DNA of 64,000 bases from Neophaeotheca triangularis. Lineage: Eukaryota. The translations under genes were made by a program, and so were the position numbers. The stretch is from positions 372,001 through 436,000 of the forward strand of contig BAAIJX010000014.1 in NCBI GenBank assembly GCA_054600435.1. Reading direction: 5' to 3'. The notes under the pieces were generated by a model. It did not search any database. It saw nothing but the letters and a program-made list of their open reading frames with translations, and had not been told where the DNA came from. This document shows positions 1 through 64,000 of this stretch, one piece after another (position 1 is the first letter of the stretch; each line of letters opens with the position of its first letter).

Positions 1-103
1 GCACACTCCCTTGCTCTAGTACTGCAAAGAAGCATACCTCAAGGACACCTTCCACGACTTCCTCATCACCCTCGTTGTCGAGACGTCGGCACCGTAGGTC
101 AAT

Positions 104-3054
104 ATGTTCGTCTACAAGCGCGGTACGTTCTCCCATCATCTTCATTCGCAGTTCAAAAGGGTAGCAGCGCCGTAGTCGTAACACTGCCCGCCACCATATC
201 TTTTTGTTGCCATTTTCTCGATTTGAACACGACACTGACACGCTTCACAGATGGGCGCAAGGAACGCGTGCAATTCGACAAGATCACTGCTCGCGTATCG
301 AGGCTATGTTATGGCCTCGACCCGGAGCACGTTGACGCCGCCGCTATCACCATGAAGGTCATTGCCGGTGTCTACCAGGGCGTCACCACCATACAGTTGG
401 ACGATTTGGTACGTCTTCCCACCCATCGCGTACAAGGGGAGACTGATACTGATTCCATCCACAAATAGGCTGCAGAGACCGCCGCATACATGACCGTCAC
501 CCACCCAGACTACGCCATCCTCGCTGCTCGCATAGCAGTTTCCAATCTCCACAAGCAGACAAAGAAGCAGTTCTCCGCAGTCATACAAGACTTGTACAGC
601 TATGTCAACCCCAAGACAGGGAAAGATGCGCCGATGATCGCCAAGTACACATACGATATTGTCCAGAAGCACGCCGAGGAGCTCAACTCTGCCATCGTCT
701 ACGACCGTGACTTCAACTACCAGTACTTTGGTTTCAAGACACTCGAACGCTCGTACCTGCTTCGCCTTGACGGCAAGGTCGCCGAGCGTCCGCAGCACAT
801 GATCATGCGTGTGGCTGTAGGAATCCATGGAGAAGACATAGAAGCCGCCATTGAGACCTACAACTACATGTCGAACAAGTACTTCACACACGCCTCGCCG
901 ACCCTGTTCAGTGCAGGCACACCACAGGCTCAGCTCGCATCTTGCTTCCTCATCGACATGAAGGACGACAGCATAGACGGCATCTACGACACTCTGAAGA
1001 CATGCGCCATGATCTCCAAGAATGCCGGTGGTATTGGCTTCAACTGCCACCGCATCAGAGCCACAGGTTCCTACATCAGCGGTACCAACGGTACTTCCAA
1101 CGGCCTCGTACCATTGCTCCGTGTTTACAACAACACTGCGCGTTATGTCGACCAGGGTGGCAACAAGCGTCCAGGTGCCTTCGCCGTCTACCTCGAGCCG
1201 TGGCACGCGGACATGTTCCAGTTCCTCGACCTTCGTAAGAACCACGGCAAGGAGGAGGTTCGTGCTCGCGACCTCTTTTATGCCCTCTGGATTCCCGATC
1301 TGTTCATGAAGCGTGTTGAGCAGAACAGCACTTGGACTCTGATGTGCCCCAACGAGTGCCCTGGCCTCGCCGATGTTTACGGCGACGAGTTCGAGGAGCT
1401 GTACGAGCGCTACGAGAGGGAAGGCAAGGGACGTGAGACCGTCAGAGCACAGAAACTCTGGTATGCCATCCTCGAGGCACAGACGGAGACTGGAACCCCT
1501 TTTATGTGTTACAAGGACGCCGCCAACCGCAAAAGCAACCAAAAGAACCTCGGCACCATTCGCAGCTCCAACCTCTGCACGGAGATTATGGAGTACACTG
1601 CCCCCGATGAGGTCGCCGTGTGCAACCTCGCATCTCTGGCTCTGCCTACCTACGTCGACGCTGTCAACGACACCTATGACTTTGCGAAGCTGCACGAAGT
1701 CACTCAGGTTGTCACGAAGAACTTGAACAAGATCATCGAAATCAACCACTATCCTGTGCCAGAAGCTCGCAAGAGCAACTTCCGTCACAGGCCTATCGGT
1801 CTGGGTGTTAGCGGTCTCGCTGACGCCTTCCTCGCCCTTCGCATGCCTTTCGACTCGGACGAGGCCCGTCAGCTGAACAAGCAGATCTTCGAGACCATCT
1901 ACCACGCTGCTTTGACCGCCTCTTGCGATCTTGCTGAGAAGCTTGGCCCATATGAGACTTACGAAGGGTCCCCTGTCTCGAAGGGCGAGCTTCAGTATGA
2001 GATGTGGGGTGTTACACCCACTGATCTCTGGGACTGGGAATCTCTCAAGGCCAAGATTGCCCAACATGGCGTCCGCAATTCTCTCCTCGTCGCACCCATG
2101 CCGACGGCATCCACCTCGCAGATCATGGGTTTCAACGAGTGCTTCGAGCCCTACACCAGCAACATCTATTCCCGTCGTGTGCTCGCGGGTGAGTTCCAGG
2201 TTGTTAACCCTTGGCTGCTCAAGGACCTCGTCGACCGTGGTCTCTGGTCCGACAACATGAAGAACCGCATCATTGCCGACGGTGGCTCGATTCAGCGCGT
2301 GCCCAATATCCCCGACGACCTCAAAGCACTTTACAAGACCGTCTGGGAGCTTTCCCAACGTCATATTGTGCAAATGGCCGCCGACCGTGGTGCTTTCATC
2401 GACCAATCGCAATCCCTCAACATCCACATGAAGGAGCCCACCATGGGCAAGATCACCAGCATGCACTTCACAGGCTGGAAGCTCGGTCTCAAGACCGGCA
2501 TGTACTACCTGCGCACCATGGCTGCATCGGCCCCGATTCAGTTCACCGTCGACCAAGAGGCACTCAACGTCGTCGACACCAACGTCGCCAAGAACGTTGC
2601 AGCCAAGAAGCGCGCTGCCACCGGCAACATCCCCCAGAAACCCGCCGTCCCAAGCCCGATGTACCAAAGCGCTCAGCCCAACGGTACCAGCGAGAACGAA
2701 GCCCCAAAAGACGTTCCCACACCTGCCACCACTCCTCCCGCTGAATCCGAACCCAAGCAGCAAAAGCGCGAGTTCTCCCGCTCCAGCAGCAAGCGCGATA
2801 TCGTCAACCCCGAGTTCCCTGCCGATGTAGACGACGGCGAGAGCCCCAAGGTCCTCGCCACCGACGGCGTAAACGGAGTTCCCAAGGAAGAGGAGTTGCC
2901 CGAACCCAGCCAGCAGGCCGCCGGTGCTAAGAAGGATGGCCAGGAGGAGGACAAGGGCGCCGACAGCAAGGAACGCGAGGGCGACATCTACGCTGATGCC
3001 GTGCTTGCTTGCAGTATTGAGAACCCTGAGAGCTGTGTTATGTGCAGTGGTTAG
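104..3054 (+). CDS. RNR1: Ribonucleoside-diphosphate reductase large subunit (exons 104-122, 251-408, 469-3054; 920 aa)
   Basis: Spliced N-terminus [19 protein letters not shown] (ATP cone); SNLCTEI catalytic motif; [21 protein letters not shown]-terminal CVMCSG; two GTACGT..AG introns join in frame. Confidence 0.98.
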
Positions 3055-3738
3055 ATGTAATTTATGCATGCGTGGGACGAAGAATTTGACTGATATGCGC
3101 TCGGCGTTTTCGAGATGGCTACTAGGCGTTTTGAGGAAACATGTGGGCACTGGACATGCAACGGATGGGATGGGACGGGATCGGTTTTGTTGGGACGAAT
3201 TGCGCTTCTTATGGATCGCTTGCGCGTATGTAGCATCTTGCCTCGATGGCATAGGTGCACTGCTTGAACAGTGGTATATGCTTGTACTTTGTGCTCTCGT
3301 ACAATACCTAATCCCGAGTCCAAAAACTAACCAACTAGTCCTTCCACGTTGGCCTGTAAGAAAGCACCGACCAGTTCCCAGCAGTCAGCTTCACTCGCCA
3401 ATCCCTTTTTCAAAGTAGGAAACACGTCTTGTCGCTCGGCTGTGGGAGTGCAGGCGGCGGCGAGATGATCTTCTGAGACATTCCACTAGCACGCCGACGT
3501 TAACAAGCTCGAACCCCATCTCAAAGCACTTTCAAGAATCGACGAAAAATACAGTTTAATGTGTACACGATGCGCGGAGAACCGGCTCCACAACACCAAA
3601 CCATGAAAAAAAAAAAACCCAGGGTATCTATCATGTGCTGCATCGCTCAACAGAGCCACGACCCAAACCCAAATAAACAGGCAAAAACCCCCAATCTTAT
3701 CAAGATCCTCGTTAATCCTCCCTACTCTCTCTCTCTCT

Positions 3739-5802
3739 CTAAAAGTCAAACCCACCCGTCAACCCCATGACATTCTCAGGATCCACAACGCCCCTAATCC
3801 GCCTCAACCTCTCCGCATTCTCCTCGCCATACACCTGCTCGGCCGTATAACTCCCAATGGCATAATTGGGATACGCGTTGCCCTCGACGTAAATACCCTC
3901 GTCCTTGGCGACGGCAATCAACCTATCGACGCTCGCGCGGATTTCGTCGCGCCAGTAGTCGTCGTCGCCGGCGTCGAGCCAGGCGAAGTAGAGGTTCAAC
4001 GGCAAGCCCGAGAGCGCGTGCGGGTAGGAGCTGTTGGTGGCGTGGCGGCCGTAGTCTTTGCCGAAGGGCTCGATGTCGTAGCTGAAGAAGATGCCGCTCG
4101 CGTTGAAGAGGCGGTAGTCTTGGGCTTCGGACCAGCAGGCTTGCATGAAGGGGATGGTGAGGGCGGTGGTGGTGAGGGTGTGGAAAGCGCCGCGGCGGCC
4201 CGCTTGGAGGTTCGACGGCGTCGACGAGGCGAAGGAGGCGTAGGGCTGCCGTTGCACGCCGTTGAGGATGGGTTGGATGGAGGCGAAGGGCGCGAAGACT
4301 TCGTCTGGTGGTGACGGCCCATCGTAGAAGACTAGCAGGATTGCGGACTCGGGGAAGCCGGTGTTGAGGGTGAGGATGACTTGGGCTTTTTCGTCGACTT
4401 CGTCGTCGTAGAATTTTTGCGTGGCGTTGATGATGGCGGGGACGTCGTCGGAGGCGTAGATTTGGTAGCCGCCGTAGACTTCGTAGTCTTGTTCGAAGGG
4501 GGTAAAGACGGTTTCGGTCACGAGGCCGAAGCGGTTGAGGCCCCCTTTGAGGGCGAAGAAGAGGTCTGGGGTGGTCTCGTTGACTTGGGTTAGGTTGCCT
4601 GTGGGGGTCACTAGGGTAAAGCTTTGGACGGTGTCGACTGTCAAGCCTGCGTAGATTCGTCAGCTGGTAGGCCGGCTGTGTTGTGCTTGTCGGTGTGGAC
4701 TAACCGTATTGGTTCGTGAACCAGGAGTAGCCTCCACCGAGTGTGAAGCCGCCAGTACCCGGCCCTTGTACTCTGCCGCCGTTGAGTTGCAATCCTGTGC
4801 CGTTCATCTTCTCATAGGCATCAGACCAGAGCTGGTGGCAAATATTAGTTTCTGTTTAGAAAGGGCCATGGATGTGCCAGCAGACTTACGTTACCCATAC
4901 CGACCGTCACACTGGTACGGTCATCGTTGATATCGACGTGATCCAACCTGTTCAGAGTAATCTGCTCATGTTAGCAAAAAGGACTTGCTATCTAGAAAAG
5001 CTCTTTACCCACCAAGATTCCCTCTGTCGAAGAGAAGCCCTGGTTAGAAGCATGTCCGCCGGACTTGATAGCGAAGGGTGTTCTACTGTCGCCAATGAGC
5101 TTCATCGTAATGGCTGCGTCTTCGTTCGATCCGACCTCGACGACACACGACGATCGTTGTGTCGAAGAGGGCATGTAGTGTTTGAGTCTTTGAGTATATT
5201 GCCAGAAGGCCACTGGGATTGAGCGTCAGTCGATTCGATTCGCCGGCATCCGTGCGATCTCGCAACTTACGGGGATAAACCACTTCGCTATCGTCTGAGA
5301 TTTGATTGCTGATTTCACTGCATACGCCTGCTGTTGTGTCGTTGTAACGGGACATGCTGGCTATGAGGTTCGCAATACGGTTGGCGAGGGTGTCTGCTTC
5401 ATCGGTGGCTTCGTCGGTGGCGTCGTTTATTGCGTCCGTCATGCTGCTAAGGACGTCGTTCGCTCCGACGGCAACGGTTCCCGCCGCATCACTTGCATCG
5501 CTGACCACGCTGCTTACTGCCTCTTGTCCGCTTTCGGCAGCACTGCTCGCTGCGGCCTCGGCGGTGCTAACAGCTCCCTCGACCCCGTCGATTGCCGTGC
5601 TGGCAGCCCCTTGTACCCCATCGACTACAGTGCTCGCAGCTCCTTCTACTCCATCCCTAACCGTGCTTACCGCGCCACCGATGGCGCTGCTGGCAGCGTC
5701 TCTCGTGTCGTCTACCGCGCTGTTGATGTCGTCGATAAAATCGAACTGTGCATTGCTGGATGTGGCCAAAGACAACAGAGCAAGCGCCCCAAGGAAACGC
5801 AT
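3739..5802 (-). CDS. Secreted FAD-linked oxidoreductase (FAD_binding_4 / berberine-bridge-like), multi-exon
   Basis: Signal peptide MRFLGALALLSLATSSNA; FAIKSGGHASNQGFSST covalent-FAD motif; DLFFALKGGLNRFGLVT; C-terminal YPNYA...YGEENAERLRRIRGVVDPENV. Confidence 0.9.
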
Positions 5803-7460
5803 GGTAAAGAGGGCAAAACGGGATTCTCAAGGAGTAATTGAACGCAATGAAGTGTTGTGTTTGATAGAGAATCAAGGTACTCACTTTTCAAATGGACGTG
5901 GGTGAAAAGATGCTAAATACGTCAATACACGCAGTTTGCTATAACTAAAGGTCTTGACTCTTGAGTCCGAGGAATGGCTGTACCTAAGCTTTAATGATTG
6001 GCAGAGACCCGTATATATGTGAGACGGTGCTGGTCAATTGGCCTGTTCAGGCATGCAGGTTCTGATTGCCACCACCGACAGGGCAAGAATAATAAGAATA
6101 ATCGAAACATGGGAGTCGAATCATCCGGTTTGTGGTGCAGGAGAGCAGGGCAGGGCGTCAAGGCCAGCCAAAAAAGCAGGCGGCATAATCCTTAGCATGT
6201 TGCATCATCCACGATCATCCAGCATTGCCAAGGCTGGGGTTCATTCATCTTCAGCTTTTCACCACGTGCTTCCAAACCTCAGCCTTACTGTAGCGACTTT
6301 CAATTATTTCCTACTTTGTAGTAATTCCTGCAGAGCGATATTCCATTCCTTAATTACCTTATGAGTGAGAAGCACAAAGTTCCCTCTATCCATCGCTCTC
6401 TTCCTTTTCTCCTGCCCAGACATTCGACAGCACTTGGAAGCGACTCGGGTCAAGTTAGCCTGATTCGACGAGCCAAGACCCTGCCGACTGACCGACGGCA
6501 GTAATAAGGCTGAGCAGTGGGCACAGGCTACGAGGACCCGAGCCAGAACTAGACGAGTAAGCAGTTAGTCCGTGAGGTCTAGGAGGGTCCATGTGTCTTG
6601 CATTACGAGTTTGTTGTTGCATACCGCCCACGTCAGATTCGAATAATGTCTTCCCGTGTCCCGACTCCAGCTTCTTCCTCCCTAGGTACCACCGTACCTT
6701 GGCCTTAGGAAGAAGAGAACGCAAGTATAAGCCTTGGCCCTTAAGGCATCAATGCTGGCCGGCTGTTTTGGATGTACTTACTATTTGAGCTTAGGTGAGA
6801 GGACCTGAACAGTAGAGAATGAGGTGGCTTTACGGAATAATAATGATGAGAAATGTGCCTGTTCCACCATGAAAGGTCGCTTCAAAACGCGAGGTAGCTT
6901 TATGAGCGACAGCGTACTAGTAGGTCGCTGGCTGACATGATCTCTGCTATATTAGTGATGGCTGACTTCTGGTGTCTGATACCGGAAGTGATTCGTCAAT
7001 GGAGTCTCGTGGGGTAGCTGACCGAGGTCTTGACATAAAAGACTGAGGGCGACGCCAACCCTGTCAGCCTGTGTAGTAGCCAGCCAGCTCTTTCACAACC
7101 GAACCTCGTGACGGTACAGTAGCCTTGAAGAGCTCCTGGGAAGGATTATGATGACCGTCTTCACATGAGACAACGCGACGCTGTAAGGTGGTATGTTCTC
7201 GACAGACTGGAGGCAGCGAATTTAGTCAACGATAATGATGATTGAACAGAGTCTTGTATTCTTCATTATTATTCCCCAAACATGATGCACGTCTATGAAT
7301 GTGCTGAAAGGTTATTGAGTTCGCATATCCAAGAAAGTGACATACTAAGATGATGATGTGAGTCGAGAGCAGCCGAGGCGGTTGTCGATACTACACGCAC
7401 AAAGGTTGTCGACGATCAGGACAAAGAGCGGGAGGCAGCGGGAAGTTTCAACAGCGTGTA

Positions 7461-7498
7461 GTGTGTGTGTGCGCGTGTGCGTGTGTGTGTGTGTGTGT
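7461..7498. repeat. Interrupted (GT)n microsatellite upstream of metR/cys-3
   Basis: gtgtgtgtgtgcgcgtgtgcgtgtgtgtgtgtgtgtgt read directly. Confidence 0.9.
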
Positions 7499-7958
7499 AG
7501 GTGTTTTCCCGCTGAAGAAGCCGCGATCATCTCGGTGGTCGGTGCCGGCTTTGAAATCCAGATCTGTCAAAGCCCATCCATCCCCCCTCCCGCCTGCCCG
7601 CGTTCGTCCGACCGCGGTTCCACCTCGTCGCCCTCAACTGAACCCATCCCCATCCCCATTATTCCCACTTCCTTCCCACCCCCCGACCGATTACTACACC
7701 TCTCTGCAATCCCACCGTCCTCTTGGCACTGCGACGACACCACCCATTCCGAGCCGACTGCGGTCTGGCAATATTGCACTTCACCGAAAGAGCCCCCTGG
7801 CTAAGACGCCGCCACCCGACAGAAACAAAGGACTGACGGCCATTGTCGACCACGTTGCCGCCTGTCGTCTTTGTTCGAGTCATTAAACCCGACGGCACTA
7901 CAGTATAGACACTACATTTCGAGAACTCTACACTTCACCACCAATTACACGCTGCAGC

Positions 7959-8786
7959 ATGTCTAGTTTCAATAACGGGCGCCGTGCGCCCAACGTTTCG
8001 AATTACCTGGCCAATCTCAACGCTCTCCCGCAGACGCAGCCCATGTCGACACAAAACGAATTTGGCCTGCCCGCCGACGACGGACTCGAGTTCCTGACCA
8101 ACGCCGAATTCTTCGACTTCGACGGCTTCAACCAAGATGACAGCTTCATTTCCGCGCCGCAGCAACAACCTCAGCAAAGGCTGCAAGGTGTGCAGTCCAT
8201 GGGAGGGGATGGTATGGGCATGAATGGACAATTCCAGTTCTCCGATCTCGCCTACCAAGGCAACATTCCAGCCACTGGTGCGCCGCAAATGGCTCCTGCA
8301 CCCGTCAACAACATACAGCAAGCGCCCTTCCCTGCCCAACCCCAACAGCAACCGCAGCCCCAGGTCCAAGCACAGCAAGGCATGCACTACTCGACCCCTC
8401 CCGGCCAGGCTTCATCCATTGGCAGCAAGCGCAAGGCCTCATCACCCGAAGAATTCGAGGAAGGTTCGCGCGTGGCCGCCGAAGAGGACAAGCGCCGCCG
8501 TAACACTGCCGCTTCCGCGCGCTTCCGTGTCAAGAAGAAGCAGCGCGAGCAGGCGCTTGAGTCGCAGGCGCGAGAGATGTCCGAAAAGGTGAAGATGCTA
8601 GAGGGGAAGGTGAATCAGCTGGAGATGGAGAACAAATGGCTGAAGGGGCTCATCACGGAGAAGGGCGATGCCAAGGCGCCCGAGGTCGAGGGCAAGGCCG
8701 GGGAGAAGGTTGTCCCGCGGAGTATTGATGAAGGGAAGGAGGGCGTCGGTACGGAGGTCGCCAAGGTGGATGCTGAGGAGGCTTGA
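7959..8786 (+). CDS. metR: bZIP sulfur-assimilation transcription factor, MetR/CYS-3 family (275 aa)
   Basis: Basic region AAEEDKRRRNTAASARFRVKKKQREQALE plus leucine zipper; N-terminal RRAPNVSNYLANLN motif typical of the family. Confidence 0.9.
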   Translation: MSSFNNGRRAPNVSNYLANLNALPQTQPMSTQNEFGLPADDGLEFLTNAEFFDFDGFNQDDSFISAPQQQPQQRLQGVQSMGGDGMGMNGQFQFSDLAYQGNIPATGAPQMAPAPVNNIQQAPFPAQPQQQPQPQVQAQQGMHYSTPPGQASSIGSKRKASSPEEFEEGSRVAAEEDKRRRNTAASARFRVKKKQREQALESQAREMSEKVKMLEGKVNQLEMENKWLKGLITEKGDAKAPEVEGKAGEKVVPRSIDEGKEGVGTEVAKVDAEEA

Positions 8787-9625
8787 GAATGTATGCTCGT
8801 CTCGCTCGTCTTCGGGATTTGGAATTTTGGGAATACGGGTCACGGCCTTTTTGGGCTGAAGGGAGGGAGCTTTCAAAGGGCTTGGGAATCTTTGCTTGCT
8901 ACGGTTTTCATGGCATAGCTTACCTACATGGAGCAAAAGTACGATACTTGTCATGACCTCTTTAGATTGTGCCATTGAAGTTGATTGCAGCGGATGTCTC
9001 CTGGTCTTGAACCTTGTGCAGTTCGGCAAGAAAGCACCAGTGGTCATCTCTCAAACCGATGTCTGCCTGGCATGAATTGTAACCTTTCCAAAGAGTAGGG
9101 TTTGGACTGCATAGTAATTAGGCATATCATCGAACCATCACCAGCCCCAGTAAGCCTCGGATCAAGCCTATAGCATATCGGCGGCAAGGAGCGCAGGCAT
9201 CTCCGTCGATTCTATTACCTCCGGAGGTAGGACCCTCACAGACGCCCCACCTATCTCCGTGACATACATTACCTGAACCCTCTACCGCGTCGATGGAGTG
9301 TACGACGTAAACTCCGTTAAAGCCGCCACATGTGCGTCGAAGGTTCGGTCAACGTCATATCATTTTACGCCAACATGGTTGCGGCGTCTACCTACCTACA
9401 TGGGTGTCGAGATCGTTGCGGTGGTCTGTGTGGGTAGTCGATTGGTATAAAGCAGAGCATACTCAAGGTGTTTATTACGCAACAACTTTGTCCTTTGCTT
9501 TGACTGCAAGGTACGACTATTGATCGTCTTTTGACTGCTCACTACACTTTAAAGTCGACTTAAAGTAGACAACACGTCAACAACTGTACTGGACTTCGAT
9601 CCACCAAGCAACAAAAGCCTCCACA

Positions 9626-11089
9626 ATGCAGAAAGCAAAAGAAGTCGTCAACAAAGTCACCGGCAAGGATGACCACAGCCTTCCCACTCGTAAGCTAGGG
9701 AAGAATGGTCCTGAGGTGACTGCCATTGGCTACGGCACCATGGGCTTGGTGAGTGGCGAGAGCTCACACTCCCAGAACAAAAAGATAGTGAACGCGAACT
9801 AACCTTGGGGCGTCCACCGACCAGAGCGCTTTCTACGGCGCTAAGAAGCCCGACGAGGAACGCTTCAAGGTCCTCGACAAGTGCTACAACGACGGCGAGC
9901 TCTTCTGGGACACGGCGGACATGTACATGGATTCGGAGGATCTGCTTGGTATATATACCCCGCCCAGTTCTCCCAACACTTCCGTCCTGATAATGAGCAT
10001 GGCACTGACGACGTGGACTCATCACAGGCAACTGGTTCAAGGCCAACCCTGGCAAACGCGAGAACATCTTCCTCGCAACCAAGTTCGCCAACAAGTGGGT
10101 CAACGGCGGCATCGAAGTCGACAGCACGCCCGAGTACTGCATCGAAGCTTGTAACAAGTCTTTGTCGCGCCTGGGCCTGCCGTCGGTAGACCTCTACTAC
10201 GCGCACCGACTCGACGGGAAGACGCCTGTGGAGAAGACGGTCGAGGCCATGCAGCAGCTCAAGCGCGAGGGCAAGATCAAGTATCTGGGATTGTCCGAAT
10301 GCAGTTCCGAGTCGTTGAGAAGGGCGTGCAAGGTCGAGCACATCGATGCCGTGCAGATTGAGTACTCGCCCTTTTCGCTCGACATCGAGAGCGAGGAGAT
10401 TGGGCTGTTGAAGACTTGTCGCGAGTTGGGTGTCGCCGTGGTCGCGTACAGTCCTATTGGCAGAGGTGAGTGTTTTCCCCCTCCTGGCATCTGACAAGAC
10501 GACTCTAACGCTCTCATCCTAGGCATGCTCGGTGGCCAAATCCGCTCCCCAGATGACTTCGAAGAGGGTGACTTCCGAAAGTTCGCGCCTCGTTTCTCGG
10601 CCGAAAAGTAAGAAAACCCCTCCCGTCCATTACAAACTTTCCAAGCCGAACAACAACCAAAGCTAACGACCACCCTTTCCCCCCCAGTTTCCCCAAGAAC
10701 ATCCAACTCGTCGACAAAATCTCCGCCATCGCCAAAGCCAAAAACGTAACCCCGTCTCAACTAACCCTCGCCTGGCTCATGGCCCAAGGCGACGACATCT
10801 TCCCCGTAAGCAAACCCGCCACCCAACCTCGCGAAAACCCTCACCTCCCCCCTCCCACCCTTTTTCCTTTCCCCCCTCTCCCAGAACTGACACGTCCAAT
10901 CCCAAAAAGATCCCAGGTACCACCAACCTCTCGCGTCTGGAAGAGAACCTCGGCGCCACGAAGATCAACCTCTCCAAGGACGAGGAGGAGGAAATCCGCC
11001 AGGCTTGCGAGAACGCGCAGGTCGCGGGTGCGCGGTACCCGGAGGCGATGAGCGGGGCGCTTTTTATGGATACGCCGCCTTTGAAGTAA
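9626..11089 (+). CDS. Aldo-keto reductase (YakC-like), multi-exon
   Basis: LPTRKLGKNGPEVTAIGYGTMGL, FWDTADMY, IFLATKF, VDLYYAHR, GKIKYLGLSE, QIEYSPF, VAYSPIGRG; exons separated by short GT-AG introns; stop TAA 11087-11089. Confidence 0.93.
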
Positions 11090-11485
11090 AGGGGTCTATT
11101 GTGTGGTGGGGGATTTTTGGCTTGAGGGGTGAGAGGTTGTGCTTGGTCTGTTCTTGGGAGGTCTGGCTTGAGGATTCGTGGTTACGGGGATTCGTGGATT
11201 GACGAAGTTTTGTCAATCTTGTGAGATGGTATTCTGATCGATTATGAATATATACGTCAGGTCTGGATTCCGTGTTGATGCTCCACTGCAGGTTGATGCT
11301 CGACCGACGTGATAACCGTAGCAGACATGTCAAGGGAAATGGTGCTTTGGGTCGATGTCATCTCAAGACTTCAGCAAAGAAGGTCAACACTACTCGCTCG
11401 AAAGGGGAGATTACCAGATCCACGCTCCATTACACGAATCCTGATCAAAGCTCTCATTTTACACATCACTACCAACGCAAACCCC

Positions 11486-14120
11486 TTACCCCCAAGCATC
11501 ACCCCACCCATCATCCTCCTCCGCCTCCAACACCTCCTGCTTCTTCTTCTTCTCAGCCAGCGGCGCCGGCTTGCCATTCCCAACCCTCCCCTTCGCAGCA
11601 GCAACGGAACCAGTACCCACACTCGGCTTAGCGACCGGCGCAGCCGCCACAGTCTTCTTCCCCAACCCCTTCGGCAGCGGCTTGACCTTCTTCTTCGCCG
11701 CCGCTTGCGCATTCAACCAGCCCTCGAAATCAGGCTCGCCGCCGTCGTCGTAAGAGATTGCAGGTTTAGTCTGCGTGGTGTGTTTGGGTTTCGGCTCGCT
11801 TTCTTCTAGTACTTCGCCCCAGGCTTCTGCCGCTCCGTCGTCGTCGTCGTCATCGGCGTCGGCGTTCCAATTGTCGGTGGTGTCGTCGTTGTCGTCCCAG
11901 TTGGTGTCGAAGTCGTCGTCGACGTCTGGGGTTGTGGAGGCGCGGAGGGTAGAGGGAGCTTTGGGGACGGCAGGGGCGGACGGGACGGCGTGTGGGCTTG
12001 GGCGGTGGGGGAGCTCGTGCTTGTTGCCTGGGGTTGAGGAGGAGCGCTCGAGGGAAGCGGTGGGGCGGGCTCCGTTGCCGTTGGGAGTGTTGTTTTGCTG
12101 TTGCATTTCGCCGTTGGCGGCACCGACTTTGTTCGTGAAGGAGGAGACGGCCCAGCCTGTCCACGAGTTGCCTGGTTGCGGGCTTGCCATTCGCGCGCCG
12201 CCGGTTGCTGCGGCTTCGCCTGGCGGTGGCAAAACGCTGTCTGGGAGCGTGGCGCTGTATTTACGGACGCGATCGAGATAGACGTTTAGCGTTTTGTTTG
12301 CTTGGTCGCGGATCATTTTCTCCTTGTCGATGAGCGAGGGGCAGATTGCTGGTAGCATTTTGGTCGCGCAGTCTTCTTCTGTAAACATGTCCGCCGTTGC
12401 TGCTAGGGCTAGCAAGCTTGCGTTGCGCGCGTGCACGAAAGGGTCGCGCAGGGATCGGGTGAAGGCTGCGGTGAGCACCTTTGCTCTTGAAGCAGCTCCC
12501 AAGTTCTTTGCGATCTTCCCGAGACAAATTGTGGTGTTTGTTCGGATACCTGGTTGTTCGTCGTTGGCTGTCTTGGCTAGATGTCGAAGTAGATCGCCGT
12601 TGATGACTCGGTCGCTCAATTTTGGGGTAACTACGAGGACAGCTTTAACTGTCTGCTCTCTCACGATAGGCGCCAAGTCACCAAAGCCCGTCACCATCTG
12701 AGGGAAGATCTTGTCCGTCACGAGCTTCTGGCTCAGATGGTCGATCATCAAGGGTAGGTTGTCGAGCAAGCAGACTCGCATGGCTCTGTCGGGACTACTG
12801 AATAGCCTCACTACGACAGGTGTGATCTGACTGTCGTACTCTTCTTCGCTAAGCTTGTCCGCGATGCGCATTACGAGGCTAAAAGGTTTGGCCCCACCAC
12901 CACCAAATTCGACCGATTTTAGGAGCTCTGGTAGAATCTTGACTTTTAGGAAGTCTTCCGGAAAGTCGTCTGACTCCACCACTGTCTGTAACTCGCTGGA
13001 AGGGGCATGTCAGTAGGATCATTGTGCGCTGTGACTTGTGGTTGATCTTACTTTAGGAAGACTTCTCTCTCTTCCGCGCTCTTCAGGCCCAAATTCTCTA
13101 TGCCATCTGTTAGGTCGATGAGTGGTGTATCGAAGAAGCCGCCTTTCCTCCGTCCTTGCTCGTAGAAGTGACCAACACTCAATCGCATCTTTGGTACAGC
13201 ATGCGTCAGGCGTTTGTAGCTGGCCTGCATTCCCTGCGGTATGCCCTTGAGCGAGCCAATTTGGTCTGTCCCTGAGAAGCCTCCGCTGAAGACCTCTGAG
13301 ACAAGGATGCCGTATTCATAAGAGTCGATGGCGTGGACTGGATTGTTTTTGATGCCGCTCCAACCTTGTTTTGCGATTTCTGGTGGTGAGTAGCGTCCAA
13401 TATCCGGTACCAGGCTAGCATGGCTGAACAGTATCGCGTCGTCTTCTTTGATCGAGCTGAGAATATCCAGACCTCCAACCTTCCATTCCCCGCTCTCGCA
13501 CGTGAAGATGGAAGAGGCTCGTATGTTGCCATGAACAGAGGAGGCCTCGTCGTTGATGAACTTGAGAGTTTTCTGTGGGATCTCAGCATTTGTACATTCC
13601 TTCGAAGAGCCGTGAAATCGCTTACCGCGACGCTATGAAGGCCCCGTTTCAGGCTTTCCTCCGAAAGCGCGTTCCGTCTCGTCGACCAATTCAAAGGAGT
13701 CACCCGTTCAGTAGCGATGTAAATCAATTGATCTGTCTAGCTTGTCTTCCAGTGAGCCAGATGTCCCGACACACCCAAGTGCATGCTCTTTCATTCATCG
13801 TGCACGCACCTCAACAGAATCGAGCATCTTCACGACACCGGGATGCCGTATGGTCTTGAACTTTCGGAGCGCATTCCTGGCAAGCGACAGCCTGTTGCGG
13901 TTGGCGTTGATGTCGAAGGAGAAGATGCTGCATTTCGACCCATCTTCCTAAAATCAGTCAGCCGTGGTCATTTGTTTAGAAGAGGCTCGGAGAGGTATAC
14001 TCGTTTGGTGCCATGATGAAGTGTCCAGATGGAATTGTCAATGTCCATGCGCTCCCCGAAGGTGTAGGGGAAAGCGGGACCCTTTGCGATGGACGCGACG
14101 GCCGACTTGAAGAAGTCCAT
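11486..14120 (-). CDS. CEX1: SCY1-like pseudokinase with HEAT repeats (Cex1/SCYL1), multi-exon
   Basis: Start MDFFKSAVASIAKGPAFPY; kinase-like segment LRHPG..YIATERVTPL; HEAT region ANDEQPGIRTNTTICLGKIA, RSLRDPFVHARNA; acidic DDGWGDAWG tail. Confidence 0.92.
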
Positions 14121-14791
14121 GGCGGTAAGGTATCCAAGGGATCACGGGTGTTTGGAAAGTGACTCGTCTCGTGATACTGATGACAGCTACAAGTCAGGTA
14201 GGGCTCCGTGGTAGGAAGATAGATGCGACGTCAAGGTTTCGTCCCCTACAGCGGGCGGCTGAGCGGGCACTCGCGGGGACCCTCTGCCGCTGTTTTGTGG
14301 GGTGTTCGTCCCAACACTAGCGGCGGAAGCCACTGCAGAGCTTTGATTGGACAAGCCCTGCTCCTCCCTGCATCAGCTTCCACTTCGAGCACCTTTCCAA
14401 GAATCGAGTGCGACTTATCAGATTTACTACTACTAGTAAGGCACTGGCTGTATGGGCAAGTGCTTCGGCTGGCTACATAGTACTTCCTTGTACCTGCTAC
14501 CTGCTATCTGCAACCTCCCACTGCCCACACCGCTCTTACCTACCTAGGTACAGGTCGGGTAGTGTTGGAGAGTCTCACCTCTTCATCCTTCGTTTCTCCT
14601 CCTCCTTTCTGTACCTGTACCCGTACCTATACCGTATCCCTTCACTCTACTTTCCGGCCGCCGACGTTCCTTCCAATCCAGGTGTACGTGCGCCTCCCTC
14701 CCTCCTACCTAGGTACCCGGACCTTACCATTCAAACGACAATGGGTGTAATCGTCTGAAGACCCCGCCTTGCGGTACTCCGTGACGCCAGA

Positions 14792-17700
14792 ATGGCTTCG
14801 CCAACGGCACGCACTCGCTTCGTCCGGGACGATGGGTCGCACTGGGCGTACCGCAGCCTGCCACGAGGCCGCGGTGAGGAAGGGGCAGGACATGGGTCAC
14901 CACAGGCAAGTCTACCTTTTCTTCTCTACCGTGTTTGTCGAGCTTCTCAATGATGAGATTCTATGGTAAAAGGTCCAACTGCAACGACTCTGGTCTGGTA
15001 CCCATGGATGGTTTTGGCTGGCCCTTTCTGGCTGGCACTTAACCTCCTTTGGGGCAGGTTGACGATTCAAATTTAAAACTGAAAAGATCTGATTGTATCG
15101 CTAGAAACTTCGCGACGAGACTGGAGATCAAGCTTGGCTTTACACTGACATGTCTTGTAGGCGTTGCGCACTAGGAGCCCAAACGAAGAACGTCGTCAGC
15201 GTCTCCCACATAACCATTCTTCAAGCGCTGTGAATCGGAGTGTGGATGCCTCGTTTGCAGACGGCTTTGAGAGCCACGACAGACGGCCTCTATCCCGACT
15301 CCCCCAGCGAAACCTCGGCCGGGGTTACGATGCACGCCAATCAGATAACTACCAACACGAGCAGGATTCACGAGACGTGCGCCCCTTCGAGCGCTTCCGC
15401 CATCGCGAACCTGGACCGCCCTTCAGTCCAGTCTACACCACAGAGGAGCCTCCTCGTTCGCCTCTTTCGACTCGTGTTCGGCGAGACTACCAAGAGCGGT
15501 ATCCTTACACGGAGGATGACAGACCTACGAGCAGCCGCCTCAATCAAACCCTACCATTTGGTAGACCGAAATCCGCTCGCTCGATATCGCCTCCTGCACG
15601 CCGAATTCTCGACCCTGACAGGTCACGATGTTCGACTCTGGTCTCCAGGAAAAGCATTCCAACCTCGACGAACGACGACCGCACTCACCATCCTGACGCA
15701 GTTCCTTTCGAGAGCAGGATCAGCTTTAATGGTCTGACCGACGTACCGACAGGACCTAGGAAGTCTATTGCAGGTGATTGGTCCGTTCATGAACATCGTT
15801 TTCCGCACATATTCATTCCAGTGGAAAGCCTGCCAATGGTTGAAAACAAAAACACGCCTCGTCACCTCAAGGGATTTCTGGGAGACTTTCGGCCCGCAGA
15901 GATTGCGGCGACCAGTGTTGGCTTTTACCTTCACTATAATGACACCTCAGATGGGAGATCAACGGCTAGGGGCTGCTACCAACGCAACAACGGGCGGGTC
16001 ATGTTCGGAGAGTACATCATTCGCATGACTTTACGCATTGACCCAATCAACGCAAACGTGACATCTAAGGCAAACGGAATTGGACAAGATGAAGATCGAG
16101 CAAAAAGTGTCCGTATCGCTCGCTTTTCAACGGAAAGCGGCCCTATGCTCGACAAGGAGAAGCCTGGGCTCGAGTCTGTGCATTCTTCTCGACAACCTGT
16201 GATAGCCGATGCCGCGATAGTAGAGACTGCTCACCGACCAACTCTAGCAGCTGACACGGAAGAGGTTTCCGTTCCGGCGTCGTCGGTCAGTGGCCTATCT
16301 AGCAGCTTTTCGTCTTGGAAAGTATGTCATATGTGCAAAGGTGCGTCAACTCTGGATTTGGATCCACTCGTGCGCTGTAGCACTTGCAAGCGTCAGTATC
16401 ACCGTCATTGCCATAATCGGCCGGCTATACCACAAGGTCTTCCGAACATCCACGATTGGCAGTGCCAAAGATGCATCACCAAAGCGATTCCGCCATTAGA
16501 CCTGGGTCACGCCCTAACGACTACTAAGACCAAAAGTCCTATGCGCGAAGAAAGAGATGGAACGACTGCAGCCGATGCCACAGAACCTGCTGAGATCGTT
16601 GGAACAGGCGTAGCAACGCAGGTCGCAAGCGCGCCCCGAACTGGGGCGTCAGCCCCATTCATCTCGAAACCAGACAATCTTGAGGTTCAGGCAGCCTCTC
16701 TTCCTAAACACTCGAGTGACAGCCTCAACGGGCTGGTGGATCAATCTTTCGAAGCAATCACCCAGGCGCCAGAGAAGTCGAAAGTGACAAAAGATCCTAG
16801 GCTCAGTTTATACAGCAGGGTGAGGAAGAAGGAGACTGTCAACGGAAAAGGAGATGGCGGCTGTAAGACTGGCACACCGACATTGGCCACCCAGGGTTCG
16901 TACCCAGATGGCAGTGGAAACATCGAGCCTTGGAAGGAGCTGCCGATGCATGCCAGGGATGGCCCTCAAGGGTCTGTCACATCGGAAGCCTTCGGGGTAG
17001 ACACTAATACCTCCGCCGCAAATGTCTCTGCACCAGGGCAAACGCCGCAAGCTAAGCCAAAAGTGGCAGCCAAGAAGAGCAACGCACCTGCCGTCGTATT
17101 GTGTAGCGGCTGTAAAGTTCGGAAGGTCTTTCGTGGCCCATCCGGCAGCAATACGCTGTGTGCAGAGTGCAAAAAGGGTCAGCAAGCGGAATCTGCTACA
17201 ACGGCAGCCGGAGGTCGGCCACCAGTGTCCGCTACAGCAGAGATCAATACTGCCAGCGAATCCTCGGCGCCGGTGTCACGGTCTACAAAGGCCGCTTTCA
17301 CTGGGGTCACTACCGAGGAGTTCGCCGACAATACAGGAGCTGGGGGACAATCAAATGCAACAGTAATTCCTGGGGGTCGCAGCAACTCTGATACCAACCA
17401 ACAGGAGCCGATATCTGGGGCACGAAAGCTGCAGCCGGCCACAAAACTAAGAAGTGAGGGGGCGGCGCCTCGTGACACTATCGCAAATACCGCAGGTCCG
17501 GGGCCAGACGAACCCGCTGTCGCCACGAGACCAGCCATGACGACGAGACTTAATGATGTACCGGGCAACGGCGCCTACAAAGCAGAGCCTTCGACACTGC
17601 CTGATGCAAACCATATCGATCTTCCAATACCGCCAAAACCTATGTCGCCTCCTGTAGCAGTCATGCGACGCGACAGTGACAGTGCGAGCCAAGCCAATCG

Positions 17701-19507
17701 TGTGAGTATAATTCACAGACTGAACCCCACGAGCCTGATAGTAGTCATACGTCTAACCAGCTTGCAGACTGCGCCCACCGACAAGTTCTCAAAGACGGCA
17801 CCAGGACTTGCTTCAGAGAAAGCGTCCAAGGAACGCGATGAGACATCTTCCTCGCGCAACCTGGGCCGCTCCCCGCAGAATGAAACTCCTACTGCTGCAG
17901 CCGAGAAGTGGGACGCTCAGGCAACACGACCTAGGAAAAAAGGCATGGCAACGCCGGTCAAAAAGAGCGGTGCGATACCACCGGATCGCAAAGCAAAAAA
18001 ATCTTGCTCGCATTGTACGCGGCAGTCCAAGCCCTGTTCACACAGCTTGAAACTTACTCGAAAATCAGTCAGCTTTTCAGGCAAGTCCCGATCTAGCTTG
18101 TTAGAAGACGCCATTGCCGAAGCATCGCCTCATCACGACGAAGCGGCGATGCAGGAAGAGTCGGTCACCGAGGTTGCGCAAGCCGTGCAAAAGTCCGAGC
18201 CCATGCCGTCCGAGACAGCAAATGCAGACGACACGGTCGCAGATGACACTACGCCTACAACTAAGGCTCCTGCTCCTGCTCCCGCCCGTGTTCAGCCGCA
18301 CCCCGACAATCCAGTGAGTTTCTCTCAGCTCAGTGGTGCAGATTTGGATCTTGGTAATTCAGTCACTCGTGCACATGGTGTCTGGGGGATTTTGGTAGGC
18401 ATGGCTCTTCAACAAGCCCCGGGACATCAACTACAAGTTGTTAGTATCATCGACTGGATCTACGACAACATCCCTGGCTACGGAGCCGATAAGCACAAAT
18501 GGCGAGCTACTGTCGCGTCTACCCTTCCGTCTTATCGAGAGGGTACTAAATATGCCAAGTGGCGGAAGGTTTCAGCCTTGGACGCGCCGCCGGCAGAACA
18601 CGGCATAGGTGCTTGGTGGAAGCTGCTCCCAGGTGCCGAGGACACGCTACACATATGGGACAAGTACAATCAGCAGGCTGTATTACCTGAGGTCCTCAAA
18701 GCGCGTACTACAGTTCTGAAGGTTGGACGTGGAAAGAGAAAGCTTGGTACCAGCGAGACGACACCTCACTTTGACGGCCAACCCACAAAACGCCTTCGAC
18801 CGAATGAACATGCTTCTGAGTTTGTTGGGTTCACAGATCGATCGAACACTACACAGCAGGAGCCCACGGCCGAAGTAACGTCTGACGATGAGCCCCTGCT
18901 TTCCAAATCGCGCCACAACACGATCGAGCCCCCTGCGACAGTACGCGAGCAAATCGGCACCGGTGCCTTCGCATCGCCCCAGCGTGAAGCAGGCTTCCGT
19001 ATCCCCGGTCCTGGCTCGATAGCACAGACAGCCCGAGCCCCTGTCCTCCGCGTTATCCCTCAAGAGGTGTCACTCGAAGAGCGCATCCGCCGCGACGCCG
19101 AAGCGATAGCGTACACCGAAAAGTCGCTCTTTGCCGCCTATCCCGACTACTGTAGCACTAACCGAAAGGAGAAGCGCGCGGAGATCGGCCGTCGCCCTAA
19201 TCGCAAAGCCCTCGTTGGAAAGCCTGCCAGCGCTTCCCGTTTGAGTCAGTCGTGCACTGCGCAGCCACCACTAACGTCTACTAGCCGGAGGGTGTCGTCC
19301 AGGCCTGCGCTCGACCATGCCTCTGACTATTATCCCTGGGAGGATGAAGGTTCGCGACGCATAGACTTCCATGACGTCGATGAGTTTCTAGATTTACCCA
19401 AGGCTGCGCTGCCGGTCTGGGTCAATGGACAGCTCGCTTATCGTGAGGGATTGAGAACGGCGGATGGAAGGTTGCCAAGGGCGAAGGTACTTTACAAACC
19501 GGATTGA
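14792..19507 (+). CDS. Large nuclear protein with Set1-type RRM-like, PHD-finger and forkhead-like domains (exon 1 14792-14905, GC-AG intron, exon 2 from 15161; probable in-frame 66-nt intron 17702-17767)
   Basis: 1447-codon open frame; C4HC3 PHD CHMC..CSTC..YHRHC..WQCQRC; forkhead-like LVGMALQQAPGHQLQVVSIIDWIYDNIPGY; acceptor CTGAC..TAG at 15160 is in phase with donor CAG|GCAAGT at 14906. Confidence 0.85.
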
Positions 19508-19749
19508 AATTGCTGCCTGCGTTGCTTGGGTCGCAAAAGAGATGGATGGGAGGGATGGAGGGTCTGGACGTCCCTGTTAAAAGGCCACGGCACGACAAAG
19601 CTGAAACAGTGTTGCGATGACAGCAGCAGCACAAATGCATTCGTTCTCAAATCATCGTCGTAGGTAATAGATAGCTTAATTGTACCATAGTCGATACCCC
19701 CCACCAAAGCAATGCAACTACAATGGATCAATCATCCTACTGCCATCAC

Positions 19750-20676
19750 TCACTTCCTGAGCTCCAACCGGCCGCCCATTCCTCCCGACACCCTCCCCCT
19801 CATATCCTTGTTCTCCCTCTCCAGCACCGCGATCTTCTCCTTCAGACACCGCGTCTCCTCCTCTTCCCCATTACTCAACTCCTCAATCATCTCAAACACC
19901 CGCCACAATCTCAGCACCACGACCAACGACCCTACGTCGGCCAGAACGCCCTTGAGAACGACATCGATGATAAACTCCGAGACGACGACCAGCGCGTCGA
20001 AACAGGCAAAGGGCGAGTGAAAGTACCTGTGCACATGAAACCATCATCAGCACCAGCACCAGCACCAGCGCCCGCCAAACCACCAGCGCAAATGACGCCC
20101 AACTCCGAAACCCAACCCAACCCAACATCCCTTCCCCTTCAAATGATCGCATACCCCCATCCCAATTCACAAACAACATCCCCCTTCCAAAAAAAGAAAA
20201 AAAAAAGAAGAAAAAAAAACTCACTCCCCCCCAAAAGCCCAAACCCCCAACCCAACCTCGAGCAAAAAGACACAAGTAAAAACCTGACTGGCATCGTCCA
20301 AGACGCGCCGCGCCCGCCGGCCAAACAGTACCGGCACCCTCGTCTCGCAGGTCGCGAGCTCCAAGGCGAAAGCCGCGAACAGCACGCCCACGTCGAGCAC
20401 CACCAGCAGTAGCGTCGTGTAGTGTGCGGTTTTGGAGGAGAGGTGGTGGCGGAGCTGGAGTCGGGGTCCGGGGTTTGCCGTCGGAGTGGTGGGGGCGGTG
20501 GGGACTGTCCGGGGGTTGGGGGTTGAGTGGTGGAGGATTCGGCGGGGGTTGTGGAGGAAGTGGGTTTTTTGGTGGTGGTGGTGGGGGAGGGTGGTTGTTG
20601 TTGTTGTTGTTGTTGTTGTTGTTGGTAGGAGGGGGTCGGTTTCGGCTGATGGGGTGGGTAGGTGCGTTGTTGACAT
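19750..20676 (-). CDS. Voltage-gated proton channel Hv1 homolog (exons 20676-20225, 20026-19750; 242 aa)
   Basis: Four TM segments: S1 LVVLDVG, S2 FTCVFLLEV, S3 FDALVVV..FIIDV, S4 VVLRLWRVF; C-terminal coiled coil; no pore domain; phase-2 intron GTGAGT..CAG joins in frame. Confidence 0.88.
20591..20623. repeat. (GTT)n microsatellite encoding poly-Thr in the Hv1 N-terminus
   Basis: About 10 GTT units read directly. Confidence 0.9.
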
Positions 20677-22000
20677 TGTTGGGTAGGGATGTTGGTGAGA
20701 CTGAGGGATTGAGGGTCTGGTTGGACGTTGGCGAGAGTGGTGTAGGTACTGGTGTCGGATAGGTGATACGGGCAATGGTTGGTTTGGGATGCGAGAAGCT
20801 GCTCGTTGTTGCTATGACTGAGGTTGGTATCTCTTGCTGCCGCTGTGGCAAAGGCAGCTGCTCCTGGAATCCAGTCGATGCTGCCTCGCTAGATGTAACG
20901 GACGCTTCCATACTGTTGCCGCACGGTACGCTTCGTAACAAAAGATAACGTACCGATCAAAACGACTCAATAACGGAAGAATTCCAACCTACCTCCTTCG
21001 TGGGATCTTGAGACCAAGGGGACGAGCAACTGAAATGGAGCCGCATACGACTACATAGCTTTCTCCTCTATCAACCCCACAGGTAGTGCTTAGTGCGCAT
21101 TACACAGAGAAGCAGCTCTCGCTTGTTTGCATGTGCGATCCAAATCAGCGAGGGCAGCAAAGACAGACTGCTATTTTCTCTCGCATGCCAGCCACAGCAT
21201 ATAGCGATAGCTGGCGCTCGTTCCAGAGCGACGGAAGGATGAGCAATCTAGAAACTCCACGCAGAGGGCACAACAACGTTGCTGAAATCCAGAGTGACTT
21301 GCACGTCCGAAGCATTTGGCGGCGTTGGTAAGAGAGAGAGGGACGCAAGCGGTACCGGTGATCCAACATTCGGGAGTACCACTTCTCTCTCCTGTACGCC
21401 ATTGACATTTTGTGTGTGGTCTTGAGCGGATCCAGACGAGTGCTTTCAAACGAACACCGCCGCTCGTGGGATCGTCATGAGAACGGAAATGTCGTGTTCG
21501 TAAAGGAGCAACGGTCGATCCGACAGCATTCAGCGATGTCTAGCTTCTTCGACATACCCGTGATGGTGAAGGGTCACGAGGCCCAAAGCGCCGGACTCGG
21601 ACGATAGCTAGCTATGGCTCGAATGGAGTTTTTCGTGTACGTATAGCACGCTCCGAGAGCTGTCAGTGAGTGTTGCCCGGGTCGTTGCTGCGAAGACGAC
21701 GTTGTCCAAGCCTCTCTGAACTTCCACGCCAGCTCGATCGAAGCTAGCGCCTCGCTTCAGCTAGCCGAGAGAGTTTCGATCTCCCTTGACAACCAGCAAC
21801 GAACCGCTCTTTTTCTGTATCGTGGAGACGGGCACCTATAGTAACTTATCACACTGCAGGGAAAAACTCTCATGAGTAATCACATCGACTACACCCAACT
21901 TGGGGTGGTATAGGTACTTGCACGCATGCGACGGAACGTCGTCGGCTGGACGACTCGGTAGGATCTGGTCTGCAGCTACCCCAGCTCTCCCCAGCACAGA

Positions 22001-22060
22001 TTCAGCAGAATCAGAATCAGAAGCATAAGCAGAAGCAGAAGCAAAAGCAAAAGCAGAAGC
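22001..22060. repeat. Degenerate hexamer tandem repeat (AGAATC/AGAAGC/AAAAGC)
   Basis: cagaatcagaatcagaagcataagcagaagcagaagcaaaagcaaaagcagaagc. Confidence 0.8.
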
Positions 22061-22767
22061 GTGCTGGCGTGCTGTTGTGTTTGTATTGCCTACTCGCCCG
22101 CATGTGGCACTGCCACCATACAAAAAGCACCTGGGCATTATTATTATTATTATTCGAATTGCACCTCAGCCTCAATAATAGTCGATAGTTGATACTAATA
22201 ATAGCCATCGGGACATCAGGCACATTAGGTAAGGAGGTAGGTACCCTAACATAAGTACCAAATACCTCTCGCACCAGGAGCTTTCCCCAGATTATTGTTG
22301 ATCCGGGCGCGGCTCTCACCTTTATTATTATTATTATTATTACTACTACCTTAGCGTCGCATGCTTGTTTACATCCAGAACGCCAGCTGCAGCTGCAGCG
22401 AACGCCTCCTTGCCGCCATCATAGCGCGATCATAGCGCGACTTTTAAAATTAAGCCCCATACCAATCAGCCGCCGCCAGGCCCCATAAGAGCAGGCAAAG
22501 GCTCCGCGGCCCTTGCCCGCCCTTCGAGTCCCCTCCCTGCCTTTGCCGTTCCCACGACGACTTTCCTCGAAGCTTCTTTGAACTGCTGTTATATCTCCAC
22601 CCCGCCGCTCGCCAGTGCCGTTTCGATCAATTCCCAACTCTCAATCGCATTATTTCAATCATAATCTCTATCCGAGCAACACTCCAAGCCTTGCTTGTAA
22701 TAAACGCGCCCTCCACAACATAACCTTGCTATCCAAAAACCAAGAGGCATCCCTCCCCCCGCAAACC

Positions 22768-23502
22768 ATGCACGCAACCACGCTCCTCACCCTGGCAATC
22801 GCCAGCCTCGCAGTCGCGCAAACCGGCGAATCCGGCTGCGTGCAAGCCCTCGACAAGTACGTCCGACCCGCGACAGCAAACCCCCCAACCCGCACCGCAC
22901 CGCAAAAAAAAAACTAACATCGCCCGTCCCGCTGCCCAGCATCGTAAACACGTGCCTGGCAGGCGAACAGTCCAAAGTCAACAACTGCGAGCCCAACGAC
23001 TGGGACTGCATGTGCGAGAACCAAGAGCTGGTGGTGCGCTGCTACAACGACTGCCCCTCGGACCCGCGCAGGTCGGCCGAGGAGAGCAAGCAGGTTCAGT
23101 ATTGCGATGCCGCTGAGCAGTGAGTTTCTACCTCCGACCCTCCCTCCTCCTCACCACTCAGTCCCTTTTTTCATTTCATAGCAGTGTTGTTGTTGTTGTT
23201 GTAGTGAGCCGTCTGTGGTGGTCGCTGACGTGCATGGGATGGGATTTAGGTACGGCGCTTCGGCTTTGGCTTCGCAGTCCGCGGCCGCGGGTAATAGCAC
23301 TGGTGGGAGCTCTGCGCAAGCGACTTCTGCGACGGTGACGGAGACGCGGCAGACGACGGCCATGGTGACAGGTATGACTGGTACGGCTTCGGCGGCCGCG
23401 GCTTCGGAGACTGAGGCTGAGGCGAGCGAGGGCGGGGCTGCTGCGCTGAAGCCCGTGGGCGTTTTGGCTGCCGTCTTTGGCATTGCTGCTGCTGCTTTGT
23501 AA
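22768..23502 (+). CDS. GPI-anchored Ser/Thr-rich cell-surface protein with 8-Cys (CFEM-like) domain (exons 22768-22856, 22940-23119, 23250-23502; 173 aa)
   Basis: Signal peptide, 8 Cys including CEPNDWDCMC and CYNDCPSDP, S/T/A-rich stalk, hydrophobic C-terminus GAAALKPVGVLAAVFGIAAAAL; introns join in frame. Confidence 0.88.
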
Positions 23503-24529
23503 GGAGGTCAAAGGGTGGTTTTGTTCTTGGGATGTTAGGTGTTTGGGTTTTATTCAAAGAGGAGGAAATACCATTGGGATTGGGACGAGGGGAGTTTTAG
23601 TAAGGGATGTACACAGCGGATGATTTGGTTTCGCGCGAGACCACCAGATTGTTTAGCAACGAAGCAATGGAAACTTCCCAAAAGGGTCTCACTCAGACAG
23701 ACACCTGACTCGCTCGACATCTTCCAACCCTTTAGACGTTGCGGCCTGAGTGGCTCGTTGTCGCATGTCCCCAGCCCTGTCAGCTTTTGCTGAATGTCCA
23801 AGGTTCGAATAGAGCCTCCTGCAGTTCTCGCAGTGGCTTTGAGCTCAGCGTAGGCGCTTCACAGCTCAACGTTGCATGCTCTCAACGTTGCATGCTGGTT
23901 TCCGCCCTCTTGACGCCATCACCCTCCTACCCCATGGCTTTTCGGCATGCCAGTTTCCGCGTGGCGGAGCGACGTGCGATAGTCTTCGATCGCTTCGTGG
24001 TTCCGCGTCGAGGCCCCTTGTGACTTGCTGCTAGCCGATTGCTCATCCTGGCTCGGAGGGTTCGATCGCTCGTGGTCGTGCTTCCCTATCTAGAAGGTCA
24101 ATTGGAGGTCATGAAAGACGACAGACGTATATCGAGGAACTAAGGAAAGGGTCAGAGACACCATACCAGGCGCGGAACATACAAGGGAGGCGGTCACGGC
24201 CGCCATCATCGGCGTGATCATGGTGTCACCTCTTGCATGGACTACCTCTTGGTCAATTGCACATATCTCTTGACTCTTACTTTGGGCATTGAAAGGCTCT
24301 TGCTCCCTCGTGATTCATTTTGTGGCTTCTTTCTCAAGTTGCCCCTGTGATCTGGAGATCTTGCATTTTTTGTTGTATTGATCCTCACTTTTTGACTCTT
24401 TTGATCCAACCCATTTCCTTTTCGCGCGCAGCCAACGCCAGTTCACCTGCTTCTCGGCGCTCGGTGGGTTGTGGAGCCGGATGGGAGTGTTAGCTTATAC
24501 GTCAAAGTCGTTGGGATAACACGTTAGGC

Positions 24530-25297
24530 TCAGTAGGGGTTGTAGCCACGAGCGCGTCCACGGTAGCCGCCGCGGTACCTGGGAAATTAAAAAGTCAGTA
24601 AAGCTGTAAAATACTCGTGCATCATTGTAGTACGTACCCGCCACCACGGGGCATGTAGCCACCAGGAGGGCCACCGTAGCCGCCACGCCCGCCGTACGGA
24701 GGAGCGCCGTAGCCACCGCCAAAGCCACCACGTCCACCACGAGGAGGCCCCCCGCGACCGCCACCGCGGCCACCACGGTTCATGCCGGGGAGGTTGGTGC
24801 GCTTGGGGACAACCTAGGCGCATGGAGTCAGTATGTGCAATCTAGCAATATTGAACGTCTCATCGCGTTCTTACCTTGATGCTGCGCCCGCGGAAGACAC
24901 TGTCGTTCAGCACAAGCGCCTGCGTAACGAGATTTGGCTCGGAGAACTCGACGTAGGCGTAGCCCTTGGGGTGTCCGGTGAACTTATCGAGCAGGATAGT
25001 GACACGGTTGATGCTGCCACAGCTCTGGAAGTGGCCTTGGATCTCCTCGGGGCTGGCGCCGTAGTCGACGTTGCCGACAAAGATGCTGCGCGCATCAATG
25101 TCTTCCTTGTTCTCACGCAGGCCCTCGTTCTGAGAGTCCAGAGTCTGCTGCATCTCGCGCAGCTTGGCTGCCTCCTCCTCCATCTCCTGCACGCGCTTCT
25201 TCATCGCGGCAATCTCCTCTTCGTCTGCGCTGTTCTCGGCCTCATCCTCCTGGCGGTCGAGAGTCTCGTCGTTGGTGGGGCGCTCGGTGTCGGACAT
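24530..25297 (-). CDS. pab2: Nuclear poly(A)-binding protein 2 (PABPN1/Pab2), three exons
   Basis: Coiled coil [37 protein letters not shown] and [21 protein letters not shown]-rich tail ending RGYNPY. Confidence 0.95.
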
Positions 25298-26939
25298 GAT
25301 GTTGGGTGCGGCGGGGGAGGAACTGGTCACGTCGATGTACATTAGTTCTTATTTCTCTCCTCTGCTGCGAGCGAGGAGCAGACTTACAGGTAGTTGTGTT
25401 GTGGTAAATAAGGTCGTTGAAGATGTCGTGGAGTTGTGTGAACCAAGTGAGGTTGTGTTGCACGTGAAGGTTAATGGTGGTTGGTTGTCGCAAGCTTCGC
25501 GGTCGATTAATTCAGAGCTCGAGGGTTCGCGGCCGCGCGCTGCCAAAGACGCGCTACCTTACTTTTTGTTGCACTAGTCCGAGTGGGGTTACTCCGCCTC
25601 GTTGTGAATATATGCCAAGAGAAGGACTTCACTCGTCTCAAAGGAAGCAGACCACGACTATGGTCTCCCGTATTTGAACTTACAGTTTCCAAGCAATCGA
25701 CACTCTCCCCTCGCTGAAATTTCGTATCACCTGGGAGTCAATCGCTGTATCTGATTTGCTAGTGAGGTGGTTTACCCAAGCCCTTCTCCAATATATTTCC
25801 TTCTCCCGGCCACACAATCAAAACGCATACAGCTTGCTCCATTAGAACGACCAGAACATAGGAACAACTCCAGGAGTATTCAGTTGGTGTCCAGTGCCCA
25901 GCTTCAGTCCGAGCATTATGTCGTATTGTAGAAAGATTCCAAATTTTTCCGAAGCTCGCGCTCCCGGTCATGCCTTTACATCCGAGAGAATTGGCAAGGG
26001 CAATGAAACGCCAGAGCAAGACGCTTTGCGAGTAACAAGTCACGAAAGCGAGCTATAGAAGGTCAAGGCCCTCGATGGGCCGGGAAGCGTATGAGCTTGC
26101 ACCTAGCTCACGGTCATTCCGTCCCCGGTGGCCCATTTCCATCTAGCTACCGTTACCAGGGGCTCTGACCACTGTACTTCGATGAATCTTCACCTCGCAA
26201 GATAGCATTGAGGGGGCTTTGCAACCGCAGAGGTGACCGCCTCGAAACCGTCAACATCGCCCACGGACTCAAGGACTCGGGCGAACCAGCACCCTCCACC
26301 TCACGTTACTGCTTGCTTCATGGCGGCAGCACCGAATATCGCACTCGATGCATGCTGTATAATTGTTCAGCAAATGCCTATGGCCGCGATGCGAATCCAG
26401 CATCCACATTCAGTTCAATAGCCACATACGCCAGCCAGAGCTGCGTATTGGACGCCATGTCCTATAACCCTATTGCCAATTAGCCAGACATGGCCGGCCA
26501 CAGTACAAGCGGAATCTATACAAGGTGAGAAAAAATCCGAGAGGATTGTACTACTACACTCTATCTCGGATCATCATTCTTCTAGGCTTTTGTGGAAACG
26601 ACGTGTCATGCTTCGGACTGGTGTGTCCGTCGGTTGCATTGTCATCACTCATGCTTAGGGCTGATCACGCCACATACAGCACCACTGCACCTTCAGAAAT
26701 CTCCACCCAACCCAGCTCCGACTCAATCGTTATATATGTCACGTCTGTATGCACACAATGTTTTGGTCAAAGTACCTGGTCCATTTCATAATTAGTGCTT
26801 AAACCGTGGGCAACTTTCTGGTCAGCAACGTGACGAGAACAACGGATGGGAGCAATGATAACAAAAGCAACATAAACGGAACGACTCCCGATTCCTTCAT
26901 TGACCCACGTTATTAGATACAGAACTCGATGCAACACAC

Positions 26940-28753
26940 ATGGACGTGCTCAACTTGCTTCGGATAACTTCTGCCGCTGTGCAATATAACAACTACCTAC
27001 TCACGCTGCCACTGGGCTCCCTCAGAAATCTTATGAACAGGCTGCCGCAGATGACCTACGGTATGGTATCAACATCAGTAGCTGACTCTTTCGAATTATT
27101 TCTTCACGGTGTCTTATGGCTGGCAACTTCGGCCCTCAACACTTTCCACAGTCTACCTGGGTCTGCGGTAATCGGTCGTTAGTGCGCTCCTCCCATCAGA
27201 ATGATTTGGTTCGCAGTTTAGTCGAGCTTCTCCTGGCTTTACTTGCTCTGCGTTATATCCTGGGCACACGATACGACCCGAAAAAGAAGGGCAATTACGT
27301 CCCTCTGAGCGAAGTGGAGATCGACGACCTAGTCGACGAATGGAGTCCGGAGCCGCTTGTTGAAGATAAAACCCGAAATGCGCATGCTTAACCAAAAGCA
27401 AGCCGTACTATACCTCGATGGAACACCAGGGCCAAAAACGAAGTTGAGTAATGGCAGGGTGGTTACTAATCTCGCCAGCTGCAATCACCACAACTTCTCG
27501 CGAGACCAGAACCTCATCGACACTGCGGTTGGAACGATACGGCGTAGGGCCTTGCTCTGCTCCGAACTTTTAAGGGACATTTGATGTCCACTTGAAGCTT
27601 GAGCAGGACATTGCTGAGCGCTTCGGTACAGAAGGCGCGATTGTTTGTTCGCAGAGTTTCTCTACTATCAGCAGTGTCATCTCGCCTTTTTGCAAGCGAG
27701 GCGACATTGTTGTCGCGGACCGAGCGGTAAATCTTCCTATCCGTACTGGAATCCAGGCCTCAAGGAGCATTGTGCGATGGTTCAAACACAATGACATGGA
27801 CGATCTAGAAAGGCTGCTCACTCAGCTAGTCAAAGAGAATAGACCATTAGCACGACGATTTATCATCACTGAGGCGCTGTCTGAATACGCTGGCGATATG
27901 GTGGGCTTGCCTGGACTTCTTGAGATCAAGGAAAAATACAAGTTTCGCATCATACTGGATGAAACGTAAGTTTCCAAATGAAGCTGCTCTGACTTTCGTA
28001 TCGTCGCTGATATCAACCAGATGGTCGTACGGCATTCTCGGCCAGACCGGTAGAGGCTTGGACGAGTTGAAAAACGTAGACGCAACCAGCATCGACATCA
28101 TCGTCGGCAGCTTGGCAGGATGCATCTCCAGCGGCGGAGTCTTCTGCACAAGCGCGGCGCTCATGGTCGAGCATCAGCGCGTCAATAGTCCCGCCGTGAC
28201 CTTTTCGGCCTCGTTACCCACATTCCTAGCTACGACGGCCTCCGAGGTGATTTCGCAGCTTCAATCAGAGCATGGTGAGCAGGCGTTGAGAACCTTGCAC
28301 AGTCGCACTGCCGCGCTCCGCCAACCATTGACCCGGAGCGAATGGATGCAATGCACTCACTAGTGCTCCGCAGAATCCAGTGATCATTTCAAGGCTGAGG
28401 GACGGATACGTCCAAGAGCTGGACCTTACTTGCTCCGAGCAAGAAGCGATACTACAGGACTGCGTCGACGATGTCAGTAAGCCGCAGCGTACGCCGGTCG
28501 AAATCCCTCCGCTGACGATTAGCCTCAGTGCCTCTCGAGCCACAACATTCTGGTCTCACGCCTCAAGAGCTTTCCACTCATGGGCGGAATGTCTCCACGA
28601 GATGCAGCCAAGGAGTGGTCACCTCGCCCAGCTTTCAAGGTGTGCGTTACTTCAGGTTCGACGCAGAAGGAGATAGAGCGCGCAGGGACTGGGATACGAC
28701 ATTCAGTCGCTGCGGTGATGAAGAGACCGAAATGGCAAGCGAAGAGAGCCTGA
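26940..28753 (+). pseudogene. LCB1: Disrupted serine palmitoyltransferase subunit 1 (LCB1-like); start uncertain
   Basis: LCB1 motifs [63 protein letters not shown]; frameshifts near 27180, 27370, 27537 and 28358; in-frame TAA 27571-27573; two introns retained. Confidence 0.88.
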
Positions 28754-29826
28754 GGTTGTTCATTTGACGGTAGTTCCCAACGTTTCTCGATGTTTTATAG
28801 AGTTGGAATGGCTCGGCACTTGCAGCCCCAGGGGTCGGCGGAGGAATGCCCTTCGTAGAACCATCGTACTTGTACCCAGTATCAACTCTGCCCTATCTTC
28901 AATCGCAGCTGCGGTTTTCAAGCTCCATCCATTCTCCCGTTCGCAGGCCCTCGTTATGTCGCCTGGCATCCGAGTACCCTGAAACGACTCGCACCTTGGC
29001 GGCCTCCATCGTATCGCCTTTCGAAAACGCTGCTATGACTTTCCTTCCGCAAGGGCGCGAGTGCATCATCCCAATTGAAGCAGCTTAGCTGCCGGAGAAG
29101 TGAAAAAGTTCTCCGTACCGCGGCGCCCCGGAGAGCGCGCAGTAGGATGATGCATGGCTGAAAGATAGAGAGACGGCTGGTGGGTTCTCCGTATCCAGCT
29201 ACTGTGTTGTTGTCAGCTGATTATCGAAAGACGCGGTGTTTCAGGGTGGAGAGGGGGGAATGAGAGCCTCGAAAGAGGCGACCTAGCTATGCTCCATCAC
29301 TCTTCATGTCATTAACGAGTAGTACACATTCAAATACTGTTGATGAATCAATAGGTTAGCGAATGGCTCTCAGATATCAGTGGGAAATGGTCAGGGGCGA
29401 CTTATTGTTTCTTCTCTAGTGTCCACGCAGCGTCAGTTCTAGGTCGACTGCCCGCCTACATGCCATCTCCATCCCCTATCGGTCCTAGGGTCGACTGCCC
29501 GCCAACTTGCCCCTCTCTTCTCCTCATGATGCGCTACATTCCAGCATCCATTGGTACTTGCCCCAATCGGCGGTTAGCCTGCAATTCTCCCTGTCCCGTA
29601 CCTTACCAAGTTCTCCGGAGCCACAAGATAGTCGGTCGTTTGGCGCAAGCACCGCACGAAGTAGCGGTCGGCTGGCTCTGGAGGTGTTAGCTTCTCGGCG
29701 AACGTATAACCGTGGGCTTACAGTTCGATGGCTGGTCGGCTTGGTAGTCCTTCATGTAGCGGTCCCATCGAGGGCTTGTCGCGTCGTGGTTGTTGATGCT
29801 TTGCCGACGCCGAGAGGGACCTGGGC

Positions 29827-30751
29827 CTACTGCCCCTTGGCCACACTGGCGTAGCTCCGGCAGGCTTGGACGACGAGTTTTGGTGATGGTGGTGCTTGAA
29901 GGGGTATCGAAGGAACTGGGTCCAAGCACACTGGGGTCTCGAGCTTCTGCCTGCAGATCTTGCCTGATGCCGGGGACGTCGAGCGAGGCCTCTTCAACGC
30001 CGATCCAGACGAGCTGGGCGACTGTTTCCGATGCGTCGCTTGCATCAGGGCCAGCGACTCTCGACACAGAATGATGGAGCCCCGGGCGGTCCGACATACA
30101 TTCATGTGACGTTGGTCCTTCAGCATTGGGAGCTCGCCCTGTAAGAACTGTTGAATTTGCCATAAGAGTCTTCCAAGGGATTGCGAGATCAAGCGGCACT
30201 CAACTTGTCCATCCCAACGCTTGAGATTGCAGGTCTCAATCCAAAAAACACCATCGAGCTTCGCCCAGCTCTTGGTTCTCATCTGCGCTGTACCCTCCAG
30301 CTTCAACGTCGGCTTACCATCCGAGAATGGCTTGCTCCCGTTTCCACCGATGGGCAGCACCTGGTGTCGCAGGGGGTTAGATGGGTCTGGCCACTTCTCC
30401 GAGGGAGCCCTTGTCTTGTTGGTGTCCTTGTCGTGAAACCTAGCAGAGTCGTCAATTGACTGCAAGAAGTCGCCAAGGACGACGAATCCAGTAGACGAAG
30501 GTATAGACTTACCCAGTCACCTGGCAACATTGAGCTAGACTCCCAGACTCCATTCCCTGGAGGATTATCACCGGGTGCCCACAGGCATCCTCGCTCATCC
30601 ACTTCTGGTCTCCCATTAGCTCAGAACGGGCATACGTGCCTTTTGGCAGCCAGGCGAATAGGCCCTCTAGGTTCTCGGCAGGTACGAGCGACTCAATGAC
30701 CTTACGACGCCACTGGGGCGCCGGAGAGGCAGGGACTATGGCGCAAGCCAT
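29827..30751 (-). CDS. Hypothetical protein (exons 30751-30513, 30439-29827; 283 aa), possible PemK/MazF-like fold
   Basis: ATG in GATACG-ATG-G context; GTAAGT donor, TTGAC branch and TAG acceptor give a phase-2 join of two open frames. Confidence 0.65.
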
Positions 30752-32960
30752 CGTATCTGTGGTTCTCGGTTGTAGTTATGAAAGTTTCTTTAGCAGTTAA
30801 TGGTAGTGGCTTGCCTGAACGTGTGTTCTGTTTGTATAGCGATGCGAGATCGTGGGGAGAGAAAGACGAGCGTGAGGGCGCCGGGAGAAAAGCGACTTAC
30901 TTGAGCAAAGATGCATCGCAGCTTTCTCAGCGAGAAAACGGTCAGCATGAATATGGGCCAATGAATTTATGGCTGATGGTCGATTAGGCTTTGCTTACGA
31001 GTATGTTTGTCTAGGCTTGAAGCAGTAGAAACTAGGCAAGCTCCGGGTAGATCTGAGTTGAGATTGTATCCCAGTGGTCTGCTACTATGAAGAAGATCAG
31101 GGCTGTTGGCCGTCTTCGACAATCTTACCTGTAATGTCTTGCGCCCTTGTGCCGCCCGGAGACAGATTTTTCGCCCAGGGAGGCCATACTCTAACAGTAT
31201 CGCGGCGCAGTAAAGACGGTAGGACCCCATGTCAACGGACTGGCATTAGGTGGACAAAGGGTCGAGAGAGCGACACGAGACAGTCTTACCTGTTCTTGTG
31301 GCCTTGGTGCGCCGAGAAGGAATGTGTCTGCCTTATGAGACTATAGCGAGTGATCTCCCGGTGGGCAGAACAGTGACCCCGTAATACGGTGCGCGCGGCA
31401 GTGAGAGCCATGTTTCTGGCGGGGCGGGAACAATCTCACGTACCTCTTTCCTAATCTCTATGCGCCGAGAGCCGCAGCATCTATCATCACGAATCCTACC
31501 GGCAGGCTCTCGGCGACTTGAGAAACCACTTACCTCACACCTATCTTCAACCAGAGACATTGCTGCTTCTACGGAACCAGTGTCTCGGAAACCATCTTGC
31601 CCTTTGTCCTTTTGTCTTAGACACGCCCGGACAGTATTGTCTTGAGGCTGTGCAGGTTTCTGGCGACCAAGTCGCCATAGAGTTTTCCCGGTAGTTCCGA
31701 ACGTCGATACGCGGGTGGTCAGCATCGAGCTGGAGCACCAGGTAGTATGCTGACCGTACAGATCATAATCCGTAGCGGGGCCAAAGTTGCACGGGCAGCC
31801 GGGAAGTAGCTCTTAAGCCCGAGACTCTCGTGAAAGCTGACACTGGTAGATGTCGGGAGCAAGGGAATGTGGAGTCTGAATCTTCTTGGTGATGCTGGAG
31901 TCGGTGGTGTGTAGAGGCAACAGGCAAAGCATCTGTGTCTGGCGAGATTCGATACGTGGGTGACAGCCTGTTCGCCGGCAGAACCGGGGTCTGTCCATAA
32001 GTAGCCCAGTCAAGCTATGGCGGTGCAACGAGAATATTTCAGAGCCACCGCAGCATATACCCACTGTCAATGGTAGCAGATCGCGCACATGGCCCTCTGC
32101 GATGTCTTCAAGGAAAGCAGACACTGCTCTCCCTACCGTCTACTCCGTCGCATCCAATGACTGCGCAGGCTTCCCGACTGTATCATTTGTGCTTCTTTAT
32201 TATTTCGGAATCCATTTATTTCATCCGCTTCCAGTCCAATTAAGTCCCCAAGTTCCTTCCAAGTATCGGAGCCATCGGTCTCGTAAATTCTCATTCAGGC
32301 AGAATATCCAGGAAAGATGCCAAGACGGAGGAATCCAGCGTTGAAGCCAGCGCAAGTATGTAGAACTCTCAAAGCGAGCTACCTCATGCTCTCGACGACC
32401 AGGGCAATCCAGATTGTAGACTTTCTACTAGGTACCACTTAGATGCCAAAGACAGAAAGAGGCAAGCTTTGGAAAGAGTACCTAGTAAAGTCACATCAAC
32501 AAGAAGACATGAAGTCGGCTGCTCATCACATTCACCATCGAGGGCCCTGGTTGATTGGGTAAAGCGGCGGAGCGGACCGTCCTCTACCATTGTTCGAGTC
32601 GCGTGGGTGTCGCAAACACGGTGAACAGGAGATGGAGGTTGGAGGATGAAAAGGCCGGGATAGACTTGGGCCCTGGGGGGAGGCGAGCTTTTAAGAATTA
32701 TCTCGGTGTTTTGGTCGACGGCTCCATCCTATCCCTACGCACTGTCCTGTAAATATGACCAGGCCCGAGACATTTTGGTACCTCACCTTGGTCTCCGTGA
32801 TGATGTTTGAGAGTGATTGTTCGCTGAAGAGCCTTGGAAACAGGATTTTTACAGTCAGGTGACCCAAAAGATCTTGAGATAGACAGCAGGTCTCGTCCAA
32901 GATTTCGTACACATCTTCTAGCGCTCAATGTCGTCAGTATCATGTTTCTTGCAGTCTCCT

Positions 32961-35096
32961 CTAAATCGCACCCTCCTCCCCCTCAAGCCTTCTCAACTGC
33001 TCCTCCGCGTCCTCCGCCTCATCCGCATCACCACCTTCAACCTGCGCCATCAACCGCTGCTGCAACTCCACCATCCGCCTAGTCCTCGCGGCAATCTCCT
33101 GCTCAGGGACGCCAGACTCTTCGATGCGGCGCTCAATCTCCTCTTCGCTCGGGTGCTGCATCCGCGGGACCTCGCCGTCGGCGGCACCATCGCCTTCACC
33201 CGCTGTGCCTGCAGGATTGAGCCATGGAAACAGGTTGCCGAAGAAATTGTACAGGCCCTGGAGTTCGCCGAGGTCTTGGGCCGGGGAGCGTGGGCCCGTA
33301 GGTTGAGGGGCGGATGCTGAGGCGCGGGAGGGCGTGTAGGTTGTTATTGAGTCGGCTGGGGGCAGGGGGTCGGAGGAGGAGGTCAGCCGGGCGGTCCATT
33401 TGCGTGGAATCAGCGATGTTAGGGCTGGAGTGTCGGAGAGGAGGACGTGGCGGGCTTCGCGCTCAGTGATTTCTTCCGTGTCGGCAGGCGCGGGTTCTAT
33501 GGTGTCGGGTGGCAGGGCGGAGGCGATTTCTAAGAGTAGTGCGGAGGTCTCGGGCGTGTTCCAGAGGTCTTTGGCCCGCGTGGCGTAGAGCTCTGTGTGT
33601 AGTTTCTCGCGCTCGGTTCGGGGTTCTTTGCCCCAGACTGCGGGTGGGGGGTCGAGGGAGAGTTCTTGCATCAGACGTGCTACGACCCAGGGGAAGCGAC
33701 CGACTGCTGTGAAGAGAGCCTGTTTGCCTTTACTCTGATTGCCGGCGCGGTGCTCGGCTAGAGCTTGTGAGATTTGGATGTTAGGTGTGCTGTCGTGGAT
33801 GGCCTTAAAGACCACGTTGCGGCTAACGTTGAGGAAATCGATGTCCTGTCTGGCGCGCAAAGCGTACTGATCGAGCACAAGCCAGAGATTGTAGGGGTCG
33901 TCCTCCGGCGCGAGCGAGAGGAGAAGCTTGGCCCATTCGTACACTGTACGCCATGTTGCGCGCATAGTGAGGTTCTGCATATAGCGCCAGCCAGCAAGCC
34001 AGAATTCGCGGTTCTCTGGTCTCCTGAAATCCAGCCGTGCCTTACCCTCGGCCAATGATTTCGCAAAGGTGCTGTGCACAGCCCTGCCGAAGCTGAATAG
34101 AGCGCGCTCCAGTAGATCGCCCGAGGTTGCGTGGTCGCGGTCCTGCTTCGCTATCTCCGAGACTTGAAGCAGCGTGCTGATGTGGTAAGGATTATGTCGC
34201 AGCAGCATTACAAGCCTATTAGGATCCATCGACGCCACGCACGTCTCGAACTGCGATTGGACGTCCTGGTAACCACCATTATGCGCATACCGGTATTCGA
34301 TAGTCCCGTCCGCATGCTTCTCCACAACCTCCATACTCAAGCCTCCTCCAGTAGCCGCCGGCCACTCCTCCTTTCCCTGTATGAAGATGTTCCTCCTCAA
34401 ACTCAACGAAGCAAGTCCACTTCCCCTGCCCCCTTGAGCATGCTGCCCTCGCAATTGTCCAGCCAGACCCATCTGCTGGCCCTGCCGTTGCCGCCTCCTA
34501 TTTCCACCGCCGCCTCCTCCAGCGGCCGCACCGCCCGCACCACCCTCCTCATCATCCTGAGCATCCAGCGCAGCCCTCCCAAACAACCGCCGCATCTCAT
34601 TCTGAGCATGCAAATGCGCAGTATCGATCGCCAGCAAGCTCGAAGCCTCATTAACCACCGGATCCGAACCCGCACTAGTCGTCGCAGGGGCAGCAGCATT
34701 CCCGTTACTTGTGGACAGCTGCCTCAAAGCCTCGTCAATCTCATCCACGTCCTTCTCAACAGGCGCCTCAGCGGGTGCCTTCGCCTTGGCCTTAGCCTTC
34801 TTCTTCTTCTTCTTTTTGCCAGCAGATTTCGGCTGAGCCGGAGCTACAGGCATATCATCCACCTTACCATCGTCTTCTTCCAAGTCGGATTGTGCGTTTG
34901 CGTCTTCGTCATCGTCGGCCGCTGTCTCGTCCTCGTCCACCTGGTTCAGCATCTCGAAAGCACTCTTTTTGGCCTGCGGAAGCGAGACGCCGGCGTCATC
35001 TTCTTGCTCGTCCTCTTCCTGTTGTCGTTGCAGCTTCTTCGCTTGCTCCTGTTCTTCGCGCTCACGCTGAGCTTTACGGAGAGCGCGCGATGACAT
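32961..35096 (-). CDS. RQC1: Ribosome quality control subunit Rqc1/TCF25 (711 aa, intronless)
   Basis: MSSRALRK start; NEMRRLFGRAA; NPYHISTLLQVSEI; DLLERALF; RLDFRRPENREFWLAGWRY; EWAKLLLSLAPEDDPY. Confidence 0.93.
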   Translation of the reverse strand: MSSRALRKAQREREEQEQAKKLQRQQEEDEQEDDAGVSLPQAKKSAFEMLNQVDEDETAADDDEDANAQSDLEEDDGKVDDMPVAPAQPKSAGKKKKKKKAKAKAKAPAEAPVEKDVDEIDEALRQLSTSNGNAAAPATTSAGSDPVVNEASSLLAIDTAHLHAQNEMRRLFGRAALDAQDDEEGGAGGAAAGGGGGGNRRRQRQGQQMGLAGQLRGQHAQGGRGSGLASLSLRRNIFIQGKEEWPAATGGGLSMEVVEKHADGTIEYRYAHNGGYQDVQSQFETCVASMDPNRLVMLLRHNPYHISTLLQVSEIAKQDRDHATSGDLLERALFSFGRAVHSTFAKSLAEGKARLDFRRPENREFWLAGWRYMQNLTMRATWRTVYEWAKLLLSLAPEDDPYNLWLVLDQYALRARQDIDFLNVSRNVVFKAIHDSTPNIQISQALAEHRAGNQSKGKQALFTAVGRFPWVVARLMQELSLDPPPAVWGKEPRTEREKLHTELYATRAKDLWNTPETSALLLEIASALPPDTIEPAPADTEEITEREARHVLLSDTPALTSLIPRKWTARLTSSSDPLPPADSITTYTPSRASASAPQPTGPRSPAQDLGELQGLYNFFGNLFPWLNPAGTAGEGDGAADGEVPRMQHPSEEEIERRIEESGVPEQEIAARTRRMVELQQRLMAQVEGGDADEAEDAEEQLRRLEGEEGAI

Positions 35097-35478
35097 GATT
35101 GCGACCTTTCACCCCTCTCCACAGGGCGGTTAGTGATGGAGGTTCGTGGAGGTGCCGGAATGCTGCTTCGTATGAGCTCGACGTGGTTTTAAAAAGCGAC
35201 ACGTCTTGCGAAAGATGCAAAAGAGCTGCAGAACAATATTGACCGATCAAGGTAAAAGTGCAATGGAAGCGTGCAGCTTTGGGGCGTGAAATTGTCCATC
35301 AATGACCTCATGCAAACAAGATCGGAAAGTGAAAGTGGAGGAGTGGAGGGACAAGATATTCTTATCTAATCTAATCAAAAACGTCCATAGTACGCCACTG
35401 CCCCCTGTTTGTTGAGGTGCTTCCATCTCCTCCCAGGTTGTCTACAGGTTCACAGCGCAGTTCCCTTTCGGAATCTCC

Positions 35479-36046
35479 TCAACTATTCACCGCCGACATC
35501 TTAGCCTCTTTCAAAGCCGACGAAACATTCCCCGTCTGGCACATCCACTGATAACTCGAGTCGTGCACAAAGATATCCCCGATACTCAACATCTTCTGCT
35601 CGAGCTGGTAAGTCAAGTCCCTGCGAATCTCCATATAAGACTCCTCCTCAGCGACATTGAAAAGCTCAAAAGGATCCTCCTGCGTATCGAACATCTCCCA
35701 CTCCTGCTCCTGGCCATCGGGGCCGGTGCCTTCAAGCGTGTAGTTCAAATTGTACCAGTAGGTGAGCTTGTATCTGTCGTCGCGTACGCCGTAATGAGCG
35801 TAGGCATGGTGGATCATGTCGTTGTGCATCCAGTACCGGTGATAAGCGACTTTCTGCCAGTCGGTGGGCGTGGTCCCCTGCATAAGTTGGCGGAAGCTGA
35901 AACCTTGCATCTGGCTGGGCTTGGTGACGCCGGCAACGTCGAGGAATGTTGGCGCGAAGTCGACGTTTTGCACGATGCCGTCGATTACGGTGCCGGGTTG
36001 AATCTCGGCTGGGTAGCGCGCGAGTAAGGGCATCTGGAAGGATTCC

Positions 36047-36078
<32 letters not shown>

Positions 36079-37080
36079 TTCGCCGAGGAAGAAGCCTTGG
36101 TCGGATGTGTAGACGATGAGAGTGTTGTTGCGTAGAGCGGGGTCCGAGTCGATGTAGTCGAGCATTTGTCCAACGCCATCGTCGACGGCTTGAACGGCGC
36201 GGAGGTACCGCTGCATGTAGCGCTGGAATTTGAACTCGGCTAGCTCTTGGCTAGTTTCGAAGGTGAAGACTTCCGCCGTATCTATATCGATGAGCCTAAT
36301 GTCCGAAACATTGTCGTCGTCAGGGTTGGGAATCTTGCGCTCTGTTGTCCATGAGCCCAGGGGTTCACCAACTTCTTCGCCGCCTGTTGGTTGGGCCAAG
36401 CCAAGATCGTAGTACGTTAGATCGTCAGCAACACGCATGGCGGCAACGCTTGCGGCGTTGGCTCGGTTCTTATAGTCGTCGTTGAAAGTGTCAGGAAGCT
36501 GAATAGGATCGGTGTACAGGTCCGCGTGCTCTGGCTTGTACTCCCAGTTCCTGTGTGGTGCCTTGTGGTGGCACATGGCGAAGAATGGCTTCTCCGGGTC
36601 CCTGTTATCGATCCAGTCGAGTGTCTTGTTCGTGATGATGTCGGTCGCGTATCCTTCGACCACCACATCCTCTCCATTTTCGATGAACGCAGGGTCGAAG
36701 TAATCTCCCTGACCAGGGAGGGCACTCCAGTAGTCAAATCCGGTTGGCTCGTGTTCAGGGCCTTCGCCCAAGTGCCACTTTCCGAAGAAGCCTGTCTGGT
36801 AGCCAGCCATCTTGAGTTGTTTGGCGACGGTGGGCAAGCGGTTGTCGATCTCGTCGTTGAGCGTGAAGACGCCACTGACATGGTTGTGCATTCCAGTCAA
36901 GATGGTAGCGCGCGAAGGTGTGCAGATCGAGTTGGTAACGTAGCAATGGTCGAACCTCGCGCCTTCGGCAGCCAAACGATCAAGATGAGGAGTGCGGTTA
37001 ATACCTGCGCCGTATGCTGAGATTGCTTTGGCAGCATGATCATCCGCCATGATGAACAAAATGTTCGGTGGGACCTTCAT
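35479..37080 (-). CDS. Formylglycine-dependent (S1) sulfatase, 533 aa, intronless, no signal peptide
   Basis: PNILFIMADDH, CTPSRATILTG signature, [36 protein letters not shown]-like box at 37183-37190 (-). Confidence 0.95.
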
Positions 37081-37812
37081 GGTTGCTGACTGTGTCGATC
37101 GTTGCTAGGCGTCCAGAAAATGAGAATGGATATGCTTGGTAGGAAGCGTCCATGGCCGCCGACCTGGGGAAAGTCTCATGTTATTTATACCGTTTGCTAG
37201 GTGCTACTGCCTCCCACTTGCTCTGAAAAGTTCGAAGATTGCCGCTCGCATGCTCCGTTGCCGTATCCACGAGCTCCGCAGAGACCTCGCATGGAGACAA
37301 GGAGTCAAGGACCCAGAGGCCCCGCAACAGCAGTGCTCCGGGGGTGGGAGTAGTGCAAAGCTACTACCGTCTGCCGAGTATGAAAAGCCTGTTCGAGTCA
37401 ACATACGAGAGAGTGAGAGGCACCTAGCAACTATTGCCGTTCTGTGTTCGGATGCGGCTTCAGAAATGCTGCGGATTGGACTGATGATTGAACAATACAT
37501 CTTGGCGCCATGCTTTTCCTACCCACAGCCCCGCAGTATAGGTAGGTAGCTGCGATGTGGACGGGAGCATTGGGGTGGGGGACTGTGGGGATATCCAGCA
37601 TTTACATTGGGTAGGGAGGGGAGGTACCTATCCGTGGACACCTTAATAATTCTTCAAGTGGAAGCAAAGGCAACCTCAGAGAAGGCAAGTCCGACTGCCG
37701 GCCGACCACCCACCGACAGCCGCCTCGAGCTCTTTAGAAGGTACGGAAGATTACTAGTAGGGCTCGGTGAGGGTCAGCCACTACCTGTAGCAGTAGAGTC
37801 TACATACCCAAG

Positions 37813-37850
37813 TGGACATGTGGGCTCGTTACTTGGACATGTGGGCTCGT
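37813..37850. repeat. 17-bp direct repeat TGGACATGTGGGCTCGT x2
   Basis: Exact copies at 37813-37829 and 37834-37850. Confidence 0.9.
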
Positions 37851-39201
37851 AACGAGTCTCCTGGGCCACGGGGTGGAGGCAGTAGTTTCACTCAATCGGC
37901 GAACCCCCAACATGCTCAGTAATCAAAATTAGATCATATCCTCCAAGTACCATCGATGACTTTTAAAAGAACGATGATAGCTGCTATTGTGCGTTTCTCT
38001 CGACTCGTCTTTCGGTGGAATCACCCGTTGCATTAAGATAGTTCAAGCTTTTATGTCTTCTCAGTCTTCGGCAATATTCGCTTTCAAGTGCCTTGATCGC
38101 AACGCCCGGACGTGATACGACATGAGAGCCCCCAATGAGGCTGCGTCAAAGGATGATGCGATTTTTGGATAACACCGAAAGGATTCACAACGTGGAATGG
38201 AGGAAATAGACGACTCGAACTTCCCCCCACGACCTCCTACCATTGTTGTAGTCGCATTGGTGGGAACGGCCAAGTGCGCAGGGTGGAGGGGCGATTCGGA
38301 AGATGATGTGCTCACGCCGCATGCGCTTGCTACCCAGCGGCTACATATAGTTCCTCGACGTCTGAAGTCTGTCGGCAACATGTAGATTCAGATGCGGATG
38401 CGATGAGGAAGAAGCATCATCACTTTGCATGGCCGCTCGGTTGTAGTCATGATTCCATGAAGAAAGGGTAAAAGCTTCCAGATCCCGCTCTCCAGGGCTG
38501 CGGAGAGCGCCTTTTTTTGACTAACGTTAGCACCAGCCCAAGGTTATGATCTTGGGAGAAACGGATTTGGGACCGCCCCGATACCTACCTACCTTACCTT
38601 AGATAGTAGTAATAACGTAGGTCGGGTACCTAGGTAGGTAAGGGAGATAGGCTCAAACACGTGACGATAGATCAGCATCCCATTTCTCGGTTCAATTTCC
38701 GAAGTTGGCCGGAAGAGAACGAAAGCTTGAGACGCGGCTGGACTGGTCGATTCGGCTCTTGGAAACGCTTCTCTTCGCCTGGTACTACTACTATGTAGGT
38801 ACTATCGACCTTAACCAAGCTTCTCTACCCTGGTTATTTGCCGTGAGAAACACTCTGCATGACTCTTCTGTGCCGTGCTGCCTGCCCTATCTACTCCGAA
38901 GCAGCCACCACGGCGAAAAAGGTGCCATGAGGTACTCGAAGCAAGGTGTTGATCAGCTCCACTCTACTCTAGTCTCTGCCCAGTTTTGGTCCTTCTCCCC
39001 AAGGGACGGCTTGGACGCGCAATACAACGTGAGTGCCCTTGCAGCAGGTGATTGCTTGTCTCTCCTAGAGTTCTGTCACCTTTTCCTTCTCCCTACTCTC
39101 TACTACCGTGCCTAGCTGTCCGCGTTGACATGGACGAGCGCAACAACTCACCATCATCCTTTACCTGGAACAGCTGACGGCAGACTGAGTCGAGCGCAAC
39201 C

Positions 39202-40875
39202 ATGGCCAGCAGTCCGAACCCTGCGAGTCGCAATGCGAATGCCCCACTCATGGCCGGAGAAGGTAGCAGTGGCAGCAGCAGTAGAAACAGTACCAACGAA
39301 GATGGCTCCGAAGTAATGAGTAATAGCGAACCCAGCACTCCTGTCGTCCTCGCAGGTGCTTCCTCACAAACACCAAACCGCTTCATCTACCTCCTCACCT
39401 TGTCCGCTGGTATTAGCGGATTACTCTTCGGCTACGATACCGGAGTCATCTCTTCGACCCTCATCTCGATCAAGGCGGACCTCTCCCAACGATTCTTGAC
39501 GACCGCTGATAAGAGCTTGATCACCGCCATCACTTCTTTTGCTGCGCTACTGTGCGCGCCGTTGACAGGGTGGTTGGCAGATCGCTATGGCAGGAAAAGG
39601 GTCATCCTGGTCTCGAACCTGCTTTTCATCCTGGGAGCTGTCTTGCAGGCAGTAGCACAAACAGTATGGTTCATGGTTGTAGGCAGAGCGGCAGTTGGTG
39701 CAGCAGTGGGCATGGCTAGCGGAGTGGTGCCGCTTTATATCAGTGAAATGGCACCCGCAGACAAGAGAGGGCGCTTCGTTACGATTCAGTCCTTATTCAT
39801 CACTGGGGGGCAAGTGGTCGCCTATCTAGTAGGCTGGGCTCTCGCGCGCACACCCGGCGGTTGGCGCTGGATGGTGGGCTTGGGAGCCCTACCCGCCGCT
39901 GTCCAACTCGCGCTCCTCTTCGCCATGCCCGAAACCCCTCGCTGGCTGGTAAAAGTTGATCGCGACCACGCAGCGCGCAATGTCCTCCAAAAGATTTGCC
40001 GTGGAAGCAACCCAGCCTCCCCCGCCCTCGCAGCAGAAGAAGTTCTCTCCCACATCAAAACCGAAATCGCCGACGAAATCAAAACCTTCGGACCCAAGAC
40101 CAACTTCAGCAGCACCCTCACCGACCTCCTCTTTACCCCCGGCAACCGTCGCGCCCTCACCATAGCCTGCACCCTACAATCCCTGCAACAGCTCTGCGGC
40201 TTCAACAGCCTCATGTATTTTAGCGCAACCATCTTCTCCCTCCTCGGCTATCACAAACCCATCGCGACCTCTCTCACAATCGCCGGCACAAACTTCCTCT
40301 CCACCCTCGCAGCCTTCACCTACATCGACCGCGCCGGCCGCCGCAACATGCTCCTACGCAGCATCCCGCTCATGATCCTCGGCCTTCTTATCGCCGCCAC
40401 AGCCTTCCACGCCCTCTTTCCAGGCGGCCACATGCGCCAAACCTCCCCCTTCACGGACGACTCCCACGCCGCGACTTCCGCGTGGCCGCACCTCCTGCTC
40501 GCCGCGCTCATGCTCTACGTCGCCTCCTACGCCATCGGCCTCGGCTGCGTCCCCTGGCAGCAATCCGAGCTCTTTCCACTGCGGGTGCGTTCAGTCGGCT
40601 CGGCTCTCTCGACCAGTACGAACTGGAGTTGCAATTTCCTCGTCGGCATGACTTTCCTACCCATGATGGAGGTGCTGGGTCCGAGTCTCACTTTCCTCCT
40701 CTACGCTCTCGTTTGCGCTGGAGGTTGGTGGGTGGTGTGGCGCATTTATCCCGAGACTGCTGGCTTGGAATTGGAAGATATCGGCGAGCTGTTGAAAGAT
40801 GGCTGGGGGGTTGGGACGAGCGTAAGACGGTTTCGGGATGGGAAGAGGGGTATGGTCCTTGTTGGTGGGGAGTAA
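39202..40875 (+). CDS. MFS sugar porter, myo-inositol transporter-like (557 aa)
   Basis: GLLFGYDTGVIS, ADRYGRKR, PLYISEMAP..RG, PETPRWL, QQLCGFNSLMYFS, IDRAGRR, PWQQSELFPL, YPETAG. Confidence 0.92.
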   Translation: MASSPNPASRNANAPLMAGEGSSGSSSRNSTNEDGSEVMSNSEPSTPVVLAGASSQTPNRFIYLLTLSAGISGLLFGYDTGVISSTLISIKADLSQRFLTTADKSLITAITSFAALLCAPLTGWLADRYGRKRVILVSNLLFILGAVLQAVAQTVWFMVVGRAAVGAAVGMASGVVPLYISEMAPADKRGRFVTIQSLFITGGQVVAYLVGWALARTPGGWRWMVGLGALPAAVQLALLFAMPETPRWLVKVDRDHAARNVLQKICRGSNPASPALAAEEVLSHIKTEIADEIKTFGPKTNFSSTLTDLLFTPGNRRALTIACTLQSLQQLCGFNSLMYFSATIFSLLGYHKPIATSLTIAGTNFLSTLAAFTYIDRAGRRNMLLRSIPLMILGLLIAATAFHALFPGGHMRQTSPFTDDSHAATSAWPHLLLAALMLYVASYAIGLGCVPWQQSELFPLRVRSVGSALSTSTNWSCNFLVGMTFLPMMEVLGPSLTFLLYALVCAGGWWVVWRIYPETAGLELEDIGELLKDGWGVGTSVRRFRDGKRGMVLVGGE

Positions 40876-41593
40876 TGAGACAAGTAAGGCGAAATGGCGT
40901 GAAGCCGACTGGCAATATGGAATATGGCAATGCGAATATGATTCTTGGACTTTTTTCTTTTGGGACGTTCGTGGATATGAAAGCGTAATATCTACCTATT
41001 CCCCTTGAGTACTTTGCCGATGCGCTTGGCCGGGGCTCGAGTAACTATTTGCTACGGACTTCTCGCTGTGTCGCTGGCGCGAACTCAAAATCCAACCGAA
41101 CGCACTTCCTCCTGCCACGACAACGCTGGTTCCTCGTTCGCAGCAAAATCAAAGCGCCGGGAAATTGCACGACCGAGCGACGCTGAGAACTTCAACTTCG
41201 ACTGACTATATCTCATGAGGTGTCCAAAATATTTGAGAGAACAATGTAAGGACGCTAGCCAGTAATTCGTGCAACGCACCACCACACGGCCTTACCCCTG
41301 GCAACATATTGAGAAGCATCTGGATGCCTTGGACAATCGACGGGTTGCGAGAGGAAGGAAAACTTGACGGCGGGTTTTGGATACATACAAGACGCGCGGA
41401 CCAGCGCTGCGAATTGTGCTAGCTACCATGCATGTCGTTCTGCGAGCTCGAGCGTGCAATGCACATACCACGAAGCCAAATCGCGTCCACTGTCGAAGTT
41501 CCGTCGTAAAAAAAAAAAAAGAGATGAAACTGTCATTACCCAAAACCAAAAGCACTTTCCAACTCCTCTCAAACCCCTTCCTTCTCAAACTTT

Positions 41594-42185
41594 TCACGAC
41601 GGCTTTTGCTCCTCCCGAACACCCCCCAGCGGCTGAATCCTCGAACCATCGGTAATCTCATCATCGACCCCTGGGTTCGTGGTCGCGGTGCCAGCGCCCT
41701 TGGTGATATCATCGCTCGCAGCGCCCTTGTAAGTGCCATCGCTGCCTTTACTCCCCTTCTCCGCCGCCAGCGCGCCGAACAGGGGCTCCACTTTTGTCTC
41801 CTGTATCGTGGCGTCGCGGCCTACAACGCCCTAGCGGAGACAAAAAGAAGGTTGAGCGTCAGCTGAATTTTCGGCAATGTTGCGGTTTTCCTCTTGGCGG
41901 GTGAAGATCGTACCTGGCTGTCAGCGTGACTTGCTGGGTTCTGGTATTGGCCCTGTGCGTCCACGGGGCTGATGCGGGTTTGGTCGATCTTGCTGTCGGC
42001 GCCGGCGGAACCGCGGAGGTTCTCGTCGTGGGGCGTGTTGGTCTTGGTTGTGGAGTCGAGGGGTGCGAGTTTGGAGGCGGAGAGGCGCTCGTCTTGGCCC
42101 GGGCCTGGGTTGCTGTTGGGGGTGTTAGAGAGTTGCGTCGCGGGGGGTTGTGTTGTTGGGAGGGAGGCGCTTACACGCCGGACAT
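41594..42185 (-). CDS. Small hydrophilic repeat protein (exons 42185-42175, 42112-41914, 41830-41594; 148 aa)
   Basis: ACAACA-ATG context; two introns with GTAAGC/GTACGA donors, CTAAC/CTGAC branch points and YAG acceptors joining in frame. Confidence 0.8.
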
Positions 42186-42292
42186 TGTTGTTGTTGTTTT
42201 GGCGGTGGGGCTTGCTGGTGTAGTGGTTGTTTCTGGTTTTGGGTGCTTTTAGGGTGTTGTAATAGTGTTGAAGAGATGATATCAGAGAGAGT

Positions 42293-42408
42293 GTGTGAGT
42301 GAGAGAGAGAGAGAGAGAGAGAGAGAAAAGATGGGTCTACTACCTGTCTTCTTATTGTCTTACCTACCTCCACTCGCCGCTATCATCATCATCATCATCA
42401 TCATCATC
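42293..42408. repeat. (GA)n and (ATC)n microsatellites in a divergent intergenic region
   Basis: GA run at about 42301-42326; ATC run at about 42382-42408. Confidence 0.9.
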
Positions 42409-43103
42409 AAGATGCCTAGCCGAAGTTCATCGTGATGTCCTGTTATCGTGCAATCGAGGTCTTGTCATCATGCATCATACCCCAAGAGCATCGAGCGGGG
42501 CATCGCACTGGGTACCGTACTCTCAGCAGGCAGAGGTCGTCGTCCCTTTTGTCATGTGTGTGTTCGGCATCGCCTTGTTCTTCATGCCTGTAACGAGACA
42601 CGCTACATCATCTGATTTGGCCTTGTTAATCTGATGCTGTCCCCGTACGCAATGTTATGGTCGTGAGGACGAGATCAAGCCCCGTCGCGTTGTAGCAAGT
42701 CGACGGTCAACAGAGGGAGGGAGAGGATTTGGTTGCCCCACGTTGGAGCGCGATTCATCGCATGGTCGGTCCGGTTCTGCGGTGTCAGTGCCAGCCCAGG
42801 CCTTGTTGAAAGTTGTACTCGCATCACGTCCAATAGCAGGATGCATTTCGTCGTATAAGTGGCAGGACGGCAGCAGTTGGTACTCGCTTCGAGGGGAGGG
42901 CAGGCTCGGCAGGGCAAGCAAACGCGGAGAAGGGTCCAGCAAGTTGCAACAAGCTAAAAGTCCAGACCACGACTTGCGCGAGTGCGTCTGTCGGGTTTTG
43001 GTGGAAACACTCAAACACCCTTTTCCGCCTCGCCTCCTTCTCTTCCAACCCCTTGACCAAGCACCGGCGAGAGCATCTATCCACACTCTCTTCTCCCTCG
43101 TAT

Positions 43104-44548
43104 ATGTCTTCAAACATCCACCCGTTCCTGACGGAGCCCGACAATCTCGTCTTGCGCACTCTTTTCCGACACATTGACGCCGCAGACTCCAAGCCGAGTC
43201 AGGCAAGCCTAAACGACAACGACAGGGACACGGACAAGGACAAGGACGAGACAAAAGGCTTGTCCGTGGCCGAAGTCGAGCTCAGCAGTGATGACGAGAC
43301 GTATGGCGGCAGTTCGAGCGTGGAAGGCAATGAGAAGCCGCATGTGATTGAGAAAAGCGACGACCAGGATGCCATCGAACGACTACTGGCCATCAACAAT
43401 GCTTCCCACCAAGACTTCCAACCCACCGTCTTTACCGGCTGGGACGAGAAGGACCTCCCTCAATGGCTGAACCGATACGTCGTCCAGCCCTATGTCGCTG
43501 TCGCCAAAAACATTGTGCGTAGACCGACAGATGTCGTCTTCCTCACCCACATCTTGCTCTATTTCGCCACCTCGGTACCAAGCGCAGCATATCTCTACTA
43601 CAACTTCACCTGGGTCCATGGCATTCTCCACTCCATCTGGTCCGTCTACTGCTGCGGCCCTTTCACCTTGATGCTGCACAACCATATCCACAACAATGGA
43701 GTGTTGGCCAAGGAATACTCTACCTTCGACAAGGCTTTTCCCTACATTCTTGAGCCGCTCTATGGCCACACTTGGGACTCCTATTATTATCACCATGTCA
43801 AACATCACCACGTTGAAGGAAATGGTACGTCTAACCTCCGACATGTCTCTCTTCTCCAAAACTTCCCAACTAACCCAACCCAGGCCCCGACGACCTCTCG
43901 TCAACAATCCGCTACCAACGCGACTCCCCCTACCACTTTCTCTGCTACTTCACCCGCTTCCTACTCCTCTGCTGGGCCGAACTCCCCCTCTACTTCCTAC
44001 GCAAAAACAAACCCAACCTGGCTCTCCGCGCCCTAGCCCTCGAATTAACCTCCTACCTGCTCCACGCCACCATACTCCTCCACCACCCGCGCCCCGCCCT
44101 CTTCACCCTCACCATCCCCTTCCTCCTCATGCGCCTGGGCCTCATGGTCGGCAACTGGGGCCAACACGCCCTCGTCGACGACGTCGACCCCTCCTCCGAC
44201 TTCCGCAGTTCTATAACCCTAATCGACGTCCCCAGCAACCGCTTCTGCTTCAATGACGGCTACCACACCGCTCACCACCTCAACCCGCTGCGCCACTGGC
44301 GCGACCACCCAGTTCACTTTCTGCAGCAAAAAGATGCTTATATCCAGGGCAGGGCCCTTGTCTTTCATAATGTCGATTACCTCTTCATCACTGTCAAGTT
44401 GCTTTGCAAGGATTACGAAGGTCTGGCCGAGTGTCTGGTGCCGATTTCTGACGAGCAGGTTGCCATGAGTTTGCCGCAACGGGCGGATATGTTGAGAACG
44501 AAGACGACGGCGTTTACCGAGGCGGATATTGGGAGGAAGTTTAAGTGA
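43104..44548 (+). CDS. Membrane fatty-acid-desaturase-like protein (intron 43825-43883)
   Basis: His boxes HNHIH, HHVKHHH and YHTAHH; TM segments; spliced EGNGPDDLSSTIRYQRD. Confidence 0.88.
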
Positions 44549-45847
44549 GGGTGTGGAGGTAGAGGGACTGAAGTCGGGACCCTTGTGAAAGCAATGGGTG
44601 TCTTTGGACACGGCTTGACACGGATGAGGCGCCGACGATCGCAACTAGACGAAGCGCAGGGTGTATAGTCTGTACATGAGGTTGCGCAGATGGTACTTAC
44701 ATACCCCATCGCTTCCCTCGCCTACCATAATAACCTGTTGTCCCCCGGTAGAACCACAAAAGAACTCTCCCGTTTCCCTTCCCTACCAGCAAGAACACTC
44801 ACCAAGACCGCCTCCTCATCTCACCACTCTCCCAGCCACTGCATCCACTCGCCTCCACCCAAGAAAAGCGTAAGTACCAAGTCCCTCCCCAGCGCACCGC
44901 CCATTATCGTACAACCACAACCCCGCCTCCGATGCACAAAACCCAAGCCAAACCCCAAAACCGCCAACAACAACCACAACCACCTCCGACCCAGCAAACA
45001 CAAGCACCCGCACCTCCCCTTCCTCCCGCGCCAGTAAAAGGCATCGACCGCCACCGCTCTCGCACTCGAAGCTTTCCGCCACGGCGCTCACCTCCCTAGC
45101 GAATCCCGCACTCCCGACACAGCCGCGCCGACGAACTGGCCGACACGCTCTCGACTCGCTCGCCGTGGAATCGCTGCTGAGGTTGCTTTTGCAGTAGTTG
45201 CTGTTGTTGTTGTTGTCGTCGTCGTCGCTGGGTGGGTAGGCGGGTGGGTGGGTAGGTATCGGGAGCGATGGACGTTTAGGTCTTGGGAGCGGGGGTGGGG
45301 GATAGTGGTGGTGGTGTTGAGGCTGGGGGGGCTGGGGCTTGGGTGTTGATGGGGAGGGAGGGATGGGGGTTTTTGGAACTGAGGGGCGGTGGGGTGCTTG
45401 GTTTGGGAAGGTTTCGAGGGGGTGGTGTTGGGCTGTGGGTGGTGTGGCTAGAGTGGGTGGTACCGGGCTCCGGGTGGTGTGGCTGGCTAGCTACATAGTG
45501 TGCTATGGACGCAGGGTACTGTGAGTTGTTGTCGCGGTTTTCCGGGGCTTGGATCTGGAGAGATGGGGGGAGTGGTGTGATGCGGGGATCATGATTGAGC
45601 TGCTAGTCTACGGTCTTTTTGTTTGGTGTTGCTCGCCGGGATCCGGTCTTGGGGGATTGGAATGCTGGGGTTTGCTGGCTCTCGGTGGAGGTTTCCGCTG
45701 TTTGTGTTGCGATGTTGTTGAATGGGAACCAGGGCTTTGATCGCCGGGGAGAAAGGCCGGGGTTGGCTGTATGGAAGTATTACTGTCCCGGGTGAATATA
45801 CAGAATTTATAGATGTCCGACTCTGACTCTGTTGGCATAGGTGGTTA

Positions 45848-46625
45848 CTATGTTAGAGTGCCGACGCTGCTACTGGTACCACGCCATCCACTCCCATTTC
45901 TCCCGCGACAACCTCCCACCCAGAAACGCCATCCTGAGCGACTGCGACGTTCACGAGCTGATGCTGCTCTGTCACTCGGATAAGGTGCTCCCAAAAGGTT
46001 TCTCTACGACAACTGGCCAGCGAATTTCAACTAGGATGCGCTCCCTCTCCCCATTCGCCGTCCCCTCGAGCTACTAGCGGTTATCTACGTTAAGAAGTAC
46101 AACCGTTACCGTTACGTTTACGTCTAGGGTGTCTATACCCTCAGTAGTGAAAAGCACTGTTACGACACGCTGGAGGCAGCGCAAGATGACGACAGGCGCA
46201 TCGACTGCGACACGAACGACCTAGTTTTCTACCCTTAGATGCGACCAAACACTGCGGGCGCGTCCAAATCCTACTACTCATAGAAGGGCAAGCCAATTTC
46301 AGGTACGAGCCCGACATAGAGGTCGACTAGACAAAGATCGAGTGGCCCGAATACGTCGACGTTGATCGCATCCAAGACGACTTGCGTGCCTACCTCGACG
46401 AACAGGCCAGTATGGTCCCAGCCCAGCAAGCGGTACCCTAGCAAGTCGTCGATGTCTGGCTCGATGGCCGCAATGCGCTCGCCTAGCCCATCCCCACATC
46501 CCTGGTGAAGACGCTATCAAGAAAATCACCAACGTCGCCGAATTTCACGACACCGACCCGTTTCCCATTCAACGATACGCCGTCAACCCCCCTCCCCCAG
46601 AAGACCAGATGGATCCGACGGGTAG
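45848..46625 (+). pseudogene. Decayed coding sequence with RIP-like TAG stops
   Basis: Coding-like frames FLYDNWPANFN*DALPL and DIEVD*TKIEWPEYVD..AVP*QVVDVWLDGRNALA*; the four stops are TAG. Confidence 0.55.
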
Positions 46626-47039
46626 GTCTGTCGCTGTCGCATTGTAAATTGGCGTAGTTTGTGTCGCCGAGATGAGATCGAAGAAGTTAGATTTGTCCTG
46701 GGTACCTACTGTCAGGCACCTAGTTGTAGGGACATGAATTGTGGTATGGTACATTGATGATCTATCTTACTACTGAGGAAGGCTGAAGATAAGCTCAGCT
46801 GGCTGGGTAGTGCACCAGCCAGATGGTGCTGTAGCATGTGCCCCCCCTTCGAGAGAGGGCTGCCGTCTCGGACAGCGTTAGACAGATCTAGAGAAGGAGG
46901 GAAAACAAAGTGCCGTTACGCTTCGGCGCCTGAAAACCCCATCACGCTAGTCCCTTGTTCCACCTTGGAGAACGTAGTTAGAAGAAGGCAGACTTATCGG
47001 GCGGGGGGGGCGTTAGCCGTGTCGAGACTGGCGTAGGTA

Positions 47040-47460
47040 GTCGCCTTGGTAGCCGTCTATCTGTAGTTCCGGATTCGCCTACCTTAGGCAGATGCTCGAA
47101 CGGGGCGACCTCAAGGGTTGAGCAGTGAGTTCAGGTAAGCGACGTAGGTGGCATCGCCCAGGTTTACTAGGTCAGGAATGTCGGGTACGGGGAGTCCGGT
47201 TGGTTAACCGTTAGGGTTCACCCCGTACTTAGGGAGGTCGCTTTGCGTGACGCCGGCTGCCTGCATGGCCTCGTCGAGCAGTAAGGCTTTGCGCCGGATG
47301 CGACTTTCGACGCCCATAGCCCGTTGGGCGTCGTCGGCCAGGCTCTGCGCGTAGGGGAAAATCCAATTGCGTTTAGTGTGGCTTGCGAAGGGGCGCATGA
47401 GGTCGACAAGGCCTGGGTCTGTTCCCAGCTCGGGAACGATTTTTGGGGGGGTTTGCGGCA
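47040..47460 (-). pseudogene. Second decayed coding fragment in a TpA-rich stretch
   Basis: Frame PPKIVPELGTDPGLVDLMRPF..KYGVNPNG*PTGLPVPDIPDLVNLGDATYVAYLNSLLNP* continues through stops. Confidence 0.4.
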
Positions 47461-47849
47461 GCGCTGTTAGTAGGTGCCTTCTAGGCACCTTGAAGAGGCA
47501 AGCAGCGGCCGCACCAGGGTGCACCTGCATACCTTGTTGCTATCAACTACGTTGCAGGGACAGTATCATGACCCTCCACTCTACAAGATGCCAGGAACAC
47601 CAACAAATGAAAAGAGTGAGACAGAGTGGAAGCAAAGTGAGTGCGAAAGTTCTTGCGTTGATTATGCTAGAACTTGAACCCAAAAAAGAAACCCAAACGC
47701 CAACCCCAAACTCCGAGAACTCCAAAACCAAACAATGAACCCTTGTTCCCGCTGACCTCGTTAAAAACCTCGTCGCCTTGAACGTTGCGATCGAGGAAAA
47801 GAGTGACAGCCACGACCCCCCAACCTAAACACCCGGCGCCGAGCCATGC

Positions 47850-48740
47850 TCACAGGCAATTGTCAAAGTTCAACCAATCCCAGTCCACGTCCATGTGCCC
47901 CATCCCGACCCCCTCCAGATCCGCGCCCGTCTCCCACGCAGCAATATTCTCCATCGCCTGCCTGAACACGGCGTCGAACTCCCCATTCCAAGACTCCCCC
48001 ACGGCCTCCCCAGCAGGCTCCACCACCTCCTCCAACCCCTGCGTCAACCCCTCGTCCTCCACAACCTCGCCGGGAGCATCCAACTCCCCACCCAGCTCCT
48101 CCGAAACCACAAACCCCCCATCGTCCCGGGCAACGGCGGCCCCATCCACGGCCCCCTCCATCTCCTCCCCAGCGGGTGGCCCAGGCCCCTCATTCGTCGT
48201 CGCGGGCTGCGCCCTCCTCTTCCTCTGCCTCGTCGCCCTCGCCGGGGCCTTCACCACTCTCCCACTCTCCACCTTCGCCGTGGCCTTCCTGGCACGCTCC
48301 GCTGCCCGCGCCTCCGTCTGCTGCTTGTTTTTCTGGGCTCGGTGAGCCCAATGCGCCTCACGCGGCGTCTTTCCGGTCCGGGCGCCGGGACCGCTCTTCC
48401 ACCGCGTGTCCCAGTACGAGTCGAAGCCCAGGGATTCCGACGGCGGAGGTCCCTTGGGCACTGCCGGCGGGTCGAGCCGGGTGTCGTTGCCGGCGGCTGG
48501 TGTGTTTGCTCCCGGGCGAGGGGAGTCCGATGAGTATCCGGTTGCTGTATTACCGGCTTGTCCAATGGCGGGGCCTTCGGCGGCCGTGCTGGGTCCAGTG
48601 GCGTTATTACTGGCGGGTCCTGGGCTTGCCGGGAACGGGGCGAAGCCGGCTCCGTAGGGAACGTAATCCCCGGAGTACTGGAGCTCGACGCCGGGGTAGA
48701 GGTAGGCGTCGGTTCCGAAACGGGCGGCGAAGGAGTTCAT
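47850..48740 (-). CDS. Hypothetical protein, 296 aa, with a basic central region and an acidic/aromatic C-terminus
   Basis: Uninterrupted ATG-started ORF (CCAGA-ATG); no recognised domain. Confidence 0.55.
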   Translation of the reverse strand: MNSFAARFGTDAYLYPGVELQYSGDYVPYGAGFAPFPASPGPASNNATGPSTAAEGPAIGQAGNTATGYSSDSPRPGANTPAAGNDTRLDPPAVPKGPPPSESLGFDSYWDTRWKSGPGARTGKTPREAHWAHRAQKNKQQTEARAAERARKATAKVESGRVVKAPARATRQRKRRAQPATTNEGPGPPAGEEMEGAVDGAAVARDDGGFVVSEELGGELDAPGEVVEDEGLTQGLEEVVEPAGEAVGESWNGEFDAVFRQAMENIAAWETGADLEGVGMGHMDVDWDWLNFDNCL

Positions 48741-51592
48741 TCTGGCGGTGATTTGCCGGGAATGTTGGTGTTGGTGGTGTTGGTGGTGTTGGTGATGGTG
48801 GTGATGATGGTGATGATGGTGATGGCGGTGTTCTGTGAGCTTCTTGGTGGTTTTCTGTGATTTGATATGCGTGGTTGTGCTTGGTTTGTGCAGTGAATGG
48901 TATGCTTGTTTGGGTATCTCTGAAGATGGGGAGAGAGAGGGAAAAAAAAGAAGTCGCTGGGAAAGACGGGCATTTTATCCTCTCAGGCCTACCTGATGCT
49001 CCCGGCGAACAGGATGGGAGTAAATTCTCACATTGCTGACCGTCAGCACAGTAGCTTCAGAGGAGATTTTGGGGATCGTAAGTCCATGGCCGAACAATAT
49101 CGCCAGGGACATCCTCCCGCACTTGATATTGGTATGAGGAGATAGCCCCGGGCAATGCGATCAGACTCATGCCCATATCGACGGCTTTGAGGTTGCTGTC
49201 ATACCGCTGGTGAATTAAATGCGGTAGAGGGTGTCGTGAAGGTGCAGAGCTCTGAGGGGCGCCGGGGACCCACGCTAGAGATAGACTTTCAGACCCTGAA
49301 TCTATGAGATCCTCACACTCACTCGTTCGTGGTGATGGCAACATCATATGTGCTTGATGATATCTGTATGAGGAGATAGCCCTGGTCCAGGCGACCGTTC
49401 TCATATGCATACTGATGGTATACTTGCTGTGTTGTGTTCGTCGTGGAAGGATGAAGCAAACCTCAGCATCGCGGACTCGGCGAGGTGCGAGTCTCCGGGG
49501 CCCCAGCTGCTCCACAGGGGACTAGCCGTAACGGCTGACAAGTTCTCTGGCATCGCGTTATCTTGCCTTGCATGTACGAATACTGATTAGCAGTAATGAC
49601 GTGAAGGCAAGAGAGGCCTAGCGGCTCCCAACTGACAATGGGAGCTCGACGGTAGCAACGTCGACGATGCGAAGATCGGGATGGCGATGGGGCTCCGAGC
49701 TGCGTTGCGCTTGAGCGTGTTGGGAAGCAGGGAAGGTGTTTGGGCCCAGCGCCTTCCATCATCAGGCAGCGACGTCCTTGCCAGACTGCACCTACCTCCT
49801 TCCCCATGCACACATGCACAGTGCGTGAGACGGGTACAGACAACAAGGTTCGGGTTGTCGAAGCGTTTGGCGTTGCGCAGTCACAATGCGACGACGGCCT
49901 CTTCGTTACTCTTGCGGTATGACCACTGTTCTCTCTCTGTCCTCACGGGAGCAGACTCCGCGACGACCTAACTTCAGCGAGATGGCAACCGAGCGACGAT
50001 GCGACGATGCGACGACAGGCCTCGATGACCTTGTTCGACCCTGCCTTGACTGGGCGGAAGACTTTACGAGTGTGTTGACATGCAACAAACGGCAAGTTCC
50101 ATCACATGTCACCCCTGCATTCGAGTTCCGGAGCGAAACGTAAAGCGAAAAAGAAATGAAAGAGAAATGAAAGAGAAGAAGCTTGCCAGAGCCATGGTAA
50201 CATTTACCCTACCCGGAAGGACTCATTCATATACGTCGAGACAACGTCCGGCCGTGTTGTACGTCGGGATAGGGTCAGCCTCGACAGAGTAGACGGTCTC
50301 CACGACCATATTGTTCAGTAAAGGGTTGGCGTTGTTCCGAAACTTACATCCATTGCCTCTCCAAACTTGAATGGTGGCAGCCAAGGCGGTGACAGCAGTA
50401 GCGTTAGGGATGCTGCCTCTAGCAGGTGAAATGCACTGGGAGAGAACGGAGCACATGAGGGTGAGTACTCTCCCGCGTGACTTGTCGTGGCAGGCTGTTC
50501 GAGGCCAGACCAGGTTAAGATTGCTTTTGGAGGCCTGATATGTCGGAACTTTTCTACCGAATCGCTGTCAAGGTACTCGTTTCGTCTCTCCAAGCTAAGG
50601 TCTCTCGTCCTTATCTGGAATTCGGATACATTTTGCTCCGGCTACGTAGCGATAACTCGGCAGGACATCGTCTCCAGAGTCGATGAATTGGTCCCACCTT
50701 ATGTCGAATACTCCATTGCAGGCCGTCGAGTTACTGTATTGGTCTGCGTTGGTCAGATTCGCTTTTGACGGCCAGCAGAACGACTTTCAGGTAAAAAAAA
50801 ATTCGCAAGGGACTTCCCTATCCTACACTGATCGTTTAGCCCGTTCTTTGCTTCACAGGCTTCTTGAAGGCAGCCTCCTCTCTCTCTCCAGCAACTGCCC
50901 GGCCTTGTAGGCGGTCCGAAAGCCGCCGGGCGAGCCGGTAAATCTCTTTTCATATCACTCGATAGCCGTCGAGCTCTTTTCTGCAAATCAGGAATTTTAA
51001 CATCGAGTACAAAGCAGGGATAGAAAGCCGGCAAAATCCATCAACCATGCCAAAGAGAATGTCACCGACCTGTCGTTGAAAGAAAGTGCGATCCAAGCGC
51101 GCGGCTAGTGAAAAAAAATGGGGAATTTGCATGCAGCCTTTTCCGGCCGCTGGCAGTGCGGTGAAGGTAAGTGGGGGAGTTCTTGCCTAAGGCCACCAAT
51201 GCGCCAAGGTAAGGTACTCTAAGGCATCGAGCAGCGAGACGGGAACGACGACAGCCGTAAGTGAGGTAGGAGCGGCGTCACCCTCAACTTCCATGAGAGT
51301 GGGAGGTCACGCGCTTTATTGATCTTACGGCGTGAACAACAAATCGCGTCCTCACTTGAATCGCCACCTTCAACCCTCCCCTCTCCTTCTCCCCGACCTT
51401 CTCCAACCATCGACATCAATCACCTTCTAGTCAACAACCAACCTGGTCGAGGGCGATTACCAGCTACCCACGCCCTTGGTAACGCACGGGGAGAACCAAC
51501 GCGCCGAAAGCTACTTACCGCCAAACAAGGCACCCGAGCCGGTTGGCCTTCTATGAGCTTGTCGGCAACGCCGCACCAGGAGGCAGACGACG

Positions 51593-53052
51593 ATGAGTGT
51601 AATTCTCACTACCGCGGGTTACGATCATACCATTAGGTGAGTTGAGTCACAATATGCAGTCTATGTGATGTCTTTGCTTTTCCGATGTTACGATGCCTTC
51701 TTCTCTCTTCAATCTTCGGCTACACCCATTTCCGACATGCTATGCCGGGTTTGGACGTTCTGAGGACATCCAAAGGACCTAGTCATACGCTTTGAGTGGC
51801 CTCTGTGGCGCCTGATTTGCTACAATCAAGATTACGCAATTTCTATGTACAGACGGCGCACGAACGCCGGTTTTGACTGATCTTCGCCCTTGGCTTGTTC
51901 CTGTGCCGTCGAATACAGTTCCTCAGTTCCTCAGTAGCTCGCAGTCATTCCTCTGAGCCATCTCACTGAGACTACATTGCTTCGATTACGGCCAAAATCA
52001 AGCATACTGACACGTTCCGCACCCTTCAGATTCTGGGAGGCTCTCTCGGGCATCTGCTCTCGAACCATCCCTCATCCGGATTCGCAAGTCAACCGCCTGT
52101 GCATCAGTCCAGACAAGCGCTTCCTCGCCGCTGCAGGCCACCACACAGTAAAACTCTACGACATCAGATCTACCAACCCAGCTGCTGTTCTCACCTTCGA
52201 AGGCCACACCGGTAACATAACCGGCGTGGCATTCCACTGCGAGGGCAAATGGATGGTCACCAGCTCTGAAGATGGTACTTTGTTCTCCACACCCTCCATC
52301 ACTTGTAACTCCTAACAAATTCTCCGCCAGGCACCGTGAAGATCTGGGACACCCGCTCCGGCCACATCCAACGCAACTATTCGCACGGCGTGGCAGTCAA
52401 CGACGTCGTCATCCACCCCAACCAAGGCGAACTCATCTCCTGCGACCGTGGCGGCAACGTTCGCATCTGGGACCTAGGCGAGAACAAATGCAGTCACCAA
52501 CTCGTGCCCGAGGAAGACAAATCCGTAGCATCCGTCACCGTAGCCACCGACGGCTCTCTGCTTTGCGCTGCCGTTAGCAACAGCGTGCATGGCAGCGTGT
52601 ACGTCTGGCGCCTCGTCACCGTCCGCGATGTCACCTCCCTCGTTCCTGTCACCAAATTCCAGGCTCACAGCACCTACATCACCCGCGTCTTGCTTTCCCC
52701 GGATGTCCGCCACCTGGCCACCTGCTCAGCCGATCACACTGCGCGCATCTGGCTCGTCGATCTCGAAGCCTGTCAGCCTCCTCCACCGGAAAGAGACGAG
52801 AACGGCAACATCATCGAAAACGGCGGGAGCCAGGAGCCTGCTCCTTTCGAGCTGGAACAAGAGCTAGATGGCCACCAGCGCTGGGTGTGGGATTGCGCCT
52901 TCTCCGCGGACTCGGCGTATTTGGTGACTGCTTGCAGCGATCATTATGCGAGGCTGTGGGAGCTGGCGAGCAAAACCATTATCAGGCAGTATAATGGACA
53001 TCATCGTGGCGCGGTTTGTGTTGCGTTGAACGACTATTCGGAGACGAGATGA
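51593..53052 (+). CDS. LST8: TOR complex subunit Lst8, WD40 (exons 51593-51636, 52030-52274, 52331-53052)
   Basis: [74 protein letters not shown]. Confidence 0.97.
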
Positions 53053-53847
53053 AGTGGTATTTGAAGTGTGTGGTCGGAAAGACGCTAGTCGGTGTGGGTG
53101 ACCCTATCTACTAAGCGGGCTTTGCGTGGTTTGCTAGAGGTTGCGAGCATCGCTTAGCGCCGGTATTACAAGGGCTTCCTCGTAGTAGTCCGCATGCACA
53201 AGGGGAGATGGGAGTTGATGAGGAATTCCTAGCGAAAAGCCGGATAAGGTTTGGCTTGCCTGGAATGCAGTAGTGTGGCACTTTCGCAAAACTGTGGTCT
53301 TCACGGCGCGGCTGCGGCTTCAGGCTTGCAGTCTGTCTCCCTACACTTACTACATAGTAACTCTCGCGAATGCTTTGCAACAACACTGCCTCTTTGCTAC
53401 TTATACAACATCTTCTCGAGTATTGAGACTCCATGAGCCAACGAGCTTGGTCATAATTGCGTGTGAAGTTCTCCTGCAGCTCGTGTGTCCGAATGTAGGT
53501 CTCAATAGGCTTTCGCATGCGGCAGCAAAAGAACATCAGCCTAACAGACTCCAACATTCTCTTTGTCCATGGTGACTGACCATACTGCATCATGGGCAAC
53601 CTTACGGCAATGCACAGCTGTACAGCAAAGGAACGAACAGGCCCGCTACTCAAATCTCTTCTCGCCCTCTACCCTCGCCATAAAGCCAATTCCGCGCTCG
53701 CGAAACCAAAAGCCCTCTACAGCCTACCAGCTTGAAAGACCGTGAAGTCCAACAAGCAACCCGAGACAACCTTACCGCCACCACGACAACCCACCGCCAA
53801 CTCCGAACCGTCCAACAAGCCCAACCAAACCAAACTAAACCACCACG

Positions 53848-54249
53848 ATGCGCCCCCACCGCCACCTCCTCCTCTCCGCCCTCCTAACCCTCTACCCCAC
53901 CTCACCCGCAACCAGTACCCCCCTTCCGTACCCCAACCCCCACTCCTCAAACCACGCTACCTGCCTCCAAAAGGCCCCCTCCCTCCCCCAAGCAATCCGC
54001 AAACTCTGCCACCACTCCCACGCCTCCTCCAGCCCACTGACGGTCCCCTCGGCTATCGCGGCTGTGGGCGCTAGTAATGCGAACGCGACGTATAGGGTTT
54101 GGATCCAGGGGTGGTGTGAGCCTGCGAGGGAAGTAAGGGGCAGAGACTGTGAGGAGGGGTTTTGGGGGGTTTGTGCTAGGGGTGGGGAGAAGGGGGAGGG
54201 GTTTGAGTGGAGGGGGTGTTTGGGGTGGGGAGTTGAGTGGATGGGTTGA
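53848..54249 (+). CDS. Small secreted 6-Cys protein, 133 aa
   Basis: Signal-peptide-like MRPHRHLLLSALLTLYPTSPA; six cysteines; CACCACG-ATG context. Confidence 0.6.
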   Translation: MRPHRHLLLSALLTLYPTSPATSTPLPYPNPHSSNHATCLQKAPSLPQAIRKLCHHSHASSSPLTVPSAIAAVGASNANATYRVWIQGWCEPAREVRGRDCEEGFWGVCARGGEKGEGFEWRGCLGWGVEWMG

Positions 54250-54657
54250 GGTGAGGGGGGTTTTCGGGTGGGGGGAGTGTAAGGATGGTTTGAATGGATG
54301 GTTTGATGGGTGGGTTGACTGGTTCATGGGAGTCGGGTTGTAGAGGTCGCGGATGGGAGGTTTGGGAGGTCTGGATGGAACGGTGGTGCGGGTATCTTGT
54401 TGTCTATCTGATGGGCCGGAGCGGCTGTGTTTTGGCTGAGGAATTCTGGAGGCTGTACTGTACTTGCTGTACAGAGTGTTTGCCGGCAGACAAGCGAACG
54501 TCTGGTGCGACGTAGCCATGCTTCAGATCTGCGTGTCGCCTGCAGCTCTTGCTGGCGAATCAGAGGCCTAGCATCGTGTGCGACGCTCACGTTCCGCTCC
54601 AGTCCTCAACCATGGGTATCTTCGTATCCCGAGATATTCTTCAATCCATAGAGGACT

Positions 54658-55480
54658 TCATTTCTCATCCACGCAAAACTCCCTAAGCTCCTCCCACGCC
54701 TTTTCCAAATCATCGTTGACAACGATCTTGTCATGAACGCCCGTCTTTGCGAAAGCAATCTCCTTCTCAGCCTGTTTCAAGCGCAGCAAGATGTCTTCTT
54801 CCTTGTCAGTCGCGCGTCCTCGGAGCCGCTGTTCCAGAATCTCGACCGAAGGGGGTTGCAGAAATAGGAAGCGAGCGTTAAGATCCGTCTTCTTGACTTG
54901 TTTTACGCCCTGGGGCACCGTCAGCACGGAAACCTCTTCACAACGCTCTGCTTCCTAGCCATCAGAGATCAATCCATAGATGCAAACTCACCTCCATCTC
55001 GATATCCAAAATACACACTCTCCCCTTCTCGGCCACATCCTTGACAGCCTTGATACTAGTGCCGTAGAAATTGCTCCCAAACTGCGCGTGCTCGATGAAA
55101 CCTCCCTCATCCACTAGCTTATTGAAAGCCTCTTTTGTCGTGAAGTTGTAAGCTACGCCGTCTTCCTCTCCGGGTCGCGGAGCGCGAGTCGTGTGCGAGA
55201 CGCTGAAGCCGAATTTCTCGGGGTATTGTTTGAAGAGACGACCGAGCAGGGTGGATTTTCCTGCGCCGCTGGGGCCGGAGACGACGATTGGGCGGATGGT
55301 TGCGACGGCTGGAATGATGAGGTTAGCTTGGGTGGACTGGGTGGGGAAGGGGGTTTTAGGGGAGGGCGTACAAGGAGTCGGTGCCATTGTTGCGAACGAA
55401 CGGGTTGGTCTGGAGGCAGATTGGAAGGGTTTGAAAGGGGCTATTGGTAGACGGGCGAGACGAGGAGACGCTGTACGCAT
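54658..55480 (-). CDS. GUK1: Guanylate kinase (ATGs at 55480 and 55387; introns 55371-55309 and 54991-54910)
   Basis: [16 protein letters not shown]-loop, [49 protein letters not shown]. Confidence 0.97.
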
Positions 55481-55733
55481 CAAACAATTGAGAGATAGTG
55501 TATTCTCTCACTATGATTTCCATCTCGAGTCAGCGTTCACATACCTACTAGTACGCCTCAAGGCCAGATCTTGGGTGGGGTCCGGGAAGTGGGCTTCCTT
55601 CTCCACGCGACGTGATCGATTGACCGATGGATACCAAGCTTCAGCGTCTACTTCCTCCCCCACTGCCACTACTTATCAACCACCGCTAACTAATTACCTA
55701 CCCTTTCACTGCTGCCGCCCTCCGCCGTCCGCC

Positions 55734-57218
55734 ATGCCCTCTGGCAAACGAAAACGTACCACTCCCCCCGACCCCACCGAACTCGACACCAACATCAAGT
55801 CTCGCGTCCGTGGTACTGTCGAATACCTCGCCGCGTACAATGTTCCCCACAGCAAGGAACACATCTTCCAATACTTTGGCGTCACTCCCGAACAGGGCTA
55901 TCGCGCCCTCGCCAGTAATCGCGATGCCCGTTCTCCCACCCCGGAGCCGCCGAAGCGGAGTCACAAGAAGAAGGTCACGGTGATGGGGCCGTCGGCTACT
56001 GTTGCCAATGCTGCTGAGTTGTCGGGATGGAGGGGTGGGCCTGGCGTGACGAGTGCGCAGTTTGAGCAGGGTGCTGTTGCTGGTGGTAGTGATACGGTCG
56101 CGCCTCAAGGTGTTGGTGTTGGTGCTGGCGGTATGGGTGATGCTAGCAGTGGCGTTATTGGTGGTGAAACACCGGACGTGCCTGCTGCTCCGGGCATGGG
56201 TGATACATACGAAAGCGATAACGACGCTGGTCAGAACGATACCACCATATTGGACGACGAAGAGCATCAGCGTCCCGACGGTCCCGTCAATATGGAGCGA
56301 GCACCAGGAGCCTACAATGATAGAGTCGAGCTGTTGGATCCGCCCGAACATATCGCCGTCCTGCGTGAGACGATGTTCCATCTCCGACAGCCCCTAACGC
56401 TCACTCCAGAAGAACAGGAAGCCTTCTGGCCCTACATGGACAACATCTGGTCCTTCTACAAAGAAAAAGCACGTCAAGCTAAACCTCTCTCCCCGCAATC
56501 ACGCTACCGCTGCCGCTTGCACCCAACCAAGTCCGATATCCGCACCGGTGATCGTCAACGCAACCGAACCATGCCCGAAAACTTAGGCTGTCCAGCCAAA
56601 ATGAAAGTCGTTTCCCACCGTCAACCCGAAGTCGACGCCAACGGCACTCAGACAGGAAAATTGATTCCCGTCTCCTTCACCTTTGAAATCGTCTCCGAGT
56701 CCAAACACAACCATACTCTCGAAGAAGTCGACTTGAGAAAACTCAACAGCGCCGTCAAAAACCACGCTTCCATGCAAGCCAACCGCCCAAACATCAGCTA
56801 CGCCGATGTAGCCGCCACCTTAAAACACGAATCCCATAGGCAGACCCTGTTAGACTGCGGCGGCGTCAAATTCATCAAACACGGCCTCAAGGAAACCTAC
56901 AATGGTGCCAAAGCCCTCCGCGAACGGCCACACTTGGGCGTCGCGTCTGCTGGTGTGCCCAGAAAGCCCAAGTTCGACCGCATGGTCGCTCCCCCTCAAG
57001 GCCCTCCAGATACGAAGGCTGCGCACGCGAGTTTCATGAAGGTCAAATCTGTACCCGCAAGCGAGAGGTATTTGATGTGGTGGGAAAGTTCAGCTACGGC
57101 TAGAGCGGATGAGAGTGTTGTTTATGAGACGCCGCCGATTTATCGGGAGGGTCTTAAGGAGGGGCTGACTGTGGCGCAGTTGCTGGAGCAGCAGAGTGGG
57201 GCTGGGGATGGAAGCTGA
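55734..57218 (+). CDS. Hypothetical DNA-binding protein (494 aa) with transposase-like HTH and WRKY/GCM1-like zinc finger
   Basis: GCC-ATG start; NLS KRKR; helical segment DTNIKSRVRGTVEY..IFQYFGVTPEQGYRAL; CRL..CPAKMKV..HNH pattern. Confidence 0.75.
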   Translation: MPSGKRKRTTPPDPTELDTNIKSRVRGTVEYLAAYNVPHSKEHIFQYFGVTPEQGYRALASNRDARSPTPEPPKRSHKKKVTVMGPSATVANAAELSGWRGGPGVTSAQFEQGAVAGGSDTVAPQGVGVGAGGMGDASSGVIGGETPDVPAAPGMGDTYESDNDAGQNDTTILDDEEHQRPDGPVNMERAPGAYNDRVELLDPPEHIAVLRETMFHLRQPLTLTPEEQEAFWPYMDNIWSFYKEKARQAKPLSPQSRYRCRLHPTKSDIRTGDRQRNRTMPENLGCPAKMKVVSHRQPEVDANGTQTGKLIPVSFTFEIVSESKHNHTLEEVDLRKLNSAVKNHASMQANRPNISYADVAATLKHESHRQTLLDCGGVKFIKHGLKETYNGAKALRERPHLGVASAGVPRKPKFDRMVAPPQGPPDTKAAHASFMKVKSVPASERYLMWWESSATARADESVVYETPPIYREGLKEGLTVAQLLEQQSGAGDGS

Positions 57219-57778
57219 GTTGCGAGGGATGGCGTGCGTCGGTTGTAGGGAGAGCGCCGGAAGCGTGTTCCTGGGCTCCGTCGTGTCCGTCCCCACGCAG
57301 GTGTAAGCCCTTTGGTATGTTTTACGTCGAACTCGCGGATAGCAGCACGGCAGTCGATTATACTACCTTGGCTCCTGATGGCGATGGGGAATCGCGGCGG
57401 CGCGTCTGCTGTACTCCATGCAGACAAGGGGGGCAATAGTTGGAAGGCTACGGCTTCCACCCCCTAAACTTTTAGTAATCGCTCTACTGGTTCCTGGCCG
57501 GTAAATAATTTACGATGTAACGAGAGCTAGCTTCATAGCTTCTAATTTCGTCTGATGGCCTCTTTGAAAGCCCCGGAATCTCATATCTATTGCAGTAGTG
57601 AAATGTTGAAAGACGTGGGGGCCAAAAGTCAAGCCCAGATCTGAAACGCGCGGAACGTTTGGGAGAGGCTTTGAGTGACAGCGGGCAGCTTGTGATTGGT
57701 GACCAATCTCGAGACGTCGACCTCTACCCGGCGTAGATAGACCTATACATAGACAACCTTCTGTTTGGCCACACCAAA

Positions 57779-59864
57779 ATGTCAAGCGTGAACGCTGCTG
57801 AGGCTTCCGGGAAATCTGGTGAGTAATTTGCATCCGATCGAACAGTTGGCTGCGACCCTACTCGGCTGCTGGGGCTGAAGATCGATTGAGTGGTCGCCAG
57901 GCTGACGCAAGCAACCATGTAGCTTCCAAAAAGAAGAACAAGAAGAGCAAGAAGAAGGCCAATGGCAAGGCCAAAGAGGGAGCCGGCCAGGAACACATAA
58001 ATGGTGTTGCAAACCAGGCGCAGGACGATGGGGACGACGACGATGATGGGGATGATGCTGGCGAACAGCAACAGCCACTGGTCAGAAATACATTGCTGGC
58101 TTGATACCTTGGAGTCTGCGACTGACTTGGCTGACACAGTCACGAGCGAATTCTGTAAAGCATCAAGAGCAAGACACGTCGAACGAGCCTTCTGCGACGC
58201 CTTCTGAACCTACGACAGCTGCAACGGACGAGCAACCCCCAAGTCAAGACCCTCCTTCAAGCAATGGAGCCCAGTATAGCAGCTCCGACATCGTAAAAGA
58301 AGAAACTGGCGGTGACAACAACCTGGAAGCGCAGTTGGAAGATGCAGCTGCGCCAACAGCCAATCTCGATGCTGAAACCCGCTTCGCAGCCCTCCAAACC
58401 GAACGGGACAATCTTCGCAGTGAAGTGACGTCTCTACGCAAAAGCCTCGAGAGCTTACAAGCAGCTTCCTCAAACAGCAACGATGCCGCCGACCAGGACC
58501 AAAATGAGAGCAAGTCAGACTCTGAAGAGCTCAACAACTTGCGCGAAGAACTCGAGCAGACTCAACAGGGCAAAGAGCATGCCGAAACCCAGTACCGCAA
58601 TCTGCTAGGCAAAGTCAACACCATCCGCTCCCAGCTAGGTGAACGACTGAAACAAGACGCAGAAGAGCTTGCGCAAGCTCGACAGCAAATTGAAGAGCTG
58701 GAAGGGGACAAGACTCAGACCGGACAAGAGAACGAGCGACTACAAGCTAGGATGGAAGAATTGGATTCACAAATCAAATCACAGAATGCCGAACTCGAAG
58801 ACCTCCGCTCCAGAACCCACCTCTCTACTTCCAACTGGGCCAAAGAGCGCGACGACATGTTATCTCGCGAAGCCTTCGTGCGAGAAGAATACGAAGCGGC
58901 GAAGCAAGCGATGCAAGACTGGGAGATCCTAGCAACGGAAGAGCGCTCCCGCCGCGAAAACCTCGAAGAGCGCGCCCAAGAGCTCGAAGAGCAACTCACC
59001 TCTCAGACCACCCTCTACGAACGCTTGCGCGGCGAAGCGGAAACCCAAAACTCAACGGTCGAAGGTCTGCAACGCGCCCTGCGAGATCTTCAAGAGGAAC
59101 GAAAACGCGAGCTCCGCGAAATGGTAGAGCAATCGCAATCGCAACTCGAAGAACTGCGCTCGCAAGCCAAAACCGCCGAGACTCGAACCACCGACCTCCA
59201 AACCCAACTCAGCAGCACGCAAAAGGACCTCGAACGCGCCCTTCCCTTTGAGCGCGAAGTCAAGGAAAAGAACCTGCTAATCGGCAAACTGCGCCACGAA
59301 GCGGTAATCCTCAACGACCACCTAACCAAAGCTTTGCGTTTCCTCAAACGCGGCAAGCCCGAAGACAATGTCGACCGCCAACTCGTGACAAACCATTTCC
59401 TGCACTTCCTCGCTCTCGACCGCTCCGATCCGAAGAAATTCCAGGTTTTGCAGCTGATTGCCGCGTTGTTGGCCTGGAACGAGCAGCAGCGCGAGCAAGC
59501 GGGACTGTTGCGTCAGGGCAGTGGCGTGGGTGGCTTGTCTGCTGGGGGAAGCTTGAGGTTGCCTGTTAGTCCTTTTAGGCGCTCCGGCAGTACGCCGGCG
59601 CTGAATGATTTGACCGCGCCGCCGGACAGTCCTGGGGGTAAGGAGACGTTGGCGGAGTTGTGGAGTGATTTCTTGGAGAGGGAGGCTGAGGCCGGTGGTG
59701 GTGGGGGTGGGGATAGTAGGAGGGGGAGTGTAGTGCAGGGGAGTCAGAGCGCTAAGGGTAGTCCTGTTGTTGGGAATGCGAGAGCCGCTAGTCCGGAAGT
59801 CAGGAGGAAGGAGAGTCAAGGTCAGGGTCAGAATATCGGGGCTGCCGGGGGCGGTGGTGGGTGA
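57779..59864 (+). CDS. RUD3: Golgin Rud3/GMAP-210 family (exons 57779-57818, 57923-58080, 58140-59864)
   Basis: Long coiled coil; EREVKEKNLLIGKLRHEAVILNDHLTKAL; GRAB domain DNVDRQLVTNHFLHFL..KKFQVLQLIAALLAW; LAELWSDFLE. Confidence 0.93.
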
Positions 59865-60042
59865 GGCTGGTGTACTTGGTATAATACGTTCTTCTTGAGC
59901 TTGTCTTTTCTCCTCTGCTTCCATTGTTTACCAAATCTACAAGCTCGACTGAAGCTCACCGTTATGCGAACAAAAGCTTTAAGCCCCCTCGACACACGAT
60001 AAAAGGAAGCCTCACGAAAGACCAGCAAGATGACAACGAGAC

Positions 60043-60154
60043 CCGAACCTCTTGGATTTGAACCAAGGCCTGCTCGCAAACATGAGTTCACCAGGCCCGT
60101 TGGGTGTGTAATGCCGGGGCTGATGCGCTTTCACATCCACTACACTAAGGACCT
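60043..60154 (-). ncRNA. tRNA-like Pol III element (degenerate or rearranged relative of the 60450-60728 gene)
   Basis: A box TAGTGTAGTGG (60147-60137); perfect T arm CTTGG-TTCAAAT-CCAAG (60067-60051); CGAGC-AGGC before the T arm; acceptor stem only 5 of 7 pairs; no anticodon loop. Confidence 0.6.
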
Positions 60155-60436
60155 CTGGTTGTTGGAGGATAGTGGTGACATGGGCCTGGTGGTATATGAT
60201 ATTTGCGAAAGGACAAGCGGCGGTGTCGGTTCATGCGGCTGTCCTGGCAGAGTGCAAACGAAGAGTCCCGGGCCGAGAGTGCTAGCATTCTCTCTTCGAG
60301 CACGAACAGGATAGAGCCGTAGATTCAGGTATGTACGAGAATGTCGAAACGAAAATTTAGAGGAGAAGGCAAGAATTCGACCTTCAGCGAATGTAGCTAC
60401 TAGATCCGATGAGAAAGCTCAGGAGCCCATTCAAGC

Positions 60437-60446
60437 AAAAAGAAAA
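60437..60446 (-). terminator. Pol III terminator TTTTCTTTTT
   Basis: T-run immediately 3' of the tRNA-like gene. Confidence 0.75.
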
Positions 60447-60449
60447 GTC

Positions 60450-60728
60450 TGGATTCTCTCAGGATCGAACTGAGGCCTGCCCGTAAATCTACCCCTGCGG
60501 CCCAAGTCGCGAAGTTCGCGAGGGAGCGAAGTGCTCCAACTCAGCAATCTGCCGAGTTCGACCACTAGGGTCGACGCCCTTGATGGGCAAGACCGCCCAA
60601 TCCGGGCGGATGGATCAACCGATCGTCACCAGTTGACCCTGGGCTCCGAGCGACTTAGAGGCCGCGTGGAGCCCGCGGTGGCTGCAGAGGTGCGAGATCG
60701 AGCCGTGCTACCACTGCACTAAGAATCC
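60450..60728 (-). tRNA. Atypical tRNA or tRNA-like gene, nominal anticodon CTC (Glu), with a 208-nt intron (60692-60485)
   Basis: Acceptor GGATTCT/AGAATCC + A73; T8 A9; D arm GTGC-AGTGGTA-GCAC; anticodon stem GCTCG/CGGGC; variable loop AGGC; T arm CTCAG-TTCGATC-CTGAG; T-run terminator 3 nt downstream. Confidence 0.85.
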
Positions 60729-61805
60729 CTCGTTGTGCTTTGGTGGCGGCGGTAAGGGCTTTGGCGTGTATGTAGTCTGGAGAAGCCGGCAGAGGTGTCA
60801 AACATTGACCCGCAACTCGGTGGTATGCGGCTATCCGGTAGCTTGCAAACGGCGAAAGGGATGGCTCCTGGGCAATGCCCAAATTGTCTCTCTCTCAAGA
60901 CAGAAATGGTTACGGTCCATGGCACTGAGTCTCAATCGCCATGTCCGCGTTCAGTGGCCCTGACAGTCCTCGACAAGAGAAAAGGCCAAGTGCTCAGTGA
61001 TCCAGTTGACCTTGCCCATCATCAGCAGCGGGTTATGGAACCTTTCGAAGCCCAGTTTCCCTCACTGTGGTCCTCCTAAAGGGGACCCAGAGATGCTGTG
61101 TATGCGGAGATTCTTCCTTTCCTCCGTGTTTCCTTGATAGGAACCTCCATGTCATTCCTGCTCTTAGTCCAAGAACCCCTCTCTTGGAAATGCGTGGATG
61201 CGGAGAGATGGAGATGTTCAGGTAGTTGATCAGTGAGCAACTCGAGGTTTGCGATTTAGCCGCCACAGAAATCACTTGGCTTGCAGCTGCTTCTTGCAGG
61301 ACCTCAGCTTGCACGTCACGAATCGTGCCCACATATTCACCGGTCTACAGATCGCACGCAGCACTCTTCGACGAGTCAAACAATCACTTAGTTGACAGTC
61401 GACAGGAGAGCTAGGTCGCGAAGAGAGTAGTACGGATGAGCCAAAGAGTGAAGTCGGCGTCCCACAGCTCTTTCTCGGCGAGCGGTTCTAAGGAATGACC
61501 ATCTCCCAATGCTTCCAAGATTCCTAGATGCTTGGAAAGCAGCTTCAAGACGCACTCCGGGCCTCAAAGTGCATCATCGCATGACTGCTCATGCAGCGGC
61601 TATTATGCTCCCAGTCCTTGCAGGCGATGTTCAGTCAAGTCTTCCCCCAATGTCCGGCTAAATGAGCGTGGAGGCGAAGGCTCTCTGGGCGAGGTATGAG
61701 AGGAGCTGTACCCAGGATGCCTCTGTAAGCAGATATAAAGAGATGGCGGCCTTGACCGGGCTCGAAACCAACGGTATTCCACAAACCATCAGACGACCAA
61801 GCAAC

Positions 61806-63301
61806 ATGTTCACGCCCATCGCAGTCGCAGGCCTCTCATTGGCCGCTGCAGTGCAAAGCGCCACGGTTCACGTCGACCCATGCAAGGAGTACCAGAAGAT
61901 CGATGGCACAGGAATCTCCCAAGCTTTCCAGAGGTCCTTGTACCTATACGAGCTGGACGAGGGGCCTCGAAACGAAGTTCTCGATTTGCTGTTCACGGAG
62001 AAAGGCGCCGGTCTGACAATCTTGCGGAATGGCATTGGCTCGACACCGAACCAGGAGGAGGACTACATGAAGTCCATTGCGCCAACCGCTCCAGCGTCGA
62101 ATGATAGTGAGGTATGTGCGCTTTTCACAGGTATAATCGCAAAGGGCCACACCTAACCTTTTCCAAGCTCAATTTCATCCCTTTCCCTCGAGACGACCAG
62201 TATCAGGTTTGGCTCTCGAAGGAAGCTAAGGCCCGAGGCGTCAACAAGTTCTACGCTAATGCATGGAGTGCTGATGGTTACATGAGTAAGTGCGCTCTTC
62301 CACCCCCCTCGAGACATTTCAGTTGACCGACAACTCGTGCAGAAACGAACGGGACCGATTTCTGGGGCGGGTATCTCTGCGGCGTTTGGAATGCTTCCTG
62401 CGAGAGCGGCGACTGGCGACAAGCCTACGCCGACAAGCTCGTGAGATATGTCCAAATGTACGAAGAGGAAGGTATCCACATTGACTATCTCGGTCCGTGG
62501 AACGAGCCCGATCTCGCGACCTCGTATGCCTCGATGCTGTCCAACGGCAGGCAAGCGGCAGATTTCATTAGAGTGCTCCACCCCACACTCCAGGCGGCAG
62601 GCCTAACGACCGAGATCGCCTGCTGCGAAGGCACAGGCTGGGAGCCAAACCGGGAAATCCTCGAGGAAATCGAAGAGTACGGGCAAAGCGACAATCTCGG
62701 TCTCGTCACCAGCCACGGCTACACCTCATACCCGTCCTTTCCCTTCGACACGCCCCATCCTGTTTGGCAGAGCGAGTGGAGCACTTTCGACGACATCAAC
62801 TACAACTGGTACACGCCGGGCGGCAACATCAGCGACGGCATAACCTGGGCGAACAATATCCGCAACACCTTTGCCGACGCCAACGTCAACGCTTTCTTGT
62901 TCTGGTGGGGCGCGGCAGAGAAGACGGACACCAATGAGTTCCTCATCTGGATCAACGGAACTGAAGTCTACCGCCCTACTAAGCGATTATGGGCCATGGC
63001 GCATTTTGGGAAACGCTTTGTGCGCCAGGGAGCGTACCGTATCGATGCCGAGAGTAACATGTCTTCGCTCAATGCAACTGCTTTTGCGAATACGGATGGA
63101 TCCGTGGCTGTGCAGGTTATTAACAACAGTAACGATACTGAGACTGTAGTGTTGGAGCTGCCATTCGAGGGACGCCGCGTGCAGACGTTTTTGACGAACG
63201 AGGAGGTGGATCTGAAGGAGGGTGTTGCGTGTAGCGGCAAGAATGCAGCGGTAGCAGATGTGCCGGCGCAGTCCTTGATGAGCTTTTATGTATGCGGTTG
63301 A
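61806..63301 (+). CDS. Secreted glycoside hydrolase family 30, subfamily 7-like xylanase, three exons
   Basis: Signal peptide; SQAFQR, GAGLTILRNGIGS, YANAWSA, GDWRQAYA; catalytic NEPD and WQSEW; AFLFWWG, KRLWAMAHF. Confidence 0.92.
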
Positions 63302-64000
63302 GGGAGGTGGGGTGAGGTGAGTTGGCGGAAGTGAAGGTCGGCGGAAGGTATTGTCAAGGCGTAAGCGATGGCAGTGACGGCTTGCAAAGTTCCCTTTCTC
63401 ATTTGGTGAAAGGGCGTCTGAGCCGATGGCGGCCTCAGGGTGTCAAAATGTGTGTACCCCTGGACAGATACAACAGCATAGCTGTATCCAGCAAGCTGGA
63501 TTCTCACCAACACACGGCCCAGGCCAATGTATCATGACCAATCCAAAGCAGTGTGCCGCAGATACAAGCAAAAGCTGAAGATCCGGAGCTGATGGGTACA
63601 GGTGAATGATCAACGTGTGCTTTAGGGGATTTGGCCATCACGAGGGGGAAACGTCACATGATGCCAACCAAAGTCCTGAAGAGGCACTATTCGTCTTGTG
63701 GGAGACTGATGTACGTTGCGGTCATCTTTTGAACGACGATTGGCCGCTTTGCACCTAATCAGTTTGGTCAAAGGGGTCACAAGCGCTGGTCAGGTTTATC
63801 TCGAATCTTCGGAGTCGTACCCGTTGCATAGATGCCAGTCTTTGTATGTTGCAGGCCTAGCAAAAGGAAGGAGATGGGAATCTAATCCTGAGGTTGCTGC
63901 TCCTGGCTGGAGTTTCAGATCGGAATTCTAGTCAACTTTGGAGCAATAGCAATATACGGCTCCAAGCAGTCTAGCAAATCAATATGGTCCCCCCGAGATG

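Follow-up and report, generated by a model that had tools for sequence, protein, structure and literature searches.

A predicted nuclear tRNA gene with anticodon CTC and a structured 208-nt intron at position 37/38 in a black fungus

What is a tRNA-shaped locus whose anticodon loop is interrupted by 208 nt: a tRNA gene with an overlong intron, or a tRNA body kept for the sake of the insert? The question was raised by one locus in the window (the whole 64-kb stretch of DNA that was analysed). An earlier note had suggested that the tRNA body may be retained as a Pol III promoter and processing cassette that releases a functional, possibly circularised, intron RNA. Judged from its sequence, the locus is a genuine tRNA gene, nuclear and of the Pol III type, with anticodon CTC and a 208-nt intron at position 37/38. 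We consider it probable, with limited confidence, that this is an ordinary endonuclease-spliced tRNA gene whose unusually long intron is a passenger.

Fungal genes in the window code for TCF25/Rqc1, a protein with a GRAB domain, a sulfatase, a GH30-like protein and a sugar transporter. Between the TCF25 protein and its matches in Friedmanniomyces, Cladosporium, Hortaea, Meristemomyces and other Dothideomycetes, identity is 62-70%, which indicates a host of the Capnodiales/Mycosphaerellales kind within that class. The GRAB gene and the GH30-like gene flank a 2.6-kb stretch that has no long ORFs and contains the tRNA gene. Elsewhere in the window, two ORFs overlap on opposite strands (304-3252, minus strand, 982 aa; 490-3054, plus strand, 854 aa), and the 982-aa ORF had no Pfam match. 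Three DNA data sets carrying one organism label (X1, X2 and X3) were used for comparison, the window probably deriving from X1. X3 does not cover the stretch and gives no evidence of absence.

The gene occupies 279 nt of the minus strand (60728..60450), where all the features described in the earlier note were found. It consists of three parts:

60693..60728, minus strand: exon 1 (36 nt), comprising the 5' strand of the acceptor stem, the D arm, the 5' strand of the anticodon stem and loop positions 32-37 with the anticodon CTC (ARAGORN and fold)
60485..60692, minus strand: intron (208 nt) at the canonical position 37/38
60450..60484, minus strand: exon 2 (35 nt), comprising A38, the 3' strand of the anticodon stem, a 4-nt variable region, the T arm, the 3' strand of the acceptor stem and the discriminator A73

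The D loop has 7 nt, so that standard position 37 is the 36th base of exon 1. When the exons were joined by script, ARAGORN recognized the 71-nt body as a standard tRNA, tRNA-Glu(ctc), with CTC at positions 34-36. The insertion site given in the earlier note was thus confirmed, as removal of the 208 nt leaves a clean cloverleaf. So was the full pairing of its four stems (acceptor 7/7, D 4/4, anticodon 5/5 with one G-T, T 5/5; ARAGORN and fold). All four stems also formed with pair probabilities of at least 0.88 in an unconstrained fold of the 279-nt precursor. Read from the sequence, the tertiary positions of the body are standard (T8, A14, G18 G19, G15/C48, T54 T55 C56). The locus combines the cloverleaf, the 37/38 site, the splice motif and the Pol III signals of a Sen/TSEN-spliced nuclear tRNA gene.

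With default settings, ARAGORN found no tRNA in the 64-kb window, and Rfam gave no tRNA call in it at the gathering threshold or at E up to 10. Both miss the gene because of the length of its intron, and this failure is not evidence against the gene. The earlier note had proposed running ARAGORN with a raised maximum intron length, and a search with introns allowed recovered the gene at exactly 60450..60728. It misplaced the 3' intron boundary and drew a 187-nt intron together with a long variable arm. The same search applied to 40 dinucleotide shuffles of the window yielded 2 hits in total, one of them with an intron of no more than 300 nt.

Two other calls were made in the window with introns allowed, a tRNA-Ser with a 980-nt intron (c[1090,2164], minus strand) and a tRNA-Leu with a 611-nt intron ([3851,4554], plus strand). 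They lie within ORFs 304-3252 and 3739-4644, respectively. We treated both as false positives on the grounds of their location in long ORFs and of unpaired stem positions in the one drawing that was inspected. The three hits in the real window, as compared with 2 in 40 shuffles, are above expectation.

Would such a precursor present a substrate to the tRNA splicing endonuclease? The unconstrained MFE structure of the 279-nt precursor is a cloverleaf joined to a helix, a 3-nt bulge, 4 bp, a second 3-nt bulge and a further helix, with the following elements:

60695..60698, minus strand: 5' strand of the central helix (positions 32-35, ATCT)
60487..60490, minus strand: intron strand of the central helix (AGAT), which includes the anticodon-intron pair with A32
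60692..60694, minus strand: 5' bulge C-G-C (C36, G37 and the first intron base), with the cut site after the second base
60484..60486, minus strand: 3' bulge T-T-A (T, T and A38), with the cut site after the second base
60684..60691, minus strand: 5' strand of an 8-bp closing helix
60491..60498, minus strand: 3' strand of the 8-bp closing helix

The pairing of ATCT with AGAT and the TTA bulge at the 3' splice site, both described in the earlier note, therefore appear in a fold on which no constraint was placed. The motif is fuller than had been stated there, with a matching 5' C-G-C bulge followed by the 8-bp helix. In the precursor ensemble, the central 4 bp had a pair probability of 0.43-0.45, the helices flanking them of at least 0.91 and the 8-bp helix of at least 0.96. 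If each bulge is cut behind its second base, an anticodon loop of exactly 7 nt is left. In the available part of their review, Phizicky and Hopper (2023, PMC10275265) define the bulge-helix-bulge (BHB) motif by a helix of N32-N35 with the intron and by cut sites within the neighbouring 3-nt bulges. The predicted motif fits this definition, with its pairing at 32-35 and the cuts in the two flanking bulges. It has the strict, archaeal-style form of the BHB, in contrast to the looser eukaryotic form.

The signals for transcription by Pol III that the earlier note had listed (A box, B box and T-run terminator) are present on the minus strand:

60711..60721, minus strand: A-box-like internal promoter element (tRNA positions 8-19), read from the sequence
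60462..60470, minus strand: B-box core GTTCGATCC (positions 53-61), read from the sequence
60437..60446, minus strand: putative Pol III terminator T4-C-T5, starting 4 nt past the 3' end of the tRNA, read from the sequence

We take the elements at 60711..60721 and 60462..60470 to be the A and B boxes on the basis of the consensus. The terminator consists of a T4 run at 60446..60443 and a T5 run at 60441..60437, and no T4 run was found within the 208-nt intron. The two boxes are ~250 bp apart. Distances of up to ~365 bp are reported to be compatible with transcription in the available part of PMC12498455 (citing its ref. 44), and the spacing found here is within this tolerance.

Whether the mature product would act as tRNA-Glu is a separate question. 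The body combines a CTC anticodon with G1-C72, A32 and G37, which the earlier note had called odd, and also has A38. All 17 tRNA-Glu genes of A. niger, as given in S1 Table of PMC6108506, start with TCC (T1-A72) and have the loop C-T-N-T-C-A-C. In a comparison by eye with this one species of another class, G1, A32, G37 and A38 were shared by 0/17 genes (C32, A37 and C38 there), which substantiates the atypical character of the body. The 11 A. niger Glu(CTC) genes of that table have the CTC anticodon and the 4-nt variable region in common with the gene described here. They differ from it in being intronless, in T1-A72 and C32/A37/C38, and in their D, anticodon and T stems. By eye, A. niger tRNA-Gly(GCC) is nearer (71 nt, D loop AGTGGTA, variable region AGGC, discriminator A), a likeness that is unscored and again concerns one species of another class. 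Three 11-12-nt pieces of the gene were absent from the A. niger gene models in the same table. With A. niger as the only reference, the gene thus has the YTC anticodon of the tRNA-Glu isotype and a body unlike the canonical fungal tRNA-Glu. Because of this dissimilarity, the tRNA may not be charged with Glu and may not decode at all.

Exact patterns of the 5'-half and 3'-half exons matched 0 loci in metagenome contigs and 0 in prokaryote genome contigs, most of these contigs being short. As the metagenome collection includes proteins of related Dothideomycetes, this exact form of the body does not seem to be widely shared. To judge by these patterns, the tRNA is not one that is conserved widely. 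The open-access full-text literature likewise gave no match to a 24-nt piece of exon 1.

A body that differs from the A. niger Glu set and has no exact match elsewhere could belong to a decaying or non-decoding tRNA-like duplicate. Such a copy may be transcribed, but its identity would have drifted and its intron would have gained insertions, with neither product under selection. A comparison of tRNAscan-SE 1.3 with 2.0 on 432 fungal genomes, in the part of it available, counts 3398 isotype mismatches (4.2%). Ambiguous fungal tRNA calls are hence common, which would suit a copy of this kind. We nevertheless regard decay as fairly unlikely, given that the X1 gene is intact in all 21 stem pairs, in the tertiary positions, in the splice motif, in the intron free of T runs and in the terminator.

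We then have to ask whether the intron itself could be the product. It has a G+C content of 63% and folds with -116.9 kcal/mol into 73 pairs, 7 of which are G-T. Compared with dinucleotide shuffles, the tRNA strand had a z-score of -7.7 and the opposite strand one of -6.0; a second run of the former with the frame offset by one base gave -7.2. After G+C correction, the intron was the most stable 208-nt segment on the minus strand (1227 windows across the 64 kb). Most of the fold lies in one domain:

60499..60683, minus strand: intron interior, a 3-bp helix closing a multiloop of seven hairpins (fold)

The strongest plus-strand fold of the window was found at 4369-4680 (-99 kcal/mol per 208 nt, residual z of about -2.9). 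It falls inside ORF 3739-4644, on the other strand.

The strength of the intron fold on the minus strand is one of several observations that favour a tRNA body acting as Pol III promoter and Sen handle, with a stable 208-nt seven-hairpin non-coding intron RNA as the product. We hold this to be unlikely. The difference between the sense and antisense z-scores and the 7 G-T pairs, which form on the tRNA strand alone, are in its favour, as is a body atypical for its anticodon. Freed tRNA introns of yeast are, moreover, reported to regulate mRNAs by base pairing in the available part of PMC13079951. Against it, none of the features of a working tRNA has been lost from the body, while a mere promoter would need no more than the A and B boxes plus the splice motif. 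A search against 4227 Rfam families at E up to 10 returned two chance-level hits and nothing else, none of them a box C/D or H/ACA snoRNA family. A box C/D RNA was considered on account of a C-box-like word in the loop region of a 12-bp hairpin and a CTGA in a 9-bp hairpin. The candidate is weak and was rejected, since both words are locked in strong hairpins and one position of the C box is off. A group I intron was ruled out by size and by the absence of an Rfam match.

The X2 data set provided a second genome in which the locus could be followed. The long intron is present in an X2 contig at full depth (101) that spans 60410..60721. Relative to the window, this contig has a 3-nt insertion, which lies in the intron, and 7 substitutions, of which 6 are intronic and one (G46 to A) affects exon 2. 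Except for the one exon change, which is tolerated, the full-depth contig is as intact as the X1 gene, which again argues against decay. The divergence between X1 and X2 was 7/312 plus the 3-nt insertion for the gene contig and ranged from 2/287 to 13/197 for the flanks. The gene value is within the range of the flanks, and the substitution rate therefore gives no sign of purifying selection. A duplicate in decay would show the same, its divergence being no lower than that of its surroundings.

Where do the intronic substitutions fall? On the fold of the window, 4 of the 6 are at unpaired positions and 2 turn C-G into T-G, so that no pair is broken. When the X2 allele was refolded, two of the changes at unpaired positions made new pairs and lengthened two hairpins. 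The energy of the whole precursor was -143.2 kcal/mol for X2 as compared with -143.3 kcal/mol for the window, and the intron with only the 6 X2 substitutions folded with -116.8 kcal/mol. Random sets of six substitutions (n = 1500) averaged -107.6 or -107.0 kcal/mol, depending on which of two transition shares was used, and only 4% or 3.3% of them, respectively, reached the observed energy. We take the X2 substitutions as a modest sign that the fold of the intron may be kept, a pattern that would be in line with a functional intron. It comes from just 6 substitutions, and the same X2 allele has its 3-nt insertion inside a stem.

In these models, the intron fold appears stronger than a neutral passenger needs and seems to have been kept across the 6 substitutions, which also fits a functional intron. 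A functional intron would agree with the strong fold, the asymmetry between the strands and the pattern in X2, yet these do not separate it from a passenger. If the intron is indeed a passenger, its length would be tolerated since the hairpins each fold locally, without disturbing either the tRNA body or the splice motif. The need for local folding would in turn explain why the observed substitutions preserve the hairpins.

The surroundings of the gene are more variable in X2. The X2 flanks differ by 0.7 to 6.6% from the window and occur as two haplotypes, each at about half depth, which suggests that the strain is diploid or hybrid. Diploid or hybrid strains are known in some black yeasts. 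Over 60243-60439, the two haplotypes, which were seen in 59800-61400, differ by 3.6% and 6.6% from the window.

Besides the full-depth contig, X2 has half-depth contigs that match the exons. One contig contains exon 1 with three changes in the 5' strand of the acceptor stem and one change just upstream. Of the intron, the first 15 bases and the last 28 are matched as well, and the 165 nt of interior between them (60513..60677) are skipped. A precursor constructed without these 165 nt kept the cloverleaf and the BHB in its fold and had a 43-nt hairpin intron. As a lead only, this contig may represent a related short-intron gene, in which case the long intron would be the apically expanded form of that hairpin. 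At the joint of this contig, the letters between the two sides are undefined, and the shorter side has 30 letters. Other half-depth contigs join 60728 back to 60427, and 60136 to 60452. These joints, among them the gene's 5' end linked to trailer-like sequence, may reflect a tandem or rearranged extra copy in one haplotype. The X2 joints in general have sides of 26-37 letters at 80% likeness, an unreliable kind of evidence that can provide leads only. In one half-depth contig, an A-to-G change at 60722 would turn pair 7-66 into a C-A mismatch if the contig belongs to this locus, in agreement with decay.

Such contigs raise the possibility of a mobile insertion. The gene could be a tRNA-derived SINE, or a small transposon could have inserted into a tRNA gene, the 208 nt or the 165-nt interior being the mobile part. 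The exon-matching X2 contigs, one lacking the interior and one with the 5' end joined to the trailer, imply that the locus or its family varies in copy number and structure, and they are the evidence in favour. Many dispersed copies with target-site duplications were named in the earlier note as the mark of a SINE. No part of the 279 nt recurs in the 64-kb window, where the best other matches are 11-12 nt long and no target-site duplication was seen. No direct repeats flank the intron, there are no terminal inverted repeats, and zero letters are shared at the X2 joint. An 11-nt direct repeat (82%) between the D arm and the intron was judged to be due to chance. Moreover, X1 matches the stretch with its source contig only, and the insert lies exactly within the splice motif. 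A SINE keeps a tRNA-like head, to which an unrelated body and tail are attached. Here, unlike in a SINE, both tRNA halves are intact and colinear. On this evidence, we consider a mobile element very improbable.

How exceptional is an intron of 208 nt? In the parts of the literature available, eukaryotic tRNA introns are given as 6-133 nt (PMC4090602), and as 14-60 nt for budding yeast, with a maximum of 133 nt elsewhere (PMC10275265). The available part of a fungal study states that no fungal tRNA intron exceeded 100 nt and that 14 longer ARAGORN models were discarded (PMC6108506). A length of ~64 nt is termed 'unusually long' in a green alga (PMC13578239, as excerpted), and metazoan tRNA introns of ~40 to 250 nt are mentioned by Lu et al. 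(2015, PMC4536317, as excerpted). The 208 nt found here are about twice the stated fungal limit, yet within the printed metazoan range. In our search of the open-access literature, we found no description of a long fungal tRNA intron.

The gene shares its site, the pairing at 32-35, the 3-nt bulges, the A and B boxes and the terminator with the Sen/TSEN-dependent 37/38 introns of eukaryotes, which in fungi are followed by Trl1/Tpt1 joining. It differs from them in the 208-nt length and the seven-hairpin interior. With the long introns of metazoa that give rise to tricRNAs, such as the 113-nt intron of Drosophila tRNA-Tyr, it has in common a long structured intron at 37/38 and release by TSEN, the latter being predicted here. 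tricRNAs, however, are circularised by RtcB, whereas fungal genomes are reported to be without RtcB and the tRNA introns of yeast to be linear (available parts of PMC6614914 and PMC4536317). The circularised intron considered in the earlier note is therefore unlikely, and a functional intron RNA would be left without that part of its account (PMC6614914, same part). The archaeal tRNA-Trp intron that carries a box C/D RNA (PMC4090602, as excerpted) is comparable as a longer-than-usual 37/38 BHB intron with a possible RNA cargo. It belongs to a different domain of life, and the intron described here has neither convincing C/D or H/ACA boxes nor an Rfam match.

We therefore return to an ordinary endonuclease-spliced tRNA gene with a long passenger intron, for which the sequence features would imply the following course of events. 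TFIIIC would bind the internal A and B boxes across their ~250 bp, and Pol III would pass through the T4-free intron and halt at T4-C-T5. After trimming of the precursor ends, the Sen/TSEN endonuclease would cut within the two 3-nt bulges of the BHB. The halves would then be ligated by the fungal Trl1/Tpt1 pathway to give the 71-nt tRNA. The intron would be freed as a linear RNA and would normally be degraded. Fungi are reported to use Trl1, and yeast tRNA introns to be degraded by Xrn1 (PMC6614914, PMC4536317 and PMC4090602, in the parts available). Most likely, the intron would have no function of its own and would have arisen from a short hairpin intron whose apex grew into the seven-hairpin domain.

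Our findings describe an extreme case among protein-spliced tRNA introns. The annotation of fungal tRNA genes presumes short introns, and default ARAGORN and Rfam overlooked this gene. Cut-offs such as the discarding of models with introns of >100 nt (PMC6108506, in the part available) can hide real genes, and the upper intron length given in reviews may reflect the method of gene finding. Given the atypical body with its Glu anticodon, one may also ask what amino acid, if any, the tRNA would carry. That this tRNA-shaped gene of a black fungus is a delivery vehicle for an intron-derived non-coding RNA of ~208 nt, with the CTC body as a by-product, seems to us distinctly unlikely. If true, it would be a fungal counterpart, in linear form, to the tricRNAs of animals and to the C/D RNA carried by an archaeal intron. 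If the intron proved to be stable, the gene would offer a handy system for studying the purpose of tRNA introns in an organism that makes them in linear form.

Follow-up and report, generated by a model that had tools for sequence, protein, structure and literature searches.

The 208-nt insert that interrupts a nuclear tRNA-Glu(CUC) gene in the window, i.e., the whole 64-kb stretch of DNA that was analysed, is, as judged from its predicted fold, a canonical protein-spliced tRNA intron, which separates tRNA positions 37 and 38 and would present a textbook bulge-helix-bulge motif to the splicing endonuclease (Sen/TSEN). Yeast tRNA introns are short, and the present intron is among the longest canonical tRNA introns. 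For comparison, the canonical tRNA introns of yeasts are reported to have an interquartile range of 15-31 nt (n=3,723; PMC5951914). The explanation that is favoured here, and held with moderate confidence, is that of a genuine, greatly expanded canonical intron, which is removed by proteins and whose hairpins act in cis.

The tRNA gene and its splice motif

The window (54.7% G+C) is eukaryotic and fungal, given the Pfam domains found in its long ORFs (Tcf25, GRAB, Sugar_tr and sulfatase), and is probably from an ascomycete; Ascomycota were the most frequent among the closest Atlas clusters, which serve as leads only. When introns were allowed, ARAGORN reported a tRNA-Glu(ctc) at c[60450,60728], and no tRNA was reported at 60450-60728 without the intron option. 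The parse that ARAGORN proposed, in which an intron of 187 nt is combined with a long mismatched variable arm, was judged inferior to the 208-nt parse (Table 1), which is reproduced by the MFE fold of the precursor. When the exons of this parse were joined by script and returned to ARAGORN, a clean 71-nt cloverleaf of tRNA-Glu(ctc) was obtained, with all four arms intact. The bases read in the exons are U8, A14, G18G19, U33, G53, T54T55C56, A58 and C61, which are taken here to be the usual tRNA invariants. The Glu isotype is suggested by the anticodon CUC alone, and position 37 reads as G. Two further ARAGORN predictions of tRNAs with introns (980 and 611 nt) fall within ORFs and were discarded as false positives.

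Table 1. Positions of the gene, its splice motif and the predicted arms of its intron, in window coordinates
Feature	Positions	Strand	Basis
Whole nuclear tRNA-Glu(CUC) gene, 279 nt with its intron and 71 nt as the mature tRNA	60450..60728	-	ARAGORN, joined exons, precursor MFE
5' exon, 36 nt; last base G = tRNA position 37	60693..60728	-	Sequence; ARAGORN cloverleaf of joined exons
Intron, 208 nt, 63.5% G+C, at tRNA positions 37/38	60485..60692	-	Own parse from sequence, joined exons, precursor MFE
3' exon, 35 nt; first base A38, last base the discriminator A	60450..60484	-	Sequence; joined exons
Putative Pol III terminator, TTTTCTTTTT run (T4CT5), four bases past the tRNA 3' end	60437..60446	-	Sequence; Pol III role from general knowledge
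Central 4-bp helix, 5' strand A32 U33 C34 U35	60695..60698	-	Sequence; precursor MFE; partner AGAU 60487-60490
Central 4-bp helix, 3' strand AGAU	60487..60490	-	Sequence; precursor MFE
5' bulge of three nt, C36 G37 / C, with the 5' cut predicted to fall after 60693	60692..60694	-	Precursor MFE, between 4-bp helix and closing stem
3' bulge of three nt, U U / A38, with the 3' cut predicted to fall after 60485	60484..60486	-	Precursor MFE
5' strand of the closing stem, ACCUCUGCAGCC, paired with 60491-60502; this stem forms the outer helix of the motif	60680..60691	-	Pair probabilities
Closing stem, 3' strand GGCCGCAGGGGU	60491..60502	-	Pair probabilities
Arm 1: 7-bp GGGCUCC/GGAGCCC around hairpin GCGGC-CUCUAA-GUCGC (60650-60665)	60641..60674	-	Probability 1.0, 7/7 pairs
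Arm 2: 12-bp hairpin GGGUCAACUGGU-GACG-AUCGGUUGAUCC, 3 G.U pairs	60612..60639	-	Probabilities 0.98-1.0
Arm 3, in two forms: a pair of hairpins (CCGCCCG/UGGGCGG; GCCC/GGGC) at 0.38, or a single composite arm of three helices, as in the MFE fold	60575..60609	-	Pair probabilities
Arm 4: hairpin (U)CGACC-CUAGU-GGUCG(A)	60559..60574	-	Probabilities 0.95-1.0, 5 core pairs
Arm 5: 9-bp hairpin AACUCGGCA-GAU-UGCUGAGUU	60538..60558	-	Pair probabilities
Arm 6: hairpin GGAGC-ACUUC-GCUCC	60523..60537	-	Pair probabilities
Arm 7: hairpin UCGCGA-ACU-UCGCGA	60507..60521	-	Pair probabilities

Runs of T terminate Pol III, and the run TTTTCTTTTT downstream of the gene is the sole run of at least four Ts on the - strand between 60440 and 60740, with none inside the gene. 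The sequences TAGTGCAGTGG and AGTTCGATCC stand at the places of the A box and the B box, respectively, which they presumably represent, and the spacing between the two is lengthened by 208 bp. The features of a Pol III unit that were looked for are all present, i.e., A and B boxes within the gene, no terminator inside it and a run of T on its 3' side. The lack of an internal TTTT was also considered as a sign of Pol III constraint on the intron, and was set aside given that 3789 of 5000 shuffles were likewise free of TTTT.

The MFE fold of the precursor (z -6.23) consists of the cloverleaf and a strict helix-bulge-helix-bulge-helix splice motif, in which the 5-bp anticodon stem is followed by 3 nt, 4 bp, 3 nt and the 12-bp closing stem. 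The anticodon-intron pair is A32-U60487, which closes the bulge formed by UU and A38, and the closing stem comprises 11 pairs, with probabilities of 0.92-1.0, and one mismatch, A60683.C60499. The marks of a canonical protein-spliced intron that were looked for were found, i.e., the location at 37/38, the full cloverleaf on removal of the insert and the bulges at the splice sites. The strict form of the motif is unusual and unexplained, given that the pre-tRNAs of eukaryotes typically present a bulge-helix-loop rather than a strict bulge-helix-bulge, at least in the account given by PMC10485636. The same succession of helix, 3 nt, 4 bp, 3 nt and helix, with cuts after the second nucleotide of the bulge and the 37/38 location, is that of the archaeal bulge-helix-bulge introns processed by EndA, from which the present case differs in that the gene sits among fungal genes and has a Pol III terminator. 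The splicing endonucleases of eukaryotes are described as heterotetramers that also read the body of the tRNA (PMC10485636, PMC10275265).

In the explanation favoured here, Pol III would transcribe the 279-nt gene with its intron included, and the 12-bp closing stem would join the two ends of the intron in space. The anticodon stem, the bulges, the 4-bp helix between the anticodon loop and the intron, and the closing stem would then form the bulge-helix-bulge at the usual spacing from the tRNA body, where the tRNA splicing endonuclease would cleave after G37 (60693) and after U60485, and the halves would be ligated by a fungal ligase of the Trl1 type. The seven or eight interior hairpins would work in cis, each folding locally, and through this local folding the 208-nt insert, with its 63% G+C, would be kept compact and would not mispair with the exons or the splice motif. 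It is this compactness and the undisturbed splice motif that selection would preserve, and the linear intron, once released, would most likely be degraded. Such a cis, or “self-insulating”, role leaves the growth of the intron to 208 nt unexplained, when set beside the interquartile range of 15-31 nt reported for yeasts (PMC5951914).

The search of the whole window against Rfam at the gathering score gave no matches, so that a match to a known Rfam family, which the initial annotation had named as an outcome that would refute it, did not arise. At E values of up to 10, only two matches were obtained in 60300-60900, PYLIS_5 and MIR168, both at chance level, and no intron, ribozyme or snoRNA families were among them. 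In group I introns (Rfam RF00028), the 5' exon ends in U and the intron ends in G. Here, the last base is G in the 5' exon and U in the intron, and these boundaries fit the protein-endonuclease motif exactly. A self-splicing or self-cleaving RNA, i.e., a group I intron or a small ribozyme, may be brought to mind by the structured RNA of about 200 nt inside the anticodon loop, which resembles the group I introns of bacterial tRNAs (PMC8450103), but given the lack of a covariance-model match, the wrong boundary nucleotides and the protein-endonuclease motif found in their place, this reading is close to refuted.

Folding of the intron

Together with three exon bases (211 nt, - strand), the intron has an MFE of -117.2 kcal/mol, compared with -83.6 +/- 4.4 kcal/mol in 200 dinucleotide shuffles, none of which equalled it (z -7.65). 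Neither this MFE nor the GC-corrected residual was matched by any of the 2454 control segments of 208 nt that were taken from both strands of the 64-kb window at a step of 52, and the 73 pairs of the fold cover 146 of the 208 nt. The initial annotation had called the intron structured and had proposed a check against dinucleotide-shuffled controls, and on both the shuffles and the genomic segments this claim is borne out.

Every complementarity listed in that annotation is present in the sequence, i.e., the closing stem (60691-60680 with 60502-60491), the eight hairpins, and GGGCTCC (60674-60668) with GGAGCCC (60647-60641). The list uses A60558 twice, in the fifth and sixth hairpins. Seven of the eight hairpins survive in the fold, where seven arms are counted, and the exception is the first hairpin, CCGCG/CGCGG, with a pair probability of about 0, which is outcompeted by GGGCUCC/GGAGCCC. 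The latter had been put forward as a possible pseudoknot; the helix is real, with a probability of 1.0, but it is an ordinary nested helix, and a pseudoknot is therefore unnecessary. In the case of the third and fourth hairpins, the complementarity stands, but the probability of the two-hairpin form is only 0.38 against the composite arm.

The structure had also been considered strand-specific on account of its G-U pairs. The fold of the - strand does contain 7 G.U pairs, but the + strand of the intron likewise folds well (z -5.57), with 5 G.U pairs of its own, and the mismatch A60683.C60499 would become a G.U pair on that strand. The 10.8 kcal/mol difference between the strands was rejected as a sign of strand specificity, given that 55% of 396 control segments differ by at least that much. 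With a mismatch that turns into a G.U pair, a well-folding + strand and an ordinary energy gap, the strand argument is weak.

Comparison with a second strain

The comparison was made with one strain, X2, a close relative in which 57% of the sampled words of the window were present, compared with 10% in the metagenome X3 and none in X4. Of the four sequencing runs considered, none of which is recorded as RNA, X1 may itself be the origin of the window. Two pieces from X3 (60134-60284 and 60310-60460) extend no further into the gene than its final 11 bases and stop short of the intron. In X2, a contig of 315 nt covers 60410-60721 and carries the same gene and intron, the latter with 6 substitutions and a 3-nt insertion relative to the window. 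None of the six substitutions breaks the predicted helices (P of about 0.015 under random placement): two of them turn a G-C pair into G.U, two add a pair, and the remaining two fall within an internal loop or a linker. For example, the end pair of arm 2 is kept as G.U by C60612>U, an extra A-U pair with U60564 in arm 4 arises through C60568>A, and C60666>G, which breaks the first hairpin of the initial annotation, adds a G.U pair with U60649 in arm 1. The insertion is equivalent to a longer linker ahead of the arm 4 hairpin, and the MFE fold of the variant adopts the two-hairpin form of arm 3. The MFE of the X2 intron is -116.8, compared with -116.9 in the window and -108.7 +/- 4.2 in random substitution sets, and 3.5% of 400 such sets retain the MFE as well as X2 does.

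The fold of the intron thus appears, from the sequences of the two strains, to have been kept between them. On the other hand, no compensatory double change was seen in the intron in the X2 comparison, and the intron, at 6/208 (2.9%), has diverged no less than the flanks have (0.7-6.6%). Given this, selection on the fold hangs on one test, with P of about 0.015-0.035. The earlier proposal that the RNA is under selection retains modest support, in that none of the six X2 substitutions is disruptive, but it is backed neither by a compensatory double change nor by a divergence below that of the flanks.

The exons present only one difference from X2, at 60476 in the variable loop, which bears on the possibility that the expansion throttles or disables the tRNA gene, through slower maturation, a shielded anticodon loop or a drift to a pseudogene. 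Such an effect has been put forward for the long introns of the tRNA-Leu(CAG) genes in budding yeasts, together with protection against anticodon nucleases (PMC5951914), and the distance between the A and B boxes is indeed stretched by 208 bp. However, the cloverleaf of the exons is perfect, the splice motif is not decayed but ideal, and the terminator is intact, with no T4 run inside the gene (which is also the case of the intron in the 3789 of 5000 shuffles mentioned above), and a throttled or disabled gene is considered unlikely.

The exceptional fold, as measured against the shuffles and the 2454 genomic segments, and the X2 differences, which spare or improve the structure, would also suit an excised intron that is itself a stable functional non-coding RNA, acting in trans or as a protein scaffold, for which the tRNA gene would be a cassette that provides Pol III expression and processing. 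Xrn1 requires a single-stranded 5' end, and the predicted free intron has 1 unpaired nucleotide at its 5' end, ahead of the 12-bp G+C-rich stem, and 6 at its 3' end. Given that the decay of yeast tRNA introns requires the Rlg1/Trl1 kinase and Xrn1 (PMC4102763), this configuration should hinder the 5'-3' exonuclease route, and the intron could accumulate. In addition, the free tRNA introns of yeast are reported to negatively regulate mRNAs (bioRxiv 10.1101/2025.11.19.689297). This possibility is nevertheless quite unlikely, considering that no Rfam family is matched, that the sequence of the intron is not more conserved than its flanks, and that fungi are reported to be without the RtcB-type ligase that lies behind the stable circular tRNA introns of animals (PMC4090602). 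The intron also has no RTGATGA (C box), no ANANNA (H box) and no ACA, and its single CTGA lies within a stem; with these boxes absent and no Rfam snoRNA family matched, a box C/D or H/ACA guide RNA was rejected. If the intron did act in this manner, a seven-arm RNA shielded from decay by the Trl1 kinase and Xrn1 would be a fungal counterpart of the tricRNAs of animals, without circularisation.

In another contig of X2, of depth 64.5, the 5' exon is matched apart from four differences in the acceptor stem, and the match then jumps from 60678 to 60512, which skips the middle 165 nt; the shorter side of the joint measures 30 nt. This contig hints at a paralogous tRNA that shares only the ends of the intron, as might result if an ancestral intron of about 43 nt had received inserted DNA in its loop, whether as hairpin elements (palindromic or mobile) or as local duplications, with the hairpins as palindromes at the DNA level rather than products of selection on the RNA. 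Several arms are indeed perfect DNA palindromes, and the + strand folds with a z of -5.57. However, no further copy of any stretch of the intron longer than 12 nt was found in the 64-kb window, Tandem Repeats Finder returned no rows for 60400-60800, and no direct repeat was seen in the sequence flanking the closing stem. Exact scans were likewise empty, both for the 28-nt hairpin in the contigs of prokaryotic genomes and for the segment from the exon-intron junction through the closing stem in viral contigs, and the X2 substitution pattern favours constraint at the RNA level. An origin by insertion is considered unlikely, and, as it concerns only the origin of the interior, it is compatible with the explanation of an expanded canonical intron. 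In a separate scan, a 20-nt piece of the 5' exon was located at three loci in metagenomes, all of which were dismissed as chance matches in G+C-rich, coding-like DNA, where ARAGORN found no tRNA with or without introns.

Relation to known tRNA introns

The closest precedent found is, by analogy, that of the structured introns carried by the tRNA-Leu(CAG) genes of some budding yeasts. Canonical introns of 134-318 nt with extensive predicted structure are described in the tRNA-Leu(CAG) of Kluyveromyces, Eremothecium and Lachancea kluyveri (tL-CAG-Z; Krassowski et al. 2018, PMC5951914). The initial annotation could not assign the RNA to a known class, a view that gives way to the assignment of the insert as a canonical 37/38 protein-spliced intron, a type of which such long structured members are known (PMC5951914). 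Compared by their description, the tL-CAG-Z introns share with the present intron the canonical position, a length of more than 130 nt (208 nt here) and heavy predicted structure, and they are missed by tRNAscan-type tools at default settings (PMC5951914), as the gene here is missed by ARAGORN without the intron option. The host genes differ, being a tRNA-Leu(CAG) of the Saccharomycetaceae orthogroup Z in the yeasts (PMC5951914) and a tRNA-Glu(CUC) with no apparent link to the reassignment of CUG here. The present intron resembles the tL-CAG-Z introns but, given the anticodon CUC, falls outside their orthologous family. The G+C of the window (54.7%) and the amount of contig sequence in X1, X2 and X4 (32-36 million letters) also do not resemble those budding yeasts.

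Other long or persistent tRNA introns offer partial parallels. The tricRNAs of metazoans, which are circular RNAs from tRNA introns (PMC4536317), are comparable in that a long structured tRNA intron could likewise persist after splicing here, but they are circularised by a ligase of the RtcB type, and fungi are reported with Trl1 and no RtcB homologue (PMC4090602). The fitRNAs of S. cerevisiae are excised fungal tRNA introns with a life of their own, and are described as acting via long complementarity to mRNAs (bioRxiv 10.1101/2025.11.19.689297). In the literature searched, no description was found of a tRNA-Glu with a long intron, or of such tRNA introns in filamentous ascomycetes.

The literature searched yielded no published giants other than the tRNA-Leu(CAG) introns that PMC5951914 links to the genetic-code change in budding yeasts. 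The present intron adds another, independent case, from a different tRNA and an apparently different ascomycete lineage, which indicates that expansion beyond 200 nt is not peculiar to that story of code change. Default tRNA finders overlook such genes, given that ARAGORN without the intron option and Rfam were both blank here. With its archaeal-style strict splice motif and a fold that is seemingly maintained, the intron provides a natural substrate for the study of how tRNA introns grow and of how the eukaryotic endonuclease and Pol III handle very long inserts, and it bears on whether the long structured tRNA introns of fungi may persist as RNAs in themselves.

The tRNA-Glu gene, its splice motif and its surroundings

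The tRNA gene can be read by inspection at 60728-60450 on the - strand, and it is called as tRNA-Glu(ctc) at c[60450,60728] by ARAGORN when introns are allowed; in its default mode, the program called no tRNA in the region. ARAGORN's own parse, in which the intron has 187 nt and the variable arm is long and mismatched, is inferior to the 208-nt parse preferred here (see table), which coincides exactly with the intron coordinates of the initial annotation, made by a model from the sequence alone. When the exons were joined by script from the window sequence, ARAGORN returned a clean cloverleaf of 71 nt, and the putative isotype, Glu, was assigned from the anticodon CUC alone. The T run beyond the discriminator is the sole run of at least four T within 60440-60740. 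The G at 60729, directly 5' of tRNA position 1, is probably leader sequence only.

The 279-nt precursor has a minimum free energy (MFE) of -143.3 kcal/mol (z -6.23), and its MFE structure retains the cloverleaf; a 4-bp helix (A32-U35 with AGAU, 60490-60487) continues the stack of the 5-bp anticodon stem and is followed by two 3-nt bulges (C36 G37|C and UU|A38) and then the long closing stem. As modelled, the precursor contains a strict helix-bulge-helix-bulge-helix splice motif, in which both cuts are predicted to fall after the second base of the bulge.

Coordinates of the tRNA gene features, the flanking ORFs and the intron substitutions in the second strain (X2)
Feature	Position	Strand	Basis or effect
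Anticodon stem	GCUCG 60703-60699 with CGGGC 60483-60479	-	preferred parse
Anticodon loop	A32 U33 C34 U35 C36 G37 / A38	-	preferred parse
Intron, 208 nt	60692-60485	-	preferred parse
T run TTTTCTTTTT	starts four bases past discriminator A	-	sequence
Flanking ORF, GRAB-domain protein	58101-59864	+	domain search
Flanking ORF, GH30-like fragment	62441-63301	+	domain search
X2 substitution	C60612>U	-	G-C pair to G.U
X2 substitution	C60664>U	-	G-C pair to G.U
X2 substitution	C60666>G	-	internal-loop C/U juxtaposition to G.U pair with U60649
X2 substitution	C60568>A	-	extra A-U pair with U60564, top of hairpin 5
X2 substitution	A60667>U	-	internal loop
X2 substitution	U60610>C	-	linker

The window is eukaryotic, with sparse ORFs, the long ones carrying Tcf25, GRAB, sugar-transporter, sulfatase and PHD/Forkhead domains, and the closest Atlas clusters of two of its proteins are commonest in Ascomycota, as leads only. 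The tRNA gene lies alone in approximately 1.8 kb devoid of ORFs of at least 100 aa. Elsewhere, ORFs of 982 aa (304-3252, -) and 854 aa (490-3054, +) overlap almost fully on opposite strands, and the former has no Pfam match at E up to 0.001. The 208-nt scan ranked 4340-4700 on the + strand second for structure within the window (361 nt, MFE -156.5, z -6.25). This stretch runs antisense to an ORF (3739-4644, -) whose C-terminus carries a berberine-bridge domain (BBE, PF08031), and it could be either an antisense RNA or an artefact of G/U-rich antisense sequence. Two further ARAGORN calls, made with unlimited intron length, lie inside long ORFs and look like intron-mode false positives, namely tRNA-Ser(cga) at 1090-2164 (-), whose intron would span 980 nt, and tRNA-Leu(aag) at 3851-4554 (+), whose intron would span 611 nt.

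The fold of the intron

The observation of a structured intron is real and far beyond chance. The intron reaches an MFE of -116.9 kcal/mol; 73 pairs (seven of them G.U) involve 146 of the 208 nt. The 211-nt stretch 60485-60695 has a z of -7.65, and none of 200 dinucleotide shuffles folded as well. None of the 2454 windows of 208 nt taken on both strands (step 52) matched the intron in either energy or G+C-corrected residual, the nearest non-overlapping one being some 18 kcal/mol higher in energy.

All the helices listed in the initial annotation are present at their coordinates, and the complementarities of its eight hairpins (numbered 5' to 3' on the - strand) hold, but hairpin 1 (CCGCG/CGCGG) has a pair probability near 0; hairpins 3 and 4 (0.38) are in competition with a composite arm, and A60558 had been assigned to two hairpins. 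The segments GGGCUCC and GGAGCCC, thought to form a possible pseudoknot, in fact make a plain nested helix (probability 1.0) around a GCGGC/GUCGC hairpin. The argument that the fold is strand-specific proved weak: folding is good on the + strand too (z -5.57), the - strand fold has seven G.U pairs versus one A.C mismatch that becomes G.U on the + strand, and the difference of 10.8 kcal/mol between the strands is ordinary here, being matched or exceeded in 55% of 396 control windows.

No Rfam family reached its gathering score across the whole window, and at E up to 10 the only matches within 60300-60900 were PYLIS_5 and MIR168, both at chance level, so none of the models for group I introns, ribozymes or snoRNAs is matched. 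A motif scan of the intron found neither a C box nor an H box nor ACA; the one CUGA of the intron sits within a stem. Self-splicing is extremely improbable: the exon ends in G and the intron in U, boundaries which do not fit the group I rule. The earlier view of a selected ncRNA of no known class finds partial support: structure is well borne out and selection modestly so, but the intron can be classed as a giant canonical tRNA intron.

Exact scans of prokaryotic and viral collections, with a hairpin word and an exon-intron junction word respectively, gave no matches, and three metagenome loci matching a 20-nt exon word were chance matches without a tRNA. No part of the intron longer than 12 nt has a second copy in the window, and the intron contains no tandem repeat.

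Variation in a second strain and a lead on origin

Four public sequencing runs (X1-X4), none on record as RNA, were compared over 59800-61400, where X1 is identical to the window, of which it may be the source, X3 covers the downstream flank only and X4 has no match. X2, which shares its organism label with X1, contains a 315-nt contig (60410-60721, depth 101) with the same gene and intron, differing by seven substitutions, six of them within the intron, and by a 3-nt insertion equivalent to a longer linker before hairpin 5 (UCGACC/GGUCGA). The intron MFE is -116.8 in X2 versus -116.9 in the window, and C60666>G, which breaks hairpin 1 as first drawn, fits the nested arm. When the same substitution types were placed at random, zero disruptive changes were obtained in only 1.5% of 2000 trials (1.6% under a generic transition/transversion model), and the mean MFE was -108.7 +/- 4.2, with 3.5% of 400 sets doing as well as the real variant. 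Against this support, the single pairwise comparison includes no compensatory double change, and the intron has diverged (6/208) no less than its flanks (7-13/197, 2/236, 3-4/127, 2/287 and 4/337). That the interior is inserted palindromic DNA, with no selection at the RNA level, is decidedly unlikely. Paired X2 contigs over 60243-60439 and 60939-61065, with depths of about 56 and 70 or of 52 and 62, carry different substitutions, and the tRNA contig has a depth of 101, as if the run combined two haplotypes or two strains.

A further X2 contig, at a depth of 64.5, aligns to the 5' exon apart from four differences in the acceptor stem (60723, 60724, 60726 and 60730) and to the first 15 bases of the intron; it then jumps from 60678 to 60512, omitting the central 165 nt, with 30 nt on the shorter side of the joint. 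If real, this contig would be a paralogous tRNA gene with only the closing stem in common, a lead which would point to a stem-loop intron of approximately 43 nt as the ancestral state, with its loop inflated here. The X2 joints in the 60427-60730 region are 60512>60678 (skipping 165), 60136>60452 (skipping 315) and 60728>60427 (back 302), and depth over the exons reaches 306 versus about 101, which suggests that this strain has additional copies of the tRNA, perhaps tandemly arranged, whose exons and intron ends are related.

Proposed splicing and fate of the intron, and its relatives

On the most economical reading, this is probably a genuine, expanded tRNA intron spliced by proteins; the alternatives and this reading are not mutually exclusive. 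According to reviews, eukaryotic endonucleases depend on a bulge-helix-loop with its anticodon-intron pair, on the tRNA body and on a fixed distance, and the archaeal enzymes recognise an isolated bulge-helix-bulge (PMC10275265, PMC10485636). Because the closing stem would offer both splice sites in an ideal motif, as far from the tRNA body as is canonical, intron length would be irrelevant to the endonuclease. The interior chain of short, independent hairpins may keep the insert, long and rich in G+C, from pairing wrongly with the exons, which would be sufficient reason for helix-sparing substitutions without any function in trans.

The excised intron may be a stable functional RNA, a quite unlikely reading kept alive by the predicted 5' end of the free intron, which has only one unpaired base before the 12-bp stem. 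Freed yeast tRNA introns decay via the Rlg1/Trl1 kinase and Xrn1 (PMC4102763), mRNA regulation has been reported for them (bioRxiv 10.1101/2025.11.19.689297), and in animals, tRNA introns become stable circular RNAs (PMC4536317). Fungi have the Trl1 5'-phosphate ligase, without RtcB homologues, and intron frequency is highly variable, with 132 of 143 tRNA genes interrupted in Cryptococcus neoformans (Yoshihisa 2014, PMC4090602).

Among 3,723 yeast tRNA introns, the interquartile range of length is 15-31 nt, and tRNA-Leu(CAG) introns reach 134-318 nt in Kluyveromyces, Eremothecium and Lachancea kluyveri, where the authors speculate that the structure slows maturation or guards the anticodon loop against killer-toxin nucleases (Krassowski et al. 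2018, PMC5951914). That the expansion throttles or degrades the present tRNA gene is unlikely. The literature search found no account of tRNA-Glu with a giant intron, nor of such introns in filamentous ascomycetes. Among fungal tRNA introns, the present one is a new member of a rare but known class, the giant structured canonical introns; its host tRNA is new and its splice motif unusually strict.
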